DNA from: Escherichia coli
Lineage (GTDB): Bacteria; Pseudomonadota; Gammaproteobacteria; Enterobacterales; Enterobacteriaceae
Assembly: GCF_044324875.1 (NCBI RefSeq)
Contig: NZ_CP172185.1
Length of the DNA: 64,000 nucleotides
Strand: one strand, 5' to 3'
Shown: one piece after another, positions 1 through 64,000 of the stretch
Layout: each line of letters opens with the position of its first letter
How positions within the stretch are numbered: position 1 is the stretch's first letter
Made by a program: the position numbers and the translations under genes
The notes under the pieces: generated by a model
The model's database searches: none
Seen by the model: the letters and a program-made list of their open reading frames with translations, nothing else
Told to the model about the DNA's origin: nothing

Positions 1-415
1 TTAGCCCCGCTTTATCGTGCGTCAGGAAGCCAATGCCGTCGTAATAAGTGACGCCAGTAAATGCCATTCCCATTCCTGCGTCGCGGGATGAAGTCCACGT
101 CGTATTACGGGAGAGCAAATCCACCTCTCCTGACTGTAAAGCGGTGAAACGTTCTTTTGCTGTGAGCGGGGTATATTTCACTTTCGTATCGTCACCAAAT
201 ACAGCTGCCGCAACACCACGACAAACATCTACATCAATACCTGAAAACTTACCGTCTGCATCGGCATAAGAGAACCCAGGTAATCCATCACTGATCCCGC
301 ATTGCACAAAACCTTTCTTCTGTACGGCATCAAGCGTCGCGCCAGCATGCGCCTGATTTGCAACGGCAAGCAGCACGCTGGCGGCAGCCAGTGTGGCTAT
401 CATCATCTTTTTCAT
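1..415 (-). CDS. yhdW: Amino-acid ABC transporter periplasmic binding protein, 5' portion (gene runs off window start)
   Basis: Minus-strand frame open from ATG at 415-413 to position 1 with no stop (I translated it by hand: MKKMMIATLAAASVLLAVANQAHAGATLDAVQKKGFVQCGISDG...). Signal-peptide-like N-terminus; matches recollection of YhdW downstream of acrEF-yhdV. Not in ORF track because truncated. Confidence 0.8.
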   Translation of the reverse strand, partial: MKKMMIATLAAASVLLAVANQAHAGATLDAVQKKGFVQCGISDGLPGFSYADADGKFSGIDVDVCRGVAAAVFGDDTKVKYTPLTAKERFTALQSGEVDLLSRNTTWTSSRDAGMGMAFTGVTYYDGIGFLTHDKAGL

Positions 416-845
416 AATGCTTCCTGTGAGGCGAAAATTATCGTTATAGGACGTTTGGGAAACGTCTTTTACCTGTCTGTGGCCATCCTCTTATAAGCAA
501 AAGTAGTGCCAGCTTTTGCGCACGATTTCGCGTCGCAATAAGCTGAGTGTAGACAGGAAATAATAAAAACAGCGCCCCGCAATGGTGCTAAAATGAAACA
601 TGCGCCACATTTTGGCGCAAAATATTTACGCGTTTTTTACTAAGCAGAATAATGATTGTTAGCGTGAGTATATTTCTGGTAGGAAGTGTGAAAATTAAAT
701 TGATGCGTTATTTCGAAAGCAGCGAAATAACGCGATATAACATGCTAAATCAGCAGGGAATTACCCAGCAGAATATAGCAATATTTTATCTTATGGAGAG
801 ATACTGTATCGTTAAACAGAGTGCGGTACTCCGCGCCCTGTGCAG

Positions 846-1067
846 TTATTTCGACAGAGCGATGATCCCCATCGTCAGGCCAGCAACAGCTGCTGCCCCG
901 CCAGCAATAGCCCCAGCCGTTTCCCAGTTATCCTGAGTCGTGCCTTTCATACAGGTATTAGTGTGAACCAGTCGACCCTGATCGTCATAAACCGGAACGC
1001 AGGGCGAATCGTGAGCACAGCCCGCCAGCAATGCGGTGAGCAATGCCACAGGAATTAATCTTTTCAT
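846..1067 (-). CDS. yhdV: Small lipoprotein YhdV
   Basis: ORF track 846..1067 (73 aa) MKRLIPVALLTALLAGCAHD...; lipobox LAGC; position downstream of acrF as in K-12. Confidence 0.85.
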   Translation of the reverse strand: MKRLIPVALLTALLAGCAHDSPCVPVYDDQGRLVHTNTCMKGTTQDNWETAGAIAGGAAAVAGLTMGIIALSK

Positions 1068-1280
1068 AGTGTTACCTCAGTAATAAACGCTAACGCTTAA
1101 TAAGTTAACTCTCTTATTAACGAGCTGAATGCCATTTTATCACCGAAGGTTATAAATCTTGCGGAATGAATAATGACAAATTATGTGAATTGTAAAAATA
1201 GTGAAGGGAGCGGGAACTATAGAAAGTTTTTAAAGAGTGAGAAGAAGAATATCTTATTAATTTTTATGGGTTTCACTGAA

Positions 1281-1308
1281 AATAATAAAGGCACCCGAAA
1301 GTGCCTTT
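1281..1308 (-). terminator. Intrinsic terminator downstream of acrF
   Basis: Hairpin aaaggcac-ccgaaa-gtgccttt (1287-1308); on the minus strand the stem is followed by a T-rich run (plus-strand aataataa 1281-1288). Confidence 0.6.
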
Positions 1309-1319
1309 ATGTTTCTGAT

Positions 1320-4300
1320 TTATCCTTTAAAGCAACGGCGGATCACCACAAAGAACACTGGCACGAAGAAGATTGCCAGCAACGTTGCAGAAACCATCCC
1401 GCCCATTACCCCGATACCCACTGCGTTCTGCGCGCCACTGCCGGCACCGTTACTGATAGCTAGCGGTAATACGCCGAGAATAAAGGCGAGAGAGGTCATC
1501 AGGATAGGACGCAGACGCATACGTACTGCCATTAGTGTCGCTTCAACAACACCTTTACCCTCTTTCTCCATGAGATCTTTAGCGAACTCAACAATCAATA
1601 TAGCGTTTTTAGCCGACAAGCCAATTGTCGTTAGCAAGCCCACCATAAAGTAGACGTCATTTTTTTGATTAAAGAGTGTCGCCGCCAGTAGCACGCCGAC
1701 AATCCCTAACGGCACGACCAACATAACCGAGACAGGAATTGACCAGCTTTCATAGAGTGCAGCAAGGCACAGGAAAACAACCACAAAGGAAATTGCTACC
1801 AGAGCGGGAGCCTGGTTTCCCGATAAGCGTTCCTGATATGACATACCCGTCCAGTCATAACCAATGCCAGCTGGTAATTGTGATGCAAGGTTTTCCATCA
1901 ACGCCATGGCATCGCCGGAACTGGTTCCTGGCGCGGCTTCCCCCTGAATCTCCATTGACGGCAGACCGTTGTAGCGCTCCAGTCGCGGAGAGCCATACAC
2001 CCAATGTGCAGTGGTAAAGGCCGAGAATGGTACCATTTCGCCGTTGGCGCTGCGGACATAAAGTTTATGGACATCTTCTGGCAGCATACGGAATTTGGCA
2101 TCCGCCTGAACATACACCTTTTTCACGCGACCACGGTCAATGAAGTCGTTAACGTAAGTCCCACCCAACGCCGTTGAAATGGTCTGATTGATGTCAGAAA
2201 GTGAAACACCTAATGCCTGCGCCTTTTCCTGGTCAACTTCCAGTTTAAACTGCGCGGTGTCTTCCAGACCATTAGGACGCACGCTGACTAAGCTGGCAGG
2301 ATGTTGCGCCGCCATACAAAGCAACTGGTTACGGGCCTGGGTTAGGGCATCGTGACCCAGCCCAGCCTGATCAATTAACTCAAAGTCGAAACCCGTTGCC
2401 GTGCCCAGTTCAACAATGGCTGGCATATTGAATGGAATGACAAAACCGTCGCGGATCTTGCCCAATTCCATTTTGGCACGATGGATTACTGCTTCCGCAC
2501 TGTTTTCGTCACCACTACGCTCTTCCCACGGTTTCAGACTGACGAAGGCCATACCGGCGTTTTGTGCCTGGCCGCTGAAGCTAAAGCCGTTAACCGTAAA
2601 GACACTTTCAACGTTCGCTTTTTCGTTCTTCAGATAGTAATCCGTCACTTGATCCAACACTTTTTGCGTCCGCTCTTGCGTCGCGCCAGCGGGTAACTGA
2701 ATCATGGTCAGAAAGACACCCTGATCCTCTTCAGGTAAGAAGGAAGACGGAAGGCGTAAAAACAACACCACCATTCCTGCAACAATCAGCGCATAGATCA
2801 GTAAATATCGTCCTGTGGAACCGAGGATTTTGCCGACGCTGTTGGTGTAGTGGTTAACGCTATGATCGAAGGTGGTATTAAACCAGCCGAAGAAACCGCC
2901 CTTATTTTCGTGATGCTCAGCAGAGACGGGTTTGAGCAGTGTTGCACATAACGCTGGGGTAAGAATCAATGCCACCAGAACAGAAAGCGCCATTGCCGAA
3001 ACGATGGTGATAGAGAACTGGCGGTAAATTGCCCCAGTAGAACCGCCGAAGAATGCCATTGGAATAAATACCGCTGACAGCACCATCGCGATACCCACCA
3101 GTGCGCCCTGGATTTGCGACATTGATTTTTCCGTCGCTTCTTTTGGCGGGAGCTTATCCTCCATCATCACGCGCTCGACGTTCTCCACCACCACTATCGC
3201 ATCATCGACGAGCAGCCCGATGGCAAGCACCATCCCGAACATCGTTAGTGTATTGATGGAGTAACCAAAAGCGGCGAGGATGGCAAACGTCCCTAACAAC
3301 ACTACGGGTACCGCAATGGTGGGGATCAGCGTTGCTCGCATATTCTGCAAGAACAGATACATCACCAGGAACACCAGCATAATGGCTTCGAACAGCGTTT
3401 TTACCACTTCGTGAATAGAAAGCTGGACGAATGGCGTGGTGTCATAAGGGTAGAGAACCTTCATTCCCTGTGGGAAGAATGGCTGTAATTCCGCCAGTTT
3501 TGCCTTAATGGCTTTCGCGGTATCGAGAGCATTCGCGCCGGTTGCCAGCTTAATACCCAGGCCCGCCGCCGGTTTTCCGTTGATGCGAGCGATAACGTTA
3601 TAGTTTTCACCGCCAAGTTCAACCCGTGCGACATCTTTCAGGCGTACCACCGAGCCGTCACTGTTTACGCGCAGGGTCACTTTGCCGAATTCTTCCGGAT
3701 TTTTTAACCGCGTTTGAGCAATAATCGAGGCATTCAACTGTTGCCCTGGTAACGCTGGCGTTCCGCCCAACTGTCCGGCAGCGATCTGGTCGTTCTGTAC
3801 CCTTAACTGGTTAATCACATCAACCGGCGTCAATTTATATTTGTTTAGCAGATCGGCGTCCAACCAGATACGCATCGCATACTGTGCGCCGAAAAGTTGT
3901 ACGTCACCGACGCCATTCAGACGGCTAAGCGTATCTTTAACGTTAGAGGCCACATAGTCCGAGATATCGTCCTGTGTGGTGCCTGGGTTATCAGAGACAA
4001 AGCCCGCCACCATCAAATAGCTGCTACTGGACTTTTCAACACTGATCCCCTGCTGCTGTACCTCCTGCGGCAGCAACGGCGTGGCGAGCTGGAGTTTGTT
4101 CTGCACCTGCACTTGCGCGATATCTGGATCGGTCCCAGACTGGAAGGTAAGGGTAATTGTCACGCTACCGGCGGAATCGCTGGTGGAGGACATATACATC
4201 AGGTTATCGATACCGTTCATATTCTGTTCGATAACCTGCGTCACCGTATCCTGCACGGTCTGCGCATCAGCGCCCGGATAGTTTGCTGAAACAGAAACCG

Positions 4301-4424
4301 CAGGCGGTGCAATGGTTGGGTATTGGGCGACGGGCAATTGTAGGATCGCCAGTGCGCCCGCCATCATCAGAATAATGGCCAGCACCCATGCAAATATCGG
4401 TCGTCGAATAAAAAAGTTTGCCAT
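1320..4424 (-). CDS. acrF: RND multidrug efflux permease AcrF
   Basis: ORF track 1320..4424 (1034 aa) [23 protein letters not shown]...; AcrB/AcrF family 12-TM transporter; length matches AcrF. Confidence 0.96.
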
Positions 4425-4435
4425 GTCAGATTGCC

Positions 4436-5593
4436 TTACTTCGATGCAGAATCTGCGGGGGTATCGGTAGTGGCTTTAACCTGCTCTCCCGGACGCGCTT
4501 TTTGCAGGCCGCTGACAATGACTTGATCGCCAGATTTCAGACCTTCGCTAATCAACCATTTATCGCCAATCGCCTGACTGGCAACGACAGGGCGCGCTTC
4601 CACCTGACTTTTATCGTTAACAATCAGCACGGTTGCATCACCACGCGGTGTGCGGCTAACGCCTTGTTGCGGGATAAGAATGGCGTCAGGTTGGACGCCT
4701 TCATCAATCCGTGCACGCACAAACATACCCGGCAAAAGCGTATGTTGCGGGTTAGGGAAGACAGCACGTAGGGTTATGGAGCCGGTGCTTTCATCAACGG
4801 TCACATCAGAGAATTGCAGCGTACCTTTCAGGGGATAGGTTTGACCGTTTTCCATGACCAACTCTACGTTGCTGGTGGCGTTTTCCTTATGCAAATTTCC
4901 TTGCTCTACGGATTGCTTCAGCCTCATAAAATCGTTGCTGGATTGGGTCACATCAACGTAGATAGGATCGAGCTGCTGGACAGTCGCCAGTTCAGTCGTT
5001 TGCCCATTAGTGACAAGAGCGCCTTCGGTCACGGTCGATTTGCCGATACGTCCGCTAATTGGCGCAGTCATTTTGGTATAAGCGAGATTGATGAGAGCGC
5101 TTTCGACCGTGGCTTTTGCGGCAATCACGGCGGCATCGGCCTGGCGAGCATCAGCAATGGCCTGGTCGTACTCCTGCTGACTGATGTATTTCGTACCCAC
5201 GAGCGGAACGTAACGTTTTACCGTCAAATGCGCGATGGCGGCGGCGGCTTCACTTTTCGCCAGTTCGCCTTTCGCGCTGTCATAACTTGCCTGATAGGTC
5301 GCGGGATCGATCTGGTACAGGGACTGGCCTGCTTGCACATCGCTGCCTTCAGTGAAATTGCGACTCAGTACGATCCCGCTAACCTGTGGGCGAACTTCGG
5401 CTATACGGTAAGCATTGGTGCGGCCTGGTAATTCAGTCTTAACTTCTAACGGGGCCGTTTTCACAATATGAACGGTAACCTGCGGTTCACCGACGTGAGC
5501 TTTCTCTTCTCCCTTATCGTTACAACCGGCGATTAAAGCCGCGGAGATCAGAATAAAGGAGGGCAGGAGGAAAAACCTGGCATGTTTCGTCAT
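4436..5593 (-). CDS. acrE: Periplasmic adaptor (membrane fusion) lipoprotein AcrE
   Basis: ORF track 4436..5593 (385 aa) [24 protein letters not shown]...; lipobox; 11 bp upstream of acrF. Confidence 0.95.
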
Positions 5594-5991
5594 TACTATT
5601 CCTCAAAAAACCAAAAGCGCGTTATTTACCCAAAAAGGCAACGCGTTAACTCGCAGAAAGAAAAATACAGTTCGCTATCCTACAAATTATCATTCGTCGA
5701 TGTAAGGAATAGTTATGAATACTGGCGTCTCAAGGCACATAAACACAAAAAAAGATTAATATTCTACTGTTTTATTTTGACGCGGGTTGAAAGAGGTAGA
5801 ATCAAATCCTCGTAAATTGAAATATATATTGATAGAGTGAATGTATTTTAGGTAAATAATAAACGTTATTTATTTGACGATTTATAGCAACTCAATATTA
5901 GCCTCTCGTATAAATATACATTAGGTGATAGATTAACCTTCGCTATTTTCTCATCCTGTGTCGAATATATTTATTTCCTGAATAATTAATC

Positions 5992-6654
5992 ATGGCAAAA
6001 AGAACCAAAGCTGAAGCCCTGAAGACCCGGCAAGAACTGATTGAAACTGCCATCGCCCAGTTTGCGCAGCGTGGCGTAAGCAAGACGACGCTCAACGACA
6101 TTGCCGACGCCGCTAACGTTACGCGTGGCGCTATCTACTGGCACTTCGAGAACAAGACCCAACTGTTTAATGAGATGTGGTTGCAACAGCCTTCATTGCG
6201 GGAGTTAATCCAGGAACACTTGACGGCTGGATTAGAGCATGACCCGTTTCAGCAATTGCGTGAAAAATTGATTGTCGGCTTGCAATATATTGCCAAAATT
6301 CCCCGCCAGCAGGCGTTGCTGAAAATCTTATATCATAAATGTGAATTTAATGATGAGATGCTGGCCGAGGGGGTAATACGCGAAAAGATGGGCTTTAATC
6401 CGCAGACTCTACGCGAAGTATTGCAGGCATGTCAGCAACAAGGTTGTGTAGCAAATAATCTCGATTTAGATGTTGTGATGATTATTATTGATGGTGCCTT
6501 CAGCGGAATTGTTCAAAACTGGTTAATGAATATGGCGGGTTATGATCTTTATAAACAAGCACCCGCACTGGTCGATAACGTATTAAGAATGTTCATGCCA
6601 GATGAAAACATAACGAAATTAATTCATCAAACGAATGAATTAAGTGTCATATAA
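5992..6654 (+). CDS. acrS: TetR-family repressor of acrEF/acrAB (AcrS/EnvR)
   Basis: ORF track 5992..6654 (220 aa) MAKRTKAEALKTRQELIETAIAQFAQRGVSKTTLNDIADAANVTRGAIYWHF (TetR HTH); divergent from acrE; ATG confirmed at 5992. Confidence 0.93.
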   Translation: MAKRTKAEALKTRQELIETAIAQFAQRGVSKTTLNDIADAANVTRGAIYWHFENKTQLFNEMWLQQPSLRELIQEHLTAGLEHDPFQQLREKLIVGLQYIAKIPRQQALLKILYHKCEFNDEMLAEGVIREKMGFNPQTLREVLQACQQQGCVANNLDLDVVMIIIDGAFSGIVQNWLMNMAGYDLYKQAPALVDNVLRMFMPDENITKLIHQTNELSVI

Positions 6655-6656
6655 AT

Positions 6657-6836
6657 TCACATTCTGTCCTGAAAATTCAGTTCGTCACAGTTAACCAGTT
6701 TTAGTGGATTAACTGAGTTCATATTGCGGCATTTGTCTGTTTCTGTTGCCAGCAGTTCAATCCACTGCATCAGTAAAGTATCAAACAGAAAAACGAAGAC
6801 AGCGAAAACGACGAGCCACCAATACTTGCGAATCAT
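6657..6836 (-). CDS. yhdU: Small membrane protein YhdU
   Basis: ORF track 6657..6863; internal Met start chosen (MIRKYWWLVVFAVFVFLFDTLLMQ..., 59 aa, hydrophobic helix); position between acrS and yhdJ as in K-12. Confidence 0.65.
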   Translation of the reverse strand: MIRKYWWLVVFAVFVFLFDTLLMQWIELLATETDKCRNMNSVNPLKLVNCDELNFQDRM

Positions 6837-6919
6837 TACCTGAGCCTGTGCATGTTTAACCAAGTCTGGCAGGAAATATACACGAAATGAATAATCTGAA
6901 AACCAGGCTTACACTTCCT

Positions 6920-7804
6920 TTACTTTGCAATGAGATCGGGGTCAACTTCGCTTAACCTGCTTCGTTTTGACAGGTTGCCGGTCTTTCTTTTTTTCACTTT
7001 CGCCAGTTCTTCCGCAGAGTAATGCGACGCGACATCCAGCCGTCGAAGCCCCATTTTGATGTACTCGCTGTTAATCTCAATACCAATGAATTTTCGCCCG
7101 CTGGCGACGGCTACGGCACCGGTAGTAAAGCTACCAGAAAACGGGTCGAGAACGATATCGCCTGGGTTGGAAGAGGCGAGAATAATGCGTTTCAGTAAGG
7201 CTTCCGGTTTTTGCGTCGGGTGATTCTCATATTCATCCATCAAATAACGCACGCGCGGAAAATCCCAGACGTTACCCGGTACTTTTTGATGATTGTAAGG
7301 CTGTGGAGGATTTTTGCGATAATCGATCAACGCGCGCTGCGATCCGGTTTTGGCTTCTACCAGAATAGCATCACCGTTGAACGTGTAGTTCTTTGCGTCT
7401 TTCACCATCATCAGGATGGGTTCGTACATGGAGCCGTAGTGTTTTTTCGCCTGCACTCCAGAACTGTCATATGACCAGACGATGCGACTTTTGATGGTAA
7501 AAAGCTTGCGGCACTGGAGATCGATAAAGGGCATGTTTTCCGTGCTGTTCATGATGTACATGCTGCCCTGCTTTTTCAGAACGCGGTGGCACTCTTCAAT
7601 CACTTCAAACAGCCAGTCGATAAACAGATCTTCTTTCCAGGCTTCGATCAGACCATCAAAATTTTTACCGATGTTATACGGTGGGTCGGCAAAGATCAGA
7701 TCGACACTTTCGGCGGGGATCTTTTTAAGTTCGGTTAATGCATCACCCTGGATGATGGTCTTTGCTTCATTACCAAATCGGGTCGGTTCACATCCTGTTC
7801 TCAT
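6920..7804 (-). CDS. yhdJ: DNA adenine (N6) methyltransferase YhdJ
   Basis: ORF track 6920..7810 (296 aa); contains DPPY motif (FADPPYNIG) and C-terminal FAGSFTTG-like SAM motif; start set at third codon (MRTGCEP...) to give 294 aa; alternative start 7810. Confidence 0.9.
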   Translation of the reverse strand: MRTGCEPTRFGNEAKTIIQGDALTELKKIPAESVDLIFADPPYNIGKNFDGLIEAWKEDLFIDWLFEVIEECHRVLKKQGSMYIMNSTENMPFIDLQCRKLFTIKSRIVWSYDSSGVQAKKHYGSMYEPILMMVKDAKNYTFNGDAILVEAKTGSQRALIDYRKNPPQPYNHQKVPGNVWDFPRVRYLMDEYENHPTQKPEALLKRIILASSNPGDIVLDPFSGSFTTGAVAVASGRKFIGIEINSEYIKMGLRRLDVASHYSAEELAKVKKRKTGNLSKRSRLSEVDPDLIAK

Positions 7805-7828
7805 GGTCACTCCCTTTGTGACACCTAT

Positions 7829-7865
7829 AAAAAAGGCGCTTCCCCATGCCGAGTAGCGCCTTTTT
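7829..7865 (-). terminator. Intrinsic terminator after fis
   Basis: Hairpin ggcgct-(14 nt)-agcgcc at 7835-7860 flanked by A-run (7829-7834) and T-run (7861-7865); bidirectional in form. Confidence 0.7.
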
Positions 7866-7889
7866 AATCAAGCATTTAGCTAACCTGAA

Positions 7890-8186
7890 TTAGTTCATGC
7901 CGTATTTTTTCAATTTTTTACGCAGCGTACCACGGTTGATGCCCATCATCAGCGCAGCACGGGTCTGGTTACCACGGGTGTATTGCATCACCATGTCCAA
8001 CAGGGGCTGTTCTACTTCAGCCAGTACCAGCTCATAGAGGTCATTCACATCCTGACCGTTCAGTTGAGCAAAATAGTTCTTCAGTGCCTGTTTAACCGAG
8101 TCACGCAGGGGTTTTTGGGTTACCTGATCCTGAGAGTTAACGGTAGAAACGGTCAGTACGTCAGAATTTACGCGTTGTTCGAACAT
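7890..8186 (-). CDS. fis: Nucleoid-associated protein Fis
   Basis: ORF track 7890..8186 (98 aa) [98 protein letters not shown], matching Fis as I recall it. Confidence 0.98.
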
Positions 8187-8211
8187 AGTTCTGTCAGCTC
8201 TTTATTTCTGT

Positions 8212-9177
8212 TTACGCAAAATTTTCGAAGTATGCCTCCAACGCCTCCAGCTGTTCGCTGGCATCCTCAATGGCGTTGAATGTGCGCCGAAACTGGTCAT
8301 TTGGAGCGTGTTCCTGGAGATACCAGGAAACGTGTTTACGTGCAATTCGGTACCCTTTTGCCGGACCATAAAAGTCATGCAGTTCCCGAACGTGCGCGCA
8401 AAGCAAGCGCTTAACCTCTGCCAAAGGCAGCGGGGGCAGCAACTCCCCAGTGTCCAGATAATGCTGGATTTCCCGAAAGATCCAGGGTCTTCCCTGAGCT
8501 GCGCGGCCTATCATCAGGGCATCCGCCCCTGTATAGTCGAGCACAGCTCTGGCTTTAAGCGGGTCAGTAATGTCGCCATTCGCGATAACCGGAATGGAAA
8601 CTTTCTGCTTAACTGCCCGAATACTGTCGTACTCAGCTTCTCCATTGAACAAACAGGCGCGTGTACGGCCATGAATGGTCAGAGCCTGAATGCCACAGTC
8701 TTCAGCCAGTTGGGCAATCTCTTCGCAGTTACGGTGTTCCGGTGCCCAGCCGGTGCGAATCTTCAGGGTAACAGGAACGTCCACTGCATTGACGACCTCG
8801 GTAAGGATCGATTTAACGACATCCGGGTACTGCAAGAGGGCTGAACCTGCGAGCTTGCGATTCACTTTTTTAGCCGGGCAACCCATATTGATATCAATAA
8901 TCTGGGCACCGCTTTCCACGTTAATACGTGCTGCATCTGCCATTTCTTTCGGATCGCTACCAGCAATTTGCACGGTGCGAATACCGGGTTCATCAATGTG
9001 CACCATCCGTAAACGAGATTTGTCGCTTTCCCAAACCTGTGGGTTAGAAGACATCATCTCGGATACTGTCAATCCGGCTCCCATCTCGTAGCACAACGTC
9101 CGAAAAGGTCTGTCTGTAATGCCAGCCATGGGCGCTGCGATCAGGCGATTTCTGAGCTGATATTGTCCGATGCGCAT
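8212..9177 (-). CDS. dusB: tRNA-dihydrouridine synthase B
   Basis: ORF track 8212..9177 (321 aa) [26 protein letters not shown]...; co-operonic upstream of fis. Confidence 0.95.
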
Positions 9178-9420
9178 GAGTTAAGAAATGACCATACTGT
9201 GACTGCAAGGCGGCGTATATTACGCATTTTTTGCACGAGATGAAAGGCCAAACTTTGACCAATCCTCTGAGATGGATCAAAGAATTGCATTTAAAATGAG
9301 CGTGGTGCAATAATTACTCATAAAAATCATCATATTAGAAAATGGTGACTAAAATTTACACTCAAAGAAATTTGAGTAAGTTCTCAATTTTTCTTTATGA
9401 ATGAAAATTTTGGCACGCAA
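9178..9420 (-). promoter_or_regulatory. dusB-fis promoter region (approximate)
   Basis: AT-rich 328-bp gap upstream of dusB with repeated A/T tracts; position corresponds to the growth-phase regulated fis promoter. Individual sites not mapped. Confidence 0.45.
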
Positions 9421-9505
9421 ATTTGCGTAAATAATCGGCAAATTTACGTGCCTTTTGTGAGCTTGCTCGCACTTCGCCCCGCGTCACCCTACGGCGATGC
9501 GAAGG

Positions 9506-10387
9506 TTAATTCTTACGACCGGTAATGCGGCACCACTCTTCTTTTTCCACGACCGGGTCCAGAGCGAAGCTGTCGGCATAAGCTTCGCAAACGCTCTCTG
9601 CCTGGCTTGCCAGAATACCGGAAAGGCCCAGCAAACCGCCTGAAACTGGCAGGACGCTGATTAACGGTGCCAGTTCACGTAATGGGCCTGCAAGGATGTT
9701 AGCGACCACCACGTCGGCTTTCATTTCTTCTGGCTGATCTTTCGGTAAGTAGAGTTCCAGGCGGTCAGAGACGCCATTACGTTCAGCGTTGTCGCGGCTG
9801 GCCTGAATCGCCTGCGGATCAATATCAATACCAATGGCTTTTTCTGCACCCAGTTTCAGCGCCGCGATAGCCAGAATGCCGGAACCGCAGCCAAAGTCGA
9901 TGACTGTTTTACCGGTTAAATCGAGGCTGTCGAGCCATTGCAGGCACAGAGAGGTAGTTGGATGGGTACCCGTACCAAACGCCAGCCCTGGGTCTAACAT
10001 CACGTTGACGGCGTTTTCGTCCGGCACATCACGCCAGCTTGGGCAGATCCACAGTCGTTCACCAAAGCGCATCGGGTGGAAATTATCCATCCATTCGCGC
10101 TCCCAGTCTTTATCTTCCAGTTGTTCGATTTTATGCGCGAAGCCTGCGCCGAGCAGCGGATGGTTTTCCAGAATCGCCACCACGTCGTTCATATCGGTTT
10201 CAGCATCGAACAGACCAATCACATCGGTGTCGCCCCACAGGCGCGTTTCGCCCGGCAGCGGCTCAAATACTGGCGTATCGTGGGTATCCTGAAAAGTGAT
10301 AGAAACGGCACCCGCTTCCATCAGCGCATCGCTAAGATCTTCCGCGTTCGCGCCGGTGGTGTTCAGTTTCAGTTGGATCCAAGGCAT
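9506..10387 (-). CDS. prmA: Ribosomal protein L11 methyltransferase
   Basis: ORF track 9506..10387 (293 aa) [34 protein letters not shown]...; SAM-MTase motifs ([13 protein letters not shown]). Confidence 0.95.
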
Positions 10388-10398
10388 GGCAAAACTCT

Positions 10399-11850
10399 TT
10401 ATTTATCAGTAGTCAAAACGGTAGCTTGCGGGACGGATGTACCGAAACGGTTTCCGACCATGAAAGCCAGCAAACTTAGTAGTAACGAGGGCACGATAGG
10501 GTGGAAGCCCAGGTACTGAATATTCAGCGTCGCGAGTACGGCATACAGTACGCCGCCAACAATCATCGCACTTAGCGCGCCTTTGGCGTTGGCGCGTTCC
10601 CAGTAAAGACCCAGTACCAGCGGCCACAGGAAAACGGCTTCCAGCCCACCGAAGGCCAGCAAATTCAGCCAGATGATCATTTCTGGCGGCTTCCAGGCGG
10701 CAAGCAGCAGCAACGCACCGAGAACTAACGTAATTACCGCCGACATCCGCTTCAGACGCGTCTCGTTTTGCATTTGATCCGGACGGATATTCAAATAGAG
10801 ATCTTTAATGATCGTAGCGGAACTTTGCAGCAACTGGGCATTGATCGTCGACATGATCGCAGCCATAGGTGCAGCCAGGAAGATCCCGGCAGCAAACGGT
10901 GGCAACACTTTTACCATTAACGTCGGGATCACCAGGTCCGGTACGGTGAGATCGGGGATCACCGCCCGACCTAACGCTCCGGCCAGGTGCATACCGAACA
11001 TCAGGATTGCGACCACAATCGTACCGATGATGATCCCCCGATGTACGGCTTTGCTGTCTTTATAAGAGATACAGCGCACCGCAGTATGCGGCAGGCCAAT
11101 CACGCCAAAACACACCAGCACCCAGAACGACGTCATAAAGGCAGGCGACAGAATATCGTCAGCGCCTTGTGGCGTAACCAGTTGCGGATCGATGGTTTGC
11201 AGCGTCTCTACCGCATTGCTTAAGCCGCCAGCAGCATGGACCACGCCAATAAGCAGCACAATGGTGCCAATCAGCATCACCAGCCCTTGCATGGTGTCGT
11301 TCAGCACGCTGGCGCGAAAGCCGCCGAAGGCGGTGTAGAGCGCAATGCTGATGCCAAAAATCAGCAAACCTGTTTCATAAGGAATACCCGCCGCGGTTTC
11401 CAGCAGACGCGCACCGCCGATAAACTGCACGGTCATCGCACCAACGAACGCAACCAGCAAACTTAAACTCGCCAGCCACACCAGCAGACGACTCTGGTAG
11501 CGGGCAAATAGCATATCGTTCAGCGTCACCGCATTGTAGCGGCGCGCAAGAATCGCGAACTTCTTGCCGAGAATACCGAGCGAAAGCCAGACCGCAGGAA
11601 GTTGAATCATCGCCAGCAATACCCAACCCAGGCCGTATTTATAAGCAGCTCCAGGCCCGCCGATAAACGAACTGGCACTGATATAGGTCGCGGTGAGCGT
11701 CATCGCCAGCACAATACCGCCCATAGAGCGGCTACCGAGGAAATACTCATTAAGGAAGGTGCCGGTGCTCCGTTTACGCATCGCATAAACAGAGATACCG
11801 AACACCACCACCAGATAGGCGACCAGCGGTAGAATCACTTCAAGCTGCAT
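10399..11850 (-). CDS. panF: Sodium/pantothenate symporter
   Basis: ORF track 10399..11856; start set at [13 protein letters not shown]... (483 aa); SSS-family transporter; 11 bp upstream of prmA. Confidence 0.93.
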
Positions 11851-12082
11851 CGTCATCCTCCAGTGGGATATCGCGATAGATAAATTTCACCATCGCCCAG
11901 CACAGTCCAATAAACAGCAGCGGCGTCAGGATGCAGGCCATCTCAAACCAGCGCGGAAAGCCGGTAAAACCGGGGGCAACGCCAGGTAAGTAAGCGGCTA
12001 CTAACCATACCGCCAGATACAAAAGGGTCAGCCCCAGCGCCCAGCGCGCCTCTTTATGGGCCTGAACAAAACGAGTGTCCAT
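11840..12082 (-). CDS. yhdT: Small inner-membrane protein YhdT (DUF997)
   Basis: ORF track 11840..12082 (80 aa), two hydrophobic segments; 3' end overlaps panF start by 11 nt. Confidence 0.85.
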   Translation of the reverse strand: MDTRFVQAHKEARWALGLTLLYLAVWLVAAYLPGVAPGFTGFPRWFEMACILTPLLFIGLCWAMVKFIYRDIPLEDDDAA

Positions 12083-12144
12083 TTTTTGTCCCTGATGGGT
12101 GAAGAAAGCGGGGATTGTACCTTATGGGGGTTGTCGATCCCCAG

Positions 12145-12172
12145 TAATAAAAAAGGCCGGAAAATCCGGCCT
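12145..12172 (-). terminator. Intrinsic terminator downstream of accC
   Basis: ggccgg-aaaatc-cggcc hairpin (12155-12171); on minus strand followed by T-run (plus aaaaaa 12149-12154). Confidence 0.65.
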
Positions 12173-12190
12173 TTTGACGCTTTTGCAGTC

Positions 12191-13540
12191 TTATTTTTCC
12201 TGAAGACCGAGTTTTTTCTCCAGATAGTGGATATTAGTACCACCATGCTGGAAGTTCTCGTCATTCATGATGCGGATCTGCAGATCAACGTTGGTTTTGA
12301 TACCGTCGATGATCAGCTCCTGCAGCGCATTCTTCATGCGGGCAATCGCCACGTCACGGTTTTCACCGTAGCAAATCAGCTTACCGATCATTGAGTCATA
12401 GTACGGCGGTACGGTGTAGCCCGCGTAGATATGAGACTCCCAACGTACGCCAAAACCGCCAGGTGCGTGGAAACGGGTGATTTTGCCCGGACTTGGCAGG
12501 AAGGTGTTCGGATCTTCGGCGTTGATACGACATTCCACCGCATGGCCGCGAACGTGAACTTCTTCTTGCTTGATCGACAGCGGTTGACCGGCAGCGATAC
12601 GCAGCTGTTCTTTGATCAGGTCAACGCCGGTGATCATTTCGGTAACCGGATGTTCTACCTGAATACGGGTGTTCATTTCGATGAAATAGAACTCGCCGTT
12701 TTCGAACAGGAACTCGAAAGTACCTGCACCGCGATAGCCGATATCAACACACGCTTTAGCGCAACGTTCGCCGATGTAGCGACGCAGTTCCGGGGTAATG
12801 CCCGGTGCTGGTGCTTCTTCGACCACTTTCTGGTGGCGGCGTTGCATGGAGCAGTCACGTTCCGCCAGATAGATAGCGTTGCCCTGACCGTCAGCCAGTA
12901 CCTGAATCTCGACGTGGCGAGGATTTTCCAGGTATTTCTCCATGTAAACCATATCGTTGCTGAAAGCAGCTTTCGCTTCCGCACGGGTCATGGAGATGGA
13001 TTGTGCCAGTTCAGCGTCGCCGCGCACTACGCGCATACCGCGACCACCGCCGCCGCCGGAGGCTTTGATAATCACCGGATAACCAATGCGTTTAGCAATG
13101 GCGCGGTTTTTATCCATATCGTCGCCCAGCGGGCCGTCAGAACCCGGTACGCAAGGAACGCCTGCTTTTTTCATCGCCGCGATTGCGGATACTTTGTCGC
13201 CCATCAGGCGAATGGTTTCTGCTTTCGGGCCGATGAAGATAAAGCCGGAGCGCTCAACCTGCTCGGCAAAGTTGGCGTTCTCGGAGAGGAAGCCGTAACC
13301 CGGATGGATTGCTACTGCGCCGGTGATTTCAGCGGCGCTGATGATTGCCGGGATGTTCAGATAACTTTTTACTGATGGAGCAGGGCCGATACAGACCGTT
13401 TCATCTGCCAGTAATACGTGTTTTAGATCGCGATCCGCGCTGGAGTGCACAGCGACAGTCTTGATGCCCAGTTCTTTACAGGCACGAAGAATACGCAATG
13501 CAATCTCGCCGCGGTTGGCAATAACAATTTTATCCAGCAT
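12191..13540 (-). CDS. accC: Biotin carboxylase subunit of acetyl-CoA carboxylase
   Basis: ORF track 12191..13579; start set at internal Met [33 protein letters not shown] (449 aa), 10 bp after accB stop. Confidence 0.96.
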
Positions 13541-13550
13541 GTTCGCCTCG

Positions 13551-14021
13551 TTACTCGATGACGACCAGCGGCTCGTCAAATTCTACCGGTTGTCCACTTT
13601 CGACCAGAATTGCTTTCACGGTACCGGATTTGTCCGCTTCGATCTGGTTCATCATTTTCATGGCTTCAACGATGCACAGGGTATCGCCCACGTTGACTTT
13701 CTGACCCACTTCGATGAACGCTTTCGCGTCCGGGCTTGGGGTGCGGTAGAAAGTACCAACCATCGGGGAACGTACGATGTGACCACTGATTTCCGCTGCT
13801 GCTGGCGCTTCCATTGAAGGAACGGTCGCCGGAGCGGCTGCGTTAGATTGAGCTGGCTGCTGCATCATTGGTGCAGCGTAAGCTTGTTGCATCACAGGGA
13901 AACTTGCGGCAGGAGCTGCACGGCTAATGCGTACTGACTCTTCGCCTTCAGAAATTTCCAGTTCGGAGATGCCTGATTCTTCAACCAGCTCGATCAGTTT
14001 TTTAATCTTACGAATATCCAT
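13551..14021 (-). CDS. accB: Biotin carboxyl carrier protein
   Basis: ORF track 13551..14021 (156 aa) [34 protein letters not shown]...; biotinylation motif [10 protein letters not shown]; Ala/Pro-rich linker. Confidence 0.97.
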
Positions 14022-14998
14022 GAGTGGGTTCCGTACTCTTTGTTTAGTGTGATTGTGACAGGCGTTTCACCGCCGTCTGTAAAGCGTATGCCCCGACAGC
14101 TGTATGCATAGCGATAAATTCCAGCAGGCCGGGACGCCGGTCTATTTTGCCCCAGAGTGTCAATGTTAGACTTGACGGACATTGTGCAGCGATCTGCTGC
14201 TATCCTCCGGCAAAAAACAAAATATACCTTCGTTGCGCCAATGTCACCTTTTCCGCAGCGCAAAAACTGCGTCAGGGAGGACGAGGTCGCACATTATAAC
14301 GATTTCGTAGCAATTGGCAGCTAAATACTGGTCTTATCAGGGAAGATAATCAACAGCTAACATGTAAATAACCTTCAACACCGTGTAATTTGCAACAAGC
14401 CGCACAATTCACGAAATTAGCGCCATCATCGACGGAACTTCTTATAACGTAAGGTGAAAAGCTGTAAAGCCAGCCCTGCGAAGATGAGGGGCTGCAATGA
14501 GATAATCTTCACAGACCACAAATAATCTAGGGATGCCAGGATCGCGACAAGATAGACGACATTACGCAGCGGTTGCTGAGGATTACGCAATTTTCACTTC
14601 ATCGTCTGGATAGATGTGAATGCTAAAGCACGCAAAATCAACCGTCTGACAATGCTCAGCATCAAATACGTTCGAGTGGTTAATTTGTAGGCAAATAAAA
14701 TCAGATTATTCACCCCATGGTACCAGAAATCAGTAACAGGTTAAGCGTAGCGTCGCCCAGGCAAAGCACCATAAACCTAACAGGCGACGGAGGCGTATCA
14801 ATAATGGCTGTTTAGTGGAGTAACAGTGCGCATCAATTTATGGTCAGTCGAAATCATGACTTTCCAGTTTGGATGATGTTGTACAACTTCATGACCAAGA
14901 TGTTCGACGAAAGCTGTCCGGCTAACCGCTTTTCCCGTTAACCGATTGAATAATGATTTCAAAATGAGTTCCCTCTCTTATTAATCCTTGCTAAATGG

Positions 14999-15973
14999 TT
15001 AGTTAACCTTCACCAGCGTGCGACCCTGGATCTGGTTATTAATGATGGCCTCGGCAAACTTCGGTGCCTCTGCCAGAGATATCTCTTTTGCCGCCTGGGT
15101 ATAGAATGATTCCGGTAAATCGGCGACCAGTCGCTGCCAGGCTTGTGCGCGGCGTGCTGGTGGCGTCATCACTGAATCCACCCCCTGTAAACGGACATTA
15201 CGCAGAATAAATGGCATGACCGTGGTTGGCAGAGTAAAACCACCCGCCAGACCACAGGCCGCCACGCAGCCGCCGTAATTCATTTGCGCCAGCACTTTTG
15301 CAAGCACTTTGTCGCCAACGGTGTCAATTGCCCCAGCCCAGACTTGTTTTTCCAGAGGACGGGATTCGGCAAACTCATCGCGAGGGAGAATACGGCTGGC
15401 TCCTAAACTTTTCAGATATTCATGGGTACTTTCGCGACCAGAAACGGCAACGACCTGATAACCCAACTTATGCAGCAGCGCCACGGCGGTACTGCCGACG
15501 CCACCACTGGCACCCGTCACGACAATCTCCCCATCCTGCGGGCGAACACCGGCATCTTCCAGTGCCATCACACACAGCATGGCGGTAAAACCGGCAGTAC
15601 CGATAATCATTGCTTTACGCGCGTCCAGCCCTTGCGGCATGGCAACCAGCCAGTCACCTTTCACTCGCGCCTGCTCCGCCAGCCCACCCCAGTGGTTTTC
15701 ACCAACGCCCCAGCCAGTGAGTAATACGTCCTGACCGGCATGAAAACGCGGATCTTCGCTGGTGCGTACAGTTCCGGCAAAATCGATCCCAGGAATCATC
15801 GGAAAATTACGGATGATTTTTCCCTTACCGGTAATCGCCAGCGCATCTTTGTAGTTCAGGCTCGACCAGTGAACATCAACCGTGACATCGCCCTCCGGCA
15901 GGCAACTTTCGTCCAGAGTCTTTACCGATGCGAGAGTTTTGCCGTCCTGCTGTTCTAAAAGTAACGCCTGCAT
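14999..15973 (-). CDS. acuI: Acrylyl-CoA reductase / quinone oxidoreductase-like (YhdH)
   Basis: ORF track 14999..15973 (324 aa) MQALLLEQQDGKTLASVKTLDESCLPEGDVTVDVHWSSLNYKD...; MDR-superfamily, nucleotide-binding GASGGVGS. Confidence 0.9.
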   Translation of the reverse strand: MQALLLEQQDGKTLASVKTLDESCLPEGDVTVDVHWSSLNYKDALAITGKGKIIRNFPMIPGIDFAGTVRTSEDPRFHAGQDVLLTGWGVGENHWGGLAEQARVKGDWLVAMPQGLDARKAMIIGTAGFTAMLCVMALEDAGVRPQDGEIVVTGASGGVGSTAVALLHKLGYQVVAVSGRESTHEYLKSLGASRILPRDEFAESRPLEKQVWAGAIDTVGDKVLAKVLAQMNYGGCVAACGLAGGFTLPTTVMPFILRNVRLQGVDSVMTPPARRAQAWQRLVADLPESFYTQAAKEISLAEAPKFAEAIINNQIQGRTLVKVN

Positions 15974-16124
15974 AAGTGGTCCTCATGTGCATGATGGATT
16001 GGAAAATAATTTCTGAAGACTATACTCGCTAATGGAAAAGCAAAGCCGATGAAGCGCAATAAATTGCGAGATAAATCTGATTTGCTAGTATGCCCGCTTC
16101 CTCACTATCGGAGTTAACACAAGG

Positions 16125-18065
16125 ATGAGATTAACGACGAAATTTTCGGCCTTTGTTACGCTGCTCACCGGGTTAACAATTTTTGTGACTTTGCTGGGCT
16201 GTTCGCTAAGTTTCTACAATGCCATTCAGTATAAGTTTAGTCATCGCGTTCAGGCGGTGGCGACGGCAATTGATACCCACCTTGTGTCGAATGACTTCAG
16301 CGCATTAAGGCCACAAATTACCGAATTAATGATGTCGGCAGATATCGTTCGTGTAGACCTGCTGCATGGTGATAAACAGGTATATACCCTGGCCAGAAAT
16401 GGAAGTTATCGTCCGGTTGGCACCAGCGATCTGTTTCGCGAACTGAGCGTTCCGTTGATAAAGCATCCGGGGATGTCGCTGCGTCTGGTTTATCAGGATC
16501 CGATGGGCAACTATTTCCATTCGTTGATGACCACCGCGCCGCTCACGGGGGCGATTGGCTTTATCATTCTTATGCTCTTTCTGGCGGTACGCTGGTTACA
16601 ACGGCAACTTGCCGGGCAAGAATTGCTGGAAACCCGGGCTACTCGTATCTTAAACGGTGAGCGTGGCTCTAATGTTTTGGGAACCATCTATGAATGGCCG
16701 CCCAGAACCAGCAGTGCGCTGGATACGCTGCTTCGTGAAATTCAGAACGCACGCGAACAACACAGCCGTCTTGATACGCTGATCCGCTCTTATGCCGCCC
16801 AGGACATGAAAACCGGCCTCAATAACCGACTCTTCTTCGATAATCAGTTAGCAACGTTACTGGAAGATCAGGAGAAAGTAGGTACCCACGGGATCGTGAT
16901 GATGATTCGTCTTCCGGATTTCAATATGTTGAGCGATACCTGGGGGCACAGCCAGGTTGAAGAACAGTTCTTCACTCTGACGAATCTGCTGTCGACATTT
17001 ATGATGCGCTACCCTGGCGCACTGCTGGCGCGTTACCACCGCAGTGATTTTGCTGTGCTGTTACCGCACCGGACGTTAAAAGAGGCAGAGAGCATCGCCG
17101 GTCAGTTAATCAAAGCCGTCGATACCTTGCCGAACAATAAAATGCTCGATCGCGACGATATGATCCACATTGGTATCTGCGCCTGGCGTAGTGGTCAGGA
17201 TACCGAGCAGGTAATGGAACATGCAGAGTCTGCCACGCGTAATGCGGGATTGCAGGGCGGCAATAGCTGGGCTATTTACGATGACTCGTTGCCTGAAAAA
17301 GGACGCGGTAATGTTCGCTGGCGTACGCTTATCGAGCAAATGCTCAGTCGCGGCGGCCCGCGCCTTTATCAAAAACCGGCGGTTACTCGCGAAGGTCAGG
17401 TTCATCATCGCGAACTCATGTGCCGCATCTTCGATGGTAACGAAGAGGTTAGCTCGGCGGAGTATATGCCGATGGTCTTGCAGTTTGGCTTATCGGAAGA
17501 GTATGACCGCCTGCAAATCAGCCGTCTTATTCCACTATTGCGTTACTGGCCTGAGGAAAATCTGGCGATTCAGGTTACTGTTGAGTCGCTGATTCGCCCG
17601 CGTTTTCAGCGTTGGCTGCGAGATACGTTAATGCAATGTGAAAGATCGCAACGAAAACGCATAATTATTGAACTTGCAGAGGCCGATGTAGGTCAACATA
17701 TCAGTCGCTTACAACCTGTTATTCGTTTAGTGAATGCTTTAGGGGTACGGGTAGCCGTCAACCAGGCTGGTTTGACGCTGGTAAGCACCAGTTGGATCAA
17801 AGAACTTAATGTTGAGTTACTCAAGCTCCATCCGGGGCTGGTCAGAAACATTGAGAAGCGAACGGAGAACCAGCTGCTGGTTCAAAGCCTGGTGGAAGCC
17901 TGCTCCGGGACCAGCACCCAGGTTTACGCCACCGGCGTGCGTTCGCGAAGCGAGTGGCAGACCCTGATTCAGCGCGGTGTTACAGGTGGGCAAGGGGATT
18001 TTTTCGCGTCCTCACAGCCACTTGATACTAACGTGAAAAAATATTCACAAAGATACTCGGTTTAA
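16125..18065 (+). CDS. csrD: CsrB/CsrC sRNA decay regulator (degenerate GGDEF-EAL protein)
   Basis: ORF track 16125..18065 (646 aa); N-terminal TM segments; length and position (divergent from acuI, upstream of mreB) match CsrD; ATG confirmed at 16125. Confidence 0.92.
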   Translation: MRLTTKFSAFVTLLTGLTIFVTLLGCSLSFYNAIQYKFSHRVQAVATAIDTHLVSNDFSALRPQITELMMSADIVRVDLLHGDKQVYTLARNGSYRPVGTSDLFRELSVPLIKHPGMSLRLVYQDPMGNYFHSLMTTAPLTGAIGFIILMLFLAVRWLQRQLAGQELLETRATRILNGERGSNVLGTIYEWPPRTSSALDTLLREIQNAREQHSRLDTLIRSYAAQDMKTGLNNRLFFDNQLATLLEDQEKVGTHGIVMMIRLPDFNMLSDTWGHSQVEEQFFTLTNLLSTFMMRYPGALLARYHRSDFAVLLPHRTLKEAESIAGQLIKAVDTLPNNKMLDRDDMIHIGICAWRSGQDTEQVMEHAESATRNAGLQGGNSWAIYDDSLPEKGRGNVRWRTLIEQMLSRGGPRLYQKPAVTREGQVHHRELMCRIFDGNEEVSSAEYMPMVLQFGLSEEYDRLQISRLIPLLRYWPEENLAIQVTVESLIRPRFQRWLRDTLMQCERSQRKRIIIELAEADVGQHISRLQPVIRLVNALGVRVAVNQAGLTLVSTSWIKELNVELLKLHPGLVRNIEKRTENQLLVQSLVEACSGTSTQVYATGVRSRSEWQTLIQRGVTGGQGDFFASSQPLDTNVKKYSQRYSV

Positions 18066-18243
18066 CCTGCCGTTTAATCCGTTTTCACGTAGAATAACGC
18101 GCGCTGCGTCTCATGGGAGTGTGCTTGTCTGCTCGCCAGATTGTTGCAGCACATATGCAGATGAATGACCTTACGCGGTTGCAAACAGGCGAGGAATGCT
18201 GCTGATGCATTAAGCCTTTCTGGACTCAGGCAGAGATTTGTAA

Positions 18244-19413
<1,170 letters not shown>

Positions 19414-19478
19414 TCGGATGCAGGCAGGGGAAGCGTCTGTTTACCCTGCCTGGTCTGATACGAGAATACGCATAACTT

Positions 19479-21070
<1,592 letters not shown>

Positions 21071-21078
21071 AGGTTTCT

Positions 21079-21672
21079 ATGACTTCTCTGTATTTAGCTT
21101 CCGGTTCTCCGCGTCGTCAGGAGTTACTTGCGCAACTTGGCGTAACCTTTGAACGTATTGTTACGGGCATTGAGGAGCAGCGTCAGCCGCAGGAGAGCGC
21201 GCAGCAGTATGTTGTGCGTCTGGCGCGCGAGAAAGCACAGGCGGGTGTCGCGCAAACGGCGCAGGATCTCCCGGTGTTGGGTGCGGATACTATCGTTATC
21301 CTGAATGGAGAAGTGCTGGAGAAACCGCGCGGCGCAGAGCATGCGGCGCAGATGTTGCGCAAATTATCGGGGCAGACCCATCAGGTGATGACGGCAGTGG
21401 CGTTGGCCGACAGTCAGCACATTCTCGATTGCCTGGTGGTCACCGATGTGACTTTCAGAACGTTAACAGACGAAGACATCGCGGGCTATGTCGCCAGCGG
21501 TGAACCGTTAGATAAAGCAGGTGCATACGGTATTCAGGGGCTGGGTGGCTGTTTTGTCAGGAAGATAAATGGCAGCTATCACGCCGTAGTCGGCTTACCG
21601 CTGGTTGAAACGTATGAATTATTAAGTAATTTTAACGCACTGCGTGAGAAAAGGGATAAACATGACGGCTGA
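21079..21672 (+). CDS. yhdE: Maf-family nucleoside triphosphate pyrophosphatase (YhdE)
   Basis: ORF track 21019..21672; start set at [22 protein letters not shown] (197 aa); Maf signature SGSPRR. Confidence 0.92.
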
Positions 21673-23131
21673 ATTGTTGGTAAACGTAACGCCTTCGGAA
21701 ACGCGAGTGGCGTATATTGATGGCGGTATTCTGCAGGAAATTCATATTGAACGTGAGGCGCGACGCGGAATAGTAGGCAATATCTACAAGGGTCGTGTAA
21801 GTCGTGTACTTCCGGGTATGCAGGCGGCTTTTGTAGATATTGGGCTGGATAAAGCCGCGTTTCTTCATGCATCCGATATCATGCCGCACACTGAATGTGT
21901 GGCGGGTGAAGAACAAAAGCAATTCACGGTACGCGACATCTCGGAACTGGTCCGTCAGGGGCAAGATCTGATGGTGCAGGTGGTGAAAGATCCGCTTGGC
22001 ACTAAAGGTGCGCGCCTGACTACCGATATCACGCTGCCTTCTCGCTATCTGGTGTTTATGCCAGGGGCTTCTCACGTTGGGGTTTCCCAACGTATTGAAA
22101 GCGAATCAGAACGTGAACGCCTGAAAAAAGTGGTCGCAGAGTATTGCGACGAGCAGGGCGGGTTTATCATCCGTACCGCAGCGGAAGGGGTTGGCGAGGC
22201 TGAACTGGCCTCCGATGCCGCTTATCTGAAACGCGTCTGGACCAAAGTTATGGAGCGTAAAAAGCGCCCGCAGACTCGTTATCAGCTGTACGGCGAACTG
22301 GCGCTGGCGCAGCGTGTTCTGCGTGATTTCGCCGACGCCGAACTCGACCGCATTCGCGTTGACTCACGCCTGACTTACGAAGCATTGCTGGAGTTTACCT
22401 CGGAGTACATTCCCGAGATGACCAGCAAGCTGGAGCATTACACCGGACGCCAGCCGATTTTCGATCTCTTTGATGTCGAAAACGAAATTCAGCGAGCGCT
22501 GGAACGCAAAGTAGAACTGAAATCCGGTGGCTATCTGATTATCGACCAGACCGAAGCGATGACCACCGTAGACATCAATACCGGGGCGTTTGTCGGTCAT
22601 CGCAATCTGGACGACACCATTTTCAATACCAATATTGAAGCGACGCAGGCTATCGCTCGCCAGTTACGGTTGCGTAATCTGGGCGGGATTATCATTATTG
22701 ATTTCATCGATATGAATAATGAAGATCACCGCCGCCGCGTGCTGCACTCGCTGGAGCAGGCGTTGAGCAAAGACCGGGTGAAAACCAGCGTTAATGGTTT
22801 TTCGGCGCTGGGGCTGGTGGAGATGACGCGTAAACGCACCCGCGAAAGCATTGAGCACGTACTATGTAACGAATGCCCAACCTGCCACGGTCGCGGAACG
22901 GTGAAAACCGTGGAAACGGTATGCTATGAAATCATGCGCGAGATTGTTCGTGTACACCATGCTTATGATTCCGACCGTTTCCTGGTCTATGCTTCTCCGG
23001 CAGTAGCTGAAGCCTTGAAAGGTGAAGAGTCACACTCGCTGGCGGAAGTGGAAATTTTCGTTGGCAAACAGGTTAAAGTACAAATTGAACCGCTCTATAA
23101 CCAGGAGCAGTTTGACGTCGTAATGATGTAA
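21662..23131 (+). CDS. rng: Ribonuclease G
   Basis: ORF track 21644..23131; start set at [31 protein letters not shown] (489 aa); S1 domain plus RNase E/G catalytic core; overlaps yhdE end. Confidence 0.95.
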
Positions 23132-23198
23132 ACAGATGCTGGGCCGCCATCCGGCAAAGGGTTTTTGAGTCACATTTTTAGCAGACAAGGAGTGACGG

Positions 23199-26100
23199 GT
23201 GAGGCGATTGCCGGGGATATTACTGCTTACTGGAGCCGCGCTCGTTGTGATCGCTGCCCTGCTGGTTAGCGGCCTGCGTATTGCTTTACCGCATCTTGAT
23301 GCCTGGCGTCCGGAAATCCTCAACAAAATAGAATCCGCGACTGGCATGCCGGTAGAAGCCAGTCAGCTCTCAGCCAGCTGGCAGAATTTTGGCCCGACGC
23401 TTGAAGCACACGACATCCGTGCAGAACTAAAGGATGGCGGCGAATTTTCGGTTAAACGCGTTACTCTTGCGCTAGATGTCTGGCAGAGCCTGTTACATAT
23501 GCGCTGGCAGTTTCGCGACCTCACTTTCTGGCAGCTGCGCTTTCGCACCAACACTCCTATCACCAGCGGCGGTGGTAATGATAGCCTGGAAGCCAGTCAC
23601 ATCAGCGATCTGTTTCTTCGTCAGTTCGACCATTTTGATCTCCGCGACAGTGAAGTCAGTTTCCTGACGCCATCCGGTCAGCGCGCCGAGCTGGTGATCC
23701 CACAACTCACCTGGCTGAACGATCCACGTCGACACCGTGCAGAAGGCCTGGTAAGCCTCTCCAGCCTTACCGGACAGCACGGCGTGATGCAGGTGCGCAT
23801 GGATTTGCGCGATGATGAGGGGTTGTTAAGCAATGGTCGCGTCTGGCTCCAGGCGGATGACATCGACCTGAAGCCGTGGCTCGGTAAATGGATGCAGGAC
23901 AATATTGCGCTGGAAACGGCACAGTTCTCCCTTGAAGGCTGGATGACGATCGACAAAGGCGATGTAACCGGCGGTGACGTCTGGCTGAAACAGGGCGGTG
24001 CCAGCTGGTTGGGCGAGAAGCAAACGCATACGCTGTCGGTGGATAATCTGACCGCGCATATTACGCGTGAAAATCCAGGCTGGCAGTTCTCTATTCCCGA
24101 TACACGGATCACGATGGACGGCAAACCCTGGCCGAGCGGAGCATTGACGCTGGCCTGGATACCGGAACAGGACGTTGGCGGCAAAGACAATAAACGCAGT
24201 GACGAACTCCGGATTCGCGCCAGTAATCTGGAGCTGGCAGGCCTGGAGGGCATACGCCCGCTGGCCGCGAAACTTTCACCTGCACTGGGTGATGTTTGGC
24301 GCTCCACACAACCGAGCGGCAAGATTAACACTCTGGCGCTGGATATCCCGCTTCAGGCGGCAGACAAGACCCGTTTTCAGGCATCGTGGAGCGATCTGGC
24401 CTGGAATCAATGGAAATTATTACCGGGTACGGAACACTTCTCCGGGACGCTTTCCGGCAGCGTAGAAAATGGTTTGCTTACCGCGTCGATGAAACAGGCA
24501 AAGATGCCTTACGAAACGGTATTCCGTGCGCCACTGGAAATCGCCGACGGCCAGGCAACGATAAGCTGGCTGAACAATGACAAAGGTTTCCAGCTGGATG
24601 GGCGTAATATTGACGTTAAAGCCAAAGCCGTCCATGCGCGCGGCGGTTTTCGTTACCTGCAACCAGCTAACGATGAACCCTGGCTGGGTATTCTGGCTGG
24701 CATCAGTACCGATGATGGTTCACAAGCCTGGCGCTATTTCCCGGAAAACTTGATGGGTAAAGACCTGGTTGATTACTTAAGTGGCGCGATTCAGGGCGGA
24801 GAAGCGGATAACGCGACGCTGGTTTATGGTGGCAATCCGCAACTCTTCCCCTATAAACACAATGAAGGTCAGTTTGAAGTGCTGGTGCCGCTGCGCAACG
24901 CGAAGTTTGCCTTCCAGCCGGACTGGCCTGCATTAACTAACCTTGATATTGAACTGGACTTTATTAACGACGGTTTATGGATGAAAACCGATGGCGTTAA
25001 TCTGGGCGGCGTGCGTGCGAGTAATCTCACCGCAGTGATCCCTGACTACTCGAAAGAAAAACTGCTGATTGACGCTGACATTAAAGGTCCGGGTAAAGCC
25101 GTCGGCCCTTACTTTGATGAGACACCGCTGAAAGATTCTCTGGGTGCAACCCTGCAAGAACTCCAGCTCGACGGCGATGTGAATGCTCGCTTACATCTCG
25201 ATATTCCGCTGAACGGCGAACTGGTAACCGCGAAAGGTGAAGTGACGCTGCGTAATAACAGTCTGTTTATCAAACCACTCGACAGCACCCTGAAAAATTT
25301 GAGCGGTAAATTCAGCTTTATCAATGGCGATTTGCAAAGTGAACCACTGACAGCAAGCTGGTTTAATCAGCCGTTGAACGTGGATTTTTCCACCAAAGAA
25401 GGGGCAAAAGCCTACCAGGTTGCGGTGAATCTCAACGGTAACTGGCAACCAGCGAAAACCGGCGTTCTGCCTGCAGCGGTGAACGAAGCATTAAGTGGCA
25501 GCGTGGCGTGGGATGGTAAAGTGGGCATTGATCTGCCTTATCATGCTGGCGCGACCTATAACGTAGAGCTAAACGGCGATTTGAAGAATGTGAGCAGTCA
25601 CTTACCTTCACCGTTAGCCAAACCTGCGGGTGAACCACTGCCGGTAAACGTTAAAGTTGATGGCAATCTCAACAGCTTTGAGTTAACCGGACAGGCTGGT
25701 GCAGATAACCATTTCAATAGCCGCTGGTTGCTTGGTCAAAAGCTGACGCTCGACCGTGCTATTTGGGCGGCAGACAGTAAAACGCTCCCGCCGTTGCCGG
25801 AACAAAGTGGCGTTGAACTCAATATGCCGCCGATGAATGGTGCCGAGTGGCTGGCCCTGTTCCAGAAAGGCGCGGCGGAGAGTGTCGGTGGTGCAGCGAG
25901 TTTCCCACAACACATAACGTTACGTACGCCTATGTTGTCGCTGGGAAATCAGCAATGGAATAACCTGAGTATTGTTTCGCAACCGACGGCAAATGGCACC
26001 CTGGTTGAGGCGCAAGGGCGTGAAATCAACGCCACGCTGGCGATGCGTAATAACGCGCCGTGGCTGGCGAATATCAAATATCTTTATTACAACCCGAGCG

Positions 26101-26999
26101 TGGCGAAAACTCGTGGTGATTCAACACAGTCATCACCTTTCCCGACAACGGAGCGCATTAACTTCCGTGGCTGGCCGGACGCCCAAATACGATGCGCAGA
26201 GTGCTGGTTCTGGGGGCAAAAATTCGGGCGCATTGACAGTGATATCACCATTTCTGGCAATACATTAACGCTGACCAATGGACTGATTGATACTGGTTTC
26301 TCGCGGCTTACTGCCGATGGTGAATGGGTTAACAATCCGGGAAATGAACGCACCTCGCTGAAAGGAAAACTGCGTGGGCAGAAAATTGATGCCGCCGCAG
26401 AATTTTTTGGTGTCACGACGCCCATACGCCAGTCGTCATTTAATGTGGATTACGATTTACACTGGCGCAAAGCACCCTGGCAACCAGATGAGGCGACGTT
26501 GAATGGCATCATTCATACTCAACTGGGCAAAGGCGAAATTACCGAAATCAATACCGGACATGCCGGGCAATTGCTGCGCTTATTGAGCGTTGATGCCCTG
26601 ATGCGTAAGCTGCGTTTTGATTTCAGAGACACCTTTGGTGAAGGGTTCTATTTTGACTCCATTCGCAGCACCGCGTGGATTAAAGACGGCGTTATGCACA
26701 CCGACGACACGCTGGTGGATGGCCTGGAAGCGGACATTGCCATGAAAGGGTCGGTAAATCTGGTGCGTCGCGACCTGAATATGGAAGCGGTTGTCGCACC
26801 AGAGATTTCTGCGACGGTGGGCGTGGCTGCGGCTTTTGCGGTTAACCCCATTGTTGGCGCGGCAGTGTTTGCAGCCAGTAAAGTGCTGGGGCCGCTGTGG
26901 AGCAAAGTCTCCATTTTGCGCTATCACATTTCGGGTCCGCTGGACGATCCGCAAATCAACGAAGTGTTGCGCCAACCGCGTAAAGAAAAAGCGCAATGA
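23199..26999 (+). CDS. yhdP: AsmA-like inner-membrane-anchored periplasm-spanning protein YhdP
   Basis: ORF track 23199..26999 (1266 aa), GTG start; N-terminal TM anchor (LLLTGAALVVIAALLVSGL); size and position match YhdP. Confidence 0.93.
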   Translation: MRRLPGILLLTGAALVVIAALLVSGLRIALPHLDAWRPEILNKIESATGMPVEASQLSASWQNFGPTLEAHDIRAELKDGGEFSVKRVTLALDVWQSLLHMRWQFRDLTFWQLRFRTNTPITSGGGNDSLEASHISDLFLRQFDHFDLRDSEVSFLTPSGQRAELVIPQLTWLNDPRRHRAEGLVSLSSLTGQHGVMQVRMDLRDDEGLLSNGRVWLQADDIDLKPWLGKWMQDNIALETAQFSLEGWMTIDKGDVTGGDVWLKQGGASWLGEKQTHTLSVDNLTAHITRENPGWQFSIPDTRITMDGKPWPSGALTLAWIPEQDVGGKDNKRSDELRIRASNLELAGLEGIRPLAAKLSPALGDVWRSTQPSGKINTLALDIPLQAADKTRFQASWSDLAWNQWKLLPGTEHFSGTLSGSVENGLLTASMKQAKMPYETVFRAPLEIADGQATISWLNNDKGFQLDGRNIDVKAKAVHARGGFRYLQPANDEPWLGILAGISTDDGSQAWRYFPENLMGKDLVDYLSGAIQGGEADNATLVYGGNPQLFPYKHNEGQFEVLVPLRNAKFAFQPDWPALTNLDIELDFINDGLWMKTDGVNLGGVRASNLTAVIPDYSKEKLLIDADIKGPGKAVGPYFDETPLKDSLGATLQELQLDGDVNARLHLDIPLNGELVTAKGEVTLRNNSLFIKPLDSTLKNLSGKFSFINGDLQSEPLTASWFNQPLNVDFSTKEGAKAYQVAVNLNGNWQPAKTGVLPAAVNEALSGSVAWDGKVGIDLPYHAGATYNVELNGDLKNVSSHLPSPLAKPAGEPLPVNVKVDGNLNSFELTGQAGADNHFNSRWLLGQKLTLDRAIWAADSKTLPPLPEQSGVELNMPPMNGAEWLALFQKGAAESVGGAASFPQHITLRTPMLSLGNQQWNNLSIVSQPTANGTLVEAQGREINATLAMRNNAPWLANIKYLYYNPSVAKTRGDSTQSSPFPTTERINFRGWPDAQIRCAECWFWGQKFGRIDSDITISGNTLTLTNGLIDTGFSRLTADGEWVNNPGNERTSLKGKLRGQKIDAAAEFFGVTTPIRQSSFNVDYDLHWRKAPWQPDEATLNGIIHTQLGKGEITEINTGHAGQLLRLLSVDALMRKLRFDFRDTFGEGFYFDSIRSTAWIKDGVMHTDDTLVDGLEADIAMKGSVNLVRRDLNMEAVVAPEISATVGVAAAFAVNPIVGAAVFAASKVLGPLWSKVSILRYHISGPLDDPQINEVLRQPRKEKAQ

Positions 27000-27072
27000 T
27001 TTGACGAGGGCGCGTAATTGCCCCAATCTCATATGATAATCGTTGCCAAAGGCCAACGAGCCAGAACATAAC

Positions 27073-27107
27073 CGTAGGCCGGACAGGGCGTTCACGCCGC
27101 ATCCGGC
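27073..27107. repeat. REP (repetitive extragenic palindromic) element
   Basis: cgtaggccggacagggcgttcacgccgcatccggc is the reverse complement of the canonical GCCGGATGCGGCGTGAACGCC...CCGGCCTACG REP motif; lies between yhdP and tldD. Confidence 0.85.
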
Positions 27108-27139
27108 AGCCGTAAAAAATCCTCTACTGCAGTAACTAA

Positions 27140-28600
<1,461 letters not shown>

Positions 28601-28646
28601 TAATTTCACTATTTTCAGAAGGATAATTAATCCTTCTACGTGCACG

Positions 28647-28690
28647 AACGGTCCCCTCGCCCCTCTGGGGTTAGGGTGAGGGGAACCCGT
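28647..28690. repeat. G/C-rich imperfect palindrome (REP-like hairpin) between convergent tldD and aaeR
   Basis: acggtcccctcgcccctctggggttagggtgaggggaacccgt; CCCCTC / GAGGGG arms; a related copy occurs after nanA (47323-47357). Confidence 0.5.
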
Positions 28691-28727
28691 TGGCACAGGT
28701 TTGTACAACGTAACAGTATAATATTAA

Positions 28728-29657
28728 TTACTTCTCTTTCCCGCGCCCGTGCATCTCCTGAAACAATTTACCGACCTCAACAAAATAATCCGTCAGCGAG
28801 TTGATCACGACCTGTACCTTCAGCGGCAGCTTATCTTTTTCGGTATATAACGCATAAACCGGGCGTGGATCTGACTGATAACGCGGCAGCAGGATCTCCA
28901 GCTCCCCACGATTGATCTCGTTGATCACCCACATCAGCGGCACGTAGGCGATCCCGGCACCCGCCGTCAGCCAGCGCACCAGCGTCATCGGATCATTAGT
29001 CACAAATCTTCCTTGTGGGATCAGGCGAGTCGAGATCCCTTCCGGTGCGATCAGTTCAAATTCATTGTCGGGCCGCACGCTGTATTCAAGCCATGAATGA
29101 CTACTCAAATCGGCGGGTTTTTCCGGTATGCCGTATTGTGTGAGATAGCTTTTCGCGGCGCACACCACCATCGGCATCGCGCCCAGACGGCGGGAAAACA
29201 GGCTGGAATCCTGCAACGCGCCGACGCGGATCACCACATCCAGACCGTCGGCAATCAGGTCGGGGGCAGGAATTCCGGTAACCAGATTGACGCTCAAACC
29301 TGGGTATTCTTTCAGCATTTTTGCTGTCAGCCCGGCGAGAACATTTTGTGCCATAGTTGAAGAACAGCCAATGCGCAGCGTCCCGATGGGGGTGTTATTG
29401 AAGGCATACAGTTGCTCATGAACATCCTGCACTTCATGGAGCATCCGACGGCAGCCCTGGTAGTAAATTCTGCCGGCTTCAGTCAGGCCAATGCTGCGTG
29501 TACTACGGTTTAACAGCTTTACCTGCAACTCATCTTCCAGTTTTGACACCGTCTGACTGATGGACGAAACGCTCATCTGTAGCTGTCTGGCGGCGGCGGT
29601 AAAAGAGCCAAATTCAACTACTTTGGCAAACACCGACATGCGTTTTAGTCGTTCCAT
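28728..29657 (-). CDS. aaeR: LysR-family transcriptional activator AaeR
   Basis: ORF track 28728..29657 (309 aa) MERLKRMSVFAKVVEFGSFTAAARQLQMSVSSISQTVSKLE (LysR HTH); divergent from aaeXAB. Confidence 0.93.
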   Translation of the reverse strand: MERLKRMSVFAKVVEFGSFTAAARQLQMSVSSISQTVSKLEDELQVKLLNRSTRSIGLTEAGRIYYQGCRRMLHEVQDVHEQLYAFNNTPIGTLRIGCSSTMAQNVLAGLTAKMLKEYPGLSVNLVTGIPAPDLIADGLDVVIRVGALQDSSLFSRRLGAMPMVVCAAKSYLTQYGIPEKPADLSSHSWLEYSVRPDNEFELIAPEGISTRLIPQGRFVTNDPMTLVRWLTAGAGIAYVPLMWVINEINRGELEILLPRYQSDPRPVYALYTEKDKLPLKVQVVINSLTDYFVEVGKLFQEMHGRGKEK

Positions 29658-29839
29658 TATTCACTCTGACTTAAAAGTGATTTAGATCACATAATATAGA
29701 TAACAGCATAACAGTTACGCTAATATATTAAATATCAATCTACAGCAATGTTGCTCTCGCCCGGCTTTCCATGCCCTTCTCTGCGGCGACAGATGCTGAA
29801 AATAATAACGCCTGCTCTCTCTATACAACCAAGGTCAAC

Positions 29840-30043
29840 ATGAGTCTGTTTCCCGTTATCGTGGTGTTTGGGCTGTCCTTCCCACCGATATTTTTTGAAT
29901 TGCTTTTATCACTGGCGATTTTCTGGCTGGTGCGCCGGGTACTTGTGCCAACAGGTATCTACGACTTTGTCTGGCATCCGGCGTTGTTCAACACCGCGCT
30001 CTATTGCTGCTTGTTTTATTTGATATCGCGACTGTTCGTTTGA
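29840..30043 (+). CDS. aaeX: Small membrane protein AaeX
   Basis: ORF track 29771..30043; start set at [31 protein letters not shown] (67 aa). Confidence 0.85.
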
Positions 30044-30050
30044 GGTTGAA

Positions 30051-30983
30051 GTGAAAACACTAATAAGAAAATTCTCCCGTACGGCCATCACGGTCGTATT
30101 AGTCATTCTGGCCTTCATCGCAATTTTTAATGCCTGGGTCTATTACACCGAATCCCCGTGGACGCGTGACGCGCGCTTTAGCGCTGACGTCGTTGCGATC
30201 GCGCCGGACGTTTCTGGACTTATCACCCAGGTGAATGTTCATGATAACCAGCTGGTGAAAAAAGGACAGGTACTGTTCACCATCGACCAGCCGCGCTATC
30301 AAAAGGCGCTTGAGGAAGCGCAAGCCGATGTTGCTTATTATCAGGTACTGGCACAGGAGAAACGCCAGGAGGCAGGACGTCGTAACCGTCTCGGTGTGCA
30401 GGCGATGTCCCGCGAAGAGATCGACCAGGCCAACAACGTACTACAAACAGTTCTGCATCAGTTAGCGAAAGCGCAGGCGACCCGCGATCTGGCAAAACTG
30501 GATCTTGAACGCACGGTGATCCGCGCGCCAGCAGATGGCTGGGTGACCAACCTCAACGTCTATACCGGTGAGTTTATTACCCGTGGATCAACGGCGGTTG
30601 CGCTGGTGAAACAGAACTCCTTCTATGTACTGGCCTATATGGAAGAAACTAAGCTGGAAGGGGTGCGCCCTGGGTATCGTGCAGAGATCACGCCGCTTGG
30701 CAGTAACAAAGTGCTAAAAGGGACTGTTGATAGTGTTGCCGCAGGGGTCACCAACGCCAGCAGCACGCGTGACGACAAAGGGATGGCGACCATCGACTCT
30801 AACCTTGAATGGGTGCGTTTGGCGCAACGTGTTCCGGTTCGTATTCGTCTCGACAACCAGCAAGAGAACATCTGGCCTGCGGGCACCACTGCTACAGTGG
30901 TGGTCACTGGCAAACAAGATCGCGACGAAAGCCAGGATTCGTTCTTCCGTAAAATGGCCCATCGCCTGCGTGAGTTTGGTTAA
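30051..30983 (+). CDS. aaeA: p-hydroxybenzoic acid efflux pump membrane-fusion subunit AaeA
   Basis: ORF track 30051..30983 (310 aa); HlyD-like adaptor with N-terminal TM. Confidence 0.93.
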
Positions 30984-30988
30984 TCACG

Positions 30989-32956
30989 ATGGGTATTTTC
31001 TCCATTGCTAACCAACATATTCGCTTTGCGGTAAAACTGGCGACCGCCATTGTACTGGCGCTGTTTGTTGGCTTTCACTTCCAGCTGGAAACGCCACGCT
31101 GGGCAGTACTGACAGCGGCGATTGTTGCCGCCGGTCCGGCCTTTGCTGCGGGAGGTGAACCGTATTCTGGCGCTATTCGCTATCGTGGCTTTTTGCGCAT
31201 CATCGGCACATTTATTGGCTGTATTGCCGGACTGGTGATCATTATTGCGATGATCCGTGCACCATTATTGATGATTCTGGTGTGCTGTATCTGGGCCGGT
31301 TTTTGTACCTGGATATCCTCGCTGGTACGAATAGAAAACTCGTATGCGTGGGGGCTGGCCGGTTATACCGCGCTGATCATTGTGATCACCATTCAGCCGG
31401 AACCATTGCTTACGCCGCAGTTTGCCGTCGAACGTTGTAGCGAGATCGTTATCGGTATTGTGTGTGCCATTATGGCGGATTTGCTCTTTTCTCCGCGATC
31501 GATCAAACAAGAAGTGGATCGAGAGCTGGAAAGTTTGCTGGTCGCGCAATATCAATTAATGCAACTCTGTATCAAGCATGGCGATGGTGAAGTTGTCGAT
31601 AAAGCCTGGGGCGATCTGGTGCGACGCACCACGGCGTTACAAGGTATGCGCAGCAACCTGAATATGGAATCTTCCCGCTGGGCGCGGGCCAATCGACGTT
31701 TAAAAGCGATTAATACGCTATCGCTGACGCTGATTACACAATCCTGCGAAACTTATCTTATTCAGAATACGCGCCCGGAATTGATCACTGATACTTTCCG
31801 CGAATTTTTTGACACGCCGGTAGAAACCGCGCAGGACGTCCACAAGCAGCTCAAACGCCTGCGGAGAGTTATCGCCTGGACTGGGGAACGGGAAACGCCT
31901 GTCACCATTTATAGCTGGGTCGCGGCGGCAACGCGTTATCAGCTTCTCAAGCGCGGCGTTATCAGTAACACAAAAATCAACGCCACCGAAGAAGAGATCC
32001 TGCAAGGCGAACCGGAAGTCAAAGTAGAGTCAGCCGAACGTCATCATGCGATGGTTAACTTCTGGCGAACCACACTTTCCTGCATTCTGGGGACGCTTTT
32101 CTGGCTGTGGACGGGCTGGACTTCCGGCAGTGGTGCAATGGTGATGATTGCGGTAGTGACGTCACTGGCAATGCGTTTGCCGAATCCACGCATGGTGGCG
32201 ATCGACTTTATCTACGGGACGCTGGCAGCGCTGCCGTTAGGGCTGCTCTACTTTTTGGTGATTATCCCTAATACTCAACAGAGCATGTTGCTGCTGTGTA
32301 TTAGCCTGGCAGTGCTGGGATTCTTCCTCGGTATAGAAGTACAGAAACGGCGACTGGGCTCGATGGGGGCGCTGGCCAGCACCATAAATATTATCGTGCT
32401 GGATAACCCGATGACTTTCCATTTCAGTCAGTTTCTCGACAGCGCATTAGGGCAAATCGTCGGCTGTGTGCTCGCGTTCACCGTTATTTTGCTGGTGCGG
32501 GATAAATCGCGCGACAGGACTGGACGTGTACTGCTTAATCAGTTCGTTTCTGCTGCTGTTTCCGCGATGACTACCAATGTGGCACGTCGTAAAGAGAACC
32601 ACCTCCCGGCACTTTATCAGCAGCTGTTTTTGCTGATGAATAAGTTCCCAGGGGATTTGCCGAAATTTCGCCTGGCGCTGACGATGATTATCGCGCACCA
32701 GCGCCTGCGTGATGCGCCGATCCCGGTTAACGAGGATTTATCGGCGTTTCACCGACAAATGCGCCGCACAGCAGACCATGTGATATCTGCTCGTAGCGAT
32801 GATAAACGTCGTCGGTACTTTGGCCAGTTGCTGGAAGAACTTGAAATCTATCAGGAAAAGCTACGCATCTGGCAAGCGCCACCGCAGGTGACGGAACCGG
32901 TTCATCGGCTGGCGGGGATGCTCCATAAGTATCAACATGCGTTGACCGATAGTTAA
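30989..32956 (+). CDS. aaeB: p-hydroxybenzoic acid efflux pump subunit AaeB
   Basis: ORF track 30989..32956 (655 aa); polytopic membrane protein; 5 bp after aaeA. Confidence 0.93.
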
Positions 32957-32959
32957 GTC

Positions 32960-32988
32960 AAAACCGACGCCAAAAGCGTCGGTTTTTT
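32960..32988 (+). terminator. Intrinsic terminator after aaeB
   Basis: ccgacgc-caaaa-gcgtcgg hairpin followed by tttttt (32983-32988). Confidence 0.8.
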
Positions 32989-33047
32989 CATGGCTATACT
33001 TAGCGATGAACGGCAGAACTCGCCGCGAAACGTGACGGTGGCAACAG

Positions 33048-33320
33048 ATGAATATTTATACCTTTGATTTTGATGAGATTGAGAGTCAGGAGGATTTTTA
33101 TCGCGACTTCAGCCAAGCCTTTGGTCTGGCGAAAGATAAGGTACGCGATCTCGACTCACTATGGGATGTGTTAATGAACGATGTCCTGCCGCTACCACTT
33201 GAGATTGAATTTGTTCATCTGGGAGAGAAAACGCGTCGCCGTTTTGGCGCGTTAATATTGCTGTTTGATGAGGCAGAGGAAGAGCTGGAAGGGCATTTGC
33301 GTTTTAATGTTCGTCATTAG
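33048..33320 (+). CDS. yhcO: Barstar-like ribonuclease-inhibitor family protein YhcO
   Basis: ORF track 33048..33320 (90 aa) [46 protein letters not shown]...; acidic, barstar-like. Confidence 0.85.
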
Positions 33321-33322
33321 CG

Positions 33323-33348
33323 CAAAAAAAAGCCCCCGAACCGGGGGC
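33323..33348 (-). terminator. Intrinsic terminator after yhcN (shared with yhcO)
   Basis: gcccccg-aac-cgggggc hairpin (33332-33348) preceded on plus strand by aaaaaaaa (T-run on minus strand). Confidence 0.75.
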
Positions 33349-33375
33349 AATATCGTCGGACAAGACGATGAGGGT

Positions 33376-33639
33376 TTATTTGTACAGTTCAGCCGTAGCG
33401 TGCCAGGTGTCACCGCTACGAGCTTCAGTAATCTGGTAGGCCGTTGCGCCTTTCTCTTCCGCTTTTTTGTTCAGCATTTCACGCATATCCATTGGCGAAG
33501 ACGCCACACCACTTACGGATACGGTCCCGATTGCTTCACGATTTTGTGCTTGTGCAGCATCAATGGAGTCGGCAGCGAATGCACCGAAAGAGAGAACAGA
33601 AAGTACGCTTAATGCAGCAACAGTGGTTTTGATTTTCAT
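33376..33639 (-). CDS. yhcN: Stress-induced periplasmic DUF1471 protein YhcN
   Basis: ORF track 33376..33690; start set at MKIKTTVAALSVLSVLSFGAFA (signal peptide, 87 aa). Confidence 0.85.
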   Translation of the reverse strand: MKIKTTVAALSVLSVLSFGAFAADSIDAAQAQNREAIGTVSVSGVASSPMDMREMLNKKAEEKGATAYQITEARSGDTWHATAELYK

Positions 33640-34003
33640 GATTTTTACCTCGACATAATCTTTTAGCTGGGCCTTTGTTTCGTGACCCATATCACAAAAT
33701 CAAGTATACACTAATTATTGAACTAATTAATACCACGCTAACTGTTTCAGTTGATACTAAGTGTTAAAAATGTGAGTTTTAATAACAAAAAAGAATTAAA
33801 AACACGGTTATTTATTATTAATTCTATTGTTTTCAATTAGATAATGAATTTTGCATAATGTGCTTTTTTTACCGTATGTATTCATTGTGTGAATGACATG
33901 TCGCAGTAAAACGCACTATTCGTTAAATTAATCGGAGAGGAAAGCAGGGGGTTGAGAGGGATAAGCAACATTTTCCCCGCCGCCAGAAGCGACGGGGCAG
34001 AGA

Positions 34004-34477
<474 letters not shown>

Positions 34478-34499
34478 TCACCCGATATGGTGGTTGATA

Positions 34500-34540
34500 C
34501 AACATTATTGTGCATACAGATGAATTTTTATGCAAACAGT
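34500..34540 (-). promoter_or_regulatory. Putative ARG boxes (ArgR autoregulation) in argR promoter
   Basis: ttgtgcatacagatgaatttttatgcaaacagt contains two adjacent TGAAT/ATTCA-like half sites (tgaatttttatgca; tgcatacagatgaat) about 30-60 bp upstream of argR. Confidence 0.5.
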
Positions 34541-34833
34541 CAGCCCTGAAGAAGGCTGAAATAATGTTATGAAAGAGCGGGATTTTATCAAATTTCGTTA
34601 TTGAGAAACATGCCTGCGTCACGGCATGCAAATTCTGCTTAAAAGTAAATTAATTGTTATCAAATTGATGTTGTTTTGGCTGAACGGTAGGGTATATTGT
34701 CACCACCTGTTGGAATGTTGCGCTAATGCATAAGCGACTGTTAATTACGTAAGTTAGGTTCCTGATTACGGCAATTAAATGCATAAACGCTAAACTTGCG
34801 TGACTACACATTCTTGAGATGTGGTCATTGTAA

Positions 34834-35847
<1,014 letters not shown>

Positions 35848-35863
35848 TTGATTAGCGGATAAT

Positions 35864-35895
35864 AAAAAACCGGAGCACAGACTCCGGTTTTTTGT
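35864..35895. terminator. Bidirectional intrinsic terminator between convergent mdh and degS
   Basis: aaaaaa-ccggag-cacaga-ctccgg-tttttt (A-run, perfect 6-bp stem, T-run). Confidence 0.85.
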
Positions 35896-35909
35896 TTTGA
35901 GCGCACGAC

Positions 35910-36977
35910 TTAATTGGTTGCCGGATATTCCTGAATGGTGACCTGCAGCGTTAACTGCTTATCATCACGCATCACTACAACCGGGATCACCGAGCCAGGG
36001 CGAATTTCCGCCACCTGATCCATCGTCTCCAGAGCAGAGATGGCCGGTTTGTTATCCACCGAAATAATCAAATCGTTGACCTGAATACCCGCATTCGCCG
36101 CCGGGCCGTCAGGTGACACTTCATTAACCACGATCCCTTGCAGTTGATCTATACCACCGCCCTGCGCGTGCAGTGGTGCGATCTCACGTCCGCCGATACC
36201 AATGTAGCCGCGGATCACGCGACCATCGCGGATCAGCTTATCCATAATTTTGGTTGCTAACTGGAAAGGAATCGCAAAGCCGATGCCTTCCGGCGTTTCG
36301 CCATCGTTACTCTTATCAAACGATAGCGTGTTAATGCCCATCAGTTCGCCCAGCGAGTTCACCAGCGCGCCGCCAGAGTTACCGTGGTTAATGGAAGCAT
36401 CAGTTTGCAGGAAGTTTTGCCGCCCGGTTGGGTTCAGACCAATTCGACCCGTGGCACTAATAATCCCCTGGGTAATGGTCTGCCCGAGGTTGTACGGGTT
36501 ACCGATCGCCAGTACCACGTCGCCAATGTGCGGTACGCGACGTGCATTGATTGGAATAGTAGGTAAACCGCCAGTGGCATTAATTTTAAGTACCGCCAGA
36601 TCGGTTAGAGAGTCAGATCCCACCAGCAATGCTTCAAATACACGTCCATCCTGTAAGGCGACGATGATCTGATCGGCGTCGTTGATGACGTGTTTATTGG
36701 TGATGATATAACCGCGTTGATCCATGATTACACCGGATCCCAGGGTGCGGATCTCAAGCTGGTTGTGAGAGTTGGTGTTCAAACCTCGGTTGTAAACGTT
36801 AACCACCGCTGGCGCGGCGCGGCGAACCGCCAGATTATAGCTGGCAGGCGTCTCATCGGTACTGTCAAATTGCGGAGTGGAAAGCGGGTTAAGGCTGCGC
36901 AGCGAAGGCATGGCAACCAGCAGAATAGCGCCGACAATTAATCCAATCGCAACGGAACGTAAGAGCTTCACAAACAT
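35910..36977 (-). CDS. degS: Periplasmic serine endoprotease DegS
   Basis: ORF track 35910..36977 (355 aa); N-terminal TM anchor, trypsin-like domain (GNSGGAL) and one PDZ domain. Confidence 0.95.
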   Translation of the reverse strand: MFVKLLRSVAIGLIVGAILLVAMPSLRSLNPLSTPQFDSTDETPASYNLAVRRAAPAVVNVYNRGLNTNSHNQLEIRTLGSGVIMDQRGYIITNKHVINDADQIIVALQDGRVFEALLVGSDSLTDLAVLKINATGGLPTIPINARRVPHIGDVVLAIGNPYNLGQTITQGIISATGRIGLNPTGRQNFLQTDASINHGNSGGALVNSLGELMGINTLSFDKSNDGETPEGIGFAIPFQLATKIMDKLIRDGRVIRGYIGIGGREIAPLHAQGGGIDQLQGIVVNEVSPDGPAANAGIQVNDLIISVDNKPAISALETMDQVAEIRPGSVIPVVVMRDDKQLTLQVTIQEYPATN

Positions 36978-37066
36978 GATGGAGGCGTCATTAAAAAAGG
37001 GAACGGCAGCAGCATACCACGAGTTAACCGGACATCACACGTCAGCCTGATGCCCGGTTTACGACA

Positions 37067-38434
37067 TTAACGCATCAGCAGATAGATGCTTTCATTGCCG
37101 CGTACAATTTGCAGGGCGATGATGGCCGGTTTTGCCGCCAGCACTTTACGCATTTCAGCAATCGAGTTCACCCGATCGCGGTTGACGCCAATGATCACAT
37201 CGTCTTTTTGCAAGCCTGCCTGAGCAGCTGGGCTTCCTTTGACAACCTCATCGATCTTAATACCTTTGCCGCCATCTTTTAGCTGACCATCGCTCAACGT
37301 TGCACCTTCAAGCGCTGGCGTGATCATTTCAGCGCTGGCCGACGAAGAGGTGCTGGTATCGAGCGTCACTTCTACTTCCAGTGGTTTGCCGTTACGCAGC
37401 AGGCCAAGCTTCACTTTCGTGCCCGGCTCGGTGGTTGCGATACGAGAGCGCAACTCAGCAAAGCTATTCAGCGGTTTGCCGTTGAGGCTGGTAATAATAT
37501 CGCCCGCTTTGATGCCCGCTTTTGCCGAGCCAGAACCTGGCAACACTTCGCTGACAAACGCGCCACGCTGCACGTCAAGGTTGAAGGCTTTGGCGATATC
37601 GGCACTCATCTCTGTGCCTTTGATGCCTAACAGACCGCGTTTGATTTCACCAAAGTCGATAAGCTGCTGCGCCAGTGTTCGCGCCATATTACTGGGGATG
37701 GCAAATCCAATCCCGACGCTCCCGCCACCAGGCGCAAGGATTGCCGTGTTGATGCCAATTAACTCACCGTTAAGATTTAACAGTGCACCGCCGGAGTTAC
37801 CGCGGTTAATGGAAGCATCTGTCTGGATAAAGTTTTCCAGACCTTCAAGATTCAACCCACTGCGGCCTAATGCTGACACAATGCCAGAGGTGGCGGTTTG
37901 CCCAAGGCCAAATGGGTTACCGACCGCCACGGCAAAATCACCGACGCGCAATTTATCGGAGTCGGCAATAGCGATTTGCGTTAATTTGCTCGGGTTTTGA
38001 ATTTGCAACAGGGCGATATCGCTCTGGTCATCGCTACCAATCAGTTTTGCATCAAACTCGCGCCCATCATTGAGCTGGATACTGATTTTCTGTGCCTGAT
38101 TAATCACATGGTTGTTGGTAAGCACATAGCCTTTACTGGCGTTGATGATGACACCGGAGCCTAAACCTTCGAAGGGTTGTGCAGGTTGATCCGGTAAATC
38201 ATCACCAAAAAACTTTTTGAATTCTTCCGGGATTTTCTGTCCCTGACTGGCCGTTCCTTCCACCCGTACGCTCACCACTGCCGGAAGCACTTTTTCCAGC
38301 ATTGGGGCCAGACTGGGGAGAGGGGCCTGATCGGCAACCTGGCCTGGAATCGACGCAACGGCCTGAAATGACGCCGAGAGAGTTAACCCGACACTTAACG
38401 CTAATGCACTCAACAGCTGGGTTTGTTTTTTCAT
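37067..38434 (-). CDS. degQ: Periplasmic serine endoprotease DegQ
   Basis: ORF track 37067..38476; start set at MKKQTQLLSALALSVGLTLSASFQAVA (signal peptide; 455 aa); GNSGGAL catalytic motif, two PDZ domains. Confidence 0.95.
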   Translation of the reverse strand: MKKQTQLLSALALSVGLTLSASFQAVASIPGQVADQAPLPSLAPMLEKVLPAVVSVRVEGTASQGQKIPEEFKKFFGDDLPDQPAQPFEGLGSGVIINASKGYVLTNNHVINQAQKISIQLNDGREFDAKLIGSDDQSDIALLQIQNPSKLTQIAIADSDKLRVGDFAVAVGNPFGLGQTATSGIVSALGRSGLNLEGLENFIQTDASINRGNSGGALLNLNGELIGINTAILAPGGGSVGIGFAIPSNMARTLAQQLIDFGEIKRGLLGIKGTEMSADIAKAFNLDVQRGAFVSEVLPGSGSAKAGIKAGDIITSLNGKPLNSFAELRSRIATTEPGTKVKLGLLRNGKPLEVEVTLDTSTSSSASAEMITPALEGATLSDGQLKDGGKGIKIDEVVKGSPAAQAGLQKDDVIIGVNRDRVNSIAEMRKVLAAKPAIIALQIVRGNESIYLLMR

Positions 38435-38587
38435 TATTCCTGCTCTCGTACCTGAATGATAAGAAAAGAGATTCAAAACAGTTTGATGTTATTGAATTTT
38501 CAGACGGCTAACAATGAGACACCAGATTAAATGATAGTCGGGGAGGGGGAGAAGAGGAGGGCGCAATGGCTGCGCCCGAAAAATAAA

Positions 38588-38986
38588 TTAGTCGCGCTTC
38601 GCGCCAGTACGCAGCAGGCCGGACGCGCCTTCAGAATAGTCGCGAGGCATCTGCACCGGTGCCTGATCGTTGCTGGCTTCAGACTCTGCCAGACGATTAC
38701 GGAACGGGTTTGCTTCAGCAGACAGTTCCGGCAGCAGGCTGCTGGAGCTTTTCGCCATGTGTTGATACAGCTGGCGATAGTCGTGCGCCATGGTATCCAG
38801 TAATTCCGCGCTGCGGGCAAAGTGGCTGACCAGCTCTTCGCGATACTCGTCCAGTTCAGCTTTATTCTTTTCCAGTTCGTACTGCAACGCCTGTTGCTGG
38901 CGTAGTTTACGATTACCAAAACGCATGGCCACAGCACCAATAATGATGCCGACGACTAACCCAATTAGCGCATATTCCCAGGTCAT
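38588..38986 (-). CDS. zapG: Z-ring associated inner-membrane protein ZapG (YhcB)
   Basis: ORF track 38588..38992; start set at MTWEYALIGLVVGIIIGAVAMRFG (132 aa); N-terminal TM then coiled coil. Confidence 0.9.
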   Translation of the reverse strand: MTWEYALIGLVVGIIIGAVAMRFGNRKLRQQQALQYELEKNKAELDEYREELVSHFARSAELLDTMAHDYRQLYQHMAKSSSSLLPELSAEANPFRNRLAESEASNDQAPVQMPRDYSEGASGLLRTGAKRD

Positions 38987-39178
38987 GAACATCTCCCGTT
39001 GTCTTTTGTTTCCGTAGGGTGTTGGCTTCAGGCTCCATGCCTGCGGCTGATTATGCCACTATAACCGTTAATTCCACAGAAGTGGAATCCCGACTGCATA
39101 TCGCGTAGTGTAGAACGGCCTTTTTTCGTCAACCGTGAACAACGGCGCACCGATTATTCAAGGAATAACAATAAGATC

Positions 39179-40306
39179 ATGCAAAGCGTTACCCCAACAT
39201 CGCAATACCTGAAGGCGCTCAATGAAGGCAGCCATCAACCCGACGACGTTCAAAAAGAGGCCGTCAGCCGCCTGGAAATTATTTATCAGGAACTCATCAA
39301 TAGCACGCCACCAGCCCCCAGGACGAGTGGGCTAATGGCGCGGGTTGGTAAGCTGTGGGGTAAACGTGAAGACACAAAGCATACGCCAGTGCGTGGCTTA
39401 TATATGTGGGGCGGGGTAGGACGCGGGAAAACCTGGCTGATGGACCTTTTCTATCAAAGCCTGCCGGGAGAGCGGAAACAGCGTCTGCACTTTCACCGTT
39501 TTATGCTGCGGGTACATGAAGAGCTAACTGCTTTGCAGGGGCAGACCGATCCGCTGGAAATTATTGCCGATCGCTTTAAAGCAGAAACTGACGTGCTCTG
39601 TTTTGACGAATTTTTTGTTTCTGATATTACCGATGCCATGCTACTTGGCGGTCTGATGAAAGCCCTGTTCGCCCGCGGTATTACCCTGGTAGCGACGTCA
39701 AATATTCCGCCGGACGAACTTTATCGAAATGGCCTACAACGTGCGCGTTTTTTGCCTGCAATCGATGCCATTAAACAGTATTGTGATGTAATGAACGTGG
39801 ACGCTGGTGTTGATTATCGACTGCGTACACTCACTCAGGCGCATCTGTGGCTTTCGCCCCTCAACGATGAAACCCGGGCGCAAATGGATAAACTATGGTT
39901 GGCGCTGGCGGGGGCGAAACGAGAAAATTCACCGACGTTAGAAATCAACCATCGGCCATTGGCGACAATGGGCGTCGAGAACCAGACGCTGGCGGTCTCT
40001 TTTACTACGCTGTGCGTCGACGCCCGCAGTCAGCATGACTATATTGCGCTCTCACGCCTCTTTCACACGGTCATGTTGTTTGATGTACCAGTTATGACGC
40101 GGTTGATGGAGAGCGAAGCGCGGCGCTTTATTGCGCTGGTGGATGAGTTTTACGAGCGCCATGTCAAATTAGTGGTGAGTGCAGAAGTGCCGCTGTATGA
40201 AATTTATCAGGGCGAGCGGCTGAAGTTTGAGTTCCAGCGTTGCCTGTCACGTCTGCAAGAGATGCAAAGCGAAGAGTATTTGAAGCGTGAGCATTTAGCG
40301 GGTTAA
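39179..40306 (+). CDS. zapE: Cell-division ATPase ZapE (YhcM, AFG1-like)
   Basis: ORF track 39179..40306 (375 aa); Walker A GGVGRGKT present; ATG confirmed. Confidence 0.93.
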   Translation: MQSVTPTSQYLKALNEGSHQPDDVQKEAVSRLEIIYQELINSTPPAPRTSGLMARVGKLWGKREDTKHTPVRGLYMWGGVGRGKTWLMDLFYQSLPGERKQRLHFHRFMLRVHEELTALQGQTDPLEIIADRFKAETDVLCFDEFFVSDITDAMLLGGLMKALFARGITLVATSNIPPDELYRNGLQRARFLPAIDAIKQYCDVMNVDAGVDYRLRTLTQAHLWLSPLNDETRAQMDKLWLALAGAKRENSPTLEINHRPLATMGVENQTLAVSFTTLCVDARSQHDYIALSRLFHTVMLFDVPVMTRLMESEARRFIALVDEFYERHVKLVVSAEVPLYEIYQGERLKFEFQRCLSRLQEMQSEEYLKREHLAG

Positions 40307-40437
40307 AACCTGCCACAAATCACAAAAAGGGGTCGATCTTTGACCCCGACTTCTCTATAATCCTGCGACCCCACGTTACAAGAAAGTTTTTTTCCCAAAA
40401 CTTTTTGTGTGCTGGCATAGGCTATTCGAAGGGGTAG

Positions 40438-40953
<516 letters not shown>

Positions 40954-40965
40954 TCGGGATTATAG

Positions 40966-41361
<396 letters not shown>

Positions 41362-41393
41362 TTGGCTTCTGCTCCGGCAGAAAACAATTTGCG

Positions 41394-41421
41394 AAAAAAC
41401 CCGCTTCGGCGGGTTTTTTTA
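41394..41421 (+). terminator. Intrinsic terminator of rplM-rpsI operon
   Basis: aaaaaa-cccgc-ttcg-gcggg-ttttttt. Confidence 0.9.
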
Positions 41422-41515
41422 TGGCCTAAGTCCGAATCCAGCCTCTTTTCCTTCTCACTACAGCATTATTCTCTGTAAACGGTATTTTCCTCGCACTATA
41501 GAAAAGGATATCGCG

Positions 41516-42310
41516 ATGGGATTTTTTAATACATTGTTTAATAAGAAAGAATCATTAACGCTGTCGAATAAATGGGAATTCTTTATTACCACGGTGGAAG
41601 ATAATGTAACGGGCATACGTGTAGATATTGGCGCAATTGAGGACGAAAAATTTGATCGTCTTATCCACACATGGTTTTTACGTGTCCGTTATACTGACTG
41701 TTATGAAAACGGTTTTCCGCAACCTGATGAAACACAGCGTTTAAATCGTATTGAGGACTGGCTTGAGGCGCAGGGTAAAACACTACCGATCTGGCTAGTG
41801 GGTGTGGTTACGCAACAAGGTTCACGCGATTTTGTTTTCCAGTCAGAAAAAGACCTGGACTGGGAAAAGACATTGGATAAATTGTTGGCAGGTGGCCCGG
41901 AGCTCGCTTGCAGCTTTAATGAGAGTAAAAACGACCACGGAAATTACTACCGCCAGTTTTTGTATCCAACCAAATACGACTGGAACTGGATACACGATTC
42001 CCGAGTATGCCGCGGGTTACTGGAGCATGGTGACGATTTGACTCTCCCACGCACCATCGATTATTACGCGACATTGCCGACAGAAACTGCGGCCCACGCC
42101 TTTGTGGAGGACGTGACGAAATTGCCATATGGCATCACGCTGGTGAGCATTCGGATGAACGACCAACAACCGGAGTATATGGCGTCATTGATTAACACTG
42201 ATGCTCCGGAACAATGGCATATGACCGATATCACATGCCAGCTTACCGATTTGGCGGAAAAGCATGGAGGTAGTTTTGATGGCTGGGGCGCACCGATAGC
42301 AACGGCATAA
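41516..42310 (+). CDS. Hypothetical protein, 264 aa; putative DUF695 (N-terminal) + RraB-like (C-terminal) domains; not present at this locus in K-12 as I recall it
   Basis: Long ORF 41285..42310 in track; the upstream part overlaps rpsI and its terminator, so start set at first ATG after the terminator (41516), which has an AAGGA RBS 7 bp upstream. Translation MGFFNTLFNKKESLTLSNKWEFFITTVEDNVTGIRVDIGAIED...LTDLAEKHGGSFDGWGAPIATA. Domain call is from motif resemblance by memory, not from a search. Confidence 0.8.
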   Translation: MGFFNTLFNKKESLTLSNKWEFFITTVEDNVTGIRVDIGAIEDEKFDRLIHTWFLRVRYTDCYENGFPQPDETQRLNRIEDWLEAQGKTLPIWLVGVVTQQGSRDFVFQSEKDLDWEKTLDKLLAGGPELACSFNESKNDHGNYYRQFLYPTKYDWNWIHDSRVCRGLLEHGDDLTLPRTIDYYATLPTETAAHAFVEDVTKLPYGITLVSIRMNDQQPEYMASLINTDAPEQWHMTDITCQLTDLAEKHGGSFDGWGAPIATA

Positions 42311-42578
42311 AGGTTTAAAACAACATTCCCGGTGGGGACTAAGTCAAGCATTTCAGACTAAAGCGCATCTCTTTTTCCCCATTTCCGGCATCGACTCACC
42401 ACAAAGGTCGCAAAATCTGGTAAACTATCATCCAATTTTCTGCCCAAATGTCGGGTATTGCTCATTTTTTGTTTAATTTTCGAACAAAGAGAGTCGTTCC
42501 TTACTGGGTAACACAACTTCTGACTGGCCACCTGGTGGCTGGTAGCAGTAAAAATTCTGACTATACCTGGAGGTTTTC

Positions 42579-43217
42579 ATGGCTGTCGCTGCCAACAAAC
42601 GTTCGGTAATGACGCTGTTTTCCGGTCCTACTGACATCTATAGCCATCAGGTCCGCATTGTGCTGGCTGAGAAAGGTGTAAGTTTCGAGATCGAACACGT
42701 GGAAAAGGACAATCCGCCTCAGGATCTGATTGACCTCAACCCGAATCAGAGCGTTCCGACCCTGGTGGATCGTGAGCTGACCCTGTGGGAATCTCGCATC
42801 ATTATGGAATATCTGGATGAGCGTTTCCCGCATCCGCCACTGATGCCTGTTTACCCGGTAGCTCGCGGTGAAAGCCGTCTGTACATGCATCGCATCGAAA
42901 AAGACTGGTACACGCTGATGAACACCATCATCAACGGTTCAGCTTCTGAAGCAGATGCCGCACGTAAGCAACTGCGCGAAGAACTGCTGGCGATTGCGCC
43001 GGTCTTCGGTCAGAAGCCGTACTTCCTGAGCGATGAGTTCAGCCTGGTCGATTGCTACCTTGCTCCGCTGCTGTGGCGTCTGCCGCAACTGGGTATCGAG
43101 TTCAGCGGCCCGGGTGCGAAAGAGCTGAAAGGCTATATGACCCGCGTCTTTGAGCGTGACTCTTTCCTTGCTTCTTTAACTGAAGCTGAACGTGAAATGC
43201 GTCTGGGCCGGAGTTAA
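42579..43217 (+). CDS. sspA: Stringent starvation protein A
   Basis: ORF track 42579..43217 (212 aa) MAVAANKRSVMTLFSGPTDIYSHQVRIVLAEKGVSFEIEHVEKDNPPQDLIDLNP...; GST-like fold. Confidence 0.97.
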   Translation: MAVAANKRSVMTLFSGPTDIYSHQVRIVLAEKGVSFEIEHVEKDNPPQDLIDLNPNQSVPTLVDRELTLWESRIIMEYLDERFPHPPLMPVYPVARGESRLYMHRIEKDWYTLMNTIINGSASEADAARKQLREELLAIAPVFGQKPYFLSDEFSLVDCYLAPLLWRLPQLGIEFSGPGAKELKGYMTRVFERDSFLASLTEAEREMRLGRS

Positions 43218-43222
43218 TCTGT

Positions 43223-43720
43223 ATGGATTTGTCACAGCTAACACCACGTCGTCCCTATCTGCTGCGTGCATTCTATGAGTGGTTGCTGGATAACCAGCTC
43301 ACGCCGCACCTGGTGGTGGATGTGACGCTCCCTGGCGTGCAGGTTCCTATGGAATATGCGCGTGACGGGCAAATCGTACTCAACATTGCGCCGCGTGCTG
43401 TCGGCAATCTGGAACTGGCGAATGATGAGGTGCGCTTTAACGCGCGCTTTGGTGGCATTCCGCGTCAGGTTTCTGTGCCGCTGGCTGCCGTGCTGGCTAT
43501 CTACGCCCGTGAAAATGGCGCAGGCACGATGTTTGAACCTGAAGCTGCCTATGATGAAGATGCCAACATCATGAATGATGAAGAGGCATCGGCAGACAAC
43601 GAAACCGTTATGTCGGTTATTGATGGCGACAAGCCAGATCACGATGATGACACTCATCCTGACGATGAACCACCGCAGCCACCACGTGGTGGTCGACCAG
43701 CATTACGCGTTGTGAAGTAA
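43223..43720 (+). CDS. sspB: ClpXP adaptor SspB
   Basis: ORF track 43223..43720 (165 aa) MDLSQLTPRRPYLLRAFYEWLLDNQLTPHLVVDV...; C-terminal ...GGRPALRVVK ClpX-binding tail. Confidence 0.97.
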   Translation: MDLSQLTPRRPYLLRAFYEWLLDNQLTPHLVVDVTLPGVQVPMEYARDGQIVLNIAPRAVGNLELANDEVRFNARFGGIPRQVSVPLAAVLAIYARENGAGTMFEPEAAYDEDANIMNDEEASADNETVMSVIDGDKPDHDDDTHPDDEPPQPPRGGRPALRVVK

Positions 43721-43724
43721 TACT

Positions 43725-43757
43725 AAAACAGGCCCTGGCGGCCTGTTTTGTCTTTTT
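43725..43757. terminator. Bidirectional intrinsic terminator between convergent sspB and dcuD
   Basis: aaaa-caggcc-ctggc-ggcctg-tttt(g)tcttttt. Confidence 0.85.
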
Positions 43758-43763
43758 AATCGC

Positions 43764-45131
43764 TTAATAAAATAGCGTGATAGTGGCAATCATATTCACC
43801 ACGAAACCGACTGCCATGGGGATCGCTGTCCGCTTCACTACCGCAAAAGGCGAAACGCCTGCAATTCCTGACGTAACGACCACCACCGCAGTAATCGGCG
43901 AAACAGCGCGCGCTAGCGTCGTGGCAAAATGCATCGGCATAATCATTACAACCGCTGGTACATGTAGTCCGGCTGCGATATTCGGAATAAGACTGGCAAA
44001 TGACATAAACGGCGCATTGCCTGAGCCCATCACAATGGCACAAATGGCAATGACCAGCGCCATAATAATCATCACGCCAATACCGCCCAGGCCAGAATGC
44101 TCCGCACCCCTGATAACCGCATCGACAGTGCCAATCGTCGTTAAGCCTTTCGCAAATATTTCACCCGCGACCACCAGCGTTACCACGTTGGCAAACTGCG
44201 TACCCATGCCGTCAAAAAACGCCTGCACATCGTCCATTGTTTCGCGCAAGTTATGCTTGCGGAAGAACTCAACAAACATCGTCACCGTCAAACTCAGTAA
44301 CATCACCACCACCAGATGCAGTTCTGACTGCATCAGCCCGACGTGGGCAAGGAACAGCGAGCCGAGCATCAGGATTAACGGCATCACAGGTAAAATGGCG
44401 TAATAGAGCGGCGGGACATTATCGAGAGCTTTTTGCTCTGCCTGTTCGTGATTGATATTTTTATCTTTTTTGTCGAAAGCGCGTTGCACGAAAAAGTGGG
44501 AGATCGCCACCGAGATAATGACGCAAGAGGCGACCGGAAGCTGGTAGTGGAAGAAGTAAGTGGCAATTTTCATTCCTGCTACCTGGGCAGCAAAAATGGA
44601 GTTCGTTTCCAGAATCCCCCACTCAATGGACATGGTGGTTGCGATAACCGCCACCGCAGAGAGACGACTTACTCCCAGACTCACCAGCGTCGGAAATAAG
44701 GTGACCATCAGCAACATACCCAGACCGGAGGCGCTGGTAATAAACTGCGCCATGATTTGGCCGATGACGTAAGTTGCCGACAGAATAATATACGGCGAGC
44801 GAATAAGTTTTAACGGGCGGCTTAACAAGCTCACCATCGCACGACTGGCCCCTATGCGCTCCATATAGCGGGCATAACCGCCCACTGCCATAATCGACAG
44901 CCCCAATCCGGCAATGCGGTTGGACAGCATGCGCAGGATTTCATTATAAATATCGACGATCAAGTAGCCGCTGCTTTTGGCGGGATCGAGCACACCACCG
45001 AACCCTAACCAGACACCGCACATCATCAGGAAGATACCTGCGGCAGCCAGCACCACCTGAGGTTTGTAGTTTTTCAGGATCAAATAGCCCATCGTAATTA
45101 ATACGATGACAGATATAATTATGCCGAACAT
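43764..45131 (-). CDS. dcuD: Putative C4-dicarboxylate transporter DcuD (DcuC family)
   Basis: ORF track 43764..45149; start set at [27 protein letters not shown] (455 aa); polytopic membrane protein; divergent from nanR. Confidence 0.9.
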
Positions 45132-45510
45132 TGTTGAACTCCGTGTCAAAAGAAAACGGTCAATCCCATAAACGGCAGATTGAAAACAATGATGTTATAT
45201 TTTTTGCAAGGCTATTTATGGTGCGGATGTCGTGTTTTTAATTGTAGATGAGGTGATTTTTCATTAAAAAATATGCGCTTATGATTATTTTGTAAGAACA
45301 CATTCATAATATTCATAATACTTGTTAATAGTCTTATGAATAATTCAATCGGGATGTTTTTATCTGCGTTACATTAATTTTTCGCAATAGTTAATTATTC
45401 AGTTAATTATAGTAATGATGAGGCACAAAGAGAAAACCCCGCCATTTCCCCCTACTTTCAATCCTGTGATAGGATGTCACTGATGATGTTAATCACACTG
45501 ACCTTACAGA

Positions 45511-46302
45511 ATGGGCCTTATGAACGCATTTGATTCGCAAACCGAAGATTCTTCACCTGCAATTGGCCGCAACTTACGCAGCCGCCCGCTGGCGCGTAAA
45601 AAACTCTCCGAAATGGTGGAAGAAGAGCTGGAACAGATGATCCGCCGTCGTGAATTTGGCGAAGGTGAACAATTACCGTCTGAACGCGAGCTGATGGCGT
45701 TCTTTAACGTCGGGCGTCCTTCGGTGCGTGAAGCGCTGGCAGCGTTAAAACGCAAAGGTCTGGTGCAAATAAACAACGGCGAACGCGCTCGCGTCTCGCG
45801 TCCTTCTGCGGACACCATCATCGGCGAGCTTTCCGGTATGGCGAAAGATTTCCTTTCTCATCCTGGCGGGATTGCCCATTTCGAACAATTACGTCTGTTC
45901 TTTGAATCCAGCCTAGTGCGCTATGCGGCTGAACACGCCACCGATGAGCAAATCGATTTGCTGGCAAAAGCACTGGAAATCAACAGTCAGTCGCTGGATA
46001 ACAACGCGGCATTCATTCGTTCAGACGTTGATTTCCACCGCGTGCTGGCGGAGATCCCCGGTAACCCAATCTTCATGGCGATCCACGTTGCCCTGCTCGA
46101 CTGGCTGATCGCCGCACGTCCAACCGTGGCTGATCAGGCTCTGCACGAGCATAACAACGTTAGCTATCAACAGCATATTGCGATCGTTGATGCGATCCGC
46201 CGCCACGATCCCGATGAAGCCGATCGTGCGTTGCAATCGCATCTCAACAGCGTCTCTGCTACCTGGCACGCCTTCGGTCAGACCACCAACAAAAAGAAAT
46301 AA
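45511..46302 (+). CDS. nanR: GntR/FadR-family repressor of sialic acid catabolism NanR
   Basis: ORF track 45511..46302 (263 aa) [76 protein letters not shown]... Confidence 0.96.
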
Positions 46303-46365
46303 TGCCACTTTAGTGAAGCAGATCGCATTATAAGCTTTCTGTATGGGGTGTTGCTTAATTGATCT

Positions 46366-46388
46366 GGTATAACAGGTATAAAGGTATA
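46366..46388 (+). promoter_or_regulatory. NanR operator: three direct GGTATA repeats in nanA promoter
   Basis: ggtataacaggtataaaggtata (GGTATA at 46366-71, 46375-80, 46383-88), about 36 bp upstream of nanA ATG; matches the known NanR-binding repeat. Confidence 0.85.
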
Positions 46389-46423
46389 TCGTTTATCAGA
46401 CAAGCATCACTTCAGAGGTATTT

Positions 46424-47317
46424 ATGGCAACGAATTTACGTGGCGTAATGGCCGCACTCCTGACTCCTTTTGATCAACAACAAGCACTGGATAAAGCGAG
46501 TCTGCGTCGCCTGGTTCAGTTCAATATTAAGCAGGGCATCGACGGTTTATACGTGGGTGGTTCTACCGGCGAAGCCTTTGTACAAAGCCTTTCCGAGCGT
46601 GAACAGGTACTGGAAATCGTCGCCGAAGAGGCGAAAGGCAAGATTAAACTCATCGCCCACGTCGGTTGCGTCAGCACTGCTGAAAGCCAACAACTTGCGG
46701 CATCGGCTAAACGTTATGGCTTCGATGCCGTCTCCGCCGTCACGCCGTTCTACTATCCTTTCAGCTTTGAAGAACACTGCGATCACTATCGGGCAATTAT
46801 TGATTCGGCGGATGGTTTGCCGATGGTGGTGTACAACATTCCTGCCCTGAGCGGGGTAAAACTAACCCTGGATCAGATCAACACCCTGGTTACGCTGCCT
46901 GGTGTCGGCGTGCTGAAACAAACCTCTGGCGATCTCTATCAGATGGAGCAGATCCGTCGTGAACATCCGGATCTGGTGCTCTATAACGGTTACGACGAAA
47001 TTTTCGCCTCTGGTCTTCTGGCGGGCGCTGATGGTGGTATCGGTAGTACCTACAACATCATGGGCTGGCGTTATCAGGGTATTGTGAAGGCTCTGAAAGA
47101 AGGCGATATCCAGACCGCGCAGAAGCTGCAAACCGAATGTAATAAAGTCATTGATTTACTGATCAAAACGGGCGTATTCCGCGGCCTGAAAACGGTCCTG
47201 CATTATATGGATGTGGTGTCTGTGCCGCTGTGCCGCAAACCGTTTGGTCCGGTAGATGAAAAATATCTGCCAGAACTGAAGGCGCTGGCCCAGCAGTTGA
47301 TGCAAGAGCGCGGGTGA
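46424..47317 (+). CDS. nanA: N-acetylneuraminate lyase
   Basis: ORF track 46424..47317 (297 aa) [52 protein letters not shown]... Confidence 0.97.
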
Positions 47318-47322
47318 GTTGT

Positions 47323-47357
47323 TTCCCCTCGCTCGCCCCTACCGGGTGAGGGGAAAT
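47323..47357. repeat. G/C-rich imperfect palindrome downstream of nanA (same family as 28647-28690)
   Basis: tttcccctcgctcgcccctaccgggtgaggggaaa; shares cccctcgc...cccct...gggtgagggg with the tldD-aaeR element; possible terminator/attenuator between nanA and nanT. Confidence 0.5.
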
Positions 47358-47425
47358 AAACGCATCTGTACCCTACAATTTTCATACCAAAGCGTGTGGG
47401 CATCGCCCACCGCGGGAGACTCACA

Positions 47426-48916
47426 ATGAGTACTACAACCCAGAATATCCCGTGGTATCGCCATCTCAACCGCGCACAATGGCGGGCATTTTCCGCTGCC
47501 TGGTTGGGATATCTGCTTGACGGTTTTGATTTCGTTTTAATCGCCCTGGTACTCACCGAAGTACAAGGTGAATTCGGGCTGACGACGGTACAGGCAGCAA
47601 GCCTGATCTCCGCAGCCTTTATCTCTCGCTGGTTCGGTGGCCTGATGCTCGGCGCTATGGGTGACCGCTACGGGCGTCGGCTGGCAATGGTCACCAGTAT
47701 CGTTCTCTTCTCGGTCGGGACGCTGGCCTGCGGTTTTGCGCCAGGCTACATCACCATGTTTATCGCGCGTCTGGTCATCGGCATGGAGATGGCGGGTGAA
47801 TACGGTTCCAGCGCTACCTATGTCATTGAAAGCTGGCCAAAACATCTGCGTAACAAAGCCAGTGGTTTTCTGATTTCAGGCTTCTCTGTGGGGGCCGTGG
47901 TTGCCGCTCAGGTCTATAGCCTGGTGGTTCCGGTCTGGGGCTGGCGTGCGCTGTTCTTTATCGGCATTTTGCCAATCATCTTTGCTCTCTGGCTGCGTAA
48001 AAACATCCCGGAAGCGGAAGACTGGAAAGAGAAACATGCAGGCAAAGCACCGGTACGCACAATGGTGGACATTCTCTACCGTGGTGAACATCGCATCGCC
48101 AATATCGTGATGACGCTGGCGGCAGCTACTGCGCTGTGGTTCTGCTTCGCCGGTAACCTGCAAAATGCCGCAATCGTCGCTGTACTCGGGCTGTTATGCG
48201 CCGCAATCTTTATCAGCTTTATGGTACAGAGTACGGGCAAACGCTGGCCAACGGGCGTAATGCTGATGGTGGTCGTGTTGTTTGCTTTCCTCTATTCATG
48301 GCCGATTCAGGCACTGCTGCCAACGTATCTTAAAACTGAACTTGCTTATAACCCGCATACTGTCGCCAATGTGCTGTTCTTTAGTGGCTTTGGTGCGGCG
48401 GTGGGGTGCTGCGTCGGTGGCTTCCTCGGTGACTGGCTGGGAACCCGCAAAGCGTACGTTTGCAGTCTGCTGGCCTCACAGCTGCTGATTATTCCGGTAT
48501 TTGCGATTGGTGGCGCAAACGTCTGGGTGCTCGGTCTGTTACTGTTCTTCCAGCAAATGCTTGGTCAGGGCATCTCCGGGATCTTACCGAAACTGATTGG
48601 CGGTTATTTTGATACCGACCAGCGTGCAGCGGGCCTGGGCTTTACCTACAACGTTGGCGCATTGGGCGGCGCACTGGCCCCAATCCTCGGCGCGTTGATC
48701 GCTCAACGTCTGGATCTGGGGACGGCACTGGGCTCGCTCTCGTTCAGTTTGACGTTTGTGGTGATCCTGCTGATTGGTCTGGATATGCCTTCTCGCGTTC
48801 AGCGTTGGCTGCGCCCGGAAGCGTTGCGTACTCATGACGCTATCGACGGCAAACCATTTAGCGGTGCCGTGCCGTTTGGCAGCGCCAAAAACGATTTAGT
48901 CAAAACCAAAAGTTAA
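47426..48916 (+). CDS. nanT: Sialic acid:H+ symporter NanT (MFS)
   Basis: ORF track 47396..48916; start set at [39 protein letters not shown] (496 aa). Confidence 0.95.
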
Positions 48917-48963
48917 TCCTGTTGCCCGGTCTCTGTACCGGGCCTTTCGCTAAGGGAAGATGT

Positions 48964-49649
48964 ATGTCGTTACTTGCACAACTGGATCAAAAAATCGCTG
49001 CTAACGGTGGCCTGATTGTCTCCTGCCAGCCGGTCCCTGACAGCCCGCTCGATAAACCCGAAATCGTCGCCGCCATGGCATTAGCTGCAGAGCAGGCGGG
49101 TGCGGTCGCCATTCGCATTGAAGGTGTGGCAAATCTGCAAGCCACGCGTGCGGTGGTGAGCGTGCCGATTATCGGGATTGTAAAACGCGATCTGGAGGAT
49201 TCTCCGGTACGCATCACGGCCTATATTGAAGATGTTGATGCGCTGGCGCAGGTGGGCGCGGACATTATCGCGATTGACGGCACCGACCGACCGCGTCCGG
49301 TGCCTGTTGAAACGCTACTGGCACGTATCCACCATCACGGTTTACTGGCGATGACCGACTGCTCAACGCCGGAAGACGGTCTGGCATGCCAAAAGCTGGG
49401 AGCCGAAATTATTGGCACCACGCTTTCTGGCTATACCACACCTGAAACGCCAGAAGAGCCGGATCTGGCGCTGGTGAAAACGTTGAGTGACGCCGGATGT
49501 CGGGTGATTGCCGAAGGGCGTTACAACTCGCCTGCTCAGGCGGCAGATGCGATGCGCCACGGCGCGTGGGCGGTGACGGTCGGTTCTGCTATCACACGTC
49601 TTGAACACATTTGCCAGTGGTACAACACAGCGATGAAAAAGACGGTGCT

Positions 49650-49653
<4 letters not shown>
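48964..49653 (+). CDS. nanE: N-acetylmannosamine-6-phosphate 2-epimerase
   Basis: ORF track 48922..49653; start set at ATG 48964 ([30 protein letters not shown]..., 229 aa). Confidence 0.95.
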
Positions 49654-50986
<1,333 letters not shown>

Positions 50987-51004
50987 AACTTAGTTCGTTT
51001 TAAA

Positions 51005-51031
51005 GATTCTCCAGACAGTGTCTGGAGAATT
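51005..51031. repeat. Palindrome gattctccagac-agt-gtctggagaatt in yhcH/yhcG convergent gap
   Basis: Perfect 11-bp arms (attctccagac / gtctggagaat) around a 3-nt spacer; related to the two palindromes inside yhcG (51761-51834). Confidence 0.7.
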
Positions 51032-51045
51032 CGAAACCGCTGAAA

Positions 51046-52134
51046 TTAACGGCGTCTATAGCCTTCCTCTAGCACCGCCTGTGTTCGAACGAGTTCATCT
51101 GCGAGTCGTTTCTCATCAGGTAGTTGCATCTTATATTCGCTTGCCAGAACGGTGTTAGGCAAACCTGCCAGAGCATAATGCGCTTCGCCGGCTCCTTTCT
51201 CTGCACAGAGAATCAGACCGATGGGCGGATTTTCATCCGGTAGCGTCCAGTGATCTTTGGCGTAGTTGAGATACATATTCATCTGTCCGGCATCGCTATA
51301 GCTGAATTTGCCCACTTTTAGATCGACGATTAGCAGGCAGCATAAACGGCGGTGGAAAAACAGCAGATCGACACGAAACCAGTTATCATCAATGCGTAAC
51401 CTTCGCTGCCGACCAACAAAGGCAAAATCATCCCCAAGTTCCAGCATGAAATCCATCAGGTGGTTGATCAGCGCCTCCTCGAAATCAGATTCTGAATATT
51501 CATCTTTCAATTCCAGAAATTCGAGCACAAAGGGATCGCGTATCGCCTGCTGCGGAAGAATATGCGTCTCGGTAGGAGCGTGTTGTTGCAGCATGGCTGA
51601 TTTGTCATGTGACAGTAGTGTTCGCTCATAAAATTGGGTCGCAATTTGCCGCTCTAGCTGGCGAACAGACCAGCCACAGCGGAGCGTCTCTTTTTCATAA
51701 AAGCTACGAGCGTCAGCGTTTTTAACAGAAAGCAAACGGACGTAAGTGGACCAGGGCCGGGGGAAAGATTTGGCAGACAGCGTCTGCCAAATCTTTCCCG
51801 ATGGGAATTCTGCAGACGGTGTCTGCGGAATTTCAACATGTTGAAAAAAGAGGTAAAAAAGTCTCATTTGGCGCAAGTTTTTTGCAGAGAACCCACGCTT
51901 ATACCTTAGACATAAATCCTTTGATAGTCGCTTGATTAGCTGCGCACCATACGCAGCCCTGGCCTCGCCACCTTGTTCAAATTCGACAATTCGTCGGCCA
52001 ATTTCCCAGTATGTCGCGGTCATCAGCGCGTTAACGCTACGTACCGTTTCCGTCCGGGCGCTATCGACCAGGTGAATAATACCGTCGTGGATTTGCTGGT
52101 AGCCTGTTGAGGTTCTCTCTGAGAGCGATTCCAT
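51046..52134 (-). CDS. yhcG: DUF1016-family putative PD-(D/E)xK nuclease YhcG
   Basis: ORF track 51046..52134 (362 aa) MESLSERTSTGYQQIHDGIIHLVDSARTETVRSVNALMTATYWEIGRRIVEFEQ...; ATG confirmed at 52134; convergent with yhcH. Confidence 0.85.
   Translation of the reverse strand: MESLSERTSTGYQQIHDGIIHLVDSARTETVRSVNALMTATYWEIGRRIVEFEQGGEARAAYGAQLIKRLSKDLCLRYKRGFSAKNLRQMRLFYLFFQHVEIPQTPSAEFPSGKIWQTLSAKSFPRPWSTYVRLLSVKNADARSFYEKETLRCGWSVRQLERQIATQFYERTLLSHDKSAMLQQHAPTETHILPQQAIRDPFVLEFLELKDEYSESDFEEALINHLMDFMLELGDDFAFVGRQRRLRIDDNWFRVDLLFFHRRLCCLLIVDLKVGKFSYSDAGQMNMYLNYAKDHWTLPDENPPIGLILCAEKGAGEAHYALAGLPNTVLASEYKMQLPDEKRLADELVRTQAVLEEGYRRR
51761..51834. repeat. Two adjacent palindromes inside the yhcG coding sequence
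   Basis: P1 51761-51799: gggaaagatttggcagac-agc-gtctgccaaatctttccc (perfect 18-bp arms). P2 51803-51834: gggaattctgcagac-ggt-gtctgcggaatttc (14-bp arms, 2 mismatches). Both share the CAGAC-N3-GTCTG core with the intergenic copy at 51005-51031. Confidence 0.8.
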
Positions 52135-52317
52135 TATCTGTCCCTTTATATGGCGCTGCGTTGAATAATGGAATCAGCTATACGCCGGGCATCTACCGGT
52201 AACAATCCAGATGTGCGTATTACATTGGTTTTCTTCAGATTATGCGAGGCGCTTTCCAGTACGAAAGGAGAATTTCAGCGCCGACTCTTTTCTGAGGAGG
52301 CGGCGCTGGGACAGAGT

Positions 52318-53748
<1,431 letters not shown>

Positions 53749-56700
53749 TTACTGCGCCTGCACGCGCAACTCTGCTGCGCTACGACTACGGTGACCCAGC
53801 AGTGCTTTTACATCACTGGACTTCGGTTTAACCAGCGCAAATTTAGTGGCGAAGGTTGACCAGTTCGCCAGAATCTCTTCACCACGCTGGGAACCGGTAT
53901 GCTGCACATGCTCGGTGATAAGTCCACGCAGATGCTCTTCATGGATCGCCAGATCGTCAACGCTTAAGACCTCGACCAGTTCCGGGTTAACGCGTTTGCG
54001 GAAATCGCCGCTTTCATCGAGAACGTAAGCGAAGCCGCCGGTCATGCCCGCGCCGAAGTTAACGCCGGTTTTACCGAGAATACAGACAATACCGCCTGTC
54101 ATATATTCACAGCCGTTGTCGCCAATGCCTTCTACCACGGTGATAGCACCGGAGTTACGCACGCCGAAACGTTCACCCGCGCGGCCTGCGGCATACAGAC
54201 GACCTCCGGTCGCGCCATACAGGCAGGTGTTGCCGATAATGCTTGCTTCATGGCTGCGGAAGGCTGAGCCAACCGGAGGACGAATGGCGATTAAGCCGCC
54301 CGCCATGCCTTTACCAACATAGTCGTTGGCATCACCGGTCAGGTACAGTTCCACGCCGCCCGCGTTCCACACGCCGAAGCTCTGGCCTGCGGTGCCGTTG
54401 AAGTACGCTTTGATCGGATCGGCTGCCAGACCCTGATCGCCGTGCGTCTGGGCGATATAGCCTGAAAGCGACGCGCCGACAGAACGGTCGGTGTTGCGAA
54501 TATCGAACCAGAAGGTTTTGCTCTGACGCTCATCGACAAACGGTTTTGCCTGTTGCAGCAACTGCGCGTTCAGCAGACCGTTATCAAACGGCGGGTTGTT
54601 TTCGGTGCAGTAAAGTGCCTTACCAGCATGCGGCTCGGCAGTCTCCAGCAGCTTCGACAGTGCCAGTTTCTGCTGTTTGGCGGTGAAACCGTCCAGCTCT
54701 TTCAGCAGGTCGGTGCGACCAATCAGATCCACCAGACGCGTTACCCCCAGTTGTGCCATCAGCTCGCGGGTTTCTCGGGCGATAAACTCAAAGTAATTAG
54801 TCACCTTGAACGGCAGGCCGTGATAGTGATTCTTACGCAGTTTGTCATCCTGAGTTGCAACACCCGTAGCGCAGTTGTTCAGATGGCAAATACGCAGATA
54901 TTTACAACCGAGCGCCACCATCGGGCCAGTGCCGAAGCCGAAGCTTTCTGCGCCGAGAATCGCCGCTTTGATGATATCGACACCCGTTTTCAGGCCGCCA
55001 TCAACCTGCAAACGAATTTTATGACGTAAACCGTTGGCAACCAGCGCCTGTTGGGTTTCCACCAGGCCGAGTTCCCACGGACAGCCTGCGTATTTCACCG
55101 ATGAAAGCGGACTTGCGCCGGTGCCGCCGTCATAGCCTGCGATGGTGATCAAGTCCGCATAAGCTTTCGCCACGCCAGTCGCGATGGTGCCGACGCCCGG
55201 TTCGGACACCAGCTTCACGGAGATCATCGCTTTCGGGTTAACCTGCTTGAGGTCGAAAATGAGCTGCGCTAAGTCCTCGATAGAATAGATATCGTGGTGC
55301 GGCGGCGGGGAGATCAGCGTCACGCCCGGCACCGAATAGCGCAGTTTGGCAATGTAAGGAGTGACTTTATCACCCGGCAACTGACCTCCTTCGCCCGGCT
55401 TCGCGCCCTGGGCGACTTTAATCTGAATCACGTCAGCATTGACCAGGTACGCCGGAGTAACGCCGAAGCGACCAGAAGCCACCTGCTTGATGCGCGACAC
55501 TTTGTTAGTGCCGTAGCGCGCCGGATCTTCACCACCTTCACCGGAGTTCGAGTTACCGCCGATGCTATTCATCGCTTCCGCCAGCGCCTCGTGGGCTTCC
55601 GGGCTTAACGCGCCGATAGACATCGCAGCGGTATCGAAGCGTTTAAACAGTTCGCTTGCCGGTTCAACATCGGCAATGTTGACTGCGTTTTCACCCGGCG
55701 TAATTGCCAGCAGATCGCGCAGCGTGGTTGCCGGACGCTCATTAACCAGCTTCGCGTATTCCTGATAGTCGCTGTACTCGCCGCTTTGTACCGCCTGTTG
55801 CAGCGTGCGCACCACGTCCGGGTTGTAGGCGTGGTATTCGCCGCCGTGGACGTATTTCAGCAGGCCGCCCTGGCTGATGGGCTTACGCGCCAGCCAGGCA
55901 CGTTTCGACAGGTTCAGCAGATCCTGCTGGAAGTCTTCAAAGCTTGCCCCACCAATGCGGCTGACCGCTCCCTGGAAGCACAGGCCCACTACATCATCGT
56001 GTAGACCGACCGCTTCAAACAGTTTCGAGCAGCGGTAAGAGGCGATGGTGGAGATGCCCATTTTGGACATGATTTTGTACAAGCCTTTGTTGATGCCGTT
56101 ACGGTAGTTCAGCATCACTGTACGATAATCTTTGGCAATCGCATGGGTGTCTACCAGGCGGCCCAGCGTTTCATAGGCAAGGTATGGATAAATAGCCGTC
56201 GCACCGAAGCCCAGCAACACGGCGAAATGGTGCGGATCGCGGGCGCTGGCGGTTTCGACGATGATGTTGGCATCGCAACGCAGGCTTTGATCGACCAGAC
56301 GGGTCTGGATCGCGCCAACCGCCATCGGGGCTGGAACCGGCAGGCGATCTTTAGCGATATTCCGGTCGGAGAGCACCAGCAGCACGGTGCCGCTACGTAC
56401 CATTTTTTCGGCTTTGTCACACAGCTCTTTGACCGTCGCTTCGAGCGTTGTTTTAGTGACGTCAAAGGTGATATCCAGCGTATCTGCGCGGTAGTGCTCC
56501 TCTTTCATCGTCGTGAGCTGTTTGAAATCGGAGTAGAGCAGAATCGGCGATTTAAAGCTTAAACGGTGCGCCTGGCCTTCTGCTTCACAGAAGACGTTCA
56601 TTTCACGACCGATACTGGTGGCGAGCGACATAACATGCGCTTCACGCAGCGGGTCGATTGGCGGGTTAGTCACCTGGGCAAATTGCTGGCGGAAGTAGTC

Positions 56701-58302
56701 GTAAATGATGCGTGGCTGACTGGAGAGCACGGCGAATGGGGTGTCGTCGCCCATCGAACCGACCGCTTCCTGACCGTTTTCGCCCAGCACGCGAATTACG
56801 GAGTCCAGCTCTTCCGCGCTGTAGTTAAACTGTTTCTGGTAGCTGGCAAGTGTGTCGTCGTCCAGTTCGCGGCTACCTACTTCTTCATCGGGCAGATCTT
56901 CAAACGGTACCAGTCGGCGGACGTTTTTCTCCATCCACTCTTTATATGGATGGCGGCTTTTCAGATCGTCATCGGTTTCTGCCGAGTGCAGAATACGCCC
57001 ACTGCGGGTGTCGATAACCATCAGTTCGCCTGGCCCGACGCGGCCTTTTTCGACCACTTCGTCAGGCTGGTAATCCCAGATACCGACTTCAGAGGCGCAG
57101 GTGATGAGCTTATCTTTGGTAATGACGTAGCGTGCCGGACGCAGACCGTTACGGTCGAGGTTACAGGCGGCAAAACGACCATCGGACATCACGATGCCCG
57201 CCGGGCCATCCCACGGCTCCATATGCATGGAGTTAAAGTCAAAGAAGGCACGCAGTTCCGGGTCCATATCCGGGTTGTTCTGCCAGGCGGGTGGCACTAA
57301 CAGGCGCATGGCACGGATGATATCCATCCCGCCTGCCAGCAGCAGTTCCAGCATGTTATCCATGGAACTGGAGTCAGAACCGGTTTCGTTGACGAACGGC
57401 GCGGCGTCGTGCAGGTCAGGGATCAGCGGCGTCTGGAATTTATAGGTACGTGCACGCGCCCATTGGCGGTTACCGGTGATGGTGTTGATTTCACCGTTAT
57501 GCGCCAGATAGCGGAACGGCTGCGCCAGCGGCCAGCGCGGTACGGTGTTAGTGGAGAAGCGCTGGTGGAACAGGCAGATGGCCGATTCCAGACGCAGGTC
57601 CGCGAGGTCCAGGTAGAAGCGCGGCAGATCCGCCGGCATACACAGACCTTTATAGATGTTCACCAGATTCGACAGGCTACAGACGTAGAAGTCTTTGTCG
57701 GCTTCGAGACGCTTTTCAATGCGGCGGCGGGCGATAAACAGACGGCGCTCCATATCGCGCGGACGCCAGCCTGCCGGGGCGTTCACAAAAATTTGCTCAA
57801 TGCGTGGCAGAGAGGAGAGGGCGATTTCACCCAGCACGCCTTCGTTAGTGGGGACATCACGCCAGCCCACAATCGACAACGTTTCGCGTTGCAGCTCTTC
57901 TTCAACGATGCGGCGTGCGGCAGCGGCGAGTTCAGGATCTTTATTCAGGAAGAGCATCCCGACGGCGTAGTTTTTTGCTAAACGCCAGCCGCGCTCCTGC
58001 GCAACGATGCGAAAAAAGCGATCCGGTTTTTGTAACAGCAAGCCGCAACCGTCACCGGTTTTACCATCGGCGAGAATCGCGCCACGGTGCTGCATGCGGG
58101 CCAGTGCGTGTATTGCAGTACGCACTACCTTGTGGCTAGGTTCGCCTTCTATGTGGGCGATCAGGCCGAAACCACAGTTATCCCTCTCAAGGGATTTATC
58201 GTACAACATATCGTGAACCTCCCCCAGGCTCTGCGGGAACCCCACTTCCGAACCGCTGCGCACGGGCACAGAAAGAGCGTGGCGACGGGGTTTGCGTGTC
58301 AT
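53749..58302 (-). CDS. gltB: Glutamate synthase (NADPH) large subunit
   Basis: ORF track 53749..58317; start set at MTRKPRRHALSVPVRSGSEVGFPQSLGEVHDMLYDKSLERDNCGFGLIAH (1517 aa; Ntn Cys after propeptide). Confidence 0.96.
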   Translation of the reverse strand: MTRKPRRHALSVPVRSGSEVGFPQSLGEVHDMLYDKSLERDNCGFGLIAHIEGEPSHKVVRTAIHALARMQHRGAILADGKTGDGCGLLLQKPDRFFRIVAQERGWRLAKNYAVGMLFLNKDPELAAAARRIVEEELQRETLSIVGWRDVPTNEGVLGEIALSSLPRIEQIFVNAPAGWRPRDMERRLFIARRRIEKRLEADKDFYVCSLSNLVNIYKGLCMPADLPRFYLDLADLRLESAICLFHQRFSTNTVPRWPLAQPFRYLAHNGEINTITGNRQWARARTYKFQTPLIPDLHDAAPFVNETGSDSSSMDNMLELLLAGGMDIIRAMRLLVPPAWQNNPDMDPELRAFFDFNSMHMEPWDGPAGIVMSDGRFAACNLDRNGLRPARYVITKDKLITCASEVGIWDYQPDEVVEKGRVGPGELMVIDTRSGRILHSAETDDDLKSRHPYKEWMEKNVRRLVPFEDLPDEEVGSRELDDDTLASYQKQFNYSAEELDSVIRVLGENGQEAVGSMGDDTPFAVLSSQPRIIYDYFRQQFAQVTNPPIDPLREAHVMSLATSIGREMNVFCEAEGQAHRLSFKSPILLYSDFKQLTTMKEEHYRADTLDITFDVTKTTLEATVKELCDKAEKMVRSGTVLLVLSDRNIAKDRLPVPAPMAVGAIQTRLVDQSLRCDANIIVETASARDPHHFAVLLGFGATAIYPYLAYETLGRLVDTHAIAKDYRTVMLNYRNGINKGLYKIMSKMGISTIASYRCSKLFEAVGLHDDVVGLCFQGAVSRIGGASFEDFQQDLLNLSKRAWLARKPISQGGLLKYVHGGEYHAYNPDVVRTLQQAVQSGEYSDYQEYAKLVNERPATTLRDLLAITPGENAVNIADVEPASELFKRFDTAAMSIGALSPEAHEALAEAMNSIGGNSNSGEGGEDPARYGTNKVSRIKQVASGRFGVTPAYLVNADVIQIKVAQGAKPGEGGQLPGDKVTPYIAKLRYSVPGVTLISPPPHHDIYSIEDLAQLIFDLKQVNPKAMISVKLVSEPGVGTIATGVAKAYADLITIAGYDGGTGASPLSSVKYAGCPWELGLVETQQALVANGLRHKIRLQVDGGLKTGVDIIKAAILGAESFGFGTGPMVALGCKYLRICHLNNCATGVATQDDKLRKNHYHGLPFKVTNYFEFIARETRELMAQLGVTRLVDLIGRTDLLKELDGFTAKQQKLALSKLLETAEPHAGKALYCTENNPPFDNGLLNAQLLQQAKPFVDERQSKTFWFDIRNTDRSVGASLSGYIAQTHGDQGLAADPIKAYFNGTAGQSFGVWNAGGVELYLTGDANDYVGKGMAGGLIAIRPPVGSAFRSHEASIIGNTCLYGATGGRLYAAGRAGERFGVRNSGAITVVEGIGDNGCEYMTGGIVCILGKTGVNFGAGMTGGFAYVLDESGDFRKRVNPELVEVLSVDDLAIHEEHLRGLITEHVQHTGSQRGEEILANWSTFATKFALVKPKSSDVKALLGHRSRSAAELRVQAQ

Positions 58303-58883
58303 ACGCGCGCCTCGCATTCGCCCCCTTGTTGTCCTTTTCGCATCGGTTAATACGGTGAAGAGGGGATCTCAATTACTGCATAAATATGATGAGCAGGCTG
58401 CTCATCCAGAAAGCTTCCAGCGGATTTCCAACTTATCGGGAAAGCTGATACAGGTCAAATGGCAAGCTTATTGGTACAGAAATGTGCTTTAGCGCAAAAT
58501 TCTTTATTAATTGGCTGAAATTAAAATAGATTTTCTATTTAAGGCTAAAAGGGAAGTCGTTAGAGAAACATCCAATTCCTGACTGTCATAAAGGCGTGTT
58601 AACCCTTATCCTGCCTTGAACTGACGAGAAAACCAGCATTTTATACTGCCTTAATTGGTAATGACGTTTCATGCTACTGTTTTTGCCTAAAATCCATAAG
58701 GAGATAAAAAAATCTGACACAAGATAAGCAAAAATGATTTATGTGATCATGCATGAAATTTCGGTAATTTTGATTGATTATGCAGTTGATAAAAGCGGGC
58801 CGGGACGATTGATCCAGGTCATCGCCGAATTGAGCTAAAAATGGCAGGCTTTGGCCTCTTTTCAAGGCGCGGTCTATCAGATT

Positions 58884-59813
58884 ATGCAGTTACAGAAATT
58901 AGTCAATATGTTTGGTGGTGATCTCACCCGTCGTTATGGGCAAAAGGTGCATAAGCTGACGCTGCACGGCGGTTTTAGCTGCCCTAACCGTGACGGTACC
59001 ATCGGGCGTGGTGGCTGCACATTCTGTAATGTTGCCTCGTTTGCCGATGAAGCGCAGCAACATCGTTCCATTGCCGAACAACTGGCGCACCAGGCGAATT
59101 TAGTTAACCGCGCTAAACGCTATCTGGCCTACTTTCAGGCGTATACCAGCACCTTTGCGGAAGTTCAGGTGCTGCGTTCTATGTATCAGCAGGCGGTGAG
59201 CCAGGCCAATATTGTCGGTTTGTGTGTTGGTACCCGCCCGGACTGCGTGCCGGATGCAGTGCTGGATCTGCTTTGTGAATATAAAGACCAGGGCTACGAA
59301 GTGTGGCTGGAGCTGGGGCTACAAACCGCCCACGACAAAACGCTACATCGCATCAACCGCGGCCATGATTTTGCCTGTTATCAGCGTACAACCCAGCTGG
59401 CACGTCAGCGCGGGCTGAAGGTGTGTTCCCACTTAATTGTCGGCCTGCCTGGCGAAGGGCAGGCTGAATGTTTGCAAACGCTGGAGCGAGTGGTTGAAAC
59501 CGGCGTGGACGGCATAAAGCTGCATCCGCTGCATATTGTGAAAGGCAGCATTATGGCGAAAGCCTGGGAAGCGGGGCGTTTGAACGGTATTGAACTGGAG
59601 GATTACACGCTCACTGCCGGAGAAATGATTCGCCATACGCCACCGGAAGTGATCTACCACCGCATTTCCGCCAGCGCCCGTCGCCCGACGTTGCTTGCTC
59701 CGCTGTGGTGCGAAAATCGATGGACGGGAATGGTCGAGCTGGATCGTTATCTGAATGAACATGGCGTACAGGGATCGGCGCTGGGACGTCCGTGGCTACC
59801 TCCAACGGCGTAG
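58884..59813 (+). CDS. yhcC: Radical SAM family protein YhcC
   Basis: ORF track 58851..59813; start set at MQLQKLVNMFGGDLTRRYGQKVHKLTLHGGFSCPNRDGTIGRGGCTFCN (309 aa; Cys-rich radical-SAM-like motif). Confidence 0.88.
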   Translation: MQLQKLVNMFGGDLTRRYGQKVHKLTLHGGFSCPNRDGTIGRGGCTFCNVASFADEAQQHRSIAEQLAHQANLVNRAKRYLAYFQAYTSTFAEVQVLRSMYQQAVSQANIVGLCVGTRPDCVPDAVLDLLCEYKDQGYEVWLELGLQTAHDKTLHRINRGHDFACYQRTTQLARQRGLKVCSHLIVGLPGEGQAECLQTLERVVETGVDGIKLHPLHIVKGSIMAKAWEAGRLNGIELEDYTLTAGEMIRHTPPEVIYHRISASARRPTLLAPLWCENRWTGMVELDRYLNEHGVQGSALGRPWLPPTA

Positions 59814-59908
59814 GCCATTGAGGGGAATTCCGCATTTCTCACACAATTTATAACGTAACTGTCAGAATTGGGTATTATTGGGGCAGGTTGTCGTGAAGGA
59901 ATTCCCTA

Positions 59909-62245
59909 ATGAAGCAAATTCGTCTGCTGGCGCAGTATTATGTTGACCTGATGATGAAGTTAGGTCTGGTGCGCTTCTCAATGTTGCTGGCGCTGGCCCT
60001 CGTCGTTCTTGCCATTGTGGTACAAATGGCGGTAACCATGGTGCTGCATGGTCAGGTCGAAAGCATTGATGTTATTCGTTCTATCTTCTTTGGTTTGCTG
60101 ATTACGCCGTGGGCGGTCTACTTTCTATCGGTGGTCGTCGAGCAACTGGAGGAGTCACGGCAACGTCTGTCACGGCTGGTGCAAAAACTGGAGGAGATGC
60201 GCGAGCGCGATTTGAGCCTCAACGTTCAGTTAAAAGATAATATTGCCCAGCTAAATCAGGAAATCGCCGTTCGTGAAAAAGCGGAAGCAGAACTGCAGGA
60301 AACCTTCGGCCAACTGAAAATTGAAATCAAAGAGCGCGAAGAGACACAAATTCAGCTCGAGCAGCAATCCTCATTCTTACGTTCCTTCCTTGATGCTTCA
60401 CCCGACCTGGTTTTTTATCGTAACGAAGATAAAGAGTTTTCTGGCTGTAACCGCGCGATGGAGCTGCTGACCGGAAAAAGCGAAAAACAACTGGTTCACC
60501 TGAAACCTGCTGATGTTTACTCACCGGAAGCCGCTGCGAAAGTCATTGAAACTGATGAAAAAGTGTTCCGTCATAATGTGTCACTGACCTATGAGCAGTG
60601 GCTGGATTATCCCGACGGACGCAAAGCCTGCTTTGAAATTCGTAAAGTGCCGTACTACGACCGCGTGGGTAAACGTCACGGTTTGATGGGCTTTGGTCGC
60701 GACATTACCGAGCGTAAGCGGTATCAGGATGCGCTTGAACGGGCCAGCCGCGACAAAACGACGTTTATCTCCACCATCAGTCACGAATTGCGTACACCGC
60801 TGAATGGTATCGTCGGCCTGAGCCGCATTCTGCTGGATACCGAACTCACCGCCGAGCAGGAAAAATATCTCAAAACCATCCATGTTTCGGCCGTCACGCT
60901 CGGGAATATCTTCAACGATATTATCGACATGGATAAGATGGAACGGCGTAAGGTCCAGCTTGATAATCAGCCGGTTGATTTCACCAGCTTCCTTGCCGAT
61001 CTGGAAAATCTCTCCGCATTGCAGGCGCAACAAAAAGGATTGCGCTTTAATCTGGAGCCTACGCTGCCATTACCGCATCAGGTCATTACCGACGGGACGC
61101 GTTTGCGGCAGATCCTGTGGAATCTCATCAGTAACGCCGTCAAATTCACCCAGCAAGGCCAGGTTACCGTGCGCGTGCGCTACGATGAAGGCGATATGCT
61201 GCATTTTGAAGTGGAAGACTCTGGTATCGGCATTCCGCAGGATGAGCTGGATAAAATCTTTGCCATGTATTACCAGGTGAAAGACAGTCATGGCGGTAAA
61301 CCTGCCACCGGCACCGGTATTGGTCTGGCCGTTTCTCGTCGTCTGGCGAAAAATATGGGCGGCGATATTACGGTTACCAGCGAACAGGGCAAAGGTTCTA
61401 CCTTTACGTTGACGATCCACGCACCGTCGGTGGCTGAAGAGGTCGATGATGCGTTTGATGAAGACGATATGCCTTTACCGGCGCTGAATGTGCTGCTGGT
61501 GGAAGACATTGAACTGAACGTGATTGTCGCGCGTTCTGTGCTGGAAAAATTAGGTAACAGCGTTGATGTCGCCATGACCGGCAAGGCGGCGCTGGAGATG
61601 TTTAAACCGGGCGAATACGACCTGGTATTGCTGGATATTCAGTTGCCAGATATGACCGGGCTGGATATCTCTCGTGAACTGACGAAGCGTTATCCGCGCG
61701 AGGATTTACCGCCGCTGGTGGCCTTAACCGCTAACGTGCTGAAAGACAAGCAAGAGTACCTCAATGCTGGAATGGATGATGTGCTGAGTAAGCCGCTTTC
61801 TGTTCCGGCGCTAACCGCGATGATCAAGAAATTCTGGGATACCCAGGATGATGAGGAAAGTACGGTGACGACAGAAGAGAACAGTAAATCAGAAGCATTG
61901 CTCGATATTCCCATGCTGGAACAGTATCTCGAACTTGTAGGACCGAAGCTGATCACCGACGGGTTAGCGGTGTTTGAGAAGATGATGCCGGGCTATGTCA
62001 GCGTGCTGGAGTCGAATCTGACGGCGCAGGATAAAAAAGGCATTGTTGAGGAAGGACATAAAATTAAAGGTGCGGCGGGGTCAGTGGGGTTACGCCATCT
62101 GCAACAGCTGGGTCAGCAAATTCAGTCTCCTGACCTTCCCGCCTGGGAAGATAACGTCGGTGAATGGATTGAAGAGATGAAAGAAGAGTGGCGTCACGAC
62201 GTAGAAGTACTGAAAGCGTGGGTGGCAAAAGCCACTAAAAAATGA
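59909..62245 (+). CDS. arcB: Aerobic respiration control sensor kinase ArcB
   Basis: ORF track 59909..62245 (778 aa); two N-terminal TM segments, PAS, HisKA (STISHELRTPLNGI), receiver and HPt domains. Confidence 0.97.
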   Translation: MKQIRLLAQYYVDLMMKLGLVRFSMLLALALVVLAIVVQMAVTMVLHGQVESIDVIRSIFFGLLITPWAVYFLSVVVEQLEESRQRLSRLVQKLEEMRERDLSLNVQLKDNIAQLNQEIAVREKAEAELQETFGQLKIEIKEREETQIQLEQQSSFLRSFLDASPDLVFYRNEDKEFSGCNRAMELLTGKSEKQLVHLKPADVYSPEAAAKVIETDEKVFRHNVSLTYEQWLDYPDGRKACFEIRKVPYYDRVGKRHGLMGFGRDITERKRYQDALERASRDKTTFISTISHELRTPLNGIVGLSRILLDTELTAEQEKYLKTIHVSAVTLGNIFNDIIDMDKMERRKVQLDNQPVDFTSFLADLENLSALQAQQKGLRFNLEPTLPLPHQVITDGTRLRQILWNLISNAVKFTQQGQVTVRVRYDEGDMLHFEVEDSGIGIPQDELDKIFAMYYQVKDSHGGKPATGTGIGLAVSRRLAKNMGGDITVTSEQGKGSTFTLTIHAPSVAEEVDDAFDEDDMPLPALNVLLVEDIELNVIVARSVLEKLGNSVDVAMTGKAALEMFKPGEYDLVLLDIQLPDMTGLDISRELTKRYPREDLPPLVALTANVLKDKQEYLNAGMDDVLSKPLSVPALTAMIKKFWDTQDDEESTVTTEENSKSEALLDIPMLEQYLELVGPKLITDGLAVFEKMMPGYVSVLESNLTAQDKKGIVEEGHKIKGAAGSVGLRHLQQLGQQIQSPDLPAWEDNVGEWIEEMKEEWRHDVEVLKAWVAKATKK

Positions 62246-62357
62246 CCCCGGCTAGACCGGGGTGCGCGAATACTGCGCCAACACCAGGGAAATCTTGGCT
62301 GCGCCGTAAATTATTATGATGAGTTACAAGGGCACAGCACTGTTTTTCAGGCCGCAC
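62237..62357 (-). ncRNA. arcZ: ArcZ (SraH/RyhA) small regulatory RNA
   Basis: Reverse complement of 62237-62357 reads GTGCGGCCTGAAAAACAGTGCTGTGCCCTTGTAACTCATCATAATAATTTACGGCGCAGCCAAGATTTCCCTGGTGTTGGCGCAGTATTCGCGCACCCCGGTCTAGCCGGGGTCATTTTTT, which matches the ArcZ sequence as I recall it, including its terminator; 3' end overlaps the arcB stop codon. Confidence 0.88.
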
Positions 62358-62474
62358 GCAGTTAAGATAGCAAAACTTAAATGATTTGTTACATGAATCA
62401 GTTAAATGTGTGATGCGTAGCATTTTTATTAAAAAAATTAATGTGTTTCAGTCAATTGCGAAAGGATGATCACA

Positions 62475-63128
62475 ATGAAGAAAATTGGCGTAATTCTGAG
62501 CGGATGCGGCGTCTATGACGGTTCTGAAATTCATGAAGCGGTGTTGACGTTGTTAGCTATTTCACGCAGCGGTGCACAGGCGGTCTGCTTTGCACCGGAT
62601 AAACAGCAGGTTGATGTTATCAACCATTTAACGGGCGAAGCGATGACGGAAACGCGCAATGTGCTGATTGAAGCGGCACGAATAACGCGCGGTGAAATCC
62701 GTCCTCTGGCCCAGGCCGATGCCGCTGAACTGGATGCGTTGATTGTGCCGGGGGGGTTTGGCGCGGCGAAGAATTTAAGCAATTTTGCCAGTCTTGGTCG
62801 CGAATGCACCGTTGACCGTGAATTAAAGGCGCTGGCACAAGCGATGCATCAGGCCGGAAAACCGCTTGGTTTTATGTGTATTGCCCCGGCGATGCTGCCG
62901 AAAATTTTCGATTTCCCGCTGCGTTTGACCATCGGTACTGATATCGATACCGCAGAAGTGCTGGAAGAGATGGGTGCGGAGCATGTGCCGTGTCCTGTCG
63001 ATGATATCGTGGTTGATGAAGACAACAAGATTGTCACCACCCCGGCATATATGCTGGCGCAGAACCTTGCAGAAGCGGCGAGCGGCATTGATAAGCTGGT
63101 TTCCCGCGTGCTGGTCCTGGCGGAATGA
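62475..63128 (+). CDS. elbB: Glyoxalase/DJ-1-like protein ElbB (YhbL)
   Basis: ORF track 62466..63128; start set at [23 protein letters not shown] (217 aa). Confidence 0.9.
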
Positions 63129-63853
63129 GTAAAAGCCGCTTAACGGTGTTTAGTTTCATTCGCCGTTTTCTTTTGCGGTTAATGGTTGTCCTCGCCGTTT
63201 TTTGGGGCGGGGGCATCGCGTTGTTTAGCGTTGCGCCTGTTCCTTTCTCAGCGGTAATGGTCGAGCGACAGGTCAGCGCCTGGCTGCATGGCAATTTTCG
63301 TTACGTGGCACATTCTGACTGGGTCAGTATGGATCAAATCTCGCCGTGGATGGGACTGGCGGTGATTGCCGCAGAAGATCAGACATTTCCTGAGCACTGG
63401 GGCTTTGATGTCGCTTCCATTGAGAAAGCCCTGGCGCACAACGAGCGCAATGAAAACCGTATTCGCGGTGCTTCAACGATTTCTCAGCAGACGGCCAAAA
63501 ATCTCTTTTTATGGGATGGGCGTAGCTGGGTTCGAAAAGGGCTGGAAGCTGGATTAACGCTGGGGATAGAAACTGTCTGGAGCAAAAAGCGTATCCTGAC
63601 GGTTTACCTGAATATCGCCGAATTTGGCGACGGTGTGTTTGGCGTCGAAGCTGCGGCACAACGTTATTTCCACAAACCCGCGAGCAAACTTACCCGCTCG
63701 GAAGCTGCATTACTGGCAGCTGTATTACCTAATCCACTTCGTTTCAAAGTCTCCGCGCCATCGGGCTACGTGCGTGGCCGTCAGGCGTGGATTTTACGGC
63801 AGATGTATCAGTTAGGCGGTGAGTCGTTTATGCAACAGCACCAGCTTGATTAA
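63125..63853 (+). CDS. mtgA: Monofunctional biosynthetic peptidoglycan transglycosylase
   Basis: ORF track 63125..63853 (242 aa); N-terminal TM, glycosyltransferase-51 motifs ([23 protein letters not shown]); overlaps elbB stop by 4 nt. Confidence 0.95.
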
Positions 63854-64000
63854 GCTTCGCGCGAAGTGAGGGCCAGCGTTTTGCTCTCACGAGGTTGCAG
63901 ATCTTTCTGCAGGGCAATAGCCAGCGCCGGTTGGGCGATAAATCGTTTCCATAACCGCTCTTGCTTACGCAGACAACACCACTTCGACCAGGTCGCCAGT
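63850..64000 (-). CDS. yrbL: 3' end of a convergent gene, probably yrbL (runs off window end)
   Basis: Minus-strand frame open from window end to TAA at 63852-63850 (hand translation ...[27 protein letters not shown]); K-12 gene order places yrbL convergent to mtgA. I do not recall the YrbL sequence itself. Confidence 0.5.

Follow-up and report, generated by a model that had tools for sequence, protein, structure and literature searches.

An Escherichia coli yhcG gene carries two near-perfect palindromes side by side within its reading frame, and the question raised by this locus is why such symmetric DNA should lie in translated sequence: as an inserted and duplicated unit, as a repeat of the protein, or as a structure site of the nucleic acid itself. 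The answer was sought in the locus, in its alleles and in homologues from many phyla.

The palindromes of the yhcG locus

The window analysed was a 64-kb stretch of E. coli DNA, in which yhcG lies between gltD and nanQ (yhcH), convergent with the latter. The features of the locus are the following:

51046..52134, minus strand: yhcG coding sequence, 362 aa, an open reading frame annotated as yhcG in E. coli genomes
aa 19-171 and aa 195-347 of YhcG: Pfam domains DUF1016_N (PF17761) and YhcG_C, a PD-(D/E)XK nuclease (PF06250)
51761..51799, strand-neutral: P1 (array unit C), a perfect palindrome of 39 bp, its 18-bp arms enclosing a 3-nt loop
51768-51792: canonical 25-bp element in P1, ATTTGGCAGAC-GCT-GTCTGCCAAAT on the coding strand
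51804..51834, strand-neutral: P2 (array unit B), 14-bp arms with 2 mismatches
51807-51831: canonical 25-bp element in P2, ATTCCGCAGAC-ACC-GTCTGCAGAAT, 10/11 pairs
51006..51030, strand-neutral: extragenic third copy, ATTCTCCAGAC-ACT-GTCTGGAGAAT on the yhcG strand, perfect 11-12-bp arms

The product belongs to the DUF1016/YhcG family according to its Pfam matches (E = 9e-41 for DUF1016_N, followed by 5.9e-56 for YhcG_C), and it is also matched by the PADLOC profile PDC-S02, a candidate single-gene defence system (E = 3e-133). This family is very large, with 23,855 cluster representatives at E <= 1e-3, and its members occur in chromosomes, restriction-modification loci, conjugative elements and phages. 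A search of solved structures by sequence with YhcG gave no match. The nuclease domain is NucS-like, with a resolvase-like fold (PMC1189080), and the N-domain weakly resembles the palindrome-binding domain of ParB/KorB. Residues 103-120, encoded by the hairpin region, belong to a disordered loop of the N-terminal domain (pLDDT below 50).

The inverted-repeat search recovered P1 as the earlier note had described it, with arms at 51761-51778 and 51782-51799 that are 18 nt long, 100% complementary and separated by 3 nt. For P2, arms of 12 nt were detected at 51806-51817 and 51821-51832 (92% complementary), which hand reading extended to 51804-51817 and 51821-51834; the 14-bp arms with two mismatches claimed for it therefore stand, whereas the start given at 51803 was one base too far out. 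Both palindromes were verified to be in frame with yhcG on the minus strand and to encode consecutive peptides at residues 101-125. P2 specifies E-I-P-Q-T-P-S-A-E-F (aa 101-111), the first encoded peptide being EIPQTPSAEFPSG at residues 101-113, and P1 specifies G-K-I-W-Q-T-L-S-A-K-S-F-P (about aa 112-125), the second being KIWQTLSAKSFP at residues 114-125.

The core CAGAC-N3-GTCTG was found in both palindromes, as noted before, and a third core that had been missed lies at 51012-51024, in a copy that starts 14 nt past the yhcG stop codon, between yhcG and nanQ. A chance origin was ruled out by the three cores in the 64-kb window against 0.03 expected and by the stability of the folds, which as single-stranded DNA reached -20 kcal/mol for P1 (z = -10.4) and -7.5 kcal/mol for P2 (z = -6.4). 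Six hairpins in the window combine a 3-nt loop with at least 11 pairs, and three of them are P1, P2 and the extragenic copy. Likewise, a covariance model run across the 64-kb window returned these three copies, all at yhcG, and nothing further, with scores of 42 bits for P1 (E = 2e-8), 36 bits for P2 (E = 9e-7) and 41.7 bits for the extragenic copy. None of the three hairpins was called as an intrinsic (Rho-independent) terminator, and a T-tract is absent from the tails that follow them (CTTTCCCC, TCCCATCG and CTTTAAAAC). Rfam searches of the window and of 20 diverse loci revealed no relevant family, a mir-3913 match at E = 0.4 being spurious.

A base-paired element in the reading frame of a protein family

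In virtually every DUF1016/YhcG gene, an element of this kind sits in fixed frame in the codons of the disordered loop. It measures 25 bp, reads 5'-ATT-N4-AGAC-(R-N-Y)-GTCT-N4'-AAT-3' or covarying variants of this sequence, and begins with the Ile codon ATT. The family sample comprised 80 loci or genomes from many phyla (309 kb) and seven remote homologues, and a hairpin was defined by a 3-nt loop and at least 9 pairs. Among the 134 hairpins of the 80 loci, 92 were placed no more than 200 nt upstream of the W-S-x-Y codons, the other 100-nt bins holding 0-4 each, and the reading frame was identical for all 92. Frame and codon position were kept at 37-66% protein identity across phyla, which makes the element ancestral to the DUF1016 family and overturns the earlier proposal that a small palindromic unit had been inserted in yhcG. 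At the standard threshold, 73 of 77 loci had a hairpin, and a looser scan found a best unit with at least 9 of 11 pairs in 78 of 78. For the remote peptides IRDALRLES and IVHPLGAQF, a hairpin was predicted before the DNA was seen and was confirmed in the encoding sequences (GATTCGAGACGC-gct-GCGTCTCGAATC and AATTGTGCACCC-act-GGGCGCACAATT, respectively); five more remote homologues all carried one (5/5) with unrelated stems, and the hairpin was thus found in 7/7 remote members. The viral contigs scanned for the commonest variant gave 0 matches. The literature searched on yhcG, DUF1016, COG4804, PDC-S02 and palindromes does not describe the element, and a conserved DNA hairpin in DUF1016/YhcG genes appears to be unreported.

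What is conserved is the Watson-Crick complementarity of the arms and not the encoded peptide. When the codons of 77 loci were resampled synonymously, keeping the peptides and the codon usage of each gene, 1.64 hairpins were obtained (maximum 6) against the 89 observed. Codon choice within the element was accordingly narrow: Ile was ATT in 81/83 cases, Ser was TCT in 70/79, Lys was AAA in 50/50 and Thr was ACA or ACG in 77/77, with ACC or ACT in 0, and rare codons were used systematically, high-GC genomes included. The 11-bp helix was 97% Watson-Crick paired, and 10 of its 11 pairs had changes on both sides. Double-change cells numbered 203 against 57 in shuffles, and slid controls were 18-49% paired; the units of this alignment had been chosen as hairpins, a choice for which the synonymous resampling controls and the covariation count does not. 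Moreover, equally good palindromes in other clades encode different peptides, such as ISETxSRKS, ISESxIRKS, ILQSxIEEI, ICGAVRHE, IGEKPSHQ and IRDALRLE. The earlier note had expected a chance or protein-driven feature to leave homologues with the same residues and no DNA symmetry; distant homologues instead keep the symmetry and change the residues. Covariation, resampling and the remote members together identify a conserved base-paired nucleic-acid element.

The same alignment bears on the kind of nucleic acid concerned. Among about 1030 cells, G-U pairs occupied 6 and other mismatches 31, and the coding-strand mismatches were G:T in 8 cases and A:C in 10. The loop was always 3 nt, R-N-Y, symmetric between the strands, and pairing fell sharply at the ATT/AAT base, from 96% to 50% and then 28%. 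Neither the G-U tolerance nor the constraints specific to the transcribed strand that mark a structured RNA were seen. Since there is no G-U preference and all constraints are strand-symmetric, the element probably acts as DNA rather than as an mRNA hairpin. The suggestion of a structure site overlapping the coding sequence is therefore upheld for nucleic acid, because the palindromy exceeds what the peptide needs and the arms covary, and its RNA part is disfavoured.

Copies are not maintained equally. About one near-perfect unit is kept per gene, usually the 5'-most, and extra units decay. In the 78 loci, the best unit of the gene was paired at 11/11 positions in 55, at 10/11 in 18 and at 9/11 in 5, and the non-best units averaged 8.7/11. 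Among single-unit genes, 16/24 had a perfect unit, and in multi-unit genes the 5'-most unit was the best in 40/54. Relic arrays with in-frame stops, a small sample, were still 8-11/11 paired, equal to the secondary units of intact genes.

Copy number, extragenic copies and breakpoints

The tandem units of variable number that the earlier note had envisaged were recovered by allele alignment. Escherichia yhcG alleles carry 1, 2 or 3 units of 39 bp and encode 349, 362 or 375 aa, respectively, and a second allele class encodes 358, 370 or 382 aa with 36-bp units. The YhcG of K-12, given as about 375 aa in the earlier note, has exactly that length, and the 13-aa difference corresponds to exactly one 39-bp unit. 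K-12 and the majority of E. coli have this unit A, which encodes E-I-H/R-Q-T-M/V-S-G-E-L-T-P-L-G, and its deletion is bounded by the AATTC sequences with which units A and B start. At least three distinct deletion junctions were observed among the alleles and the reading frame was kept, as in an in-frame variable-number tandem repeat. The units of the array are 62-76% alike, with spacers of 0-14 nt, and TRF detected no array at this locus or in K-12. Two further features come from these comparisons:

51832..51842, minus strand: junction left by the loss of unit A (39 bp), from an alignment of six alleles
51754..51925, minus strand: divergent patch, 54-80% identity between two E. coli allele classes by sliding identity

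Outside the divergent patch, the yhcG sequences of the two classes are 92-100% identical. The patch takes in the array of hairpins plus roughly 100 nt lying 5' of it, and stops at the last hairpin. Differences among Salmonella alleles were likewise concentrated, 11 of 16 falling in aa 66-115. Moreover, a BL21-type replacement stops exactly after the GCCAAAT of P1, and an IS1 junction is located inside P1. Thus 39-bp deletions, the BL21-type replacement, the IS1 junction and divergent patches all coincide with hairpins, in a few haplotypes of E. coli and Salmonella. An IS at the BL21-type junction was considered and rejected, as no Pfam or NCBIfam model matches the 101-aa product annotated there as a 'transposase', and in 726 genomes the 461-bp segment occurs in a single copy.

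The idea of an element dispersed in this genome was not sustained, since blastn and the covariance model placed E. coli copies only at the yhcG locus. The extragenic unit was found at a median of 2 places per genome in 5,426 E. coli genomes, a count that one site may enter twice because a palindromic query can match it on either strand, and all of the places inspected belonged to the yhcG locus. In most E. coli this copy reads TGCAGAC-AGT-GTCTGCA, a compensated G:C to C:G change within a flank identical over 85 nt. Strains that lack yhcG retain a single copy of the element in a 67-bp gltD-nanQ spacer. A simple insertion of yhcG at this hairpin is contradicted by the flank on the gltD side, which differs between empty and occupied haplotypes, and by Salmonella, where yhcG is also syntenic after gltD; for these reasons the empty site is more likely a deletion.

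Rare orphan copies with no recognisable DUF1016 gene were also found in intergenic DNA, metagenomes included. Several lie 19-59 nt past a stop codon, and orphans also adjoin an HsdS-like gene and genes for conjugative relaxases. In the roughly 1 Mb of DNA fetched, 218 family-type hairpins lay within DUF1016 genes or beside them and 22 lay elsewhere, 20 of these 22 coming from loci fetched because they contained the searched pattern and some of the outlying hairpins being decayed DUF1016 fragments.

Candidate roles and comparison with known systems

P1, P2 and the extragenic copy are instances of this one 25-bp, two-fold symmetric family element, and we consider it an evenly balanced proposition that it is a cis-acting DNA site recognised by a symmetric, structure-sensitive protein. 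The element might form a stem-loop on single strands, or else serve as a symmetric duplex site or as one able to form a cruciform; extruding arms of 11-13 bp in this way demands much energy. The most plausible candidate binder would be the YhcG dimer itself, with its NucS-like nuclease domain and weakly ParB/KorB-like N-domain. The site could control yhcG, or it could promote breakage and gene conversion at the locus, and the latter role would explain why the E. coli breakpoints and the divergent patch coincide with hairpins. Units of the array are lost and gained by unequal exchange between them. In its outer part, the 5' arm of P1 repeats the neighbouring ancestral A-K-S-F-P codons as their reverse complement, as judged against allele 2 and Salmonella, and P1 therefore probably grew by foldback copying. 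Against the favoured reading, binding of a symmetric dimer to duplex DNA is not in itself a reason for the four variable positions to stay complementary, strict Watson-Crick pairing could be explained by templated correction through foldback synthesis, copying of a kind that P1 displays, and the orphans lacking a recognisable DUF1016 gene are hard to reconcile with a role restricted to YhcG. A more specific proposal, conceivable but doubtful, is that YhcG, as a candidate anti-phage nuclease, carries its own structure-specific target within its coding sequence, on which YhcG or a host junction-resolving enzyme acts. If so, the target would be a built-in switch or sensor of supercoiling or single-stranded DNA, or a means of autoregulation, and it could start the gene conversion that diversifies and spreads yhcG. 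We know of no precedent for a DNA-level cis element conserved by covariation inside an ORF.

It is unlikely that the element is a functionless, self-perpetuating quasipalindrome whose arms are recopied by intrastrand template switching faster than point mutations accumulate, its conserved bases reflecting weak peptide constraints coupled through the palindrome. The outer arm of P1, the compensated change in the noncoding E. coli copy with its identical 85-nt flank, the strictly Watson-Crick pairing free of wobble, the persistent pairing of relic arrays (8-11/11) and the disorder of the encoded loop are all in agreement with such a process. Mutational drive should, however, keep all units alike, and secondary units decay (mean 8.7/11) while one stays perfect; nor does it readily account for a hairpin in 73/77 loci, in 78/78 as a best unit of at least 9/11 and in 7/7 remote members, for the sharp stop of pairing at the ATT/AAT base, for a loop fixed at 3 nt R-N-Y, or for Thr encoded only by ACR. 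A hairpin in the yhcG mRNA, as a protein-binding site, a ribosome pause between folding units or a transcript-stabilising barrier, would suit an element that folds stably and is always transcribed within an ORF. Orphans would then be 3'-end hairpins of neighbouring genes, which agrees with their position 19-59 nt after stop codons, as in REP-like stabilisers, and with the E. coli extragenic copy between convergent genes. Yet this too is unlikely, given the scarcity of G-U cells (6 against 31 other mismatches), the similar numbers of G:T and A:C mismatches, the missing T-tract and Rfam family, and a reverse-complement symmetry of loop and constraints that an RNA made from one strand does not need.

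Two further alternatives were weighed. Rickettsia palindromic elements insert in frame and are a precedent for a mobile palindromic element, REP-, MITE- or RPE-like, that entered yhcG and was then duplicated; the copy outside yhcG, the one at the empty site and the orphans near relaxase and HsdS-like genes would be its traces. This reading is largely refuted, and very improbable, in view of a codon position and frame that are constant across phyla at 37-66% protein identity, the restriction of E. coli copies to the yhcG locus and the 218 hairpins at DUF1016 genes against 22 elsewhere. Selection of the peptide I-x-Q-T-x-S-[AG]-[EK] at the protein level, with DNA symmetry as a by-product, could draw on the recurrence of this motif in many homologues and on the capacity of CAGAC-N3-GTCTG to encode Q-T-x-S, but it is refuted, and scarcely credible, since resampling yields 1.64 hairpins instead of 89, rare codons are used systematically, other clades have different peptides and the same element is present in noncoding DNA.

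For a family whose function has not been established experimentally, this frame-locked, covarying palindrome is a concrete and easily testable handle, and synonymous recoding cleanly separates the DNA element from the YhcG protein. The array accounts for the 349/362/375-aa length polymorphism of E. coli yhcG, several structural breakpoints of which coincide with hairpins. More generally, strong nucleic-acid constraints can hide in the codons of a 'disordered linker' and shape annotated peptide repeats, and the element offers a natural system in which to ask whether selection or templated self-correction maintains short genomic palindromes.

Several known systems share part of these properties. 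The array differs from a CRISPR array in that its units are 62-76% alike, its spacers measure 0-14 nt and it is translated. ParB/KorB operators conserve sequence and require no complementarity at uncontacted positions, whereas the four free positions of the YhcG element stay complementary. REP/BIME sequences are also short palindromes, sometimes in tandem, found at gene 3' ends and beside an associated nuclease or transposase gene; nevertheless, REPs are extragenic, imperfect, present in hundreds of copies and marked by a conserved 5' tetranucleotide, and the YhcG element has three copies at one locus, two of them coding, with no RAYT (Y1 HUH transposase) gene at the locus, where the neighbours are gltD and nanQ. 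Similarly, RPEs are palindromic DNA translated within a tolerant surface or loop region of a protein, but they are dispersed, 100-150 bp long and inserted independently in unrelated genes, unlike a 25-bp element ancestral to one family. The presence or absence among orthologues, at varying positions, that characterizes MITEs and RPEs was not observed, the position being constant in the homologues tested.

Integron attC sites resemble the YhcG element in conserving structure together with short fixed bases at the stem ends, while the stem sequence is free, and both mark boundaries of exchanged DNA. However, attC sites are 57-141 bp long and imperfect, with extrahelical bases, are used on one strand and occur outside ORFs, adjacent to a platform that carries an integrase, and the YhcG element, of 25-39 bp, is perfect, strand-symmetric and in frame, which sets it apart from them; no integrase gene was noticed among the listed or inspected neighbouring genes. 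In type I HsdS subunits, direct 12-bp repeats in the central region change copy number in frame, as between EcoR124I and EcoR124II. In both HsdS and YhcG arrays, unequal crossing-over alters the length of a linker in the DNA-recognition protein of a defence system, although the HsdS repeats lack the palindromy of the YhcG units; we know of no functional consequence of copy number for YhcG. Finally, template-switch hotspots at quasipalindromes of E. coli, reportedly described by Ripley and by Lovett and colleagues, resemble the YhcG element in being short, imperfect inverted repeats, one arm serving as template for the other and several 'compensatory' changes arising at once; the extension of P1 into neighbouring codons and the compensated extragenic change are consistent with template switching. 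Such hotspots are, however, incidental to single genes, whereas the YhcG element occupies one codon position throughout the family with stem length and loop fixed, and one copy per gene is preferentially maintained.

Palindromes at the yhcG locus and their copy number

The two palindromes described by an earlier note inside yhcG, a gene of the DUF1016/YhcG nuclease family, were confirmed in the window with the same arms, and a third hairpin, unnoticed at that reading, was found outside the gene:

yhcG: 51046-52134, minus strand, 362 aa
P1 (unit C of the array): 51761-51799, in yhcG, perfect 18-bp arms around a 3-nt centre
P2 (unit B): arms 51804-51817 and 51821-51834, in yhcG, 14-bp arms with 2 mismatches
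Extragenic hairpin: 51006-51030, perfect arms, its centre being the third core

The core common to P1 and P2, CAGAC-N3-GTCTG, occurred 3 times in the 64 kb versus 0.03 expected, and the inner 12 bp of P2 were 92% complementary by the inverted-repeat tool. The extragenic hairpin begins 14 nt past the yhcG stop codon, between yhcG and the convergent nanQ/yhcH. A search of the window for AATT-N3-CAGAC-N3-GTCTG-N3-AATT with up to 3 mismatches returned these three sites and no other. The suggestion of a dispersed element was not borne out. Folded as single-stranded DNA, P1 reached -20 kcal/mol (z = -10.4), and three of the 6 window hairpins of such grade were the yhcG-locus copies. In YhcG, the palindromes correspond to residues 101-113 and 114-125. 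As the canonical element is an odd-length in-frame palindrome, its reverse complement also codes for an I-x-Q-T-x-S-type peptide in the corresponding frame, which is why relic arrays show 'QT.S' repeats on both strands (e.g. the array at locus L153).

In K-12 and most E. coli, yhcG has 1128 bp and 375 aa, the K-12 length given in the earlier note being right, and carries three units, encoding the following peptides:

Unit A: EI(H/R)QT(M/V)SGELTPLG
Unit B: IPQTPSAEFPSAK
Unit C: IWQTLSAKSFPLP

In the window gene unit A is missing, 39 bp being deleted from between the AATTC starts of units A and B. The ETEC1734 gene, also of 362 aa, lacks another 39-bp stretch, which runs from the B loop to the C loop. 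Protein clusters revealed lengths of 349, 362 and 375 aa in the allele class of the window and K-12, and of 358, 370 and 382 aa in a second class built of 36-bp units; single-unit alleles presented several distinct junctions. The proposal of a variable-number array was thus borne out by allele lengths and differing junctions alike.

A paired element throughout the DUF1016/YhcG family

At the equivalent position, homologues of 37-60% identity presented I-x-Q-T-x-S-like peptides in 1-5 copies, and some distant homologues carried quite different repeated peptides. It was predicted, before their DNA was seen, that these odd peptides were the translation of an AATT-N8-N3-N8'-AATT palindrome, and this was what the DNA revealed: PIRDALRLES was encoded by GATTCGAGACGC-gct-GCGTCTCGAATC and TIVHPLGAQF by AATTGTGCACCC-act-GGGCGCACAATT. 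In all five further remote members, a hairpin directly preceded the conserved L-S-W-S-H-Y; their stems were unrelated, among them GTGGCGC/GCGCCAC, CTCTCCAC/GTGGAGAG, CTCGACGC/GCGTCGAG and GGTGAGAAG/CTTCTCACC. Moreover, 80 loci (309 kb) from Proteobacteria, Acidobacteria, Cyanobacteria, Planctomycetes, Verrucomicrobia, Chloroflexi, Ignavibacteria and one Methanoperedens archaeon were scanned for hairpins with a 3-nt loop, at least 9 pairs and at most 1 mismatch. Of the 134 found, 92 sat no more than 200 nt 5' of the W-S-x-Y codons, all remaining 100-nt bins holding 0-4 each, and these 92 shared a single reading frame with Ile ATT as first codon. With frame and position constant, also in the remote members, the insertion envisaged in the earlier note did not hold up, and the element is a property of the whole gene family.

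The consensus was 5'-ATT-[Y N S S]-AGAC-(R-N-Y)-GTCT-[S S N R]-AAT-3'. Pairing ended sharply at the ATT/AAT base (96%, then 50%, then 28%). Counted from the centre, positions 6-9 accepted 3-4 Watson-Crick pair types each while remaining 91-98% paired, and minor classes had a compensated inner block (GAGAC/GTCTC, GAATC/GATTC, GCGAC/GTCGC, TCGAC/GTCGA and CAATC/GATTG). In an alignment of 95 units, which had been selected as hairpins, the 11-bp helix was 97% paired; two-sided changes affected 10 of the 11 pairs, double-change cells numbered 203 versus 57 in shuffles, and pairing was only 18-49% when the partner was slid by 1-3 columns. Free of that selection bias, synonymous resampling in 77 loci, applied to the 210 nt preceding the anchor with peptides and per-gene codon usage unchanged, yielded a mean of 1.64 hairpins (maximum 6) versus 89 observed, and at least one hairpin was present in 73 of the 77. 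Codon choice within the element agreed with this: Ile was ATT in 81/83 cases and Ser TCT in 70/79, Lys and Glu at codon 8 were without exception AAA (50/50) and GAA (24/24), and Thr was ACA or ACG only, never ACC or ACT. Resampling and codon choice together indicate that the symmetry resides in the nucleic acid, the peptide being a by-product. In the AlphaFold2 model, residues 97-127 form a coil between two helices of the N-terminal domain DUF1016_N, with pLDDT below 50 at residues 103-120, which fits a loop that would tolerate any palindrome-encoded peptide. A conserved nucleic-acid element, neither protein-driven nor due to chance, is very probable, and the idea of a nucleic-acid site overlapping coding sequence at P1 and P2 was upheld.

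An RNA hairpin transcribed from one strand should gather G-U pairs and strand-specific features, unlike what was found. Helix cells of the 95-unit alignment held 6 G-U versus 31 other mismatches; on the coding strand, G:T (8) and A:C (10), the latter being G:T on the opposite strand, were equally rare, and the R-N-Y loop preference was identical read from either strand. No T-tract followed any of the three window copies, and no Rfam family matched in the window or in 20 diverse loci. From the substitution patterns, a constraint at the DNA level is therefore inferred, which could concern a cruciform, stem-loops formed by either single strand, or a duplex site with two-fold symmetry.

Copies outside the gene were also surveyed. 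A metagenome scan with the commonest variant, ATTCTCCAGAC-N3-GTCTGGAGAAT, returned 120 loci, and 109 of 124 matches lay in or adjoining a DUF1016 homologue; the remaining ones were degenerate arrays interrupted by in-frame stop codons (L121, L153, L210 and the pseudogene L149) or single intergenic orphans, several of them shortly past a stop codon and two groups directly 3' of a MobF/TraI relaxase gene. The fetched DNA, about 1 Mb in all, had 218 family-type hairpins in or near DUF1016 genes and 22 elsewhere, 20 of these 22 coming from loci fetched for containing the searched pattern; other outliers were a DUF1016_N fragment (L078) and a leader hairpin (L090). The orphans and arrays directly downstream of conjugative relaxase genes were L182:3949, L130:341, L172:7813 and L121:9435-9560, and the five-unit array of L153 adjoins an HsdS-like gene. 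In the verrucomicrobial locus L090, this family-type leader hairpin (GATTTCCGAATC-acc-GATTCGGAAAAC, centre 1380) precedes the start codon of the DUF1016 gene by 27 nt and differs in stem class from the gene's internal GAGAC-class units. At the contig start of L080 (203-275), two family-type hairpins, ATTCGACCGAC-act-GTCGGTCGAAT and ATTCAACAGAC-agc-GTCTGTCGAAT, located about 1.1 kb before the DUF1016 gene, may come from a second, truncated paralogue. Other features recorded were a DUF3800-VII RNA (Rfam RF02967, 84.6 bits) just 3' of a verrucomicrobial DUF1016 gene (L093:2702-2789, minus strand) and a group II intron fragment (RF02012) in L182.

Selection, arm-to-arm copying and rearrangement

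A serious rival explanation is that the palindrome merely perpetuates itself by templated copying from arm to arm. The long 5' arm of P1, GGGAAAGATTTGGC, is the reverse complement of the A-K-S-F-P codons GCCAAATCTTTCCC, which are ancestral, being present in allele 2, Salmonella and other enterobacteria, so that P1 would have grown by foldback copying. Similarly, the noncoding extragenic copy reads TCCAGAC-ACT-GTCTGGA in the window versus TGCAGAC-AGT-GTCTGCA in most E. coli, differing by a compensated pair and the loop centre amid 85 nt otherwise identical. Both cases point to templated copying between arms. A purely mutational drive, however, should show no positional preference, whereas about one unit per gene was near-perfect: across 78 loci the best unit had 11/11 pairs in 55, 10/11 in 18 and 9/11 in 5, non-best units of the same genes averaged 8.7/11, 16 of 24 single-unit genes were perfect, and, among 54 multi-unit genes, the best unit was the 5'-most in 40. 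The stem base was likewise fixed, as were the lengths of stem and loop. These comparisons provide evidence for selection superimposed on a templated mutational mechanism. The full explanation preferred here, a selected DNA element that would act in cis, is given even chances; that the encoded nuclease itself reads the site is a tentative and rather doubtful proposal.

Several structural differences were located at the hairpins. The junctions of the 39-bp deletions were unit starts or loops, and one IS1 insertion had its junction within P1. In the BL21 type (726 E. coli genomes), a single-copy 461-bp segment stood in place of the extragenic hairpin and of two-thirds of yhcG, on the 3' side, the junction lying exactly past GCCAAAT, the final base of the canonical P1 element and base of its hairpin. 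This segment carries a 101-aa ORF labelled 'transposase' (WP_000639208.1; L008:1105-1410, BL21 and 725 other genomes), which had no Pfam or NCBIfam match and whose annotation looks wrong. The two E. coli allele classes did not differ in their first 210 nt; identity fell to 54-80% over nt 210-410 and was 92-100% beyond, the divergent stretch comprising the array and about 100 nt upstream (window 51754-51925). Likewise, between two Salmonella alleles (proteins P0097 and P0054), 11 of 16 differences fell within residues 66-115. Both genera share a dimorphism upstream of the hairpin, NLRQMR versus NLWQIR/NLWQFK, with the two-state pattern NLRQMR.FYL versus NLWQ[IF][RK].FY, which suggests patch exchange between genera or balancing selection. 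These cases, few in number, would fit a hairpin at which recombination is initiated or bounded locally.

The gltD-nanQ interval (window 50987-52317 versus loci L001-L011) is a multi-haplotype hotspot of E. coli with five arrangements:

1: gltD directly adjoining yhcG (the window)
2: gltF-yhcADEF inserted upstream of yhcG (K-12)
3: yhcG absent, a single hairpin in a 67-bp spacer (two genomes examined)
4: BL21-type truncation, 461-bp single-copy replacement (726 genomes)
5: IS1 insertions and adjacent deletions

No yhcG match was obtained in 962 of 5,426 E. coli genomes. In the two yhcG-less genomes examined, the gltD-nanQ spacer held one perfect copy, AAATTCGCCAGAC-AGT-GTCTGGCGAATTT, with 28 nt identical to coding unit A of strain A37. 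In Salmonella, yhcG adjoins gltD and contains a single perfect hairpin, an extragenic copy being absent; since this synteny indicates that yhcG is old at this position, the empty E. coli site more likely represents a deletion than a virgin target. In all gltD-adjacent haplotypes, GAAATTCTCC, a sequence identical to the initial 10 nt of the extended 5' arm of the hairpin, stands alone upstream of yhcG (~52267-52276, minus strand, 42 nt past the gltD stop); it might be the relic of a half-site or a chance match. The 8-bp inverted repeat that precedes it, CAGCGCCG...CGGCGCTG, is perhaps the stem of the gltD terminator.

Relation to known systems

A stationary-phase ncRNA, G0-10703, has been reported divergent from and antisense to the K-12 yhcG 5′ UTR with a 128-bp overlap (PMC7967276), which excludes the hairpins. 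Literature searches on yhcG/DUF1016/COG4804/PDC-S02 and palindromes, which covered a minority of subscription journals, yielded no description of the element. The element failed the defining tests of REP/BIME, MITE/RPE insertions, attC sites, CRISPR repeats and intrinsic terminators. It qualifies as a variable-number repeat that keeps the reading frame, and may in part behave as a quasipalindrome template-switch site would; it was rated as akin to conserved base-paired elements and palindromic repeat units, being unusual in that it is DNA-like, frame-locked within an ORF and conserved through a whole protein family.

Follow-up and report, generated by a model that had tools for sequence, protein, structure and literature searches.

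Is yhcG, which encodes a predicted nuclease in the Escherichia coli DNA analysed here (a stretch of 64 kb, the window), a remnant of defence or mobile DNA at a variable junction, and what are the palindromes that lie within and beside it?

The yhcG gene and its neighbours

The gene, its domains and its surroundings are as follows.

50522..50986, plus strand: yhcH/nanQ, terminal gene of the nan operon, converging on yhcG (ORF listing, matching E. coli annotations)
51046..52134, minus strand: yhcG coding sequence, intact, 362 aa (ORF listing, Pfam, strain alignment, dN/dS)
51094..51552, minus strand: YhcG_C PD-(D/E)XK nuclease domain, aa 195-347
51271..51441, minus strand: whole set of catalytic core codons (read from the sequence, with homologue conservation), comprising E232 (51439-51441), D256 (51367-51369), D271-L-K273 (51316-51324), Q284 (51283-51285) and Y288 (51271-51273)
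51622..52080, minus strand: DUF1016_N domain, aa 19-171, all-helical, putative ParB/KorB-like HTH by fold
52127..52175, minus strand: 11-nt perfect inverted repeat at the 5' leader and start codon (GATTCCATTAT / ATAATGGAATC)
52135..52317, minus strand: gltD-yhcG spacer, with a hairpin (52276-52308) after the gltD stop and the conserved upstream region of yhcG
52318..53736, minus strand: gltD, same-orientation neighbour upstream of yhcG, 183 bp apart

The original prediction of a DUF1016 PD-(D/E)xK-type nuclease is borne out by two Pfam domains scoring well above their gathering cut-offs, DUF1016_N at aa 19-171 (E 4e-41, 140.7 bits against 32.8) and the YhcG_C PDDEXK domain at aa 195-347 (E 3e-56, 190 bits against 32.5). 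The catalytic residues, whose presence was proposed as a check, are complete (E232, D256, D271-x-K273, Q284/Y288) and sit on the core fold; they match the E-D-(D/E)xK motif described for the family by Kosinski et al. 2005, and are invariant or at least 90% conserved among 30 homologues down to 35% identity. The C-terminal domain shares its fold and catalytic residues with Cas4/RecB PD-(D/E)XK nucleases and archaeal Holliday-junction resolvases, including a QxxxY-like helix, and its fold relatives include Dna2, NucS and Hjc. In the predicted structure, the N-terminal domain finds its best fold matches among the ParB/KorB DNA-binding domains, and resembles those of SopB and VirB as well. A PDB match to ‘DciF’ in a single-sequence search (E 0.85) was lost when the family profile was used, and is therefore attributed to chance. 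YhcG is a stand-alone protein of two domains, a helical HTH-like N-terminal part and a predicted PD-(D/E)XK nuclease.

The gene is orthologous to K-12 yhcG, the namesake of the YhcG/DUF1016 family (PF17761 + PF06250, COG4804), with 97% amino acid identity and the same location, flanked by nanQ and the glt region. Outside one 13-aa indel the window protein is 97-98% identical to E. coli YhcG, and it differs from the namesake solely by this 13-aa shorter loop, with two palindromic units instead of three. A dN/dS of 0.05-0.22 indicates purifying selection. Judged from its sequence, the window gene is a functional Escherichia orthologue of YhcG and a predicted nuclease. As anticipated, it has no obvious operon partner, no co-oriented gene overlapping or abutting it. 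Upstream, the pair TTGTTA-17-TATAGC (52205-52177) is promoter-like, albeit below the scan threshold, and the 11-nt inverted repeat of the leader and start codon may possibly exert translational control on yhcG.

It had been supposed that yhcG adjoins gltD at a deletion junction, but comparison with other genera reverses this polarity. The gltB-gltD-yhcG adjacency is common to Salmonella, Citrobacter (C. koseri) and Pseudocitrobacter; the window spacer aligns over its full length with that of Pseudocitrobacter, and its yhcG-proximal (promoter-proximal) part with C. koseri, Salmonella and K-12. In K-12, the junction carries an insertion, gltF-yhcA-yhcD-yhcE::IS5-yhcF. Because the adjacency is common to three other genera, the window arrangement is ancestral and that of K-12 is derived by insertion; yhcG has been inherited vertically behind gltBD. 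The suggestion of a mobile-element remnant fares no better, given an intact ORF under purifying selection, the same gltBD context in four genera (the outcome of the synteny survey that had been called for, which shows that the window copy is not island cargo), and no transposase, integrase, IS or hsd gene near yhcG in the window. As hsdM, hsdS and hsdR are all missing between 47 and 56 kb of the window, the type I R-M adjacency of some relatives does not apply here.

The palindrome is selected at the nucleotide level

The palindromes lie within and immediately beyond the coding sequence.

51002..51045, no strand: P1 palindrome, ATTCTCCAGACA-g-TGTCTGGAGAAT, plus flank, immediately following the yhcG stop, between yhcG and the convergent nanQ
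51754..51846, minus strand: aa 97-127 segment, low-confidence loop of the N-terminal domain, holding units A and B
51761..51799, no strand: palindromic unit B, GGGAAAGATTTGGCAGAC-agc-GTCTGCCAAATCTTTCCC, encoding GKIWQTLSAKSFP, with 18-nt arms 100% complementary
51803..51835, no strand: palindromic unit A, GGGAATTCTGCAGAC-ggt-GTCTGCGGAATTTC, encoding EIPQTPSAEFP, imperfect

Both of the sites at which palindromes had been noted hold them. Within yhcG there are two in-frame units with centres 39 nt apart, one of them with 18-nt perfect arms, and in the convergent gap P1 proper occupies 51006-51030, 15 nt past the yhcG stop. P1 is 75% identical to unit A plus flank over 40 nt, and if read through would encode FQRFRILQTLSGES (P0026 extension). 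As single strands the palindromes fold with z = -8.3 and -8.8, with 0 of 200 shuffles folding equally well, and there is no further copy of the core in the window. The loop of aa 97-127 has a pLDDT of 45-62 in both structure models and varies in length across the family. Tandem Repeats Finder reported nothing at the yhcG palindromes, since units A and B are too diverged, and it was strain alignment that revealed the repeat. Rfam yielded no credible match, the top covariance model scoring 21.6 bits (E 0.3) where its gathering score is 100. Two conventional identities were considered and rejected: an intrinsic terminator, as there is no U-tract, and a promoter, for which a single weak promoter-like match overlaps unit A. 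The palindromes are real and, far from the local oddity they were taken for, tell us more than any other feature of yhcG.

Across bacteria, archaea and phages, a palindrome of consensus AATTnnnCAGACA-N-TGTCTGnnnAATT lies at the orthologous position of yhcG homologues, and is present in 151 of 168 diverse members, viral genes included (~90%), frequently as tandem in-frame units. Codon phase is identical in 178 of 203 palindromes. Among 60 QTxS motifs from 80 GTDB-species loci, the series CAG-ACN-NNG-TCT-G is exact in 51 of 60 QTxS[GADVE] motifs, against 1.8 expected from local codon usage; the serine codon is TCT in 58 of the 60 (8.7 expected), and third-base G occurs in 57 (binomial P about 1e-68). 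Synonymous positions of QTxS are thus fixed across phyla despite very different G+C, which speaks for selection of the palindrome at the nucleotide level. Perfect stems of at least 8 nt occur at the palindrome position in 57 of 80 genes, compared with 1 of 80 at each of two other places in the same genes and 3 of 80 after codon shuffling. Moreover, arm positions 7-9 from the centre are complementary in 97%, 93% and 75% of cases, with four pair types at each (shuffled arms: 30-34%), whereas position 1 beside the centre does not covary (69% vs 60%). The variable positions 7-9 remain complementary even when units within a single gene are compared with one another.

Mismatched arm pairs are rare (about 3% of pairs), and comprise 36 A-C and 11 G-T mismatches in raw counts, or 25 and 11 after de-duplication. 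An antisense-wobble reading of the A-C excess was discarded, as synonymous-site opportunity predicts 60% A-C (p 0.24); this test indicates no wobble tolerance and is otherwise uninformative on strand or RNA. Given the rarity of mismatches, and that G-T is not favoured over A-C with coding constraints counted, the palindrome probably acts at the level of DNA rather than RNA.

Core matches lie inside yhcG-like genes in 88 of 91 instances in 1.76 Mb of loci, in 20 of 31 in IMG/VR and in 96 of 128 in a metagenome sample. Consequently, with ~25% of copies outside yhcG genes in the last two sets, the element is not strictly self-contained. Stand-alone copies adjoin AbiE, RhuM, AAA-ATPase+PDDEXK_9 and a serine recombinase, and some occupy operator-like positions, one (in locus L190) lying 16 nt upstream of a serine-recombinase start. 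Mutual information between half-site class and protein columns gave no clean covariation beyond phylogeny, the signal being dominated by palindrome-encoded residues and phylogeny, with a hint only from the putative recognition helix.

A literature search on the palindrome sequence and on COG4804/PF06250 retrieved no earlier description, and the family-wide palindrome is not in any published account of YhcG that we found. The closest precedent among translated palindromes is different in kind. Rickettsia palindromic elements are in-frame palindromic repeats, mobile and scattered over many unrelated genes within a single genus; the yhcG element likewise is palindromic DNA whose translation adds a tolerated peptide at the surface or in a loop, but it keeps an orthologous position in one gene family across phyla. 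DUF1016/YhcG is among the large predicted nuclease families of prokaryotes (23,855 clusters at 50% identity, E<=1e-3) found on chromosomes and in R-M operons, ICEs and prophages, and a conserved 13-27-bp palindrome in synonymous positions provides it with a concrete candidate recognition site.

Candidate functions of the palindrome

The reading that we favour, tentatively and at somewhat less than even chances, is that the palindrome is a candidate DNA cis site read by YhcG itself, and a recombination hotspot besides. The putative HTH domain, as a dimer, would read the palindrome inside its own gene; such a self-site would hold a potentially toxic nuclease under its own control, or would serve as a loading point, and would do so at any location that the gene reaches, whether chromosomal, within a type I R-M operon, or on an ICE or prophage. 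YhcG is the putative reader because its gene product is the sole factor co-inherited with the palindrome across phyla. Domains of the ParB/KorB/SopB/VirB type bind short perfect palindromes, the KorB operator being a 6+1+6 palindrome, and both ParB-parS and KorB-OB pair an HTH protein with sites of this kind in or near its own genes; in B. subtilis, one parS lies inside spo0J. ParB and KorB are the best matches of the modelled N-terminal domain, and the target of YhcG would likewise be a perfect palindrome, short and with an odd base at its centre, within the gene. However, YhcG has neither the N-terminal CTPase domain of ParB, nor a C-terminal dimerisation domain, nor a Pfam ParB match, and since the ParB N-terminal (CTP-binding) Pfam domain is missing it is not a member of the ParB family, but at most an analogue; it differs further in being fused to a nuclease, and in that the arms outside the palindrome core covary. 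Autoregulation of a toxic nuclease is familiar from R-M controller (C) proteins, which act via a palindromic C-box upstream of the gene. C-boxes are bound by a separate small protein, whereas the yhcG palindrome lies within the gene. Should YhcG be its reader, the palindrome would be a rare example of a horizontally mobile gene whose CDS contains a regulatory or targeting site.

Several considerations weigh against such a self-site: operators within coding regions are unusual, about 25% of copies lie outside yhcG genes, protein columns and half-sites show no clean covariation, position 1 fails to covary as would be expected of a hairpin triloop, and a dimer-binding site by itself leaves the covariation at positions 7-9 unexplained. 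The unit-to-unit complementarity there suggests that the arms pair, as hairpin or cruciform, or that template switching has made them symmetric. Accordingly, the palindrome might instead function as folded nucleic acid to which YhcG does not bind, whether an mRNA or antisense hairpin or a DNA hairpin or cruciform, and could in that form modulate translation of the nuclease gene, or the processing or stability of its mRNA. The four covarying pair types at 7-9 with a non-covarying, triloop-like innermost position, the very stable hairpins (z -8), and units of one gene that differ in sequence yet stay self-complementary are all in keeping with this proposal. Nevertheless we consider it unlikely, as the apical 12 nt are kept across phyla as sequence and not as structure alone, neither strand shows an excess of G-U-type pairs once coding is corrected for, Rfam offers no match, the missing U-tract precludes an intrinsic terminator, and intergenic stand-alone copies occur.

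The second element of the favoured reading, the hotspot, follows from the palindrome being perfect: it would promote slippage and recombination, which in E. coli would yield the polymorphism of one to three units, mosaic alleles, and deletions or replacements ending in palindromes. The locus is strain-variable, as had been claimed, with some yhcG DNA in 4464 of the 5426 complete E. coli genomes, of which 3347 have 80% or more of its length (absent in 18%, truncated in about 20%). The 39-bp in-frame unit is present three times in K-12 and 19KM1831, twice in the window, where the third unit, located a further 39 bp along in K-12 and in most E. coli, is missing, and once in 349-aa alleles; these head-to-tail units of strain-variable copy number behave as a VNTR. 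In type I HsdS, the number of in-frame repeats changes the spacing of the protein, and yhcG resembles it in the variability of its repeat number. The palindrome would thereby explain the long-used yhcG typing polymorphism (LSPA-6, a marker of O157:H7 lineages) and how the nan-glt junction differs in structure among E. coli strains.

Several of these rearrangements could instead suggest that the palindrome is mainly a recombination site, a cassette boundary at which yhcG or its halves are exchanged together with neighbouring cargo, perhaps with YhcG cutting it as a cruciform or as a site-specific nuclease. In the B2-type allele without yhcG, the left flank of P1 is joined exactly to the right flank of a gltD-proximal palindrome; BL21-type replacements and one IS1 insertion (in other strains, at unit B) terminate in a palindrome; one mosaic allele diverges only around the palindromes; and the K-12 fimbrial insertion bears a palindrome at its gltD end. 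K-12 has five palindromes, three of them internal to yhcG, along with P1 and the gltD-proximal one. The stand-alone copies beside AbiE, RhuM, AAA-ATPase+PDDEXK_9 and the serine recombinase, and a nuclease fold related to junction resolvases (Kosinski 2005), fit as well. Even so, such a role seems improbable: every perfect palindrome is recombinogenic, and therefore endpoints do not prove a dedicated site; extragenic copies are just 3 of 91 in yhcG loci outside E. coli; site-specific recombination in mid-gene would split yhcG; and the enterobacterial gene stays put across genera.

A more ambitious combination, to which we would give rather little credence, regards each YhcG-family gene as an autonomous single-gene element that brings its cognate DNA site along. 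Recognition, and perhaps cleavage, by the HTH-nuclease would be directed at the palindrome (or its cruciform), both within the encoding gene and at stand-alone copies, and would drive gene conversion or cassette exchange; this might explain the entry of YhcG genes and of hitch-hikers such as RhuM and AbiE into type I R-M operons and defence islands, and the single palindrome left at ‘empty’ sites. Finally, the palindromes might be a neutral by-product of a conserved QTxS peptide and of quasi-palindrome correction during replication. Template switching perfects quasi-palindromes, and could produce symmetric arms as well as the compensatory change in P1 (TCC..GGA in the window, TGC..GCA in K-12). 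This is very hard to credit, given that the peptide lies in a disordered, length-variable loop, that the synonymous sites (the TCT and third-base G counts above) are fixed across phyla, and that palindromes are usually deleted, yet about 90% of members retain one in the same codon phase.

Housekeeping and defence roles of the protein

The cellular role of YhcG may lie in DNA conflict and defence, or in the processing of replication and recombination intermediates. In the latter case, YhcG would be a housekeeping-type nuclease for hairpins, stalled forks or junctions. According to Hu et al. 2009 (PMC2672614), deleting yhcG is synthetic lethal in combination with hypomorphic alleles of dnaB, dnaN and parE. 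Topoisomerase IV/gyrase genes account for 3 of 140 immediate neighbours of diverse family loci, and purifying selection, a conserved chromosomal position and the fold neighbours Dna2, NucS and Hjc are consistent with such a function. However, the gene is dispensable in nature, with roughly 38% of complete E. coli genomes having no yhcG or a truncated one, the family acts as mobile cargo elsewhere, and the synthetic-lethal data come from one high-throughput study; we regard this role as improbable.

Alternatively, YhcG may be an anti-phage or anti-plasmid nuclease of which the chromosomal copy here is domesticated, a proposal that concerns the protein and is compatible with any reading of the palindrome. 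The PADLOC model for PDC-S02 (PDLC04807), a single-gene system like the window yhcG, matches YhcG over its full length (E 3e-133), and R-M genes far exceed chance among the same 140 neighbours (N6_Mtase 10, ResIII 7, Methylase_S 6), an enrichment also seen in viral contigs. In previous work, DUF1016 was over-represented next to type I R-M and inverting loci (PMC9881135), the family was counted among the R-M nucleases of Tn7 cargo (PMC8649781), and members were found on ICEs and RAGEs (PMC4316617). The patchy occurrence in E. coli (18% absent, about 20% truncated) could also be expected of a defence gene. On the other hand, PDC-S02 is a computational candidate, and its sole challenged representative gave no protection against T4, T5 or T7 (PMC12881386); the window copy has no partner genes and lies between housekeeping operons in four genera; and BL21 and B strains have already lost the nuclease domain, which in BL21 is replaced by a 101-aa ‘transposase’ ORF with no Pfam family. 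We therefore view a defence role as possible, though on the doubtful side. As for the suggested defence locus, the idea holds only for the family, as a listed candidate with R-M neighbours, part of which does occupy defence islands or mobile elements; the window copy lies outside defence islands, in housekeeping synteny between the nan operon and gltBD.

The yhcG gene and its palindromes

In the window, the gene under study and the palindrome nearest to it are:
51046-52134, minus strand: yhcG, intact open reading frame of 362 aa (ORF listing)
From 15 nt past the yhcG stop codon: P1, a related palindrome in the convergent gap on the nanQ side

In the yhcG product, Pfam recognises DUF1016_N (aa 19-171) and, at aa 195-347, a YhcG PDDEXK nuclease domain, each scoring well beyond the curated cut-off. 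The protein has no NCBIfam model, and outside a 13-residue gap it shares 97-98% identity with E. coli YhcG. The original prediction described an orphan nuclease, and the full predicted set of catalytic residues is indeed present and conserved across 30 homologues (identity down to 35%), among which E232 and D256 are invariant and D271, K273, Q284 and Y288, all present in the window protein, are kept in at least 90%. The residues match the E-D-(D/E)xK family motif of Kosinski et al. (PMC1189080). The gene is under purifying selection (dN/dS is 0.10-0.22 among Escherichia sequences and 0.05-0.09 in comparisons with Salmonella and Pseudocitrobacter), and encodes an intact protein that combines a putative HTH domain with a predicted nuclease.

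Two in-frame palindromic units, A and B, lie in window yhcG with their centres 39 nt apart, one having 18-nt perfect arms. Both units and P1 fold far better than shuffled sequence, and no further copy of the palindrome core was found in the 64-kb window. Unit number differs among alleles, with three in K-12 and most E. coli (375 aa), two in the window (362 aa) and one in many alleles (349 aa). O157:H7 genomes show a 78-bp difference in yhcG (1128 vs 1050 bp), and yhcG is among the LSPA-6 lineage markers (PMC3514354), a marker that would fit a readout of unit number.

Several minor features concern expression of the gene. In an 11-nt perfect inverted repeat (52127-52137 / 52165-52175; GATTCCATTAT / ATAATGGAATC), the yhcG 5' leader pairs with the beginning of the reading frame, start codon included, which could occlude translation initiation; K-12, 19KM1831 and Pseudocitrobacter retain this repeat in part. 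A weak sigma-70-like match (51807-51836, minus strand; TTGAAA-18-CAGAAT, 9/12) lies inside yhcG in the sense direction and is made of the flank and arm of unit A; it is probably due to chance, although it might yield a transcript of the nuclease domain alone. In K-12, the stationary-phase transcript G0-10703 is antisense to the yhcG 5' UTR (PMC7967276), and the sequence of this region (the K-12 yhcF-yhcG spacer, window 52135-52260) is mostly kept in the window.

A palindrome fixed in yhcG across phyla

We compared 80 loci from different GTDB species (protein identity 37-65%), spanning Proteobacteria, Acidobacteria, Bacteroidota, Firmicutes, Cyanobacteria, Planctomycetes and several archaea, and a search with CAGACNNNGTCTG matched the yhcG homologue at the equivalent gene position in most of them. 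These genes contain 60 instances of the protein motif QTxS[GADVE], of which 51 are encoded by exactly CAG-ACN-NNG-TCT-G vs 1.8 expected from local codon usage; the serine codon is TCT in 58/60 (8.7 expected), and codon x ends in G in 57/60 (24.3 expected). The longest perfect stem at this position has a median of 9 nt and reaches at least 8 nt in 57/80 genes, vs 1/80 in each of two other windows of the same genes and 3/80 after codon shuffling.

IMG/VR yielded 121 confirmed YhcG homologues, and the best 80 of the 121 loci were added to the GTDB set. In this combined set, where some viral loci are near-duplicates, 151/168 genes have a palindrome score of at least 7, and 178/203 palindromes are centred in a common codon phase. 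An in-phase palindrome is present in 142 genes, as a single unit in 116, as two units in 21 and as three in 5, unit spacing being always a multiple of three and mostly 39 or 36 nt. The centre-anchored consensus is RAWWnnnCAGACA-N-TGTCTGnnnWWTY; some clades have core variants (CACGCA, GAGACA, CAGTCA, GTATCA) in an unchanged architecture. The arms covary, with complementarity of 97%, 93% and 75% at positions 7, 8 and 9 from the centre (four pair types at each; 30-34% when shuffled), no covariation at position 1 and a signal that fades out at about position 13, the inner seven pairs being biased by hairpin choice and the outer pairs, codon usage and stem length unbiased. The encoded peptide (aa 97-127 in window YhcG) is a low-confidence, length-variable loop. 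Given this loop, the codon bias, the stem length and the covariation, the encoded amino acids look like a by-product of nucleotide-level constraint. A perfect palindrome of conserved sequence and covarying arms is fixed in the gene across phyla. The gene and family were already known, and uncharacterised; what appears to be new is the family-wide intragenic palindrome, of which we found no earlier description in the searchable literature outside subscription journals or in Rfam.

Across 1.76 Mb of loci from outside E. coli, 88/91 core hits lie inside yhcG-like genes. A wider scan with the 18-base pattern ATTnnnCAGACAnTGTCTGnnnAAT covered the whole of IMG/VR, where 20/31 sites fall inside yhcG-like genes, and a metagenome sample, which gave at least 128 sites (96/128 in yhcG-like genes among the matches listed). 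The remaining quarter or so are mostly intergenic stand-alone copies, and 13/32 of those from the metagenomes have symmetric arms, among the matches listed (1.6% by chance). Their neighbours are mixed, including AbiEii/AbiEi, RhuM, an AAA-ATPase with PDDEXK_9, HTH proteins and housekeeping genes. On viral contigs we found:
L190, 9938-9990: two tandem copies immediately ahead of a large serine recombinase gene, the site being 16 nt from the start of the gene
L176, 5813-5837: one copy, about 90 nt upstream of a RhuM gene
L189, 6506-6530: one copy, at the stop codon of an AbiEii toxin gene
L204, 4740 and 6062: two copies, flanking the region downstream of an AAA-ATPase/PDDEXK_9 gene
Turnover of yhcG may have left such copies behind as footprints, in the manner of P1 in E. 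coli; alternatively, they may be sites that act in trans.

Ancestry and variation of the yhcG locus

In the window, nanA-nanT-nanE-nanK-yhcH(nanQ) on the plus strand converge on yhcG, and gltB-gltD lie upstream of yhcG on its own strand. The original prediction of a deletion junction with gltD was wrong and came from the use of K-12 as reference, since both adjacency and spacer are common to other genera. Indeed, yhcG directly follows gltB-gltD in Salmonella enterica, Citrobacter koseri and Pseudocitrobacter faecalis, with the nan operon next after yhcG in the latter two, as in the window; the 183-bp gltD-yhcG spacer aligns over its full length with Pseudocitrobacter, post-gltD hairpin included, and its yhcG-proximal part with C. 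koseri, Salmonella and K-12. This argues that gltF-yhcA-yhcD-yhcE::IS5-yhcF, which separates the glt region from yhcG in K-12, is an insertion carried by K-12, rather than the window carrying a deletion. Window-type adjacency, scored as one match over at least 80% of a 2.5-kb nanK-nanQ-yhcG-gltD query, occurs in 2418/5426 complete E. coli genomes. The nan operon (46424-50525) and the region 50400-52900 reach a best identity of 97.2-97.3% among some 5400 complete E. coli genomes, with many strains tied. As the nan operon shares just 97.3% identity with its closest match in 5409 complete E. coli genomes, the window probably stems from an Escherichia lineage slightly outside typical (sequenced) E. 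coli, for example a cryptic clade.

Two features of other strains bear on variation at the locus:
L002 (K-12 locus), 17948-17975, 14 nt past the gltD stop codon: fifth palindrome copy of K-12, GAATTCGCCAGAC-tgt-GTCTGGCGAATC
L003 (BL21 locus), 2030-2500: foreign segment of BL21/B strains, about 470 bp, replacing the yhcG nuclease domain and P1

Strain variability, suspected from the outset, is high: yhcG DNA is present in 4464/5426 complete E. coli genomes, and at 80% or more of its length in 3347/5426. The rearrangements are bounded by palindromes. In the B2-type allele yhcG is wholly missing and a single palindrome remains, flanked as P1 is towards nanQ and as the K-12 fifth copy is towards gltD; this is a deletion between two palindromes. 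BL21-type alleles keep the N-terminal third of yhcG, the remainder being about 400-470 bp of foreign DNA, and another allele has IS1 in yhcG and has lost the N-terminus; a palindrome is the endpoint of both events. Outside codons 81-140 the strain 5283 allele matches the window at 95-100% identity; within these codons, around the palindromes, identity is 58-71% and the allele is Pseudocitrobacter-like, a mosaic that looks like gene conversion centred on the palindromes. Taken together, the deletion, the two endpoints and the mosaic show that palindromes are the breakpoints of most of the variation originally noticed at yhcG.

The BL21 segment contains a 101-aa ORF named 'transposase' in RefSeq, for which a Pfam search matched no family, and an inverted repeat of its own (TGGCACAGAGC...GCTCTGTGCCA). 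In K-12-type strains the fifth copy stands in place of the ancestral gltD hairpin, at the end of the inserted gltF-yhcADEF fimbrial cluster that is nearer to gltD; a palindrome may have been the entry point of this island.

Candidate functions of the palindrome and of YhcG

The palindrome makes an ordinary orphan gene a directly testable system, and the mechanism we infer, and favour, is a DNA self-site inside yhcG, a candidate binding site that YhcG itself would read. YhcG is the sole factor co-inherited with the site in all lineages, its N-domain resembles, by fold comparison, proteins that bind short perfect palindromes, and wobble pairs in the arms are tolerated no better than other mismatches, which favours DNA over RNA. 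The KorB operator and parS within spo0J are parallels for palindrome binding. A self-site would serve autoregulation or loading of YhcG, and its behaviour as a hotspot would be a side effect; a dedicated recombination site ranks third among the readings. Second comes a folded nucleic-acid element, hairpin or cruciform, because covariation at positions 7-9 and its absence at position 1 fit folding better, although the wobble result counts against an RNA form. Part of the arm symmetry may come from template-switch symmetrisation, which cannot, however, account for palindrome retention and codon fixation.

Regarding the protein, the 140 immediate neighbours in the 80 genomic loci include N6_Mtase (10), ResIII (7), Methylase_S (6), Eco57I (5) and HsdM_N (4), in addition to relaxases, integrases and RhuM, and the type I R-M bias is also present around homologues in viral contigs. 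In agreement with this, DUF1016 has been reported as 17-fold enriched beside genes under programmed inversions, mostly type I R-M loci (PMC9881135), placed among the R-M nucleases carried by Tn7 (PMC8649781), and found on RAGEs and ICEs (PMC4316617). PADLOC lists DUF1016/YhcG as the candidate system PDC-S02, the single tested representative of which gave no protection against T4, T5 or T7 (PMC12881386). A defence role is a possibility at the level of the family. A high-throughput study in E. coli found yhcG deletion to be synthetic lethal with dnaB, dnaN and parE hypomorphs, and network links of yhcG to HsdMRS and McrBC (PMC2672614). Beside the parE result may be set the topoisomerase IV/gyrase domains that occur among the same 140 neighbours (DNA_topoisoIV 3, Toprim 3, DNA_gyraseB 2).

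Follow-up and report, generated by a model that had tools for sequence, protein, structure and literature searches.

Organization of the gltD-yhcG region

The window analysed here, a 64-kb stretch of Escherichia coli DNA, carries on its minus strand the genes gltB (53749-58209) and gltD (52318-53736; 472 aa, stop codon at 52318-52320), which encode the large and small subunits of glutamate synthase, followed by yhcG (51046-52134; 362 aa). The nanQ gene (yhcH; 50522-50986) lies at the other side of yhcG on the plus strand, together with the rest of the nan operon, also on the plus strand. The three minus-strand genes are intact, as claimed in the original prediction. gltB is contained in a single ORF (53749-58317), for which a gap-free alignment with strain MS20645, whose gltB is annotated at positions 15432-19892 of the corresponding locus (L003), places the RefSeq-style start at 58209. 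GltD matches TIGR01318 over its full length (896 bits) and shares 99.2% amino acid identity with GltD of K-12, and YhcG contains the domains PF17761 and PF06250 (DUF1016_N and YhcG_C, a PD-(D/E)XK nuclease domain).

The ORF coordinates confirm that gltD and yhcG, both on the minus strand, are separated by only 183 bp (52135-52317). Position 52318, previously taken for the gltD start codon, proved to be the last base of its stop codon, the result of a strand slip: gltD runs from 53736 to 52318, so that the spacer joins the gltD stop to the yhcG start. This junction is not an assembly artefact, since an independent assembly from the SRA matches at 100% identity across 6089 bp that span it, and the exact YhcG and GltD proteins recur on about 165 E. 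coli contigs each, the listed NCBI accessions being consecutive. The predicted absence of gltF and yhcADEF from the window was also upheld, as tblastn searches of the whole 64 kb with K-12 queries (E≤1e-3) detected no homologues of GltF, YhcA, YhcD, or YhcF. In terms of the Yhc beta-class chaperone-usher locus, the usher gene (yhcD homologue) was not found under this threshold, and neither the chaperone (yhcA) nor the DUF1120 subunits (gltF, yhcF) had a tblastn match in the 64 kb.

The first 25 kb of the window share 99.1% identity with the best complete E. coli genome, and the region between 39 and 46 kb is 99.4% identical to strain MRY15-117. In contrast, the nanA-gltB stretch (46000-58400) reaches at most 97.2% identity to any of 5426 complete E. 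coli genomes and diverges from MRY15-117 by 2.4-6.9% per kb. The gltD-yhcG junction thus falls within a stretch of unusual divergence, the strain being in other respects an ordinary E. coli, and the sequence of the nanA-gltB segment looks like that of a diverged import or of an unsampled allele. Differences from K-12 and B2 strains were also observed at two other places: a DUF695-family gene is located between rpsI and sspA (41438-42335), and a dcuC-like transporter gene (43764-45149, minus strand) occupies the region between sspB and nanR (43750-45509). Both are annotated in MRY15-117, which identifies them as known accessory inserts.

Comparison with the K-12 arrangement

The MG1655 record shows the order gltB-gltD-gltF-yhcA-yhcD-yhcE::IS5-yhcF-yhcG(-nanQ), in agreement with the order given in the original prediction. 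With the fimbrial block lying between gltD and yhcG in that record, the possibility that the two genes are adjacent in K-12 as well can be set aside, and the strain is indeed not K-12-like at this junction, where K-12 has a block of ~7.1 kb.

Homology to K-12, as determined by BLAST, ends at 52318, i.e., at the gltD stop codon, and restarts at 52257. The 60 bp in between (52258-52317, read on the minus strand), which contain the hairpin described below, have no K-12 counterpart, and K-12 carries at this site 7086 bp comprising gltF-yhcA-yhcD-yhcE::IS5-yhcF. The 123 bp upstream of yhcG are 75.8% identical to K-12, with identities of at least 90% confined to the last ~50 bp. Thus, when the junction was checked against the K-12 sequences flanking both sides of the block, as had been proposed, a match was obtained on the yhcG side (the 123 bp, at only 75.8% identity), but not on the gltD side, where homology ends at the stop codon. 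The junction is therefore not composed of K-12 sequence from both flanks, given that positions 52258-52317 lack any K-12 match.

Distribution of the junction in E. coli and other genera

The frequency of each allele was surveyed in a sample of 5426 complete E. coli genomes. The 183-bp junction of the window was recovered as a full-length match (at least 80% query coverage, 95-99.5% identity) in 3139 of them, including E. coli B derivatives, O104:H4, and O157:H7. The junction query hit 4297 places in 4296 matching E. coli genomes, that is, about once per genome. The K-12 gltF-yhcA segment was present at a coverage of at least 80% in 1123/5426 genomes, and it was at least 99% identical in 1288 of the 1293 genomes with any match. 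In a further allele, found in 947/5426 genomes (e.g., Nissle 1917), gltD is followed after 67 bp by nanQ, with neither the K-12 block nor yhcG, and a single palindromic unit is retained between the two genes. The window thus represents the majority state of E. coli and K-12 a minority one. This polymorphism was already known from published work: Yhc was classified among the "sporadic" and "highly under-represented" fimbriae by Wurpel et al. (PMC3559732), in a set of ETEC strains the yhc locus was restricted to phylogroup A (PMC5216030), and BL21(DE3) has been described without gltF beside gltBD (PMC6150544).

Outside E. coli, two Escherichia species share this junction and have an identical hairpin, namely E. 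albertii and a second species that is 92.5% identical to the window. The order gltB-gltD-(180-210 bp)-yhcG, all on one strand, is likewise found in Pseudocitrobacter, Salmonella, Citrobacter koseri, C. freundii, Kluyvera, Superficieibacter, and Citrobacter sp. ANG330. The YhcG proteins of these seven lineages are 77-82% identical, and the gene located after yhcG differs among them. The other genera were reached via YhcG homologues; a search of genome contigs with GltD yielded at least two Escherichia loci. In an alignment of the spacers of six lineages plus K-12, that of the window was collinear with those of E. albertii, the second Escherichia species, Pseudocitrobacter, Salmonella, and C. 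koseri, sharing with them the order hairpin, conserved boxes, promoter-like hexamers 17 nt apart, and yhcG start. Synteny was observed in four further lineages beyond the aligned spacers, and overall the window arrangement is shared by no fewer than eight other lineages, which belong to six genera.

A conserved stem-loop downstream of gltD

The inverted repeat noted in the original prediction is present, with arms at 52276-52283 and 52301-52308, and forms a GC-rich stem-loop (52276-52308, minus strand) that begins 9 nt after the gltD stop codon. Its 8-nt arms are perfectly complementary, and extended arms of 12 nt contain one mismatch. In an 86-nt context, the predicted fold comprises the 8 perfect and 3 inner pairs, with a free energy of -23.2 kcal/mol. 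This is only moderately better than shuffled sequences (z = -1.97), 7 out of 200 of which folded as well.

Comparison across lineages revealed a stem-loop located 9-16 nt after the gltD stop in 10/10 lineages, the distance to yhcG being variable. Escherichia and Pseudocitrobacter have a common CAGCGCCG stem; another, GGCUCCCC, is common to Salmonella, C. koseri, Kluyvera, Superficieibacter, and Citrobacter sp. ANG330, and C. freundii exhibits a canonical intrinsic terminator with a T-run at the same post-gltD position. RNAalifold analysis of five other genera yielded 16 consensus pairs, 6 of them with compensatory double changes. No consensus structure was obtained with all ten post-gltD hairpins, for which MAFFT cannot bring the stem families CAGCGCCG and GGCTCCCC into register. 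The stem is invariant within Escherichia, so the covariation support comes solely from other genera with a different stem sequence. The hairpin is thus a conserved element downstream of gltD, and not the scar of a junction.

The Escherichia hairpin is followed by AAAUUCUCCUUUCG, which does not constitute a U-tract (at least 5 U in the 8 nt directly after the stem), and a scan of 51900-52500 for consensus promoters and terminators returned 0 sites. When 50900-52500 was compared with Rfam, the sole matches were to two miRNAs at chance level, both on the palindrome inside yhcG. Position and compensatory changes suggest that the stem-loop is probably a 3' structural element of the gltBD transcript, which would mark or stabilise the 3' end of the mRNA as a leaky terminator or as an exonuclease barrier. 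Owing to the lack of a U-tract in Escherichia, either of these roles is more likely than that of an efficient intrinsic terminator. Read-through from gltBD into yhcG is plausible.

The same lack of a U-tract would also fit a protein-binding operator or attenuator for yhcG, or a neutral palindrome, neither of which would act as a transcript 3' element. Such alternatives, which we regard as less probable although worth serious attention, gain from the conservation of the sequence following the hairpin (AAATTCTCC / ATATTCCTC) and from the conserved boxes situated between the hairpin and the promoter-like site of yhcG. However, it is the distance to the gltD stop that is conserved and the distance to yhcG that varies. 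Moreover, the stem sequence has been replaced across genera while pairing was kept, which points to an RNA or DNA structure and away from a sequence-specific operator, and the site is occupied in C. freundii by an intrinsic terminator of the canonical type. These data favour the 3' element of the gltBD transcript.

The yhcG upstream region

The region upstream of yhcG (52135-52259, minus strand) was delimited in the spacer alignment of the six lineages and K-12. Two blocks are conserved across genera, CTGGAAAGCGCCTCGCA (52243-52259) and AATGTAATAC (52217-52226). They are followed on the minus strand by a promoter-like pair of hexamers, TTGTTA (52200-52205) and TATAGC (52177-52182), separated by 17 nt and proposed on the basis of position and conservation only, and by a Shine-Dalgarno-like AAGGGA (52141-52146). 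Thus, the order on the minus strand is gltD stop, 9 variable nt, stem-loop, boxes, TTGTTA-17-TATAGC, ribosome-binding site, and yhcG start. According to this arrangement, yhcG would be transcribed from its own predicted promoter, possibly supplemented by read-through from gltBD. An antisense transcript, G0-10703, has been described in the yhcF-yhcG spacer of K-12 (PMC7967276). This annotation was not transferred to the window, because the sequence that carries it is specific to K-12 and shows a similarity of only 60-76% to the window.

YhcG matches the PADLOC candidate defence family PDC-S02 (E = 3e-133). For a putative defence gene, its position is unusually stable, being fixed after gltBD and on the same strand in at least six genera at 77-82% protein identity. 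This stable adjacency hints at a housekeeping role of YhcG or at a coupling to gltBD.

Palindromic units in and around yhcG

Palindromes of a second kind, sharing the core CAGACNNNGTCTG, occur three times in the window versus 0.03 expected by chance, all within 830 bp. Two of them are found inside yhcG, at 51761-51799 (with perfect 18-bp arms) and 51803-51834, where they encode ..QTxSA.. motifs; the third member of the same CAGACNNNGTCTG family (51002-51036) lies in the intergenic spacer where yhcG and nanQ converge, and recurs at the corresponding position of K-12 and of the second Escherichia species. The in-gene unit lies at the same codon position of yhcG in 7/7 other genera. Base pairs beside the core of the unit swap between G-C and C-G, altering the encoded residues on both sides. 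K-12 has three copies, whereas the window has two, as do Pseudocitrobacter and the second Escherichia species. A single copy is present in Salmonella, Citrobacter, Kluyvera, and Superficieibacter. This copy number (1-3) accounts for the YhcG length classes of 349, 362, and 375 aa. Indeed, YhcG of the window is 13 aa (39 bp) shorter than its K-12 counterpart, corresponding to one palindromic repeat unit fewer, with the reading frame intact.

The end-points of several rearrangements were observed to coincide with palindromic units in and around yhcG. In E. albertii, the 3' part of yhcG is deleted and a hybrid unit is left (L005 3440-3520). In E. coli B (L004 5467-5990) and ETEC, yhcG is truncated within a unit, beside a gene for a 101-aa "transposase". 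The left edge of the K-12 block shows a unit 13 nt after the gltD stop (L001 1618-1660), and a single unit lies between gltD and nanQ in the allele of the B2 strain lacking yhcG (L003 13934-14000). When the K-12 gltD-gltF spacer was searched by tblastn for a remnant of yhcG, only weak matches were obtained, confined to the palindromic unit. A link to hairpin-targeting transposases through the 101-aa "transposase" of E. coli B was considered and discarded as unsupported, since this protein has no Pfam or NCBIfam match.

The units are kept in the yhcG frame in at least eight genera and amplified to 2-3 copies in Escherichia, and the post-gltD unit lies 13 nt after gltD both in K-12 and in B2 strains. 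A tentative and rather doubtful proposal would be that these 26-39-nt units are active rearrangement hot spots, or sites of a DNA-binding or recombination activity (conceivably that of YhcG itself), and that they gave rise to the main alleles found here, the borders of the K-12 island and the B2 allele lacking yhcG among them.

Origin of the two arrangements

The reading that best accommodates these data, to which we assign a probability of roughly 0.9, is that 52135-52317 constitutes the native, ancestral gltBD-yhcG spacer and that the K-12 lineage carries an acquired fimbrial block replacing the stem-loop. Conservation of the junction across genera, together with the low GC content of the K-12 block (43.1%, and 32% in its gltD-gltF spacer, compared with 51.5% in the window), argues for the window arrangement being ancestral and that of K-12 derived. 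Likewise, the prevalence of the window type in E. coli and its occurrence in other genera indicate that it is K-12 that carries an insertion. Hence, the K-12 block is derived, and was probably acquired horizontally. In the proposed sequence of events, the K-12 lineage would have received by horizontal transfer a beta-class chaperone-usher block, gltF-yhcADEF, of ~7.1 kb including IS5. The block would have landed after the gltD stop codon and ahead of the ~125 bp closest to yhcG, displacing the stem-loop contained in the 60 bp at 52258-52317.

The initial description of a "missing block" therefore has its polarity reversed, since the arrangement without the block is that of most E. coli and is shared by other genera. 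Its accompanying statement that the junction holds no obvious remnant describes what is to be expected when K-12 carries the insertion. A deletion of gltF-yhcADEF from a K-12-like state, in this strain or recently in its ancestry, with the 183 bp as the deletion junction, is very unlikely. Relative to K-12, ~7.1 kb are absent and both flanking genes are intact, and other lineages do show deletions at this locus: yhcG is truncated in E. albertii, and some genomes have lost part of the K-12 block. Nevertheless, the whole junction is collinear with the gltD-yhcG spacers of other Escherichia and of six other genera, and the 60 bp adjoining gltD, being absent from K-12, cannot be a remnant derived from it. 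In addition, the K-12 block is both low in GC and nearly invariant, and the window type is the one held by the majority of genomes.

It is also very unlikely that the hairpin was left or is used by a mobile element, whether as a scar or as a site (REP/BIME, MITE end, or attachment site), or that yhcG and its upstream region form a recently inserted cassette bounded by the hairpin. In favour of this reading, YhcG belongs to a candidate defence family, the locus is structurally variable in E. coli, and yhcG is flanked by palindromes of another kind. However, the hairpin has one copy in the 64-kb window and no Rfam match, and the junction occurs about once per genome. In the plasmid collection, near-full-length matches (at least 93% identity) were limited to three E. 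coli records, of which two measure ~4.9 Mb and the third, of 354 kb, contains gltD as well; beyond them only distant homologues of at most 74% identity were found. Furthermore, the maintenance of hairpin position and yhcG adjacency across genera, with YhcG 77-82% identical, fits vertical descent.

Two further observations concern the history of the long allele. Homologues of gltF, yhcA, yhcD, and yhcF were found directly downstream of gltD in Enterobacter asburiae (L012 11467-17543) and Enterobacter cloacae (L013 12009-15919), with 31-59% amino acid identity, in opposite orientation and without yhcG. They suggest that the post-gltD site has hosted beta-class fimbrial clusters repeatedly, or for a long time. 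These distant, inverted homologues may thus reflect an old association of the fimbrial cluster with the site, which counts against the insertion model. Directly after gltD, K-12 shares ~72% identity over its first ~72 nt with the sequence at the same place in a Pseudocitrobacter MAG lacking yhcG. The two are collinear over 13 nt, the unit, and ~35 nt (L001 1618-1690 in K-12, L011 11417-11640 in the MAG), and the MAG allele then runs on into REP elements and nanQ. This likeness at the left edge suggests that the history of the K-12 long allele is more complex than a single clean insertion.

Significance and comparison with known systems

The gltD-yhcG junction is real, but it is also ordinary, common, and already known. 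Its main message is one of caution, namely that K-12 should not serve as the template for interpreting other genomes. Both the "gltBDF operon" and the cryptic yhc cluster are peculiarities of K-12 and phylogroup A, whereas the core order in Enterobacteriaceae is gltBD followed by yhcG, from which it follows that gltF cannot be part of the glutamate synthase operon in most E. coli. Any regulatory coupling downstream of gltD would then involve yhcG, which encodes an uncharacterised protein with a PD-(D/E)XK nuclease domain. The stem-loop after gltD and the stable synteny of gltBD with yhcG offer small leads that can be tested, but no discoveries.

Compared with the yhc locus of K-12, the window shares the flanking genes gltB, gltD, yhcG, and nanQ, as well as ~125 bp upstream of yhcG that are recognisably homologous (75.8%). 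In contrast, all five fimbrial genes are missing from the window, and K-12 lacks the hairpin, having in its place a CAGAC...GTCTG palindromic unit 13 nt past the gltD stop. The closest resemblance is to other non-K-12 E. coli, as E. coli B/BL21(DE3), O157:H7, and O104:H4 C227-11 possess the 183-bp junction at 95-99% identity with the same gene order and strand. They differ in the length of YhcG (370 or 375 aa versus 362 aa in the window) and, in the case of E. coli B, in the truncation of yhcG, and the alleles of the window are unusually diverged from theirs.

Regarding the stem-loop, the Escherichia hairpin departs from a canonical terminator, whose definition it fails, in having no U-tract and a loop of 9-17 nt. 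Nevertheless, it resembles rho-independent terminators and 3' stabilising stem-loops in being a GC-rich stem-loop that follows the final stop codon of an operon at a distance of a few nucleotides and, like the 3' stem-loops of enterobacteria, the hairpin at this position is conserved in location and accompanied by compensatory changes.

Follow-up and report, generated by a model that had tools for sequence, protein, structure and literature searches.

Does the minus strand of the arcB-elbB region of this Escherichia coli strain encode a regulatory RNA, and if so, how does that RNA relate to the convergent arcB gene? A sequence-only reading had placed the 121-nt small RNA ArcZ here. Nucleotides 62237-62357 of the window (the whole 64,000-nucleotide stretch of DNA that was analysed) read, on the minus strand, GTGCGGCCTGAAAAACAGTGCTGTGCCCTTGTAACTCATCATAATAATTTACGGCGCAGCCAAGATTTCCCTGGTGTTGGCGCAGTATTCGCGCACCCCGGTCTAGCCGGGGTCATTTTTT, beginning with GTGCGGCCTGAAAAACAG and ending with CCCCGGTCTAGCCGGGGTCATTTTTT. 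The Rfam covariance model for ArcZ (RF00081) matches the minus strand from 62357 to 62250 with 120.8 bits (E = 3.8e-28), nearly twice the gathering score of 66 that sets the threshold for membership, and the match is full-length and untruncated (model positions 1-106 of 106); the reading thereby holds up against the covariance-model search that it had proposed as its own test. When all Rfam families were scanned, ArcZ was the single family above threshold in the whole 64-kb window, and an all-Rfam scan of 58000-64000 returned one significant match, again ArcZ. In addition, the sequence is identical at 121/121 nt to arcZ of K-12 MG1655 (b4450; NC_000913.3 3350577-3350697), so that the coordinates proposed earlier are exactly those of the annotated K-12 gene, and the flanking genes arcB and elbB are the same as in K-12. 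In a 301-nt alignment to K-12, arcZ is unchanged; one substitution lies in the promoter region at 62420 (about -63) and one inside arcB. The folding energy of the 121-nt RNA is -42.3 kcal/mol, with z = -2.7 relative to shuffled sequences. The Rfam model reaches no farther than 62250; the 3′ end was therefore placed at 62237 by where the T-run ends and by the annotation of K-12, and, more generally, both transcript ends are taken from K-12.

We consider it nearly certain that 62237-62357 on the minus strand is ArcZ, the Hfq-dependent, trans-acting small RNA of the Enterobacterales, with the mechanism described for it in reviews. ArcZ became known in 2001, and in this field the way it is arranged with arcB counts as textbook knowledge. 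The copy described here is such a textbook small RNA, at its canonical location; because it is identical to the K-12 copy and sits in the usual position, tail-to-tail with arcB, the finding is correct but ordinary, and as a discovery it matters little. Its practical value is as an annotation check, as the standard RefSeq annotation leaves arcZ out in thousands of E. coli genomes. The sequence-only reading had warned that annotation based on open reading frames (ORFs) alone would miss the gene, and indeed, for other E. coli strains, the RefSeq PGAP records listed show only arcB and elbB at this position; the curated K-12 record does hold an arcZ ncRNA feature. The Rfam gathering score for ArcZ is itself poorly sensitive, missing most homologues outside the Enterobacteriaceae. 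Because RefSeq leaves the gene unannotated and the Rfam gathering score misses homologues, pipelines that use ORFs only or thresholds only under-report ArcZ. This RNA touches about 10% of the transcriptome.

The mechanical ORF list does offer another way to read this strand, as a small protein gene: a 62-codon ORF with an ATG start (62235..62423, 62 aa, running from 62423 to 62235 on the minus strand) spans the arcZ promoter and ArcZ. However, no Shine-Dalgarno sequence stands before its ATG, which is preceded by TTTTTTTAATAAAA, and the ORF would begin upstream of the mapped transcription start. Conservation across it is at the nucleotide level, with third codon positions included. In most listed homologues from other genera, the same frame has stops upstream of the seed, with 2-26 open codons, and it also stops inside the conserved part, in Dickeya (GVGA-stop-FAHPG) and in Kosakonia and Phytobacter (HPG-stop-SGVIF). 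The 62-aa ORF is thus ruled out as a coding gene on comparative grounds and effectively refuted; we give a protein-coding explanation of this locus practically no chance of being right.

Anatomy and conservation of the RNA

The elements of ArcZ and its surroundings are collected in Table 1. The site GA↓UUU stands exactly 56 nt from the ArcZ 3′ end, so that the last 56 nt open with UUUCCCUGG; it fits the R-N↓W-U-U consensus given for RNase E processing (PMC11331407) and is the predicted cleavage site. The seed core that follows, CCCUGGUGUUGGCGCA, is unique in the window (one match at up to 2 mismatches, with 0.02 expected), and the same sequence is named in the literature as the conserved sequence past the cleavage site (PMC11331407). 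Upstream, 8 pairs of the 5′ stem-loop align to the consensus structure of Rfam. At the 3′ end, the terminator scan found a Rho-independent terminator with a U-tail; it scored the stem as 62263..62245, with 8 pairs, of which 6 are G-C, and a 3-nt loop (stem-loop ACCCCGGTCTAGCCGGGGT), followed by the tail CATTTTTTAG with its run of six U.

Table 1. Features of the arcZ locus (positions are those of the window).
Feature	Position	Strand	Basis or remark
arcB, 778 aa sensor kinase, convergent partner	59909..62245	+	ORF list; arcB in RefSeq records
ArcZ 3′ tail UCAUUUUUU, the 9-nt overlap with arcB	62237..62245	-	antisense of AAA AAA TGA (Lys-Lys-stop)
arcZ primary transcript, 121 nt	62237..62357	-	TSS 62357, 3′ end 62237; Rfam RF00081, identity to K-12 b4450
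56-nt processed (active) form UUUCCCUGGUGUUGGCGCAGUAUUCGCGCACCCCGGUCUAGCCGGGGUCAUUUUUU	62237..62292	-	last 56 nt; predicted RNase E site GA↓UUU between 62293 and 62292
Terminator stem-loop CCCCGG-UCUAG-CCGGGG	62246..62262	-	terminator scan, MFE fold
Small hairpin GCGC-AGUAUUC-GCGC, inside the processed form	62264..62279	-	RNAalifold, Rfam consensus structure
Conserved seed core CCCUGGUGUUGGCGCA	62274..62289	-	directly after the RNase E consensus site GA↓UUU
5′ stem-loop, arms GCUGUGCC / GGCGCAGC	62294..62341	-	ends about 5 nt before the cleavage site
Divergent arcZ-elbB intergenic region with the putative arcZ promoter	62358..62474	.	promoter predicted
elbB	62475-63128	+	ORF list, RefSeq records

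The terminator hairpin lies 1 nt past the arcB stop codon and plus-strand RNA forms it too, and thus it could in principle be nothing more than the terminator or 3′-UTR of arcB, with no separate RNA gene on the minus strand. On the plus strand, however, the stem is followed by UGCGCG and not by a U-tract, and the scan places terminator-like sites on the minus strand only. Such a reading also fails to account for another 100 nt of match to the ArcZ covariance model and for the seed that is invariant across the Enterobacterales. Furthermore, the seed, the hairpin and the terminator persist in those listed species in which the arcB stop lies 7-25 nt from the stem. We regard an arcB 3′ element without ArcZ as extremely improbable, and treat the hairpin as the terminator of ArcZ.

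Comparison across genomes shows how widely this RNA is kept. Within the species, 5416 of 5426 complete E. coli genomes carry the 121-nt arcZ, 5395 of them with at least 99% identity. Searching a single genome of each species for the 16-nt seed gave at least 120 loci; among the matches listed, 57 carry an ArcZ-like continuation (GCGCACCCC, the hairpin and a T-run) and all 57 are from Enterobacterales, while the other listed seed loci are chance matches with unrelated flanks. The same seed matched viral contigs at 22 places, none of which had ArcZ-like flanks. As a separate observation, one Mixta sp. carries a second element resembling the ArcZ 3′ domain, located beside IS1; a plasmid search with this element gave no match.

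Because the seed was the search pattern, it is invariant by construction in these homologues, and the comparative set was also filtered on GCGC[AG]CCC plus a T-run, so that only features outside the seed and the filter inform on conservation independently. The flanks outside the search pattern (TTT upstream and GCGCACCCC downstream of the seed) are invariant or nearly so in the 55 listed homologues. When these 55 sequences are aligned, hardly any position changes in the 3′ half, which runs from the UUU ahead of the seed through the U-tail; the 5′ half is variable.

RNAalifold with the 55 sequences recovers the GCGC/GCGC hairpin as 4 invariant pairs, which are for that reason uninformative as to covariation. 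It also recovers the terminator, in which two pairs show compensatory change from G-C to A-U in 12-13 of the 55 listed homologues. The 5′ stem was not recovered by RNAalifold from the MAFFT alignment of the 55 sequences; because the 5′ halves align poorly, the stem is lost in the alignment, and therefore we folded the sequences one by one. In these individual folds, a hairpin of at least 6 bp with its 3′ arm ending within 8 nt of the cleavage site is present in 51 of the 55 listed homologues, compared with 335 of 1100 shuffled sequences (30%). The sequences of the arms diverge: they are GCUGUGCC/GGCGCAGC in Escherichia, AACCUGC/GCAGGUU in Yersinia and Serratia, and UUUACUCGCC/GGCGAGUAAA in Photorhabdus. 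The 5′ hairpin is thus kept structurally despite its diverging sequence.

The overlap with arcB

Examination of the locus shows that arcB on the plus strand and arcZ on the minus strand converge, with their 3′ ends sharing 9 nt. The sequence-only reading had the arrangement down as a known one, and K-12 does have the same 9-nt overlap: its annotated arcB ends at 3350689 and the overlap with arcZ covers 3350689-3350697. That reading also had the terminator overlapping the arcB stop codon, a TGA at 62243-62245, and here the description must be adjusted. The G+C stem (62246-62262) abuts the stop codon, and it is the tail (62237-62245) that overlaps it. Specifically, a 3-nt spacer, UCA, which is the antisense of the TGA stop, separates the stem from the U6 run at 62237-62242; because this spacer intervenes, the spacer and the U-tract overlap arcB and the stem does not (leaving an optional closing A-U pair, 62263/62245, uncounted). 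The further claim that the two transcripts are antisense at their 3′ ends holds, as demonstrated, for the 9 nt of coding overlap alone; at least these 9 nt (62237-62245) are common to ArcZ and the arcB coding sequence, which makes the two a cis-antisense pair.

The arrangement is widespread, with variations. By tblastn, the arcB C-terminus is convergent with and immediately downstream of arcZ in all 54 of the listed loci that have enough flanking DNA. In 42 of these 54 (the window is counted among them), arcB ends in ...KK-stop with the stop directly against the terminator stem, with an overlap of 9-11 nt that varies with T-run length. In about 10 of the 54 listed loci, the arcB stop lies 7-25 nt farther out and the overlap is small or absent; loci of this kind are found in Pantoea, Mixta, Tatumella, Rosenbergiella, Hafnia and Superficieibacter. 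These counts agree with the published statement that the 3′ ends of arcB and arcZ 'usually' overlap by ten bases, with exceptions (PMC11331407).

Given this overlap, one could ask if ArcZ acts mainly in cis, as an arcB antisense RNA whose tail-to-tail pairing is its primary function. The 9-nt overlap with the arcB coding sequence is consistent with this idea, as is the plus strand downstream: the terminator scan found no plus-strand terminator-like site between arcB and elbB (and folding of the plus strand gave none that was convincing), and because no such terminator intervenes, an arcB RNA that reads through could be fully complementary to ArcZ. Against this, the seed is unchanged in the roughly 10 of 54 listed species in which arcB ends beyond the stem and little or no overlap is left, and in Pectobacterium the two genes do not overlap (PMC11331407). 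In addition, the invariant part of ArcZ is the single-stranded seed, which pairs with unlinked targets, many of them validated experimentally as trans targets in the literature. A mainly cis-acting ArcZ is therefore very unlikely, and any cis effect is best taken to come on top of trans regulation, not to replace it.

ArcZ as a trans regulator with such an addition leaves room for a more specific proposal, in which the overlap imposes a sequence constraint in both directions: the U-tail that ArcZ needs for Hfq would fix the Lys-Lys-stop of ArcB, and arcB mRNA that reads through would serve as a full-length antisense sponge for ArcZ. The 42 of 54 listed species whose arcB ends in ...KK-stop exactly at the stem speak for a two-way constraint; the UCA or UUA spacer is retained in 11 of the 12 listed lineages whose arcB stops elsewhere. 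It has been speculated that arcB mRNA destabilises ArcZ as an antisense RNA (PMC11331407; PMC3937726), and in the literature a sponge role of arcB mRNA is likewise only speculation. We put the proposal forward tentatively and rather doubt it. If the sponge idea were true, the Arc feedback loop would depend on how the 3′ end of arcB is formed.

Expression and targets

For the identity, anatomy, conservation, structure and synteny of ArcZ we rely on the results given here, and for its Hfq/RNase E processing, its targets and the Arc feedback on the literature. In the resulting scheme, a sigma-70-type promoter between arcZ and elbB would drive transcription of arcZ on the minus strand, starting at 62357. 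The 120 nt upstream of arcZ differ from K-12 by 1 substitution. As read from the sequence, the putative promoter has a -10 element TATCTT (62364-62369) and a -35 element GTAACA (62387-62392) with a 17-bp spacer; the hexamers match the consensus at 8 of 12 positions, which is below the cut-off of the promoter scan, and the TATCTTA block is conserved among Enterobacteriaceae homologues.

Transcription would stop at the intrinsic terminator, where the final two Lys codons of arcB and its stop codon serve as the template for the U-tail. Hfq would then bind the 121-nt primary transcript and RNase E would cut it at GA↓UUU, releasing a stable 56-nt 3′ fragment (62292-62237) with the seed UUUCCCUGGUGUUGGCGCA single-stranded. 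Hfq binding and processing by RNase E at R-N↓W-U-U to an active 56-nt 3′ form have been described for ArcZ (PMC11331407), and in K-12, where the sequence is identical, the ~121-nt and ~56-nt species, the binding to Hfq and the dependence on RNase E are known (PMC11331407).

The seed is expected to pair with many mRNAs. Its pairing would open the inhibitory hairpin of the rpoS leader and block Rho, thereby activating rpoS, whereas flhDC, mutS, tpx, sdaC and others would be repressed, either because the ribosome-binding site is covered or because RNase E is recruited; published trans targets include rpoS, flhDC, mutS and others, with mutual repression between ArcZ and arcB (PMC11331407). Using RNAduplex with the ArcZ seed and the K-12 rpoS leader, the best site was -88..-52, overlapping the published -91..-63. 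The energy of this duplex was -23.0 kcal/mol, compared with a mean of -24.0 for shuffled seeds, and 300 of 500 shuffles were at least as good; because the energy is no better than that of shuffled seeds, the duplex is not usable as evidence for pairing. Separately, Serratia oryzae has a 23-nt perfect complement of the ArcZ seed at the ribosome-binding site of an ADP-ribosylglycohydrolase gene.

Under anaerobiosis, ArcB/ArcA would keep arcZ transcription low, and ArcZ would lower arcB mRNA, closing a feedback loop to which the cis overlap may contribute; that ArcZ lowers or destabilises arcB mRNA has been reported (PMC11331407; cited in PMC3937726). As to how ArcA might act, a search with the ArcA box consensus gave only two weak 10/15 matches, at 62377-62391 (-20..-34) and 62397-62411 (-40..-54), where 0.15 would be expected in DNA of this length. 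The arcZ promoter region showed no TGTTA-N6-TGTTA repeat in direct orientation at 8/10 or better. One review states that ArcA-P binds the arcZ promoter (PMC11331407). Park et al., using ChIP, reported no ArcA site upstream of arcZ, and the two 10/15 matches of our scan agree with that study (PMC3798270). Direct binding of ArcA at arcZ is uncertain.

Comparison with known systems

Everything tested agrees with ArcZ (SraH/RyhA; RF00081, K-12 b4450): the 121/121 identity, the promoter region, the terminator, the 9-nt overlap and elbB as neighbour. Inside the RNA nothing differs from K-12 arcZ, although the host is another strain. Around it, the window and K-12 share about 97-98.5% identity; this strain has a rare extra DUF695/RraB-domain gene, inserted between rpsI and sspA, and lacks gltF-yhcADEF.

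Among other small RNAs, DsrA and RprA resemble ArcZ in that they pair with the rpoS leader at a point upstream of its inhibitory hairpin, require Hfq and counter Rho (PMC11331407, PMC3937726). They differ from it in that their sequences are unrelated, they are encoded elsewhere and their processing does not yield a 3′ fragment as that of ArcZ does; furthermore, neither is linked to or overlaps the gene of its own regulator. A different likeness is found with MicL and the 3′-UTR-derived CpxQ, in which RNase E also frees an active 3′ fragment that ends at an Hfq-bound intrinsic terminator (PMC11331407). In contrast to 3′-UTR-derived small RNAs, which are the 3′-UTR of a co-directional gene and are cut from its mRNA, ArcZ is transcribed from a promoter of its own and overlaps a convergent gene at its 3′ end.

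Score threshold and terminator spacer among ArcZ homologues

Canonical ArcZ homologues, in which arcB is convergent and lies directly downstream, are mostly passed over by the Rfam ArcZ model RF00081. At its gathering score of 66 bits, the model calls ArcZ in 3 of the 18 homologues tested (loci from a 16-nt seed scan of one genome per species, among them L005, L006, L012, L020, L021, L029, L046, L056, L057, L073, L087, L099, L121, L122 and L068). The three are those of E. albertii (113 bits), Pluralibacter (69 bits) and Pantoea stewartii (67.5 bits); those of Yersinia, Photorhabdus, Xenorhabdus, Dickeya, Providencia, Proteus, Edwardsiella, Hafnia and others do not reach the threshold. In several of these sub-threshold genera, ArcZ has already been the subject of experimental work.

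The three nucleotides that separate the terminator stem from its U-tract are UCA in 11 of the 12 lineages in which the arcB stop codon lies elsewhere (L011, L017, L031, L036, L063, L068, L073, L080, L087, L111 and L122). Retention of this spacer hints that the RNA itself imposes a constraint, or that arcB has recently come to end elsewhere.

Copy number and sites outside the arcB locus

Among the 5426 complete E. coli genomes searched, one carries the arcZ sequence twice, with one copy plasmid-borne, and 10 gave no match.

The genome of Mixta sp. Marseille-Q2659 holds a canonical arcB-linked arcZ (L087) and also a short second ArcZ-like element, AAATTCCCTGGTGTTGGCGCAGATGCGCACCCCGCATTACGCGGGTTTTTTTT, that contains the seed, the GCGC hairpin and a terminator of its own. 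This element directly follows an IS1 copy and lies upstream of a zinc-type dehydrogenase gene, with arcB not adjacent; a search for a promoter match found none, and a plasmid search with the element returned no match. It may be a paralogue of the ArcZ 3′ domain.

A 23-nt site in Serratia oryzae J11-6 is the perfect complement of that genome's own ArcZ seed region (ACAATTTCCCTGGTGTTGGCGCA). It lies at about −6 to −28 from the start codon of a minus-strand gene assigned to the ADP-ribosylglycohydrolases (PF03747, E = 4e-64). It looks like a candidate ArcZ target over the ribosome-binding site of that gene rather than a second arcZ.

Differences from K-12 in the window

Coordinates of the elements discussed (K-12, MG1655, NC_000913.3)
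Feature	Sequence	Position	Strand	K-12 counterpart
Second ArcZ-like element	Mixta L086	1742-1793	+	
ArcZ seed complement	S. oryzae L050	1255-1277		
tldD-yhdP intergenic region	window	27050-27113		3392133-3392344 (~210 bp)
rpsI-sspA interval	window	41442-42335		absent (~0.85 kb extra)
DUF695/RraB-domain ORF, 264 aa	window	41516-42310	+	
Replacement, ~130 bp	window	52189-52318		3360616-3367772 (7.1 kb)

In the tldD-yhdP intergenic region, the K-12 segment is not colinear with the window, which carries a small indel or rearrangement there. The 7.1 kb replaced farther along contains gltF, yhcA, yhcD, yhcE::IS5 and yhcF in K-12; both gltF and the yhc fimbrial cluster are therefore missing from this strain. 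The ORF between rpsI and sspA encodes a protein with domains PF05117 (DUF695) and PF06877 (RraB, regulator of ribonuclease activity B). It is rare: among the 5426 complete genomes of E. coli, just 48 have a full-length match, IAI39 and CE10 being examples.

Follow-up and report, generated by a model that had tools for sequence, protein, structure and literature searches.

Convergent bacterial genes whose coding sequences run into each other form a well-described class. In the survey of Lillo and Krakauer (2007, PMC2174442), the length distribution of convergent overlaps shows a jump at length 4, produced by the four-base sequences CTAA, TTAA, CTAG and TTAG. Across 58 species, 672 of the 1890 convergent overlaps were shorter than 5 nt (their Table 2 minus Table 3), and in E. 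coli the count of convergent overlaps was 58. As that study also pointed out, the terminators of such pairs must sit inside the coding sequence of the partner.

Two further classes are relevant at the level of RNA. Convergent excludons are pairs with overlapping transcripts; ExcludonFinder lists 165 of them for E. coli MG1655, and yrbL-mtgA is named among them (PMC12288877). Rho-dependent transcripts, as described by Dar and Sorek (2018, PMC6061677), have a precise steady-state end that follows a stable stem-loop without a U-tract. Such ends are made by PNPase and RNase II, which trim the RNA back from a diffuse termination site farther downstream.

Here, we compare the mtgA–yrbL junction of E. 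coli with these systems. The junction lies near the end of a 64,000-nt stretch of contig NZ_CP172185.1, the whole of which we refer to as the window. It is an ordinary compact tail-to-tail arrangement, one of roughly 58 convergent overlaps in E. coli, and it is already known: both genes are annotated, and the junction has been characterized at the transcript level in K-12.

Geometry of the junction and identity of the two genes

Three features define the junction.

63125–63853, plus strand: mtgA, encoding a monofunctional peptidoglycan glycosyltransferase of 242 aa (open reading frame list, PF00912, and RefSeq in MEI003 and K-12)
63850–64000, minus strand: 3′ end of yrbL, its last 49 codons and stop (translation; the full gene extends to the equivalent of 64482)
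63850–63853, no strand assigned: TTAA tetramer holding both stops, a 4-nt overlap of coding sequences (sequence; annotated in MEI003, K-12 and strain N96)

Read directly from the window, positions 63850–63853 are TTAA. The open reading frame list gives mtgA as a plus-strand frame of 63125–63853, with its TAA stop at 63851–63853. Translation of the minus strand from 63999 to 63850 yields 49 sense codons with no internal stop and then the TAA of yrbL, which is the reverse complement of the TTA at 63850–63852. The two stops have 63851–63852 in common, exactly the 2-nt overlap that a sequence-only reading of the window had proposed, and the coding sequences overlap by 4 nt. Both stops are thus contained in a single tetramer of the YTAR type, with mtgA on the plus strand and yrbL on the minus strand, tail to tail. 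The pair is structurally identical to the published 4-nt class, which is a common one, in which TTAA carries stops on opposite strands.

The same reading had stated that this geometry leaves no room for a terminator. This is literally true, and no intrinsic-terminator-like site is found near the junction either. Since no terminator can fit between mtgA and yrbL, each RNA polymerase must enter the opposite gene.

The gene names given in that reading agree with both Pfam and RefSeq. The MtgA frame matches PF00912 (Transgly) with an E value of 1.9e-53 and 181 bits, against a gathering cut-off of 27. RefSeq places mtgA at 3126–3854 (+) of the corresponding MEI003 locus (L001) and at 3349081..3349809 (−) in K-12. 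The second gene calls for more care, as its frame is cut by the window edge: only 49 of its codons lie within the window, and this 49-aa fragment alone matches no Pfam family. One could therefore suppose that the overlap is an artifact of annotation or of reading, with one of the two frames either unreal or ending elsewhere. The missing match is explained by the profile itself, which covers residues 2–185. In MEI003, which is identical to the window in this region, RefSeq annotates a full-length yrbL of 210 aa at L001 3851–4483 (−), and in K-12 the gene lies at 3348452..3349084 (+). The full-length protein matches PF10707 with an E value of 2.8e-67 and 226.4 bits (cut-off 31.5). Moreover, yrbL contains no indels in 12 orthologues, and its substitutions are approximately fourfold enriched at third codon positions, as they also are within the 49 codons inside the window; against Citrobacter sp. 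NCU1, for example, there are 27, 14 and 109 substitutions at codon positions 1, 2 and 3. The C termini of both proteins are conserved across genera, and RefSeq is consistent throughout. On these grounds we reject an artifact, to which we attach next to no probability. The caveat that came with the sequence-only reading, that the truncated minus-strand frame might not be a real gene, is thereby answered: yrbL continues at full length past the window edge and evolves as coding sequence does.

On its other side, mtgA follows elbB and is the last gene of the series. The TGA stop of elbB (63126–63128) overlaps the ATG start of mtgA (63125–63127), giving a 4-nt overlap, ATGA, at 63125–63128. Codirectional overlaps of this ATGA type are classic and are associated with translational coupling. 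With one 4-nt overlap upstream and another downstream, mtgA is overlapped at both of its ends. The start of elbB itself is ambiguous: the mechanically called frame begins at an ATG at 62466 (220 aa, MITMKKIG...), and the RefSeq equivalent begins at 62475 (217 aa, MKKIG...).

Farther upstream, the ArcZ small RNA lies at 62250–62357 on the minus strand, between elbB and arcB (Rfam RF00081, 120.8 bits). It converges on arcB, whose coding sequence ends at 62245, and so provides a second convergent 3′ overlap in this neighborhood. In the K-12 annotation, the 3′ ends of arcZ and arcB overlap by 9 nt, and a strong Term-seq 3′ end has been mapped where they overlap, at 3350696 (PMC7815308).

Transcript ends and Rho at the junction

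The sequence-only reading had expected the two transcripts to overlap in antisense at their 3′ ends, and had named 3′-end mapping by Term-seq as the way to check this. Adams et al. (2021, PMC7815308) had already reported such mapping in K-12 MG1655, and the expected overlap is borne out in that strain by Term-seq ends, by Rho regions and by the excludon list. All the transcript data considered here come from K-12 MG1655 and not from the strain of the window. The two strains are colinear over the region, with no indels and 25 mismatches in 1501 nt (98.3% identity).

In the Term-seq tables (PMC7815308), a plus-strand, yrbL-sense 3′ end is recorded at 3349181/3349182 and classed as “antisense mtgA.” It appears in the LB OD 0.4 and LB OD 2.0 sheets of supplementary file 1, and the file has a third entry in the 33491xx range, presumably from the M63 sheet. 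This end falls 97–98 nt past the yrbL stop (3349084), inside mtgA, and maps to positions 63753/63752 on the minus strand of the window. We infer that it belongs to the yrbL mRNA rather than to another transcript there. In these tables, no other 3′ end is listed on either strand between 3348700 and 3349299; in particular, the mtgA strand has no discrete 3′ end listed in that interval. A separate 3′ end lies inside yrbL at K-12 3348581 (+), equivalent to L001 4354 and 129 nt into the frame. It is present in both the LB OD 0.4 and the LB OD 2.0 sheets, with a Rho score of 1.2 that is flagged “No” (PMC7815308), and it might arise from premature termination or from processing of the yrbL RNA.

The same study used DirectRNA-seq with bicyclomycin, counting reads over 800-nt intervals, to identify regions of Rho-dependent termination (PMC7815308, supplementary file 2). 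One such region falls on each strand of the junction, and the stronger of them peaks within the window.

63235, minus strand: equivalent of the K-12 yrbL-strand Rho peak at 3349699 (PMC7815308 and coordinate mapping)

On the yrbL strand, antisense to mtgA, the region at 3349699 (+) has a score of 14.6 (p 3.3e-54); reads upstream and downstream were 280 and 21 in untreated cells, and 613 and 672 with bicyclomycin. On the mtgA strand, antisense to yrbL, the region at 3348808 (−) has a score of 3.2 (p 2.3e-5), with 85 and 38 reads untreated and 46 and 66 with bicyclomycin. The latter peak lies 273 nt past the mtgA stop and 126 nt beyond the end of the window. In the published K-12 data, read-through thus increases under Rho inhibition on both strands, which shows that Rho limits read-through in both directions in K-12.

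These counts also bear on another way in which convergent transcription may end. Bidirectional termination by head-on polymerase collision has been reported for convergent E. coli pairs, with a requirement for a stem-loop (bioRxiv 10.1101/2022.10.23.513370). At this junction, collisions whose place is set by stem-loops of the nascent RNA close to the boundary between the genes might then drive termination more than Rho does, and stem-loops are indeed predicted on both strands at no more than 100 nt from the TTAA. However, bicyclomycin alone lifts read-through by factors of ∼15 (yrbL strand) and ∼3 (mtgA strand), and an effect of this size makes Rho responsible for most of the termination. In addition, expression of both genes is weak under the conditions used (tens to hundreds of reads in 800 nt), which should make collisions rare, and no bidirectional terminator element lies between the two genes. 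We accordingly judge it improbable that collisions outweigh Rho here.

Nor do we find a conventional terminator. In a consensus scan, no site resembling an intrinsic terminator came up at distances of up to about 200 nt from the junction. Over the 2.6-kb region scanned, there were three terminator-like sites, against 3.0 expected from shuffled sequences, and the nearest of these lies inside mtgA (L001 3616–3631). An intrinsic or bidirectional terminator at the junction is therefore rejected: none is nearby, the count equals the shuffle expectation, and the hairpins that do occur lack U-tracts. What the RNAs of the two strands do contain is the following.

63752–63791, minus strand: 40-nt stem-loop of the yrbL-sense RNA, lying within the coding sequence of mtgA (predicted fold; the K-12 Term-seq end lies at its 3′ edge)
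63510–63589, minus strand: C-rich, G-poor stretch of the yrbL-sense RNA, a candidate rut (31 C and 10 G in 80 nt)
63866–63890 and 63895–63912, plus strand: two predicted stem-loops in the mtgA-sense RNA, inside yrbL (predicted fold, z −0.78)

The last paired base of the 63752–63791 stem-loop is the mapped 3′ end itself, and the next bases, GACUUUGAAACG, contain no U-run. In K-12 this stem-loop folds with −20.2 kcal/mol (z −2.67). In the strain of the window the corresponding values are −16.9 kcal/mol and z −1.06, with one C·A mismatch, so the structure is predicted to be weaker than in K-12. A 3′ end placed directly after a stable stem-loop without a U-tract is found on the yrbL strand only. 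The C-rich tract, 260–340 nt beyond the stop of yrbL, is flanked by the mapped 3′ end on one side and by the peak of the Rho region on the other, and from its position and composition it is plausibly the region where Rho loads.

The yrbL-strand end therefore resembles the class described by Dar and Sorek in having a stem-loop without a U-run, followed downstream by a bicyclomycin-sensitive region and a C-rich tract. It differs from that class in the place of its stem-loop, which falls within codons of the convergent gene where the class has an intergenic 3′ UTR or a REP element, and in that trimming is here presumed by analogy. By the same analogy, the stem-loop probably serves as an exonuclease-blocking 3′ structure. 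Across 11 sequences, 88% of its cells are paired, and the region also encodes conserved MtgA residues. Covariation amounts to one compensatory pair, in E. albertii, a count equaled by 102 of 500 shuffles. Conservation of the stem-loop is inseparable from conservation of MtgA coding. On the other strand, the two mtgA-sense hairpins occupy positions 13–60 nt past the mtgA stop, have no U-tract and are unexceptional in z; as predicted folds, they are only candidates for a 3′ structure of the mtgA mRNA.

The overlap and its alternatives among relatives

The last kilobase of the window, 63000–64000 (1001 nt), is 100% identical to MEI003 (NZ_CP071263.1), and a further 5424 complete E. coli genomes match it at 95%–99% identity. 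RefSeq shows the identical 4-nt yrbL/mtgA overlap in both MEI003 and K-12. Of 5426 complete E. coli genomes, 5425 match a 126-nt probe centered on the junction at an identity of at least 95%; all the matches sampled were in a single piece and covered the full probe, with both genes annotated beneath them. Even strain N96, the most divergent E. coli match in the sample, keeps the 4-nt overlap. Beyond these strains, TTAA was present, its stops in an unchanged register, in all six of the other Escherichia lineages recovered (E. whittamii, Escherichia sp. E1V33, “E. coli” E69, “E. coli” SCPM-O-B-8794, Escherichia sp. MOD1-EC7003 and E. albertii). Given its presence in MEI003, K-12, N96 and these six lineages, the overlap is inherited and not a chance coincidence.

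The same kilobase of the window is 100% identical to only one of the 5426 complete genomes, MEI003, with the rest at no more than 98.7%, and the elbB–mtgA–yrbL allele of the window strain is therefore uncommon. MEI003 stems from the outdoor surroundings of a veterinary clinic in Switzerland. An example of an allelic difference is MtgA ...YVRGRQ... in the window strain versus ...YVRSRQ... in K-12.

The comparison outside Escherichia is based on 12 loci recovered from one scan of genome contigs, which include Citrobacter and Salmonella but neither Klebsiella nor Enterobacter. Among these loci, the overlap was not found outside Escherichia. The spacer between yrbL and mtgA is 7 nt in Citrobacter sp. 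NCU1, 104 nt in C. amalonaticus and 83 nt in S. enterica subsp. arizonae. Two further Citrobacter, sp. Awk 4 and sp. R56, have an open reading frame of 314 aa between the two genes; it lies directly after yrbL, at the place that mtgA takes in the other genera (about 2242–3186, minus strand, in loci L009 and L010), and looks like an insertion at the convergent junction.

The long spacers have a structure of their own. Those of Salmonella and C. amalonaticus are palindromic, with strong stem-loops on either strand (z −2.1 to −3.2), and by these folds and the REP consensus they look like REP/BIME elements. The junctions in these relatives involve the same pair, oriented alike, and offer stem-loops to both transcripts. 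In contrast, the Escherichia junction has neither a spacer nor a REP. REP-type palindromes between mtgA and yrbL would provide the 3′ stem-loops in those relatives.

The ends of the two proteins show what differs between the arrangements. In all loci of Escherichia, Citrobacter and Salmonella, YrbL ends in ...SREA before its stop. MtgA ends in ...QLY or ...QLD, or in a variant of equal length, with the exception of Citrobacter sp. NCU1, where it is one codon longer. Since these ends are constant across genera, neither protein has been lengthened to make the overlap, and the spacer alone differs. An origin by C-terminal extension after loss of a stop codon is rejected for the same reason, the end positions of YrbL and MtgA being kept apart from the one added codon of NCU1. 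The Escherichia overlap is thus the absence of a spacer and not an extension of either protein.

Two observations on yrbL arose during the comparison. In Escherichia sp. MOD1-EC7003, yrbL (L007 1501–2133) differs from the window allele by 14, 3 and 17 substitutions at codon positions 1, 2 and 3, with 16 amino acid changes. This third-position bias is far below that of other Escherichia lineages, such as E. whittamii (15, 6 and 47), and the last 49 codons are nearly identical to those in the window; the gene may be a recombinant or mosaic allele. Separately, a 420-bp contig assigned to Tannerella forsythia ATCC 43037 (NZ_JUET01000135.1, L014) encodes YrbL residues 1–129 with 98% identity to E. 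coli. It is almost certainly E. coli contamination of the Tannerella assembly.

PhoP control, possible mutual interference and the meaning of the junction

The promoter of yrbL lies past the end of the window and was located in MEI003, which is identical to the window where both overlap. A canonical PhoP box, the direct repeat TGTTTAGGTTTTGTTTA, is found 67 nt before the yrbL ATG (L001 4534–4550, minus strand). It matches the PhoP box of Salmonella yrbL, TCGTTTAGGTTTTGTTTAA, which has been footprinted (PMC3335776). In Salmonella, the yrbL promoter is active in low Mg2+ and inactive in high Mg2+ (PMC3335776). The gene yrbL is PhoP-activated.

This regulation gives some appeal to the idea of a functional convergent excludon, in which transcription of yrbL and that of elbB–mtgA lower each other through polymerase collision or through cleavage of the RNA duplex by RNase III. 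If so, induction of yrbL by PhoP/PhoQ at low Mg2+ would link Mg2+ stress to a peptidoglycan glycosyltransferase. The pair belongs to the MG1655 “excludome,” with detection in half or more of the 58 RNA-seq samples (PMC12288877), antisense RNA over the 3′ end of mtgA is shown in K-12, and the overlap is fixed across Escherichia. Its likeness to convergent excludons is therefore real, in that the published K-12 data contain overlapping yrbL and mtgA transcripts and the pair is listed by name. However, a coverage-based excludon call is nearly automatic when two coding sequences overlap and both genes are expressed. The overlap of this pair comes from the geometry of its coding sequences and not from long 3′ UTRs, and the mutually exclusive expression after which excludons are named is hypothetical for yrbL and mtgA. 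Our literature search found no report of reciprocal expression or of a phenotype for yrbL-mtgA. Salmonella and Citrobacter retain both genes without the overlap. Finally, Rho already keeps the antisense RNA within the 3′ portion of mtgA, as the drop from 280 upstream to 21 downstream reads in untreated cells indicates. On balance, a functional excludon seems unlikely to us.

A more specific proposal is that the zero-spacer TTAA has been selected as a coupling device, such that low-Mg2+ transcription of yrbL, extending ∼100 nt or more into mtgA, lowers elbB–mtgA expression, with Rho setting the reach of this effect. We consider such selected coupling quite doubtful. Fixation across the genus is compatible with neutrality, and selection for an excludon would give the same pattern.

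We instead favor, as the probable account of the whole, an ordinary spacer-less junction with Rho-limited read-through, a yrbL RNA trimmed to a stem-loop, and no dedicated function. The genes mtgA and yrbL converge without a spacer, and each polymerase has to continue into the other gene. According to this account, Rho would load on the untranslated antisense RNA, on the yrbL strand perhaps at the C-rich tract, and would terminate transcription diffusely. Exonucleases acting 3′ to 5′ would next shorten the yrbL RNA as far as a stem-loop that the mtgA codons happen to encode, and the mtgA RNA would be left without a sharply defined 3′ end. The overlap itself would be a by-product of the missing intergenic spacer in the Escherichia lineage, and not a dedicated regulatory device.

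Taken by itself, the junction is of little importance: it is a textbook-style case of two convergent genes without a spacer, and it would be of modest interest only if the overlap ties the PhoP/Mg2+ response to mtgA expression. Since its annotation, Term-seq, Rho-inhibition data and comparative sequences are in full agreement, it could be used as a worked example. What it illustrates is that, at a spacer-less junction, termination and 3′-end formation shift into the coding sequence of the neighbor, and Rho polices the antisense read-through.
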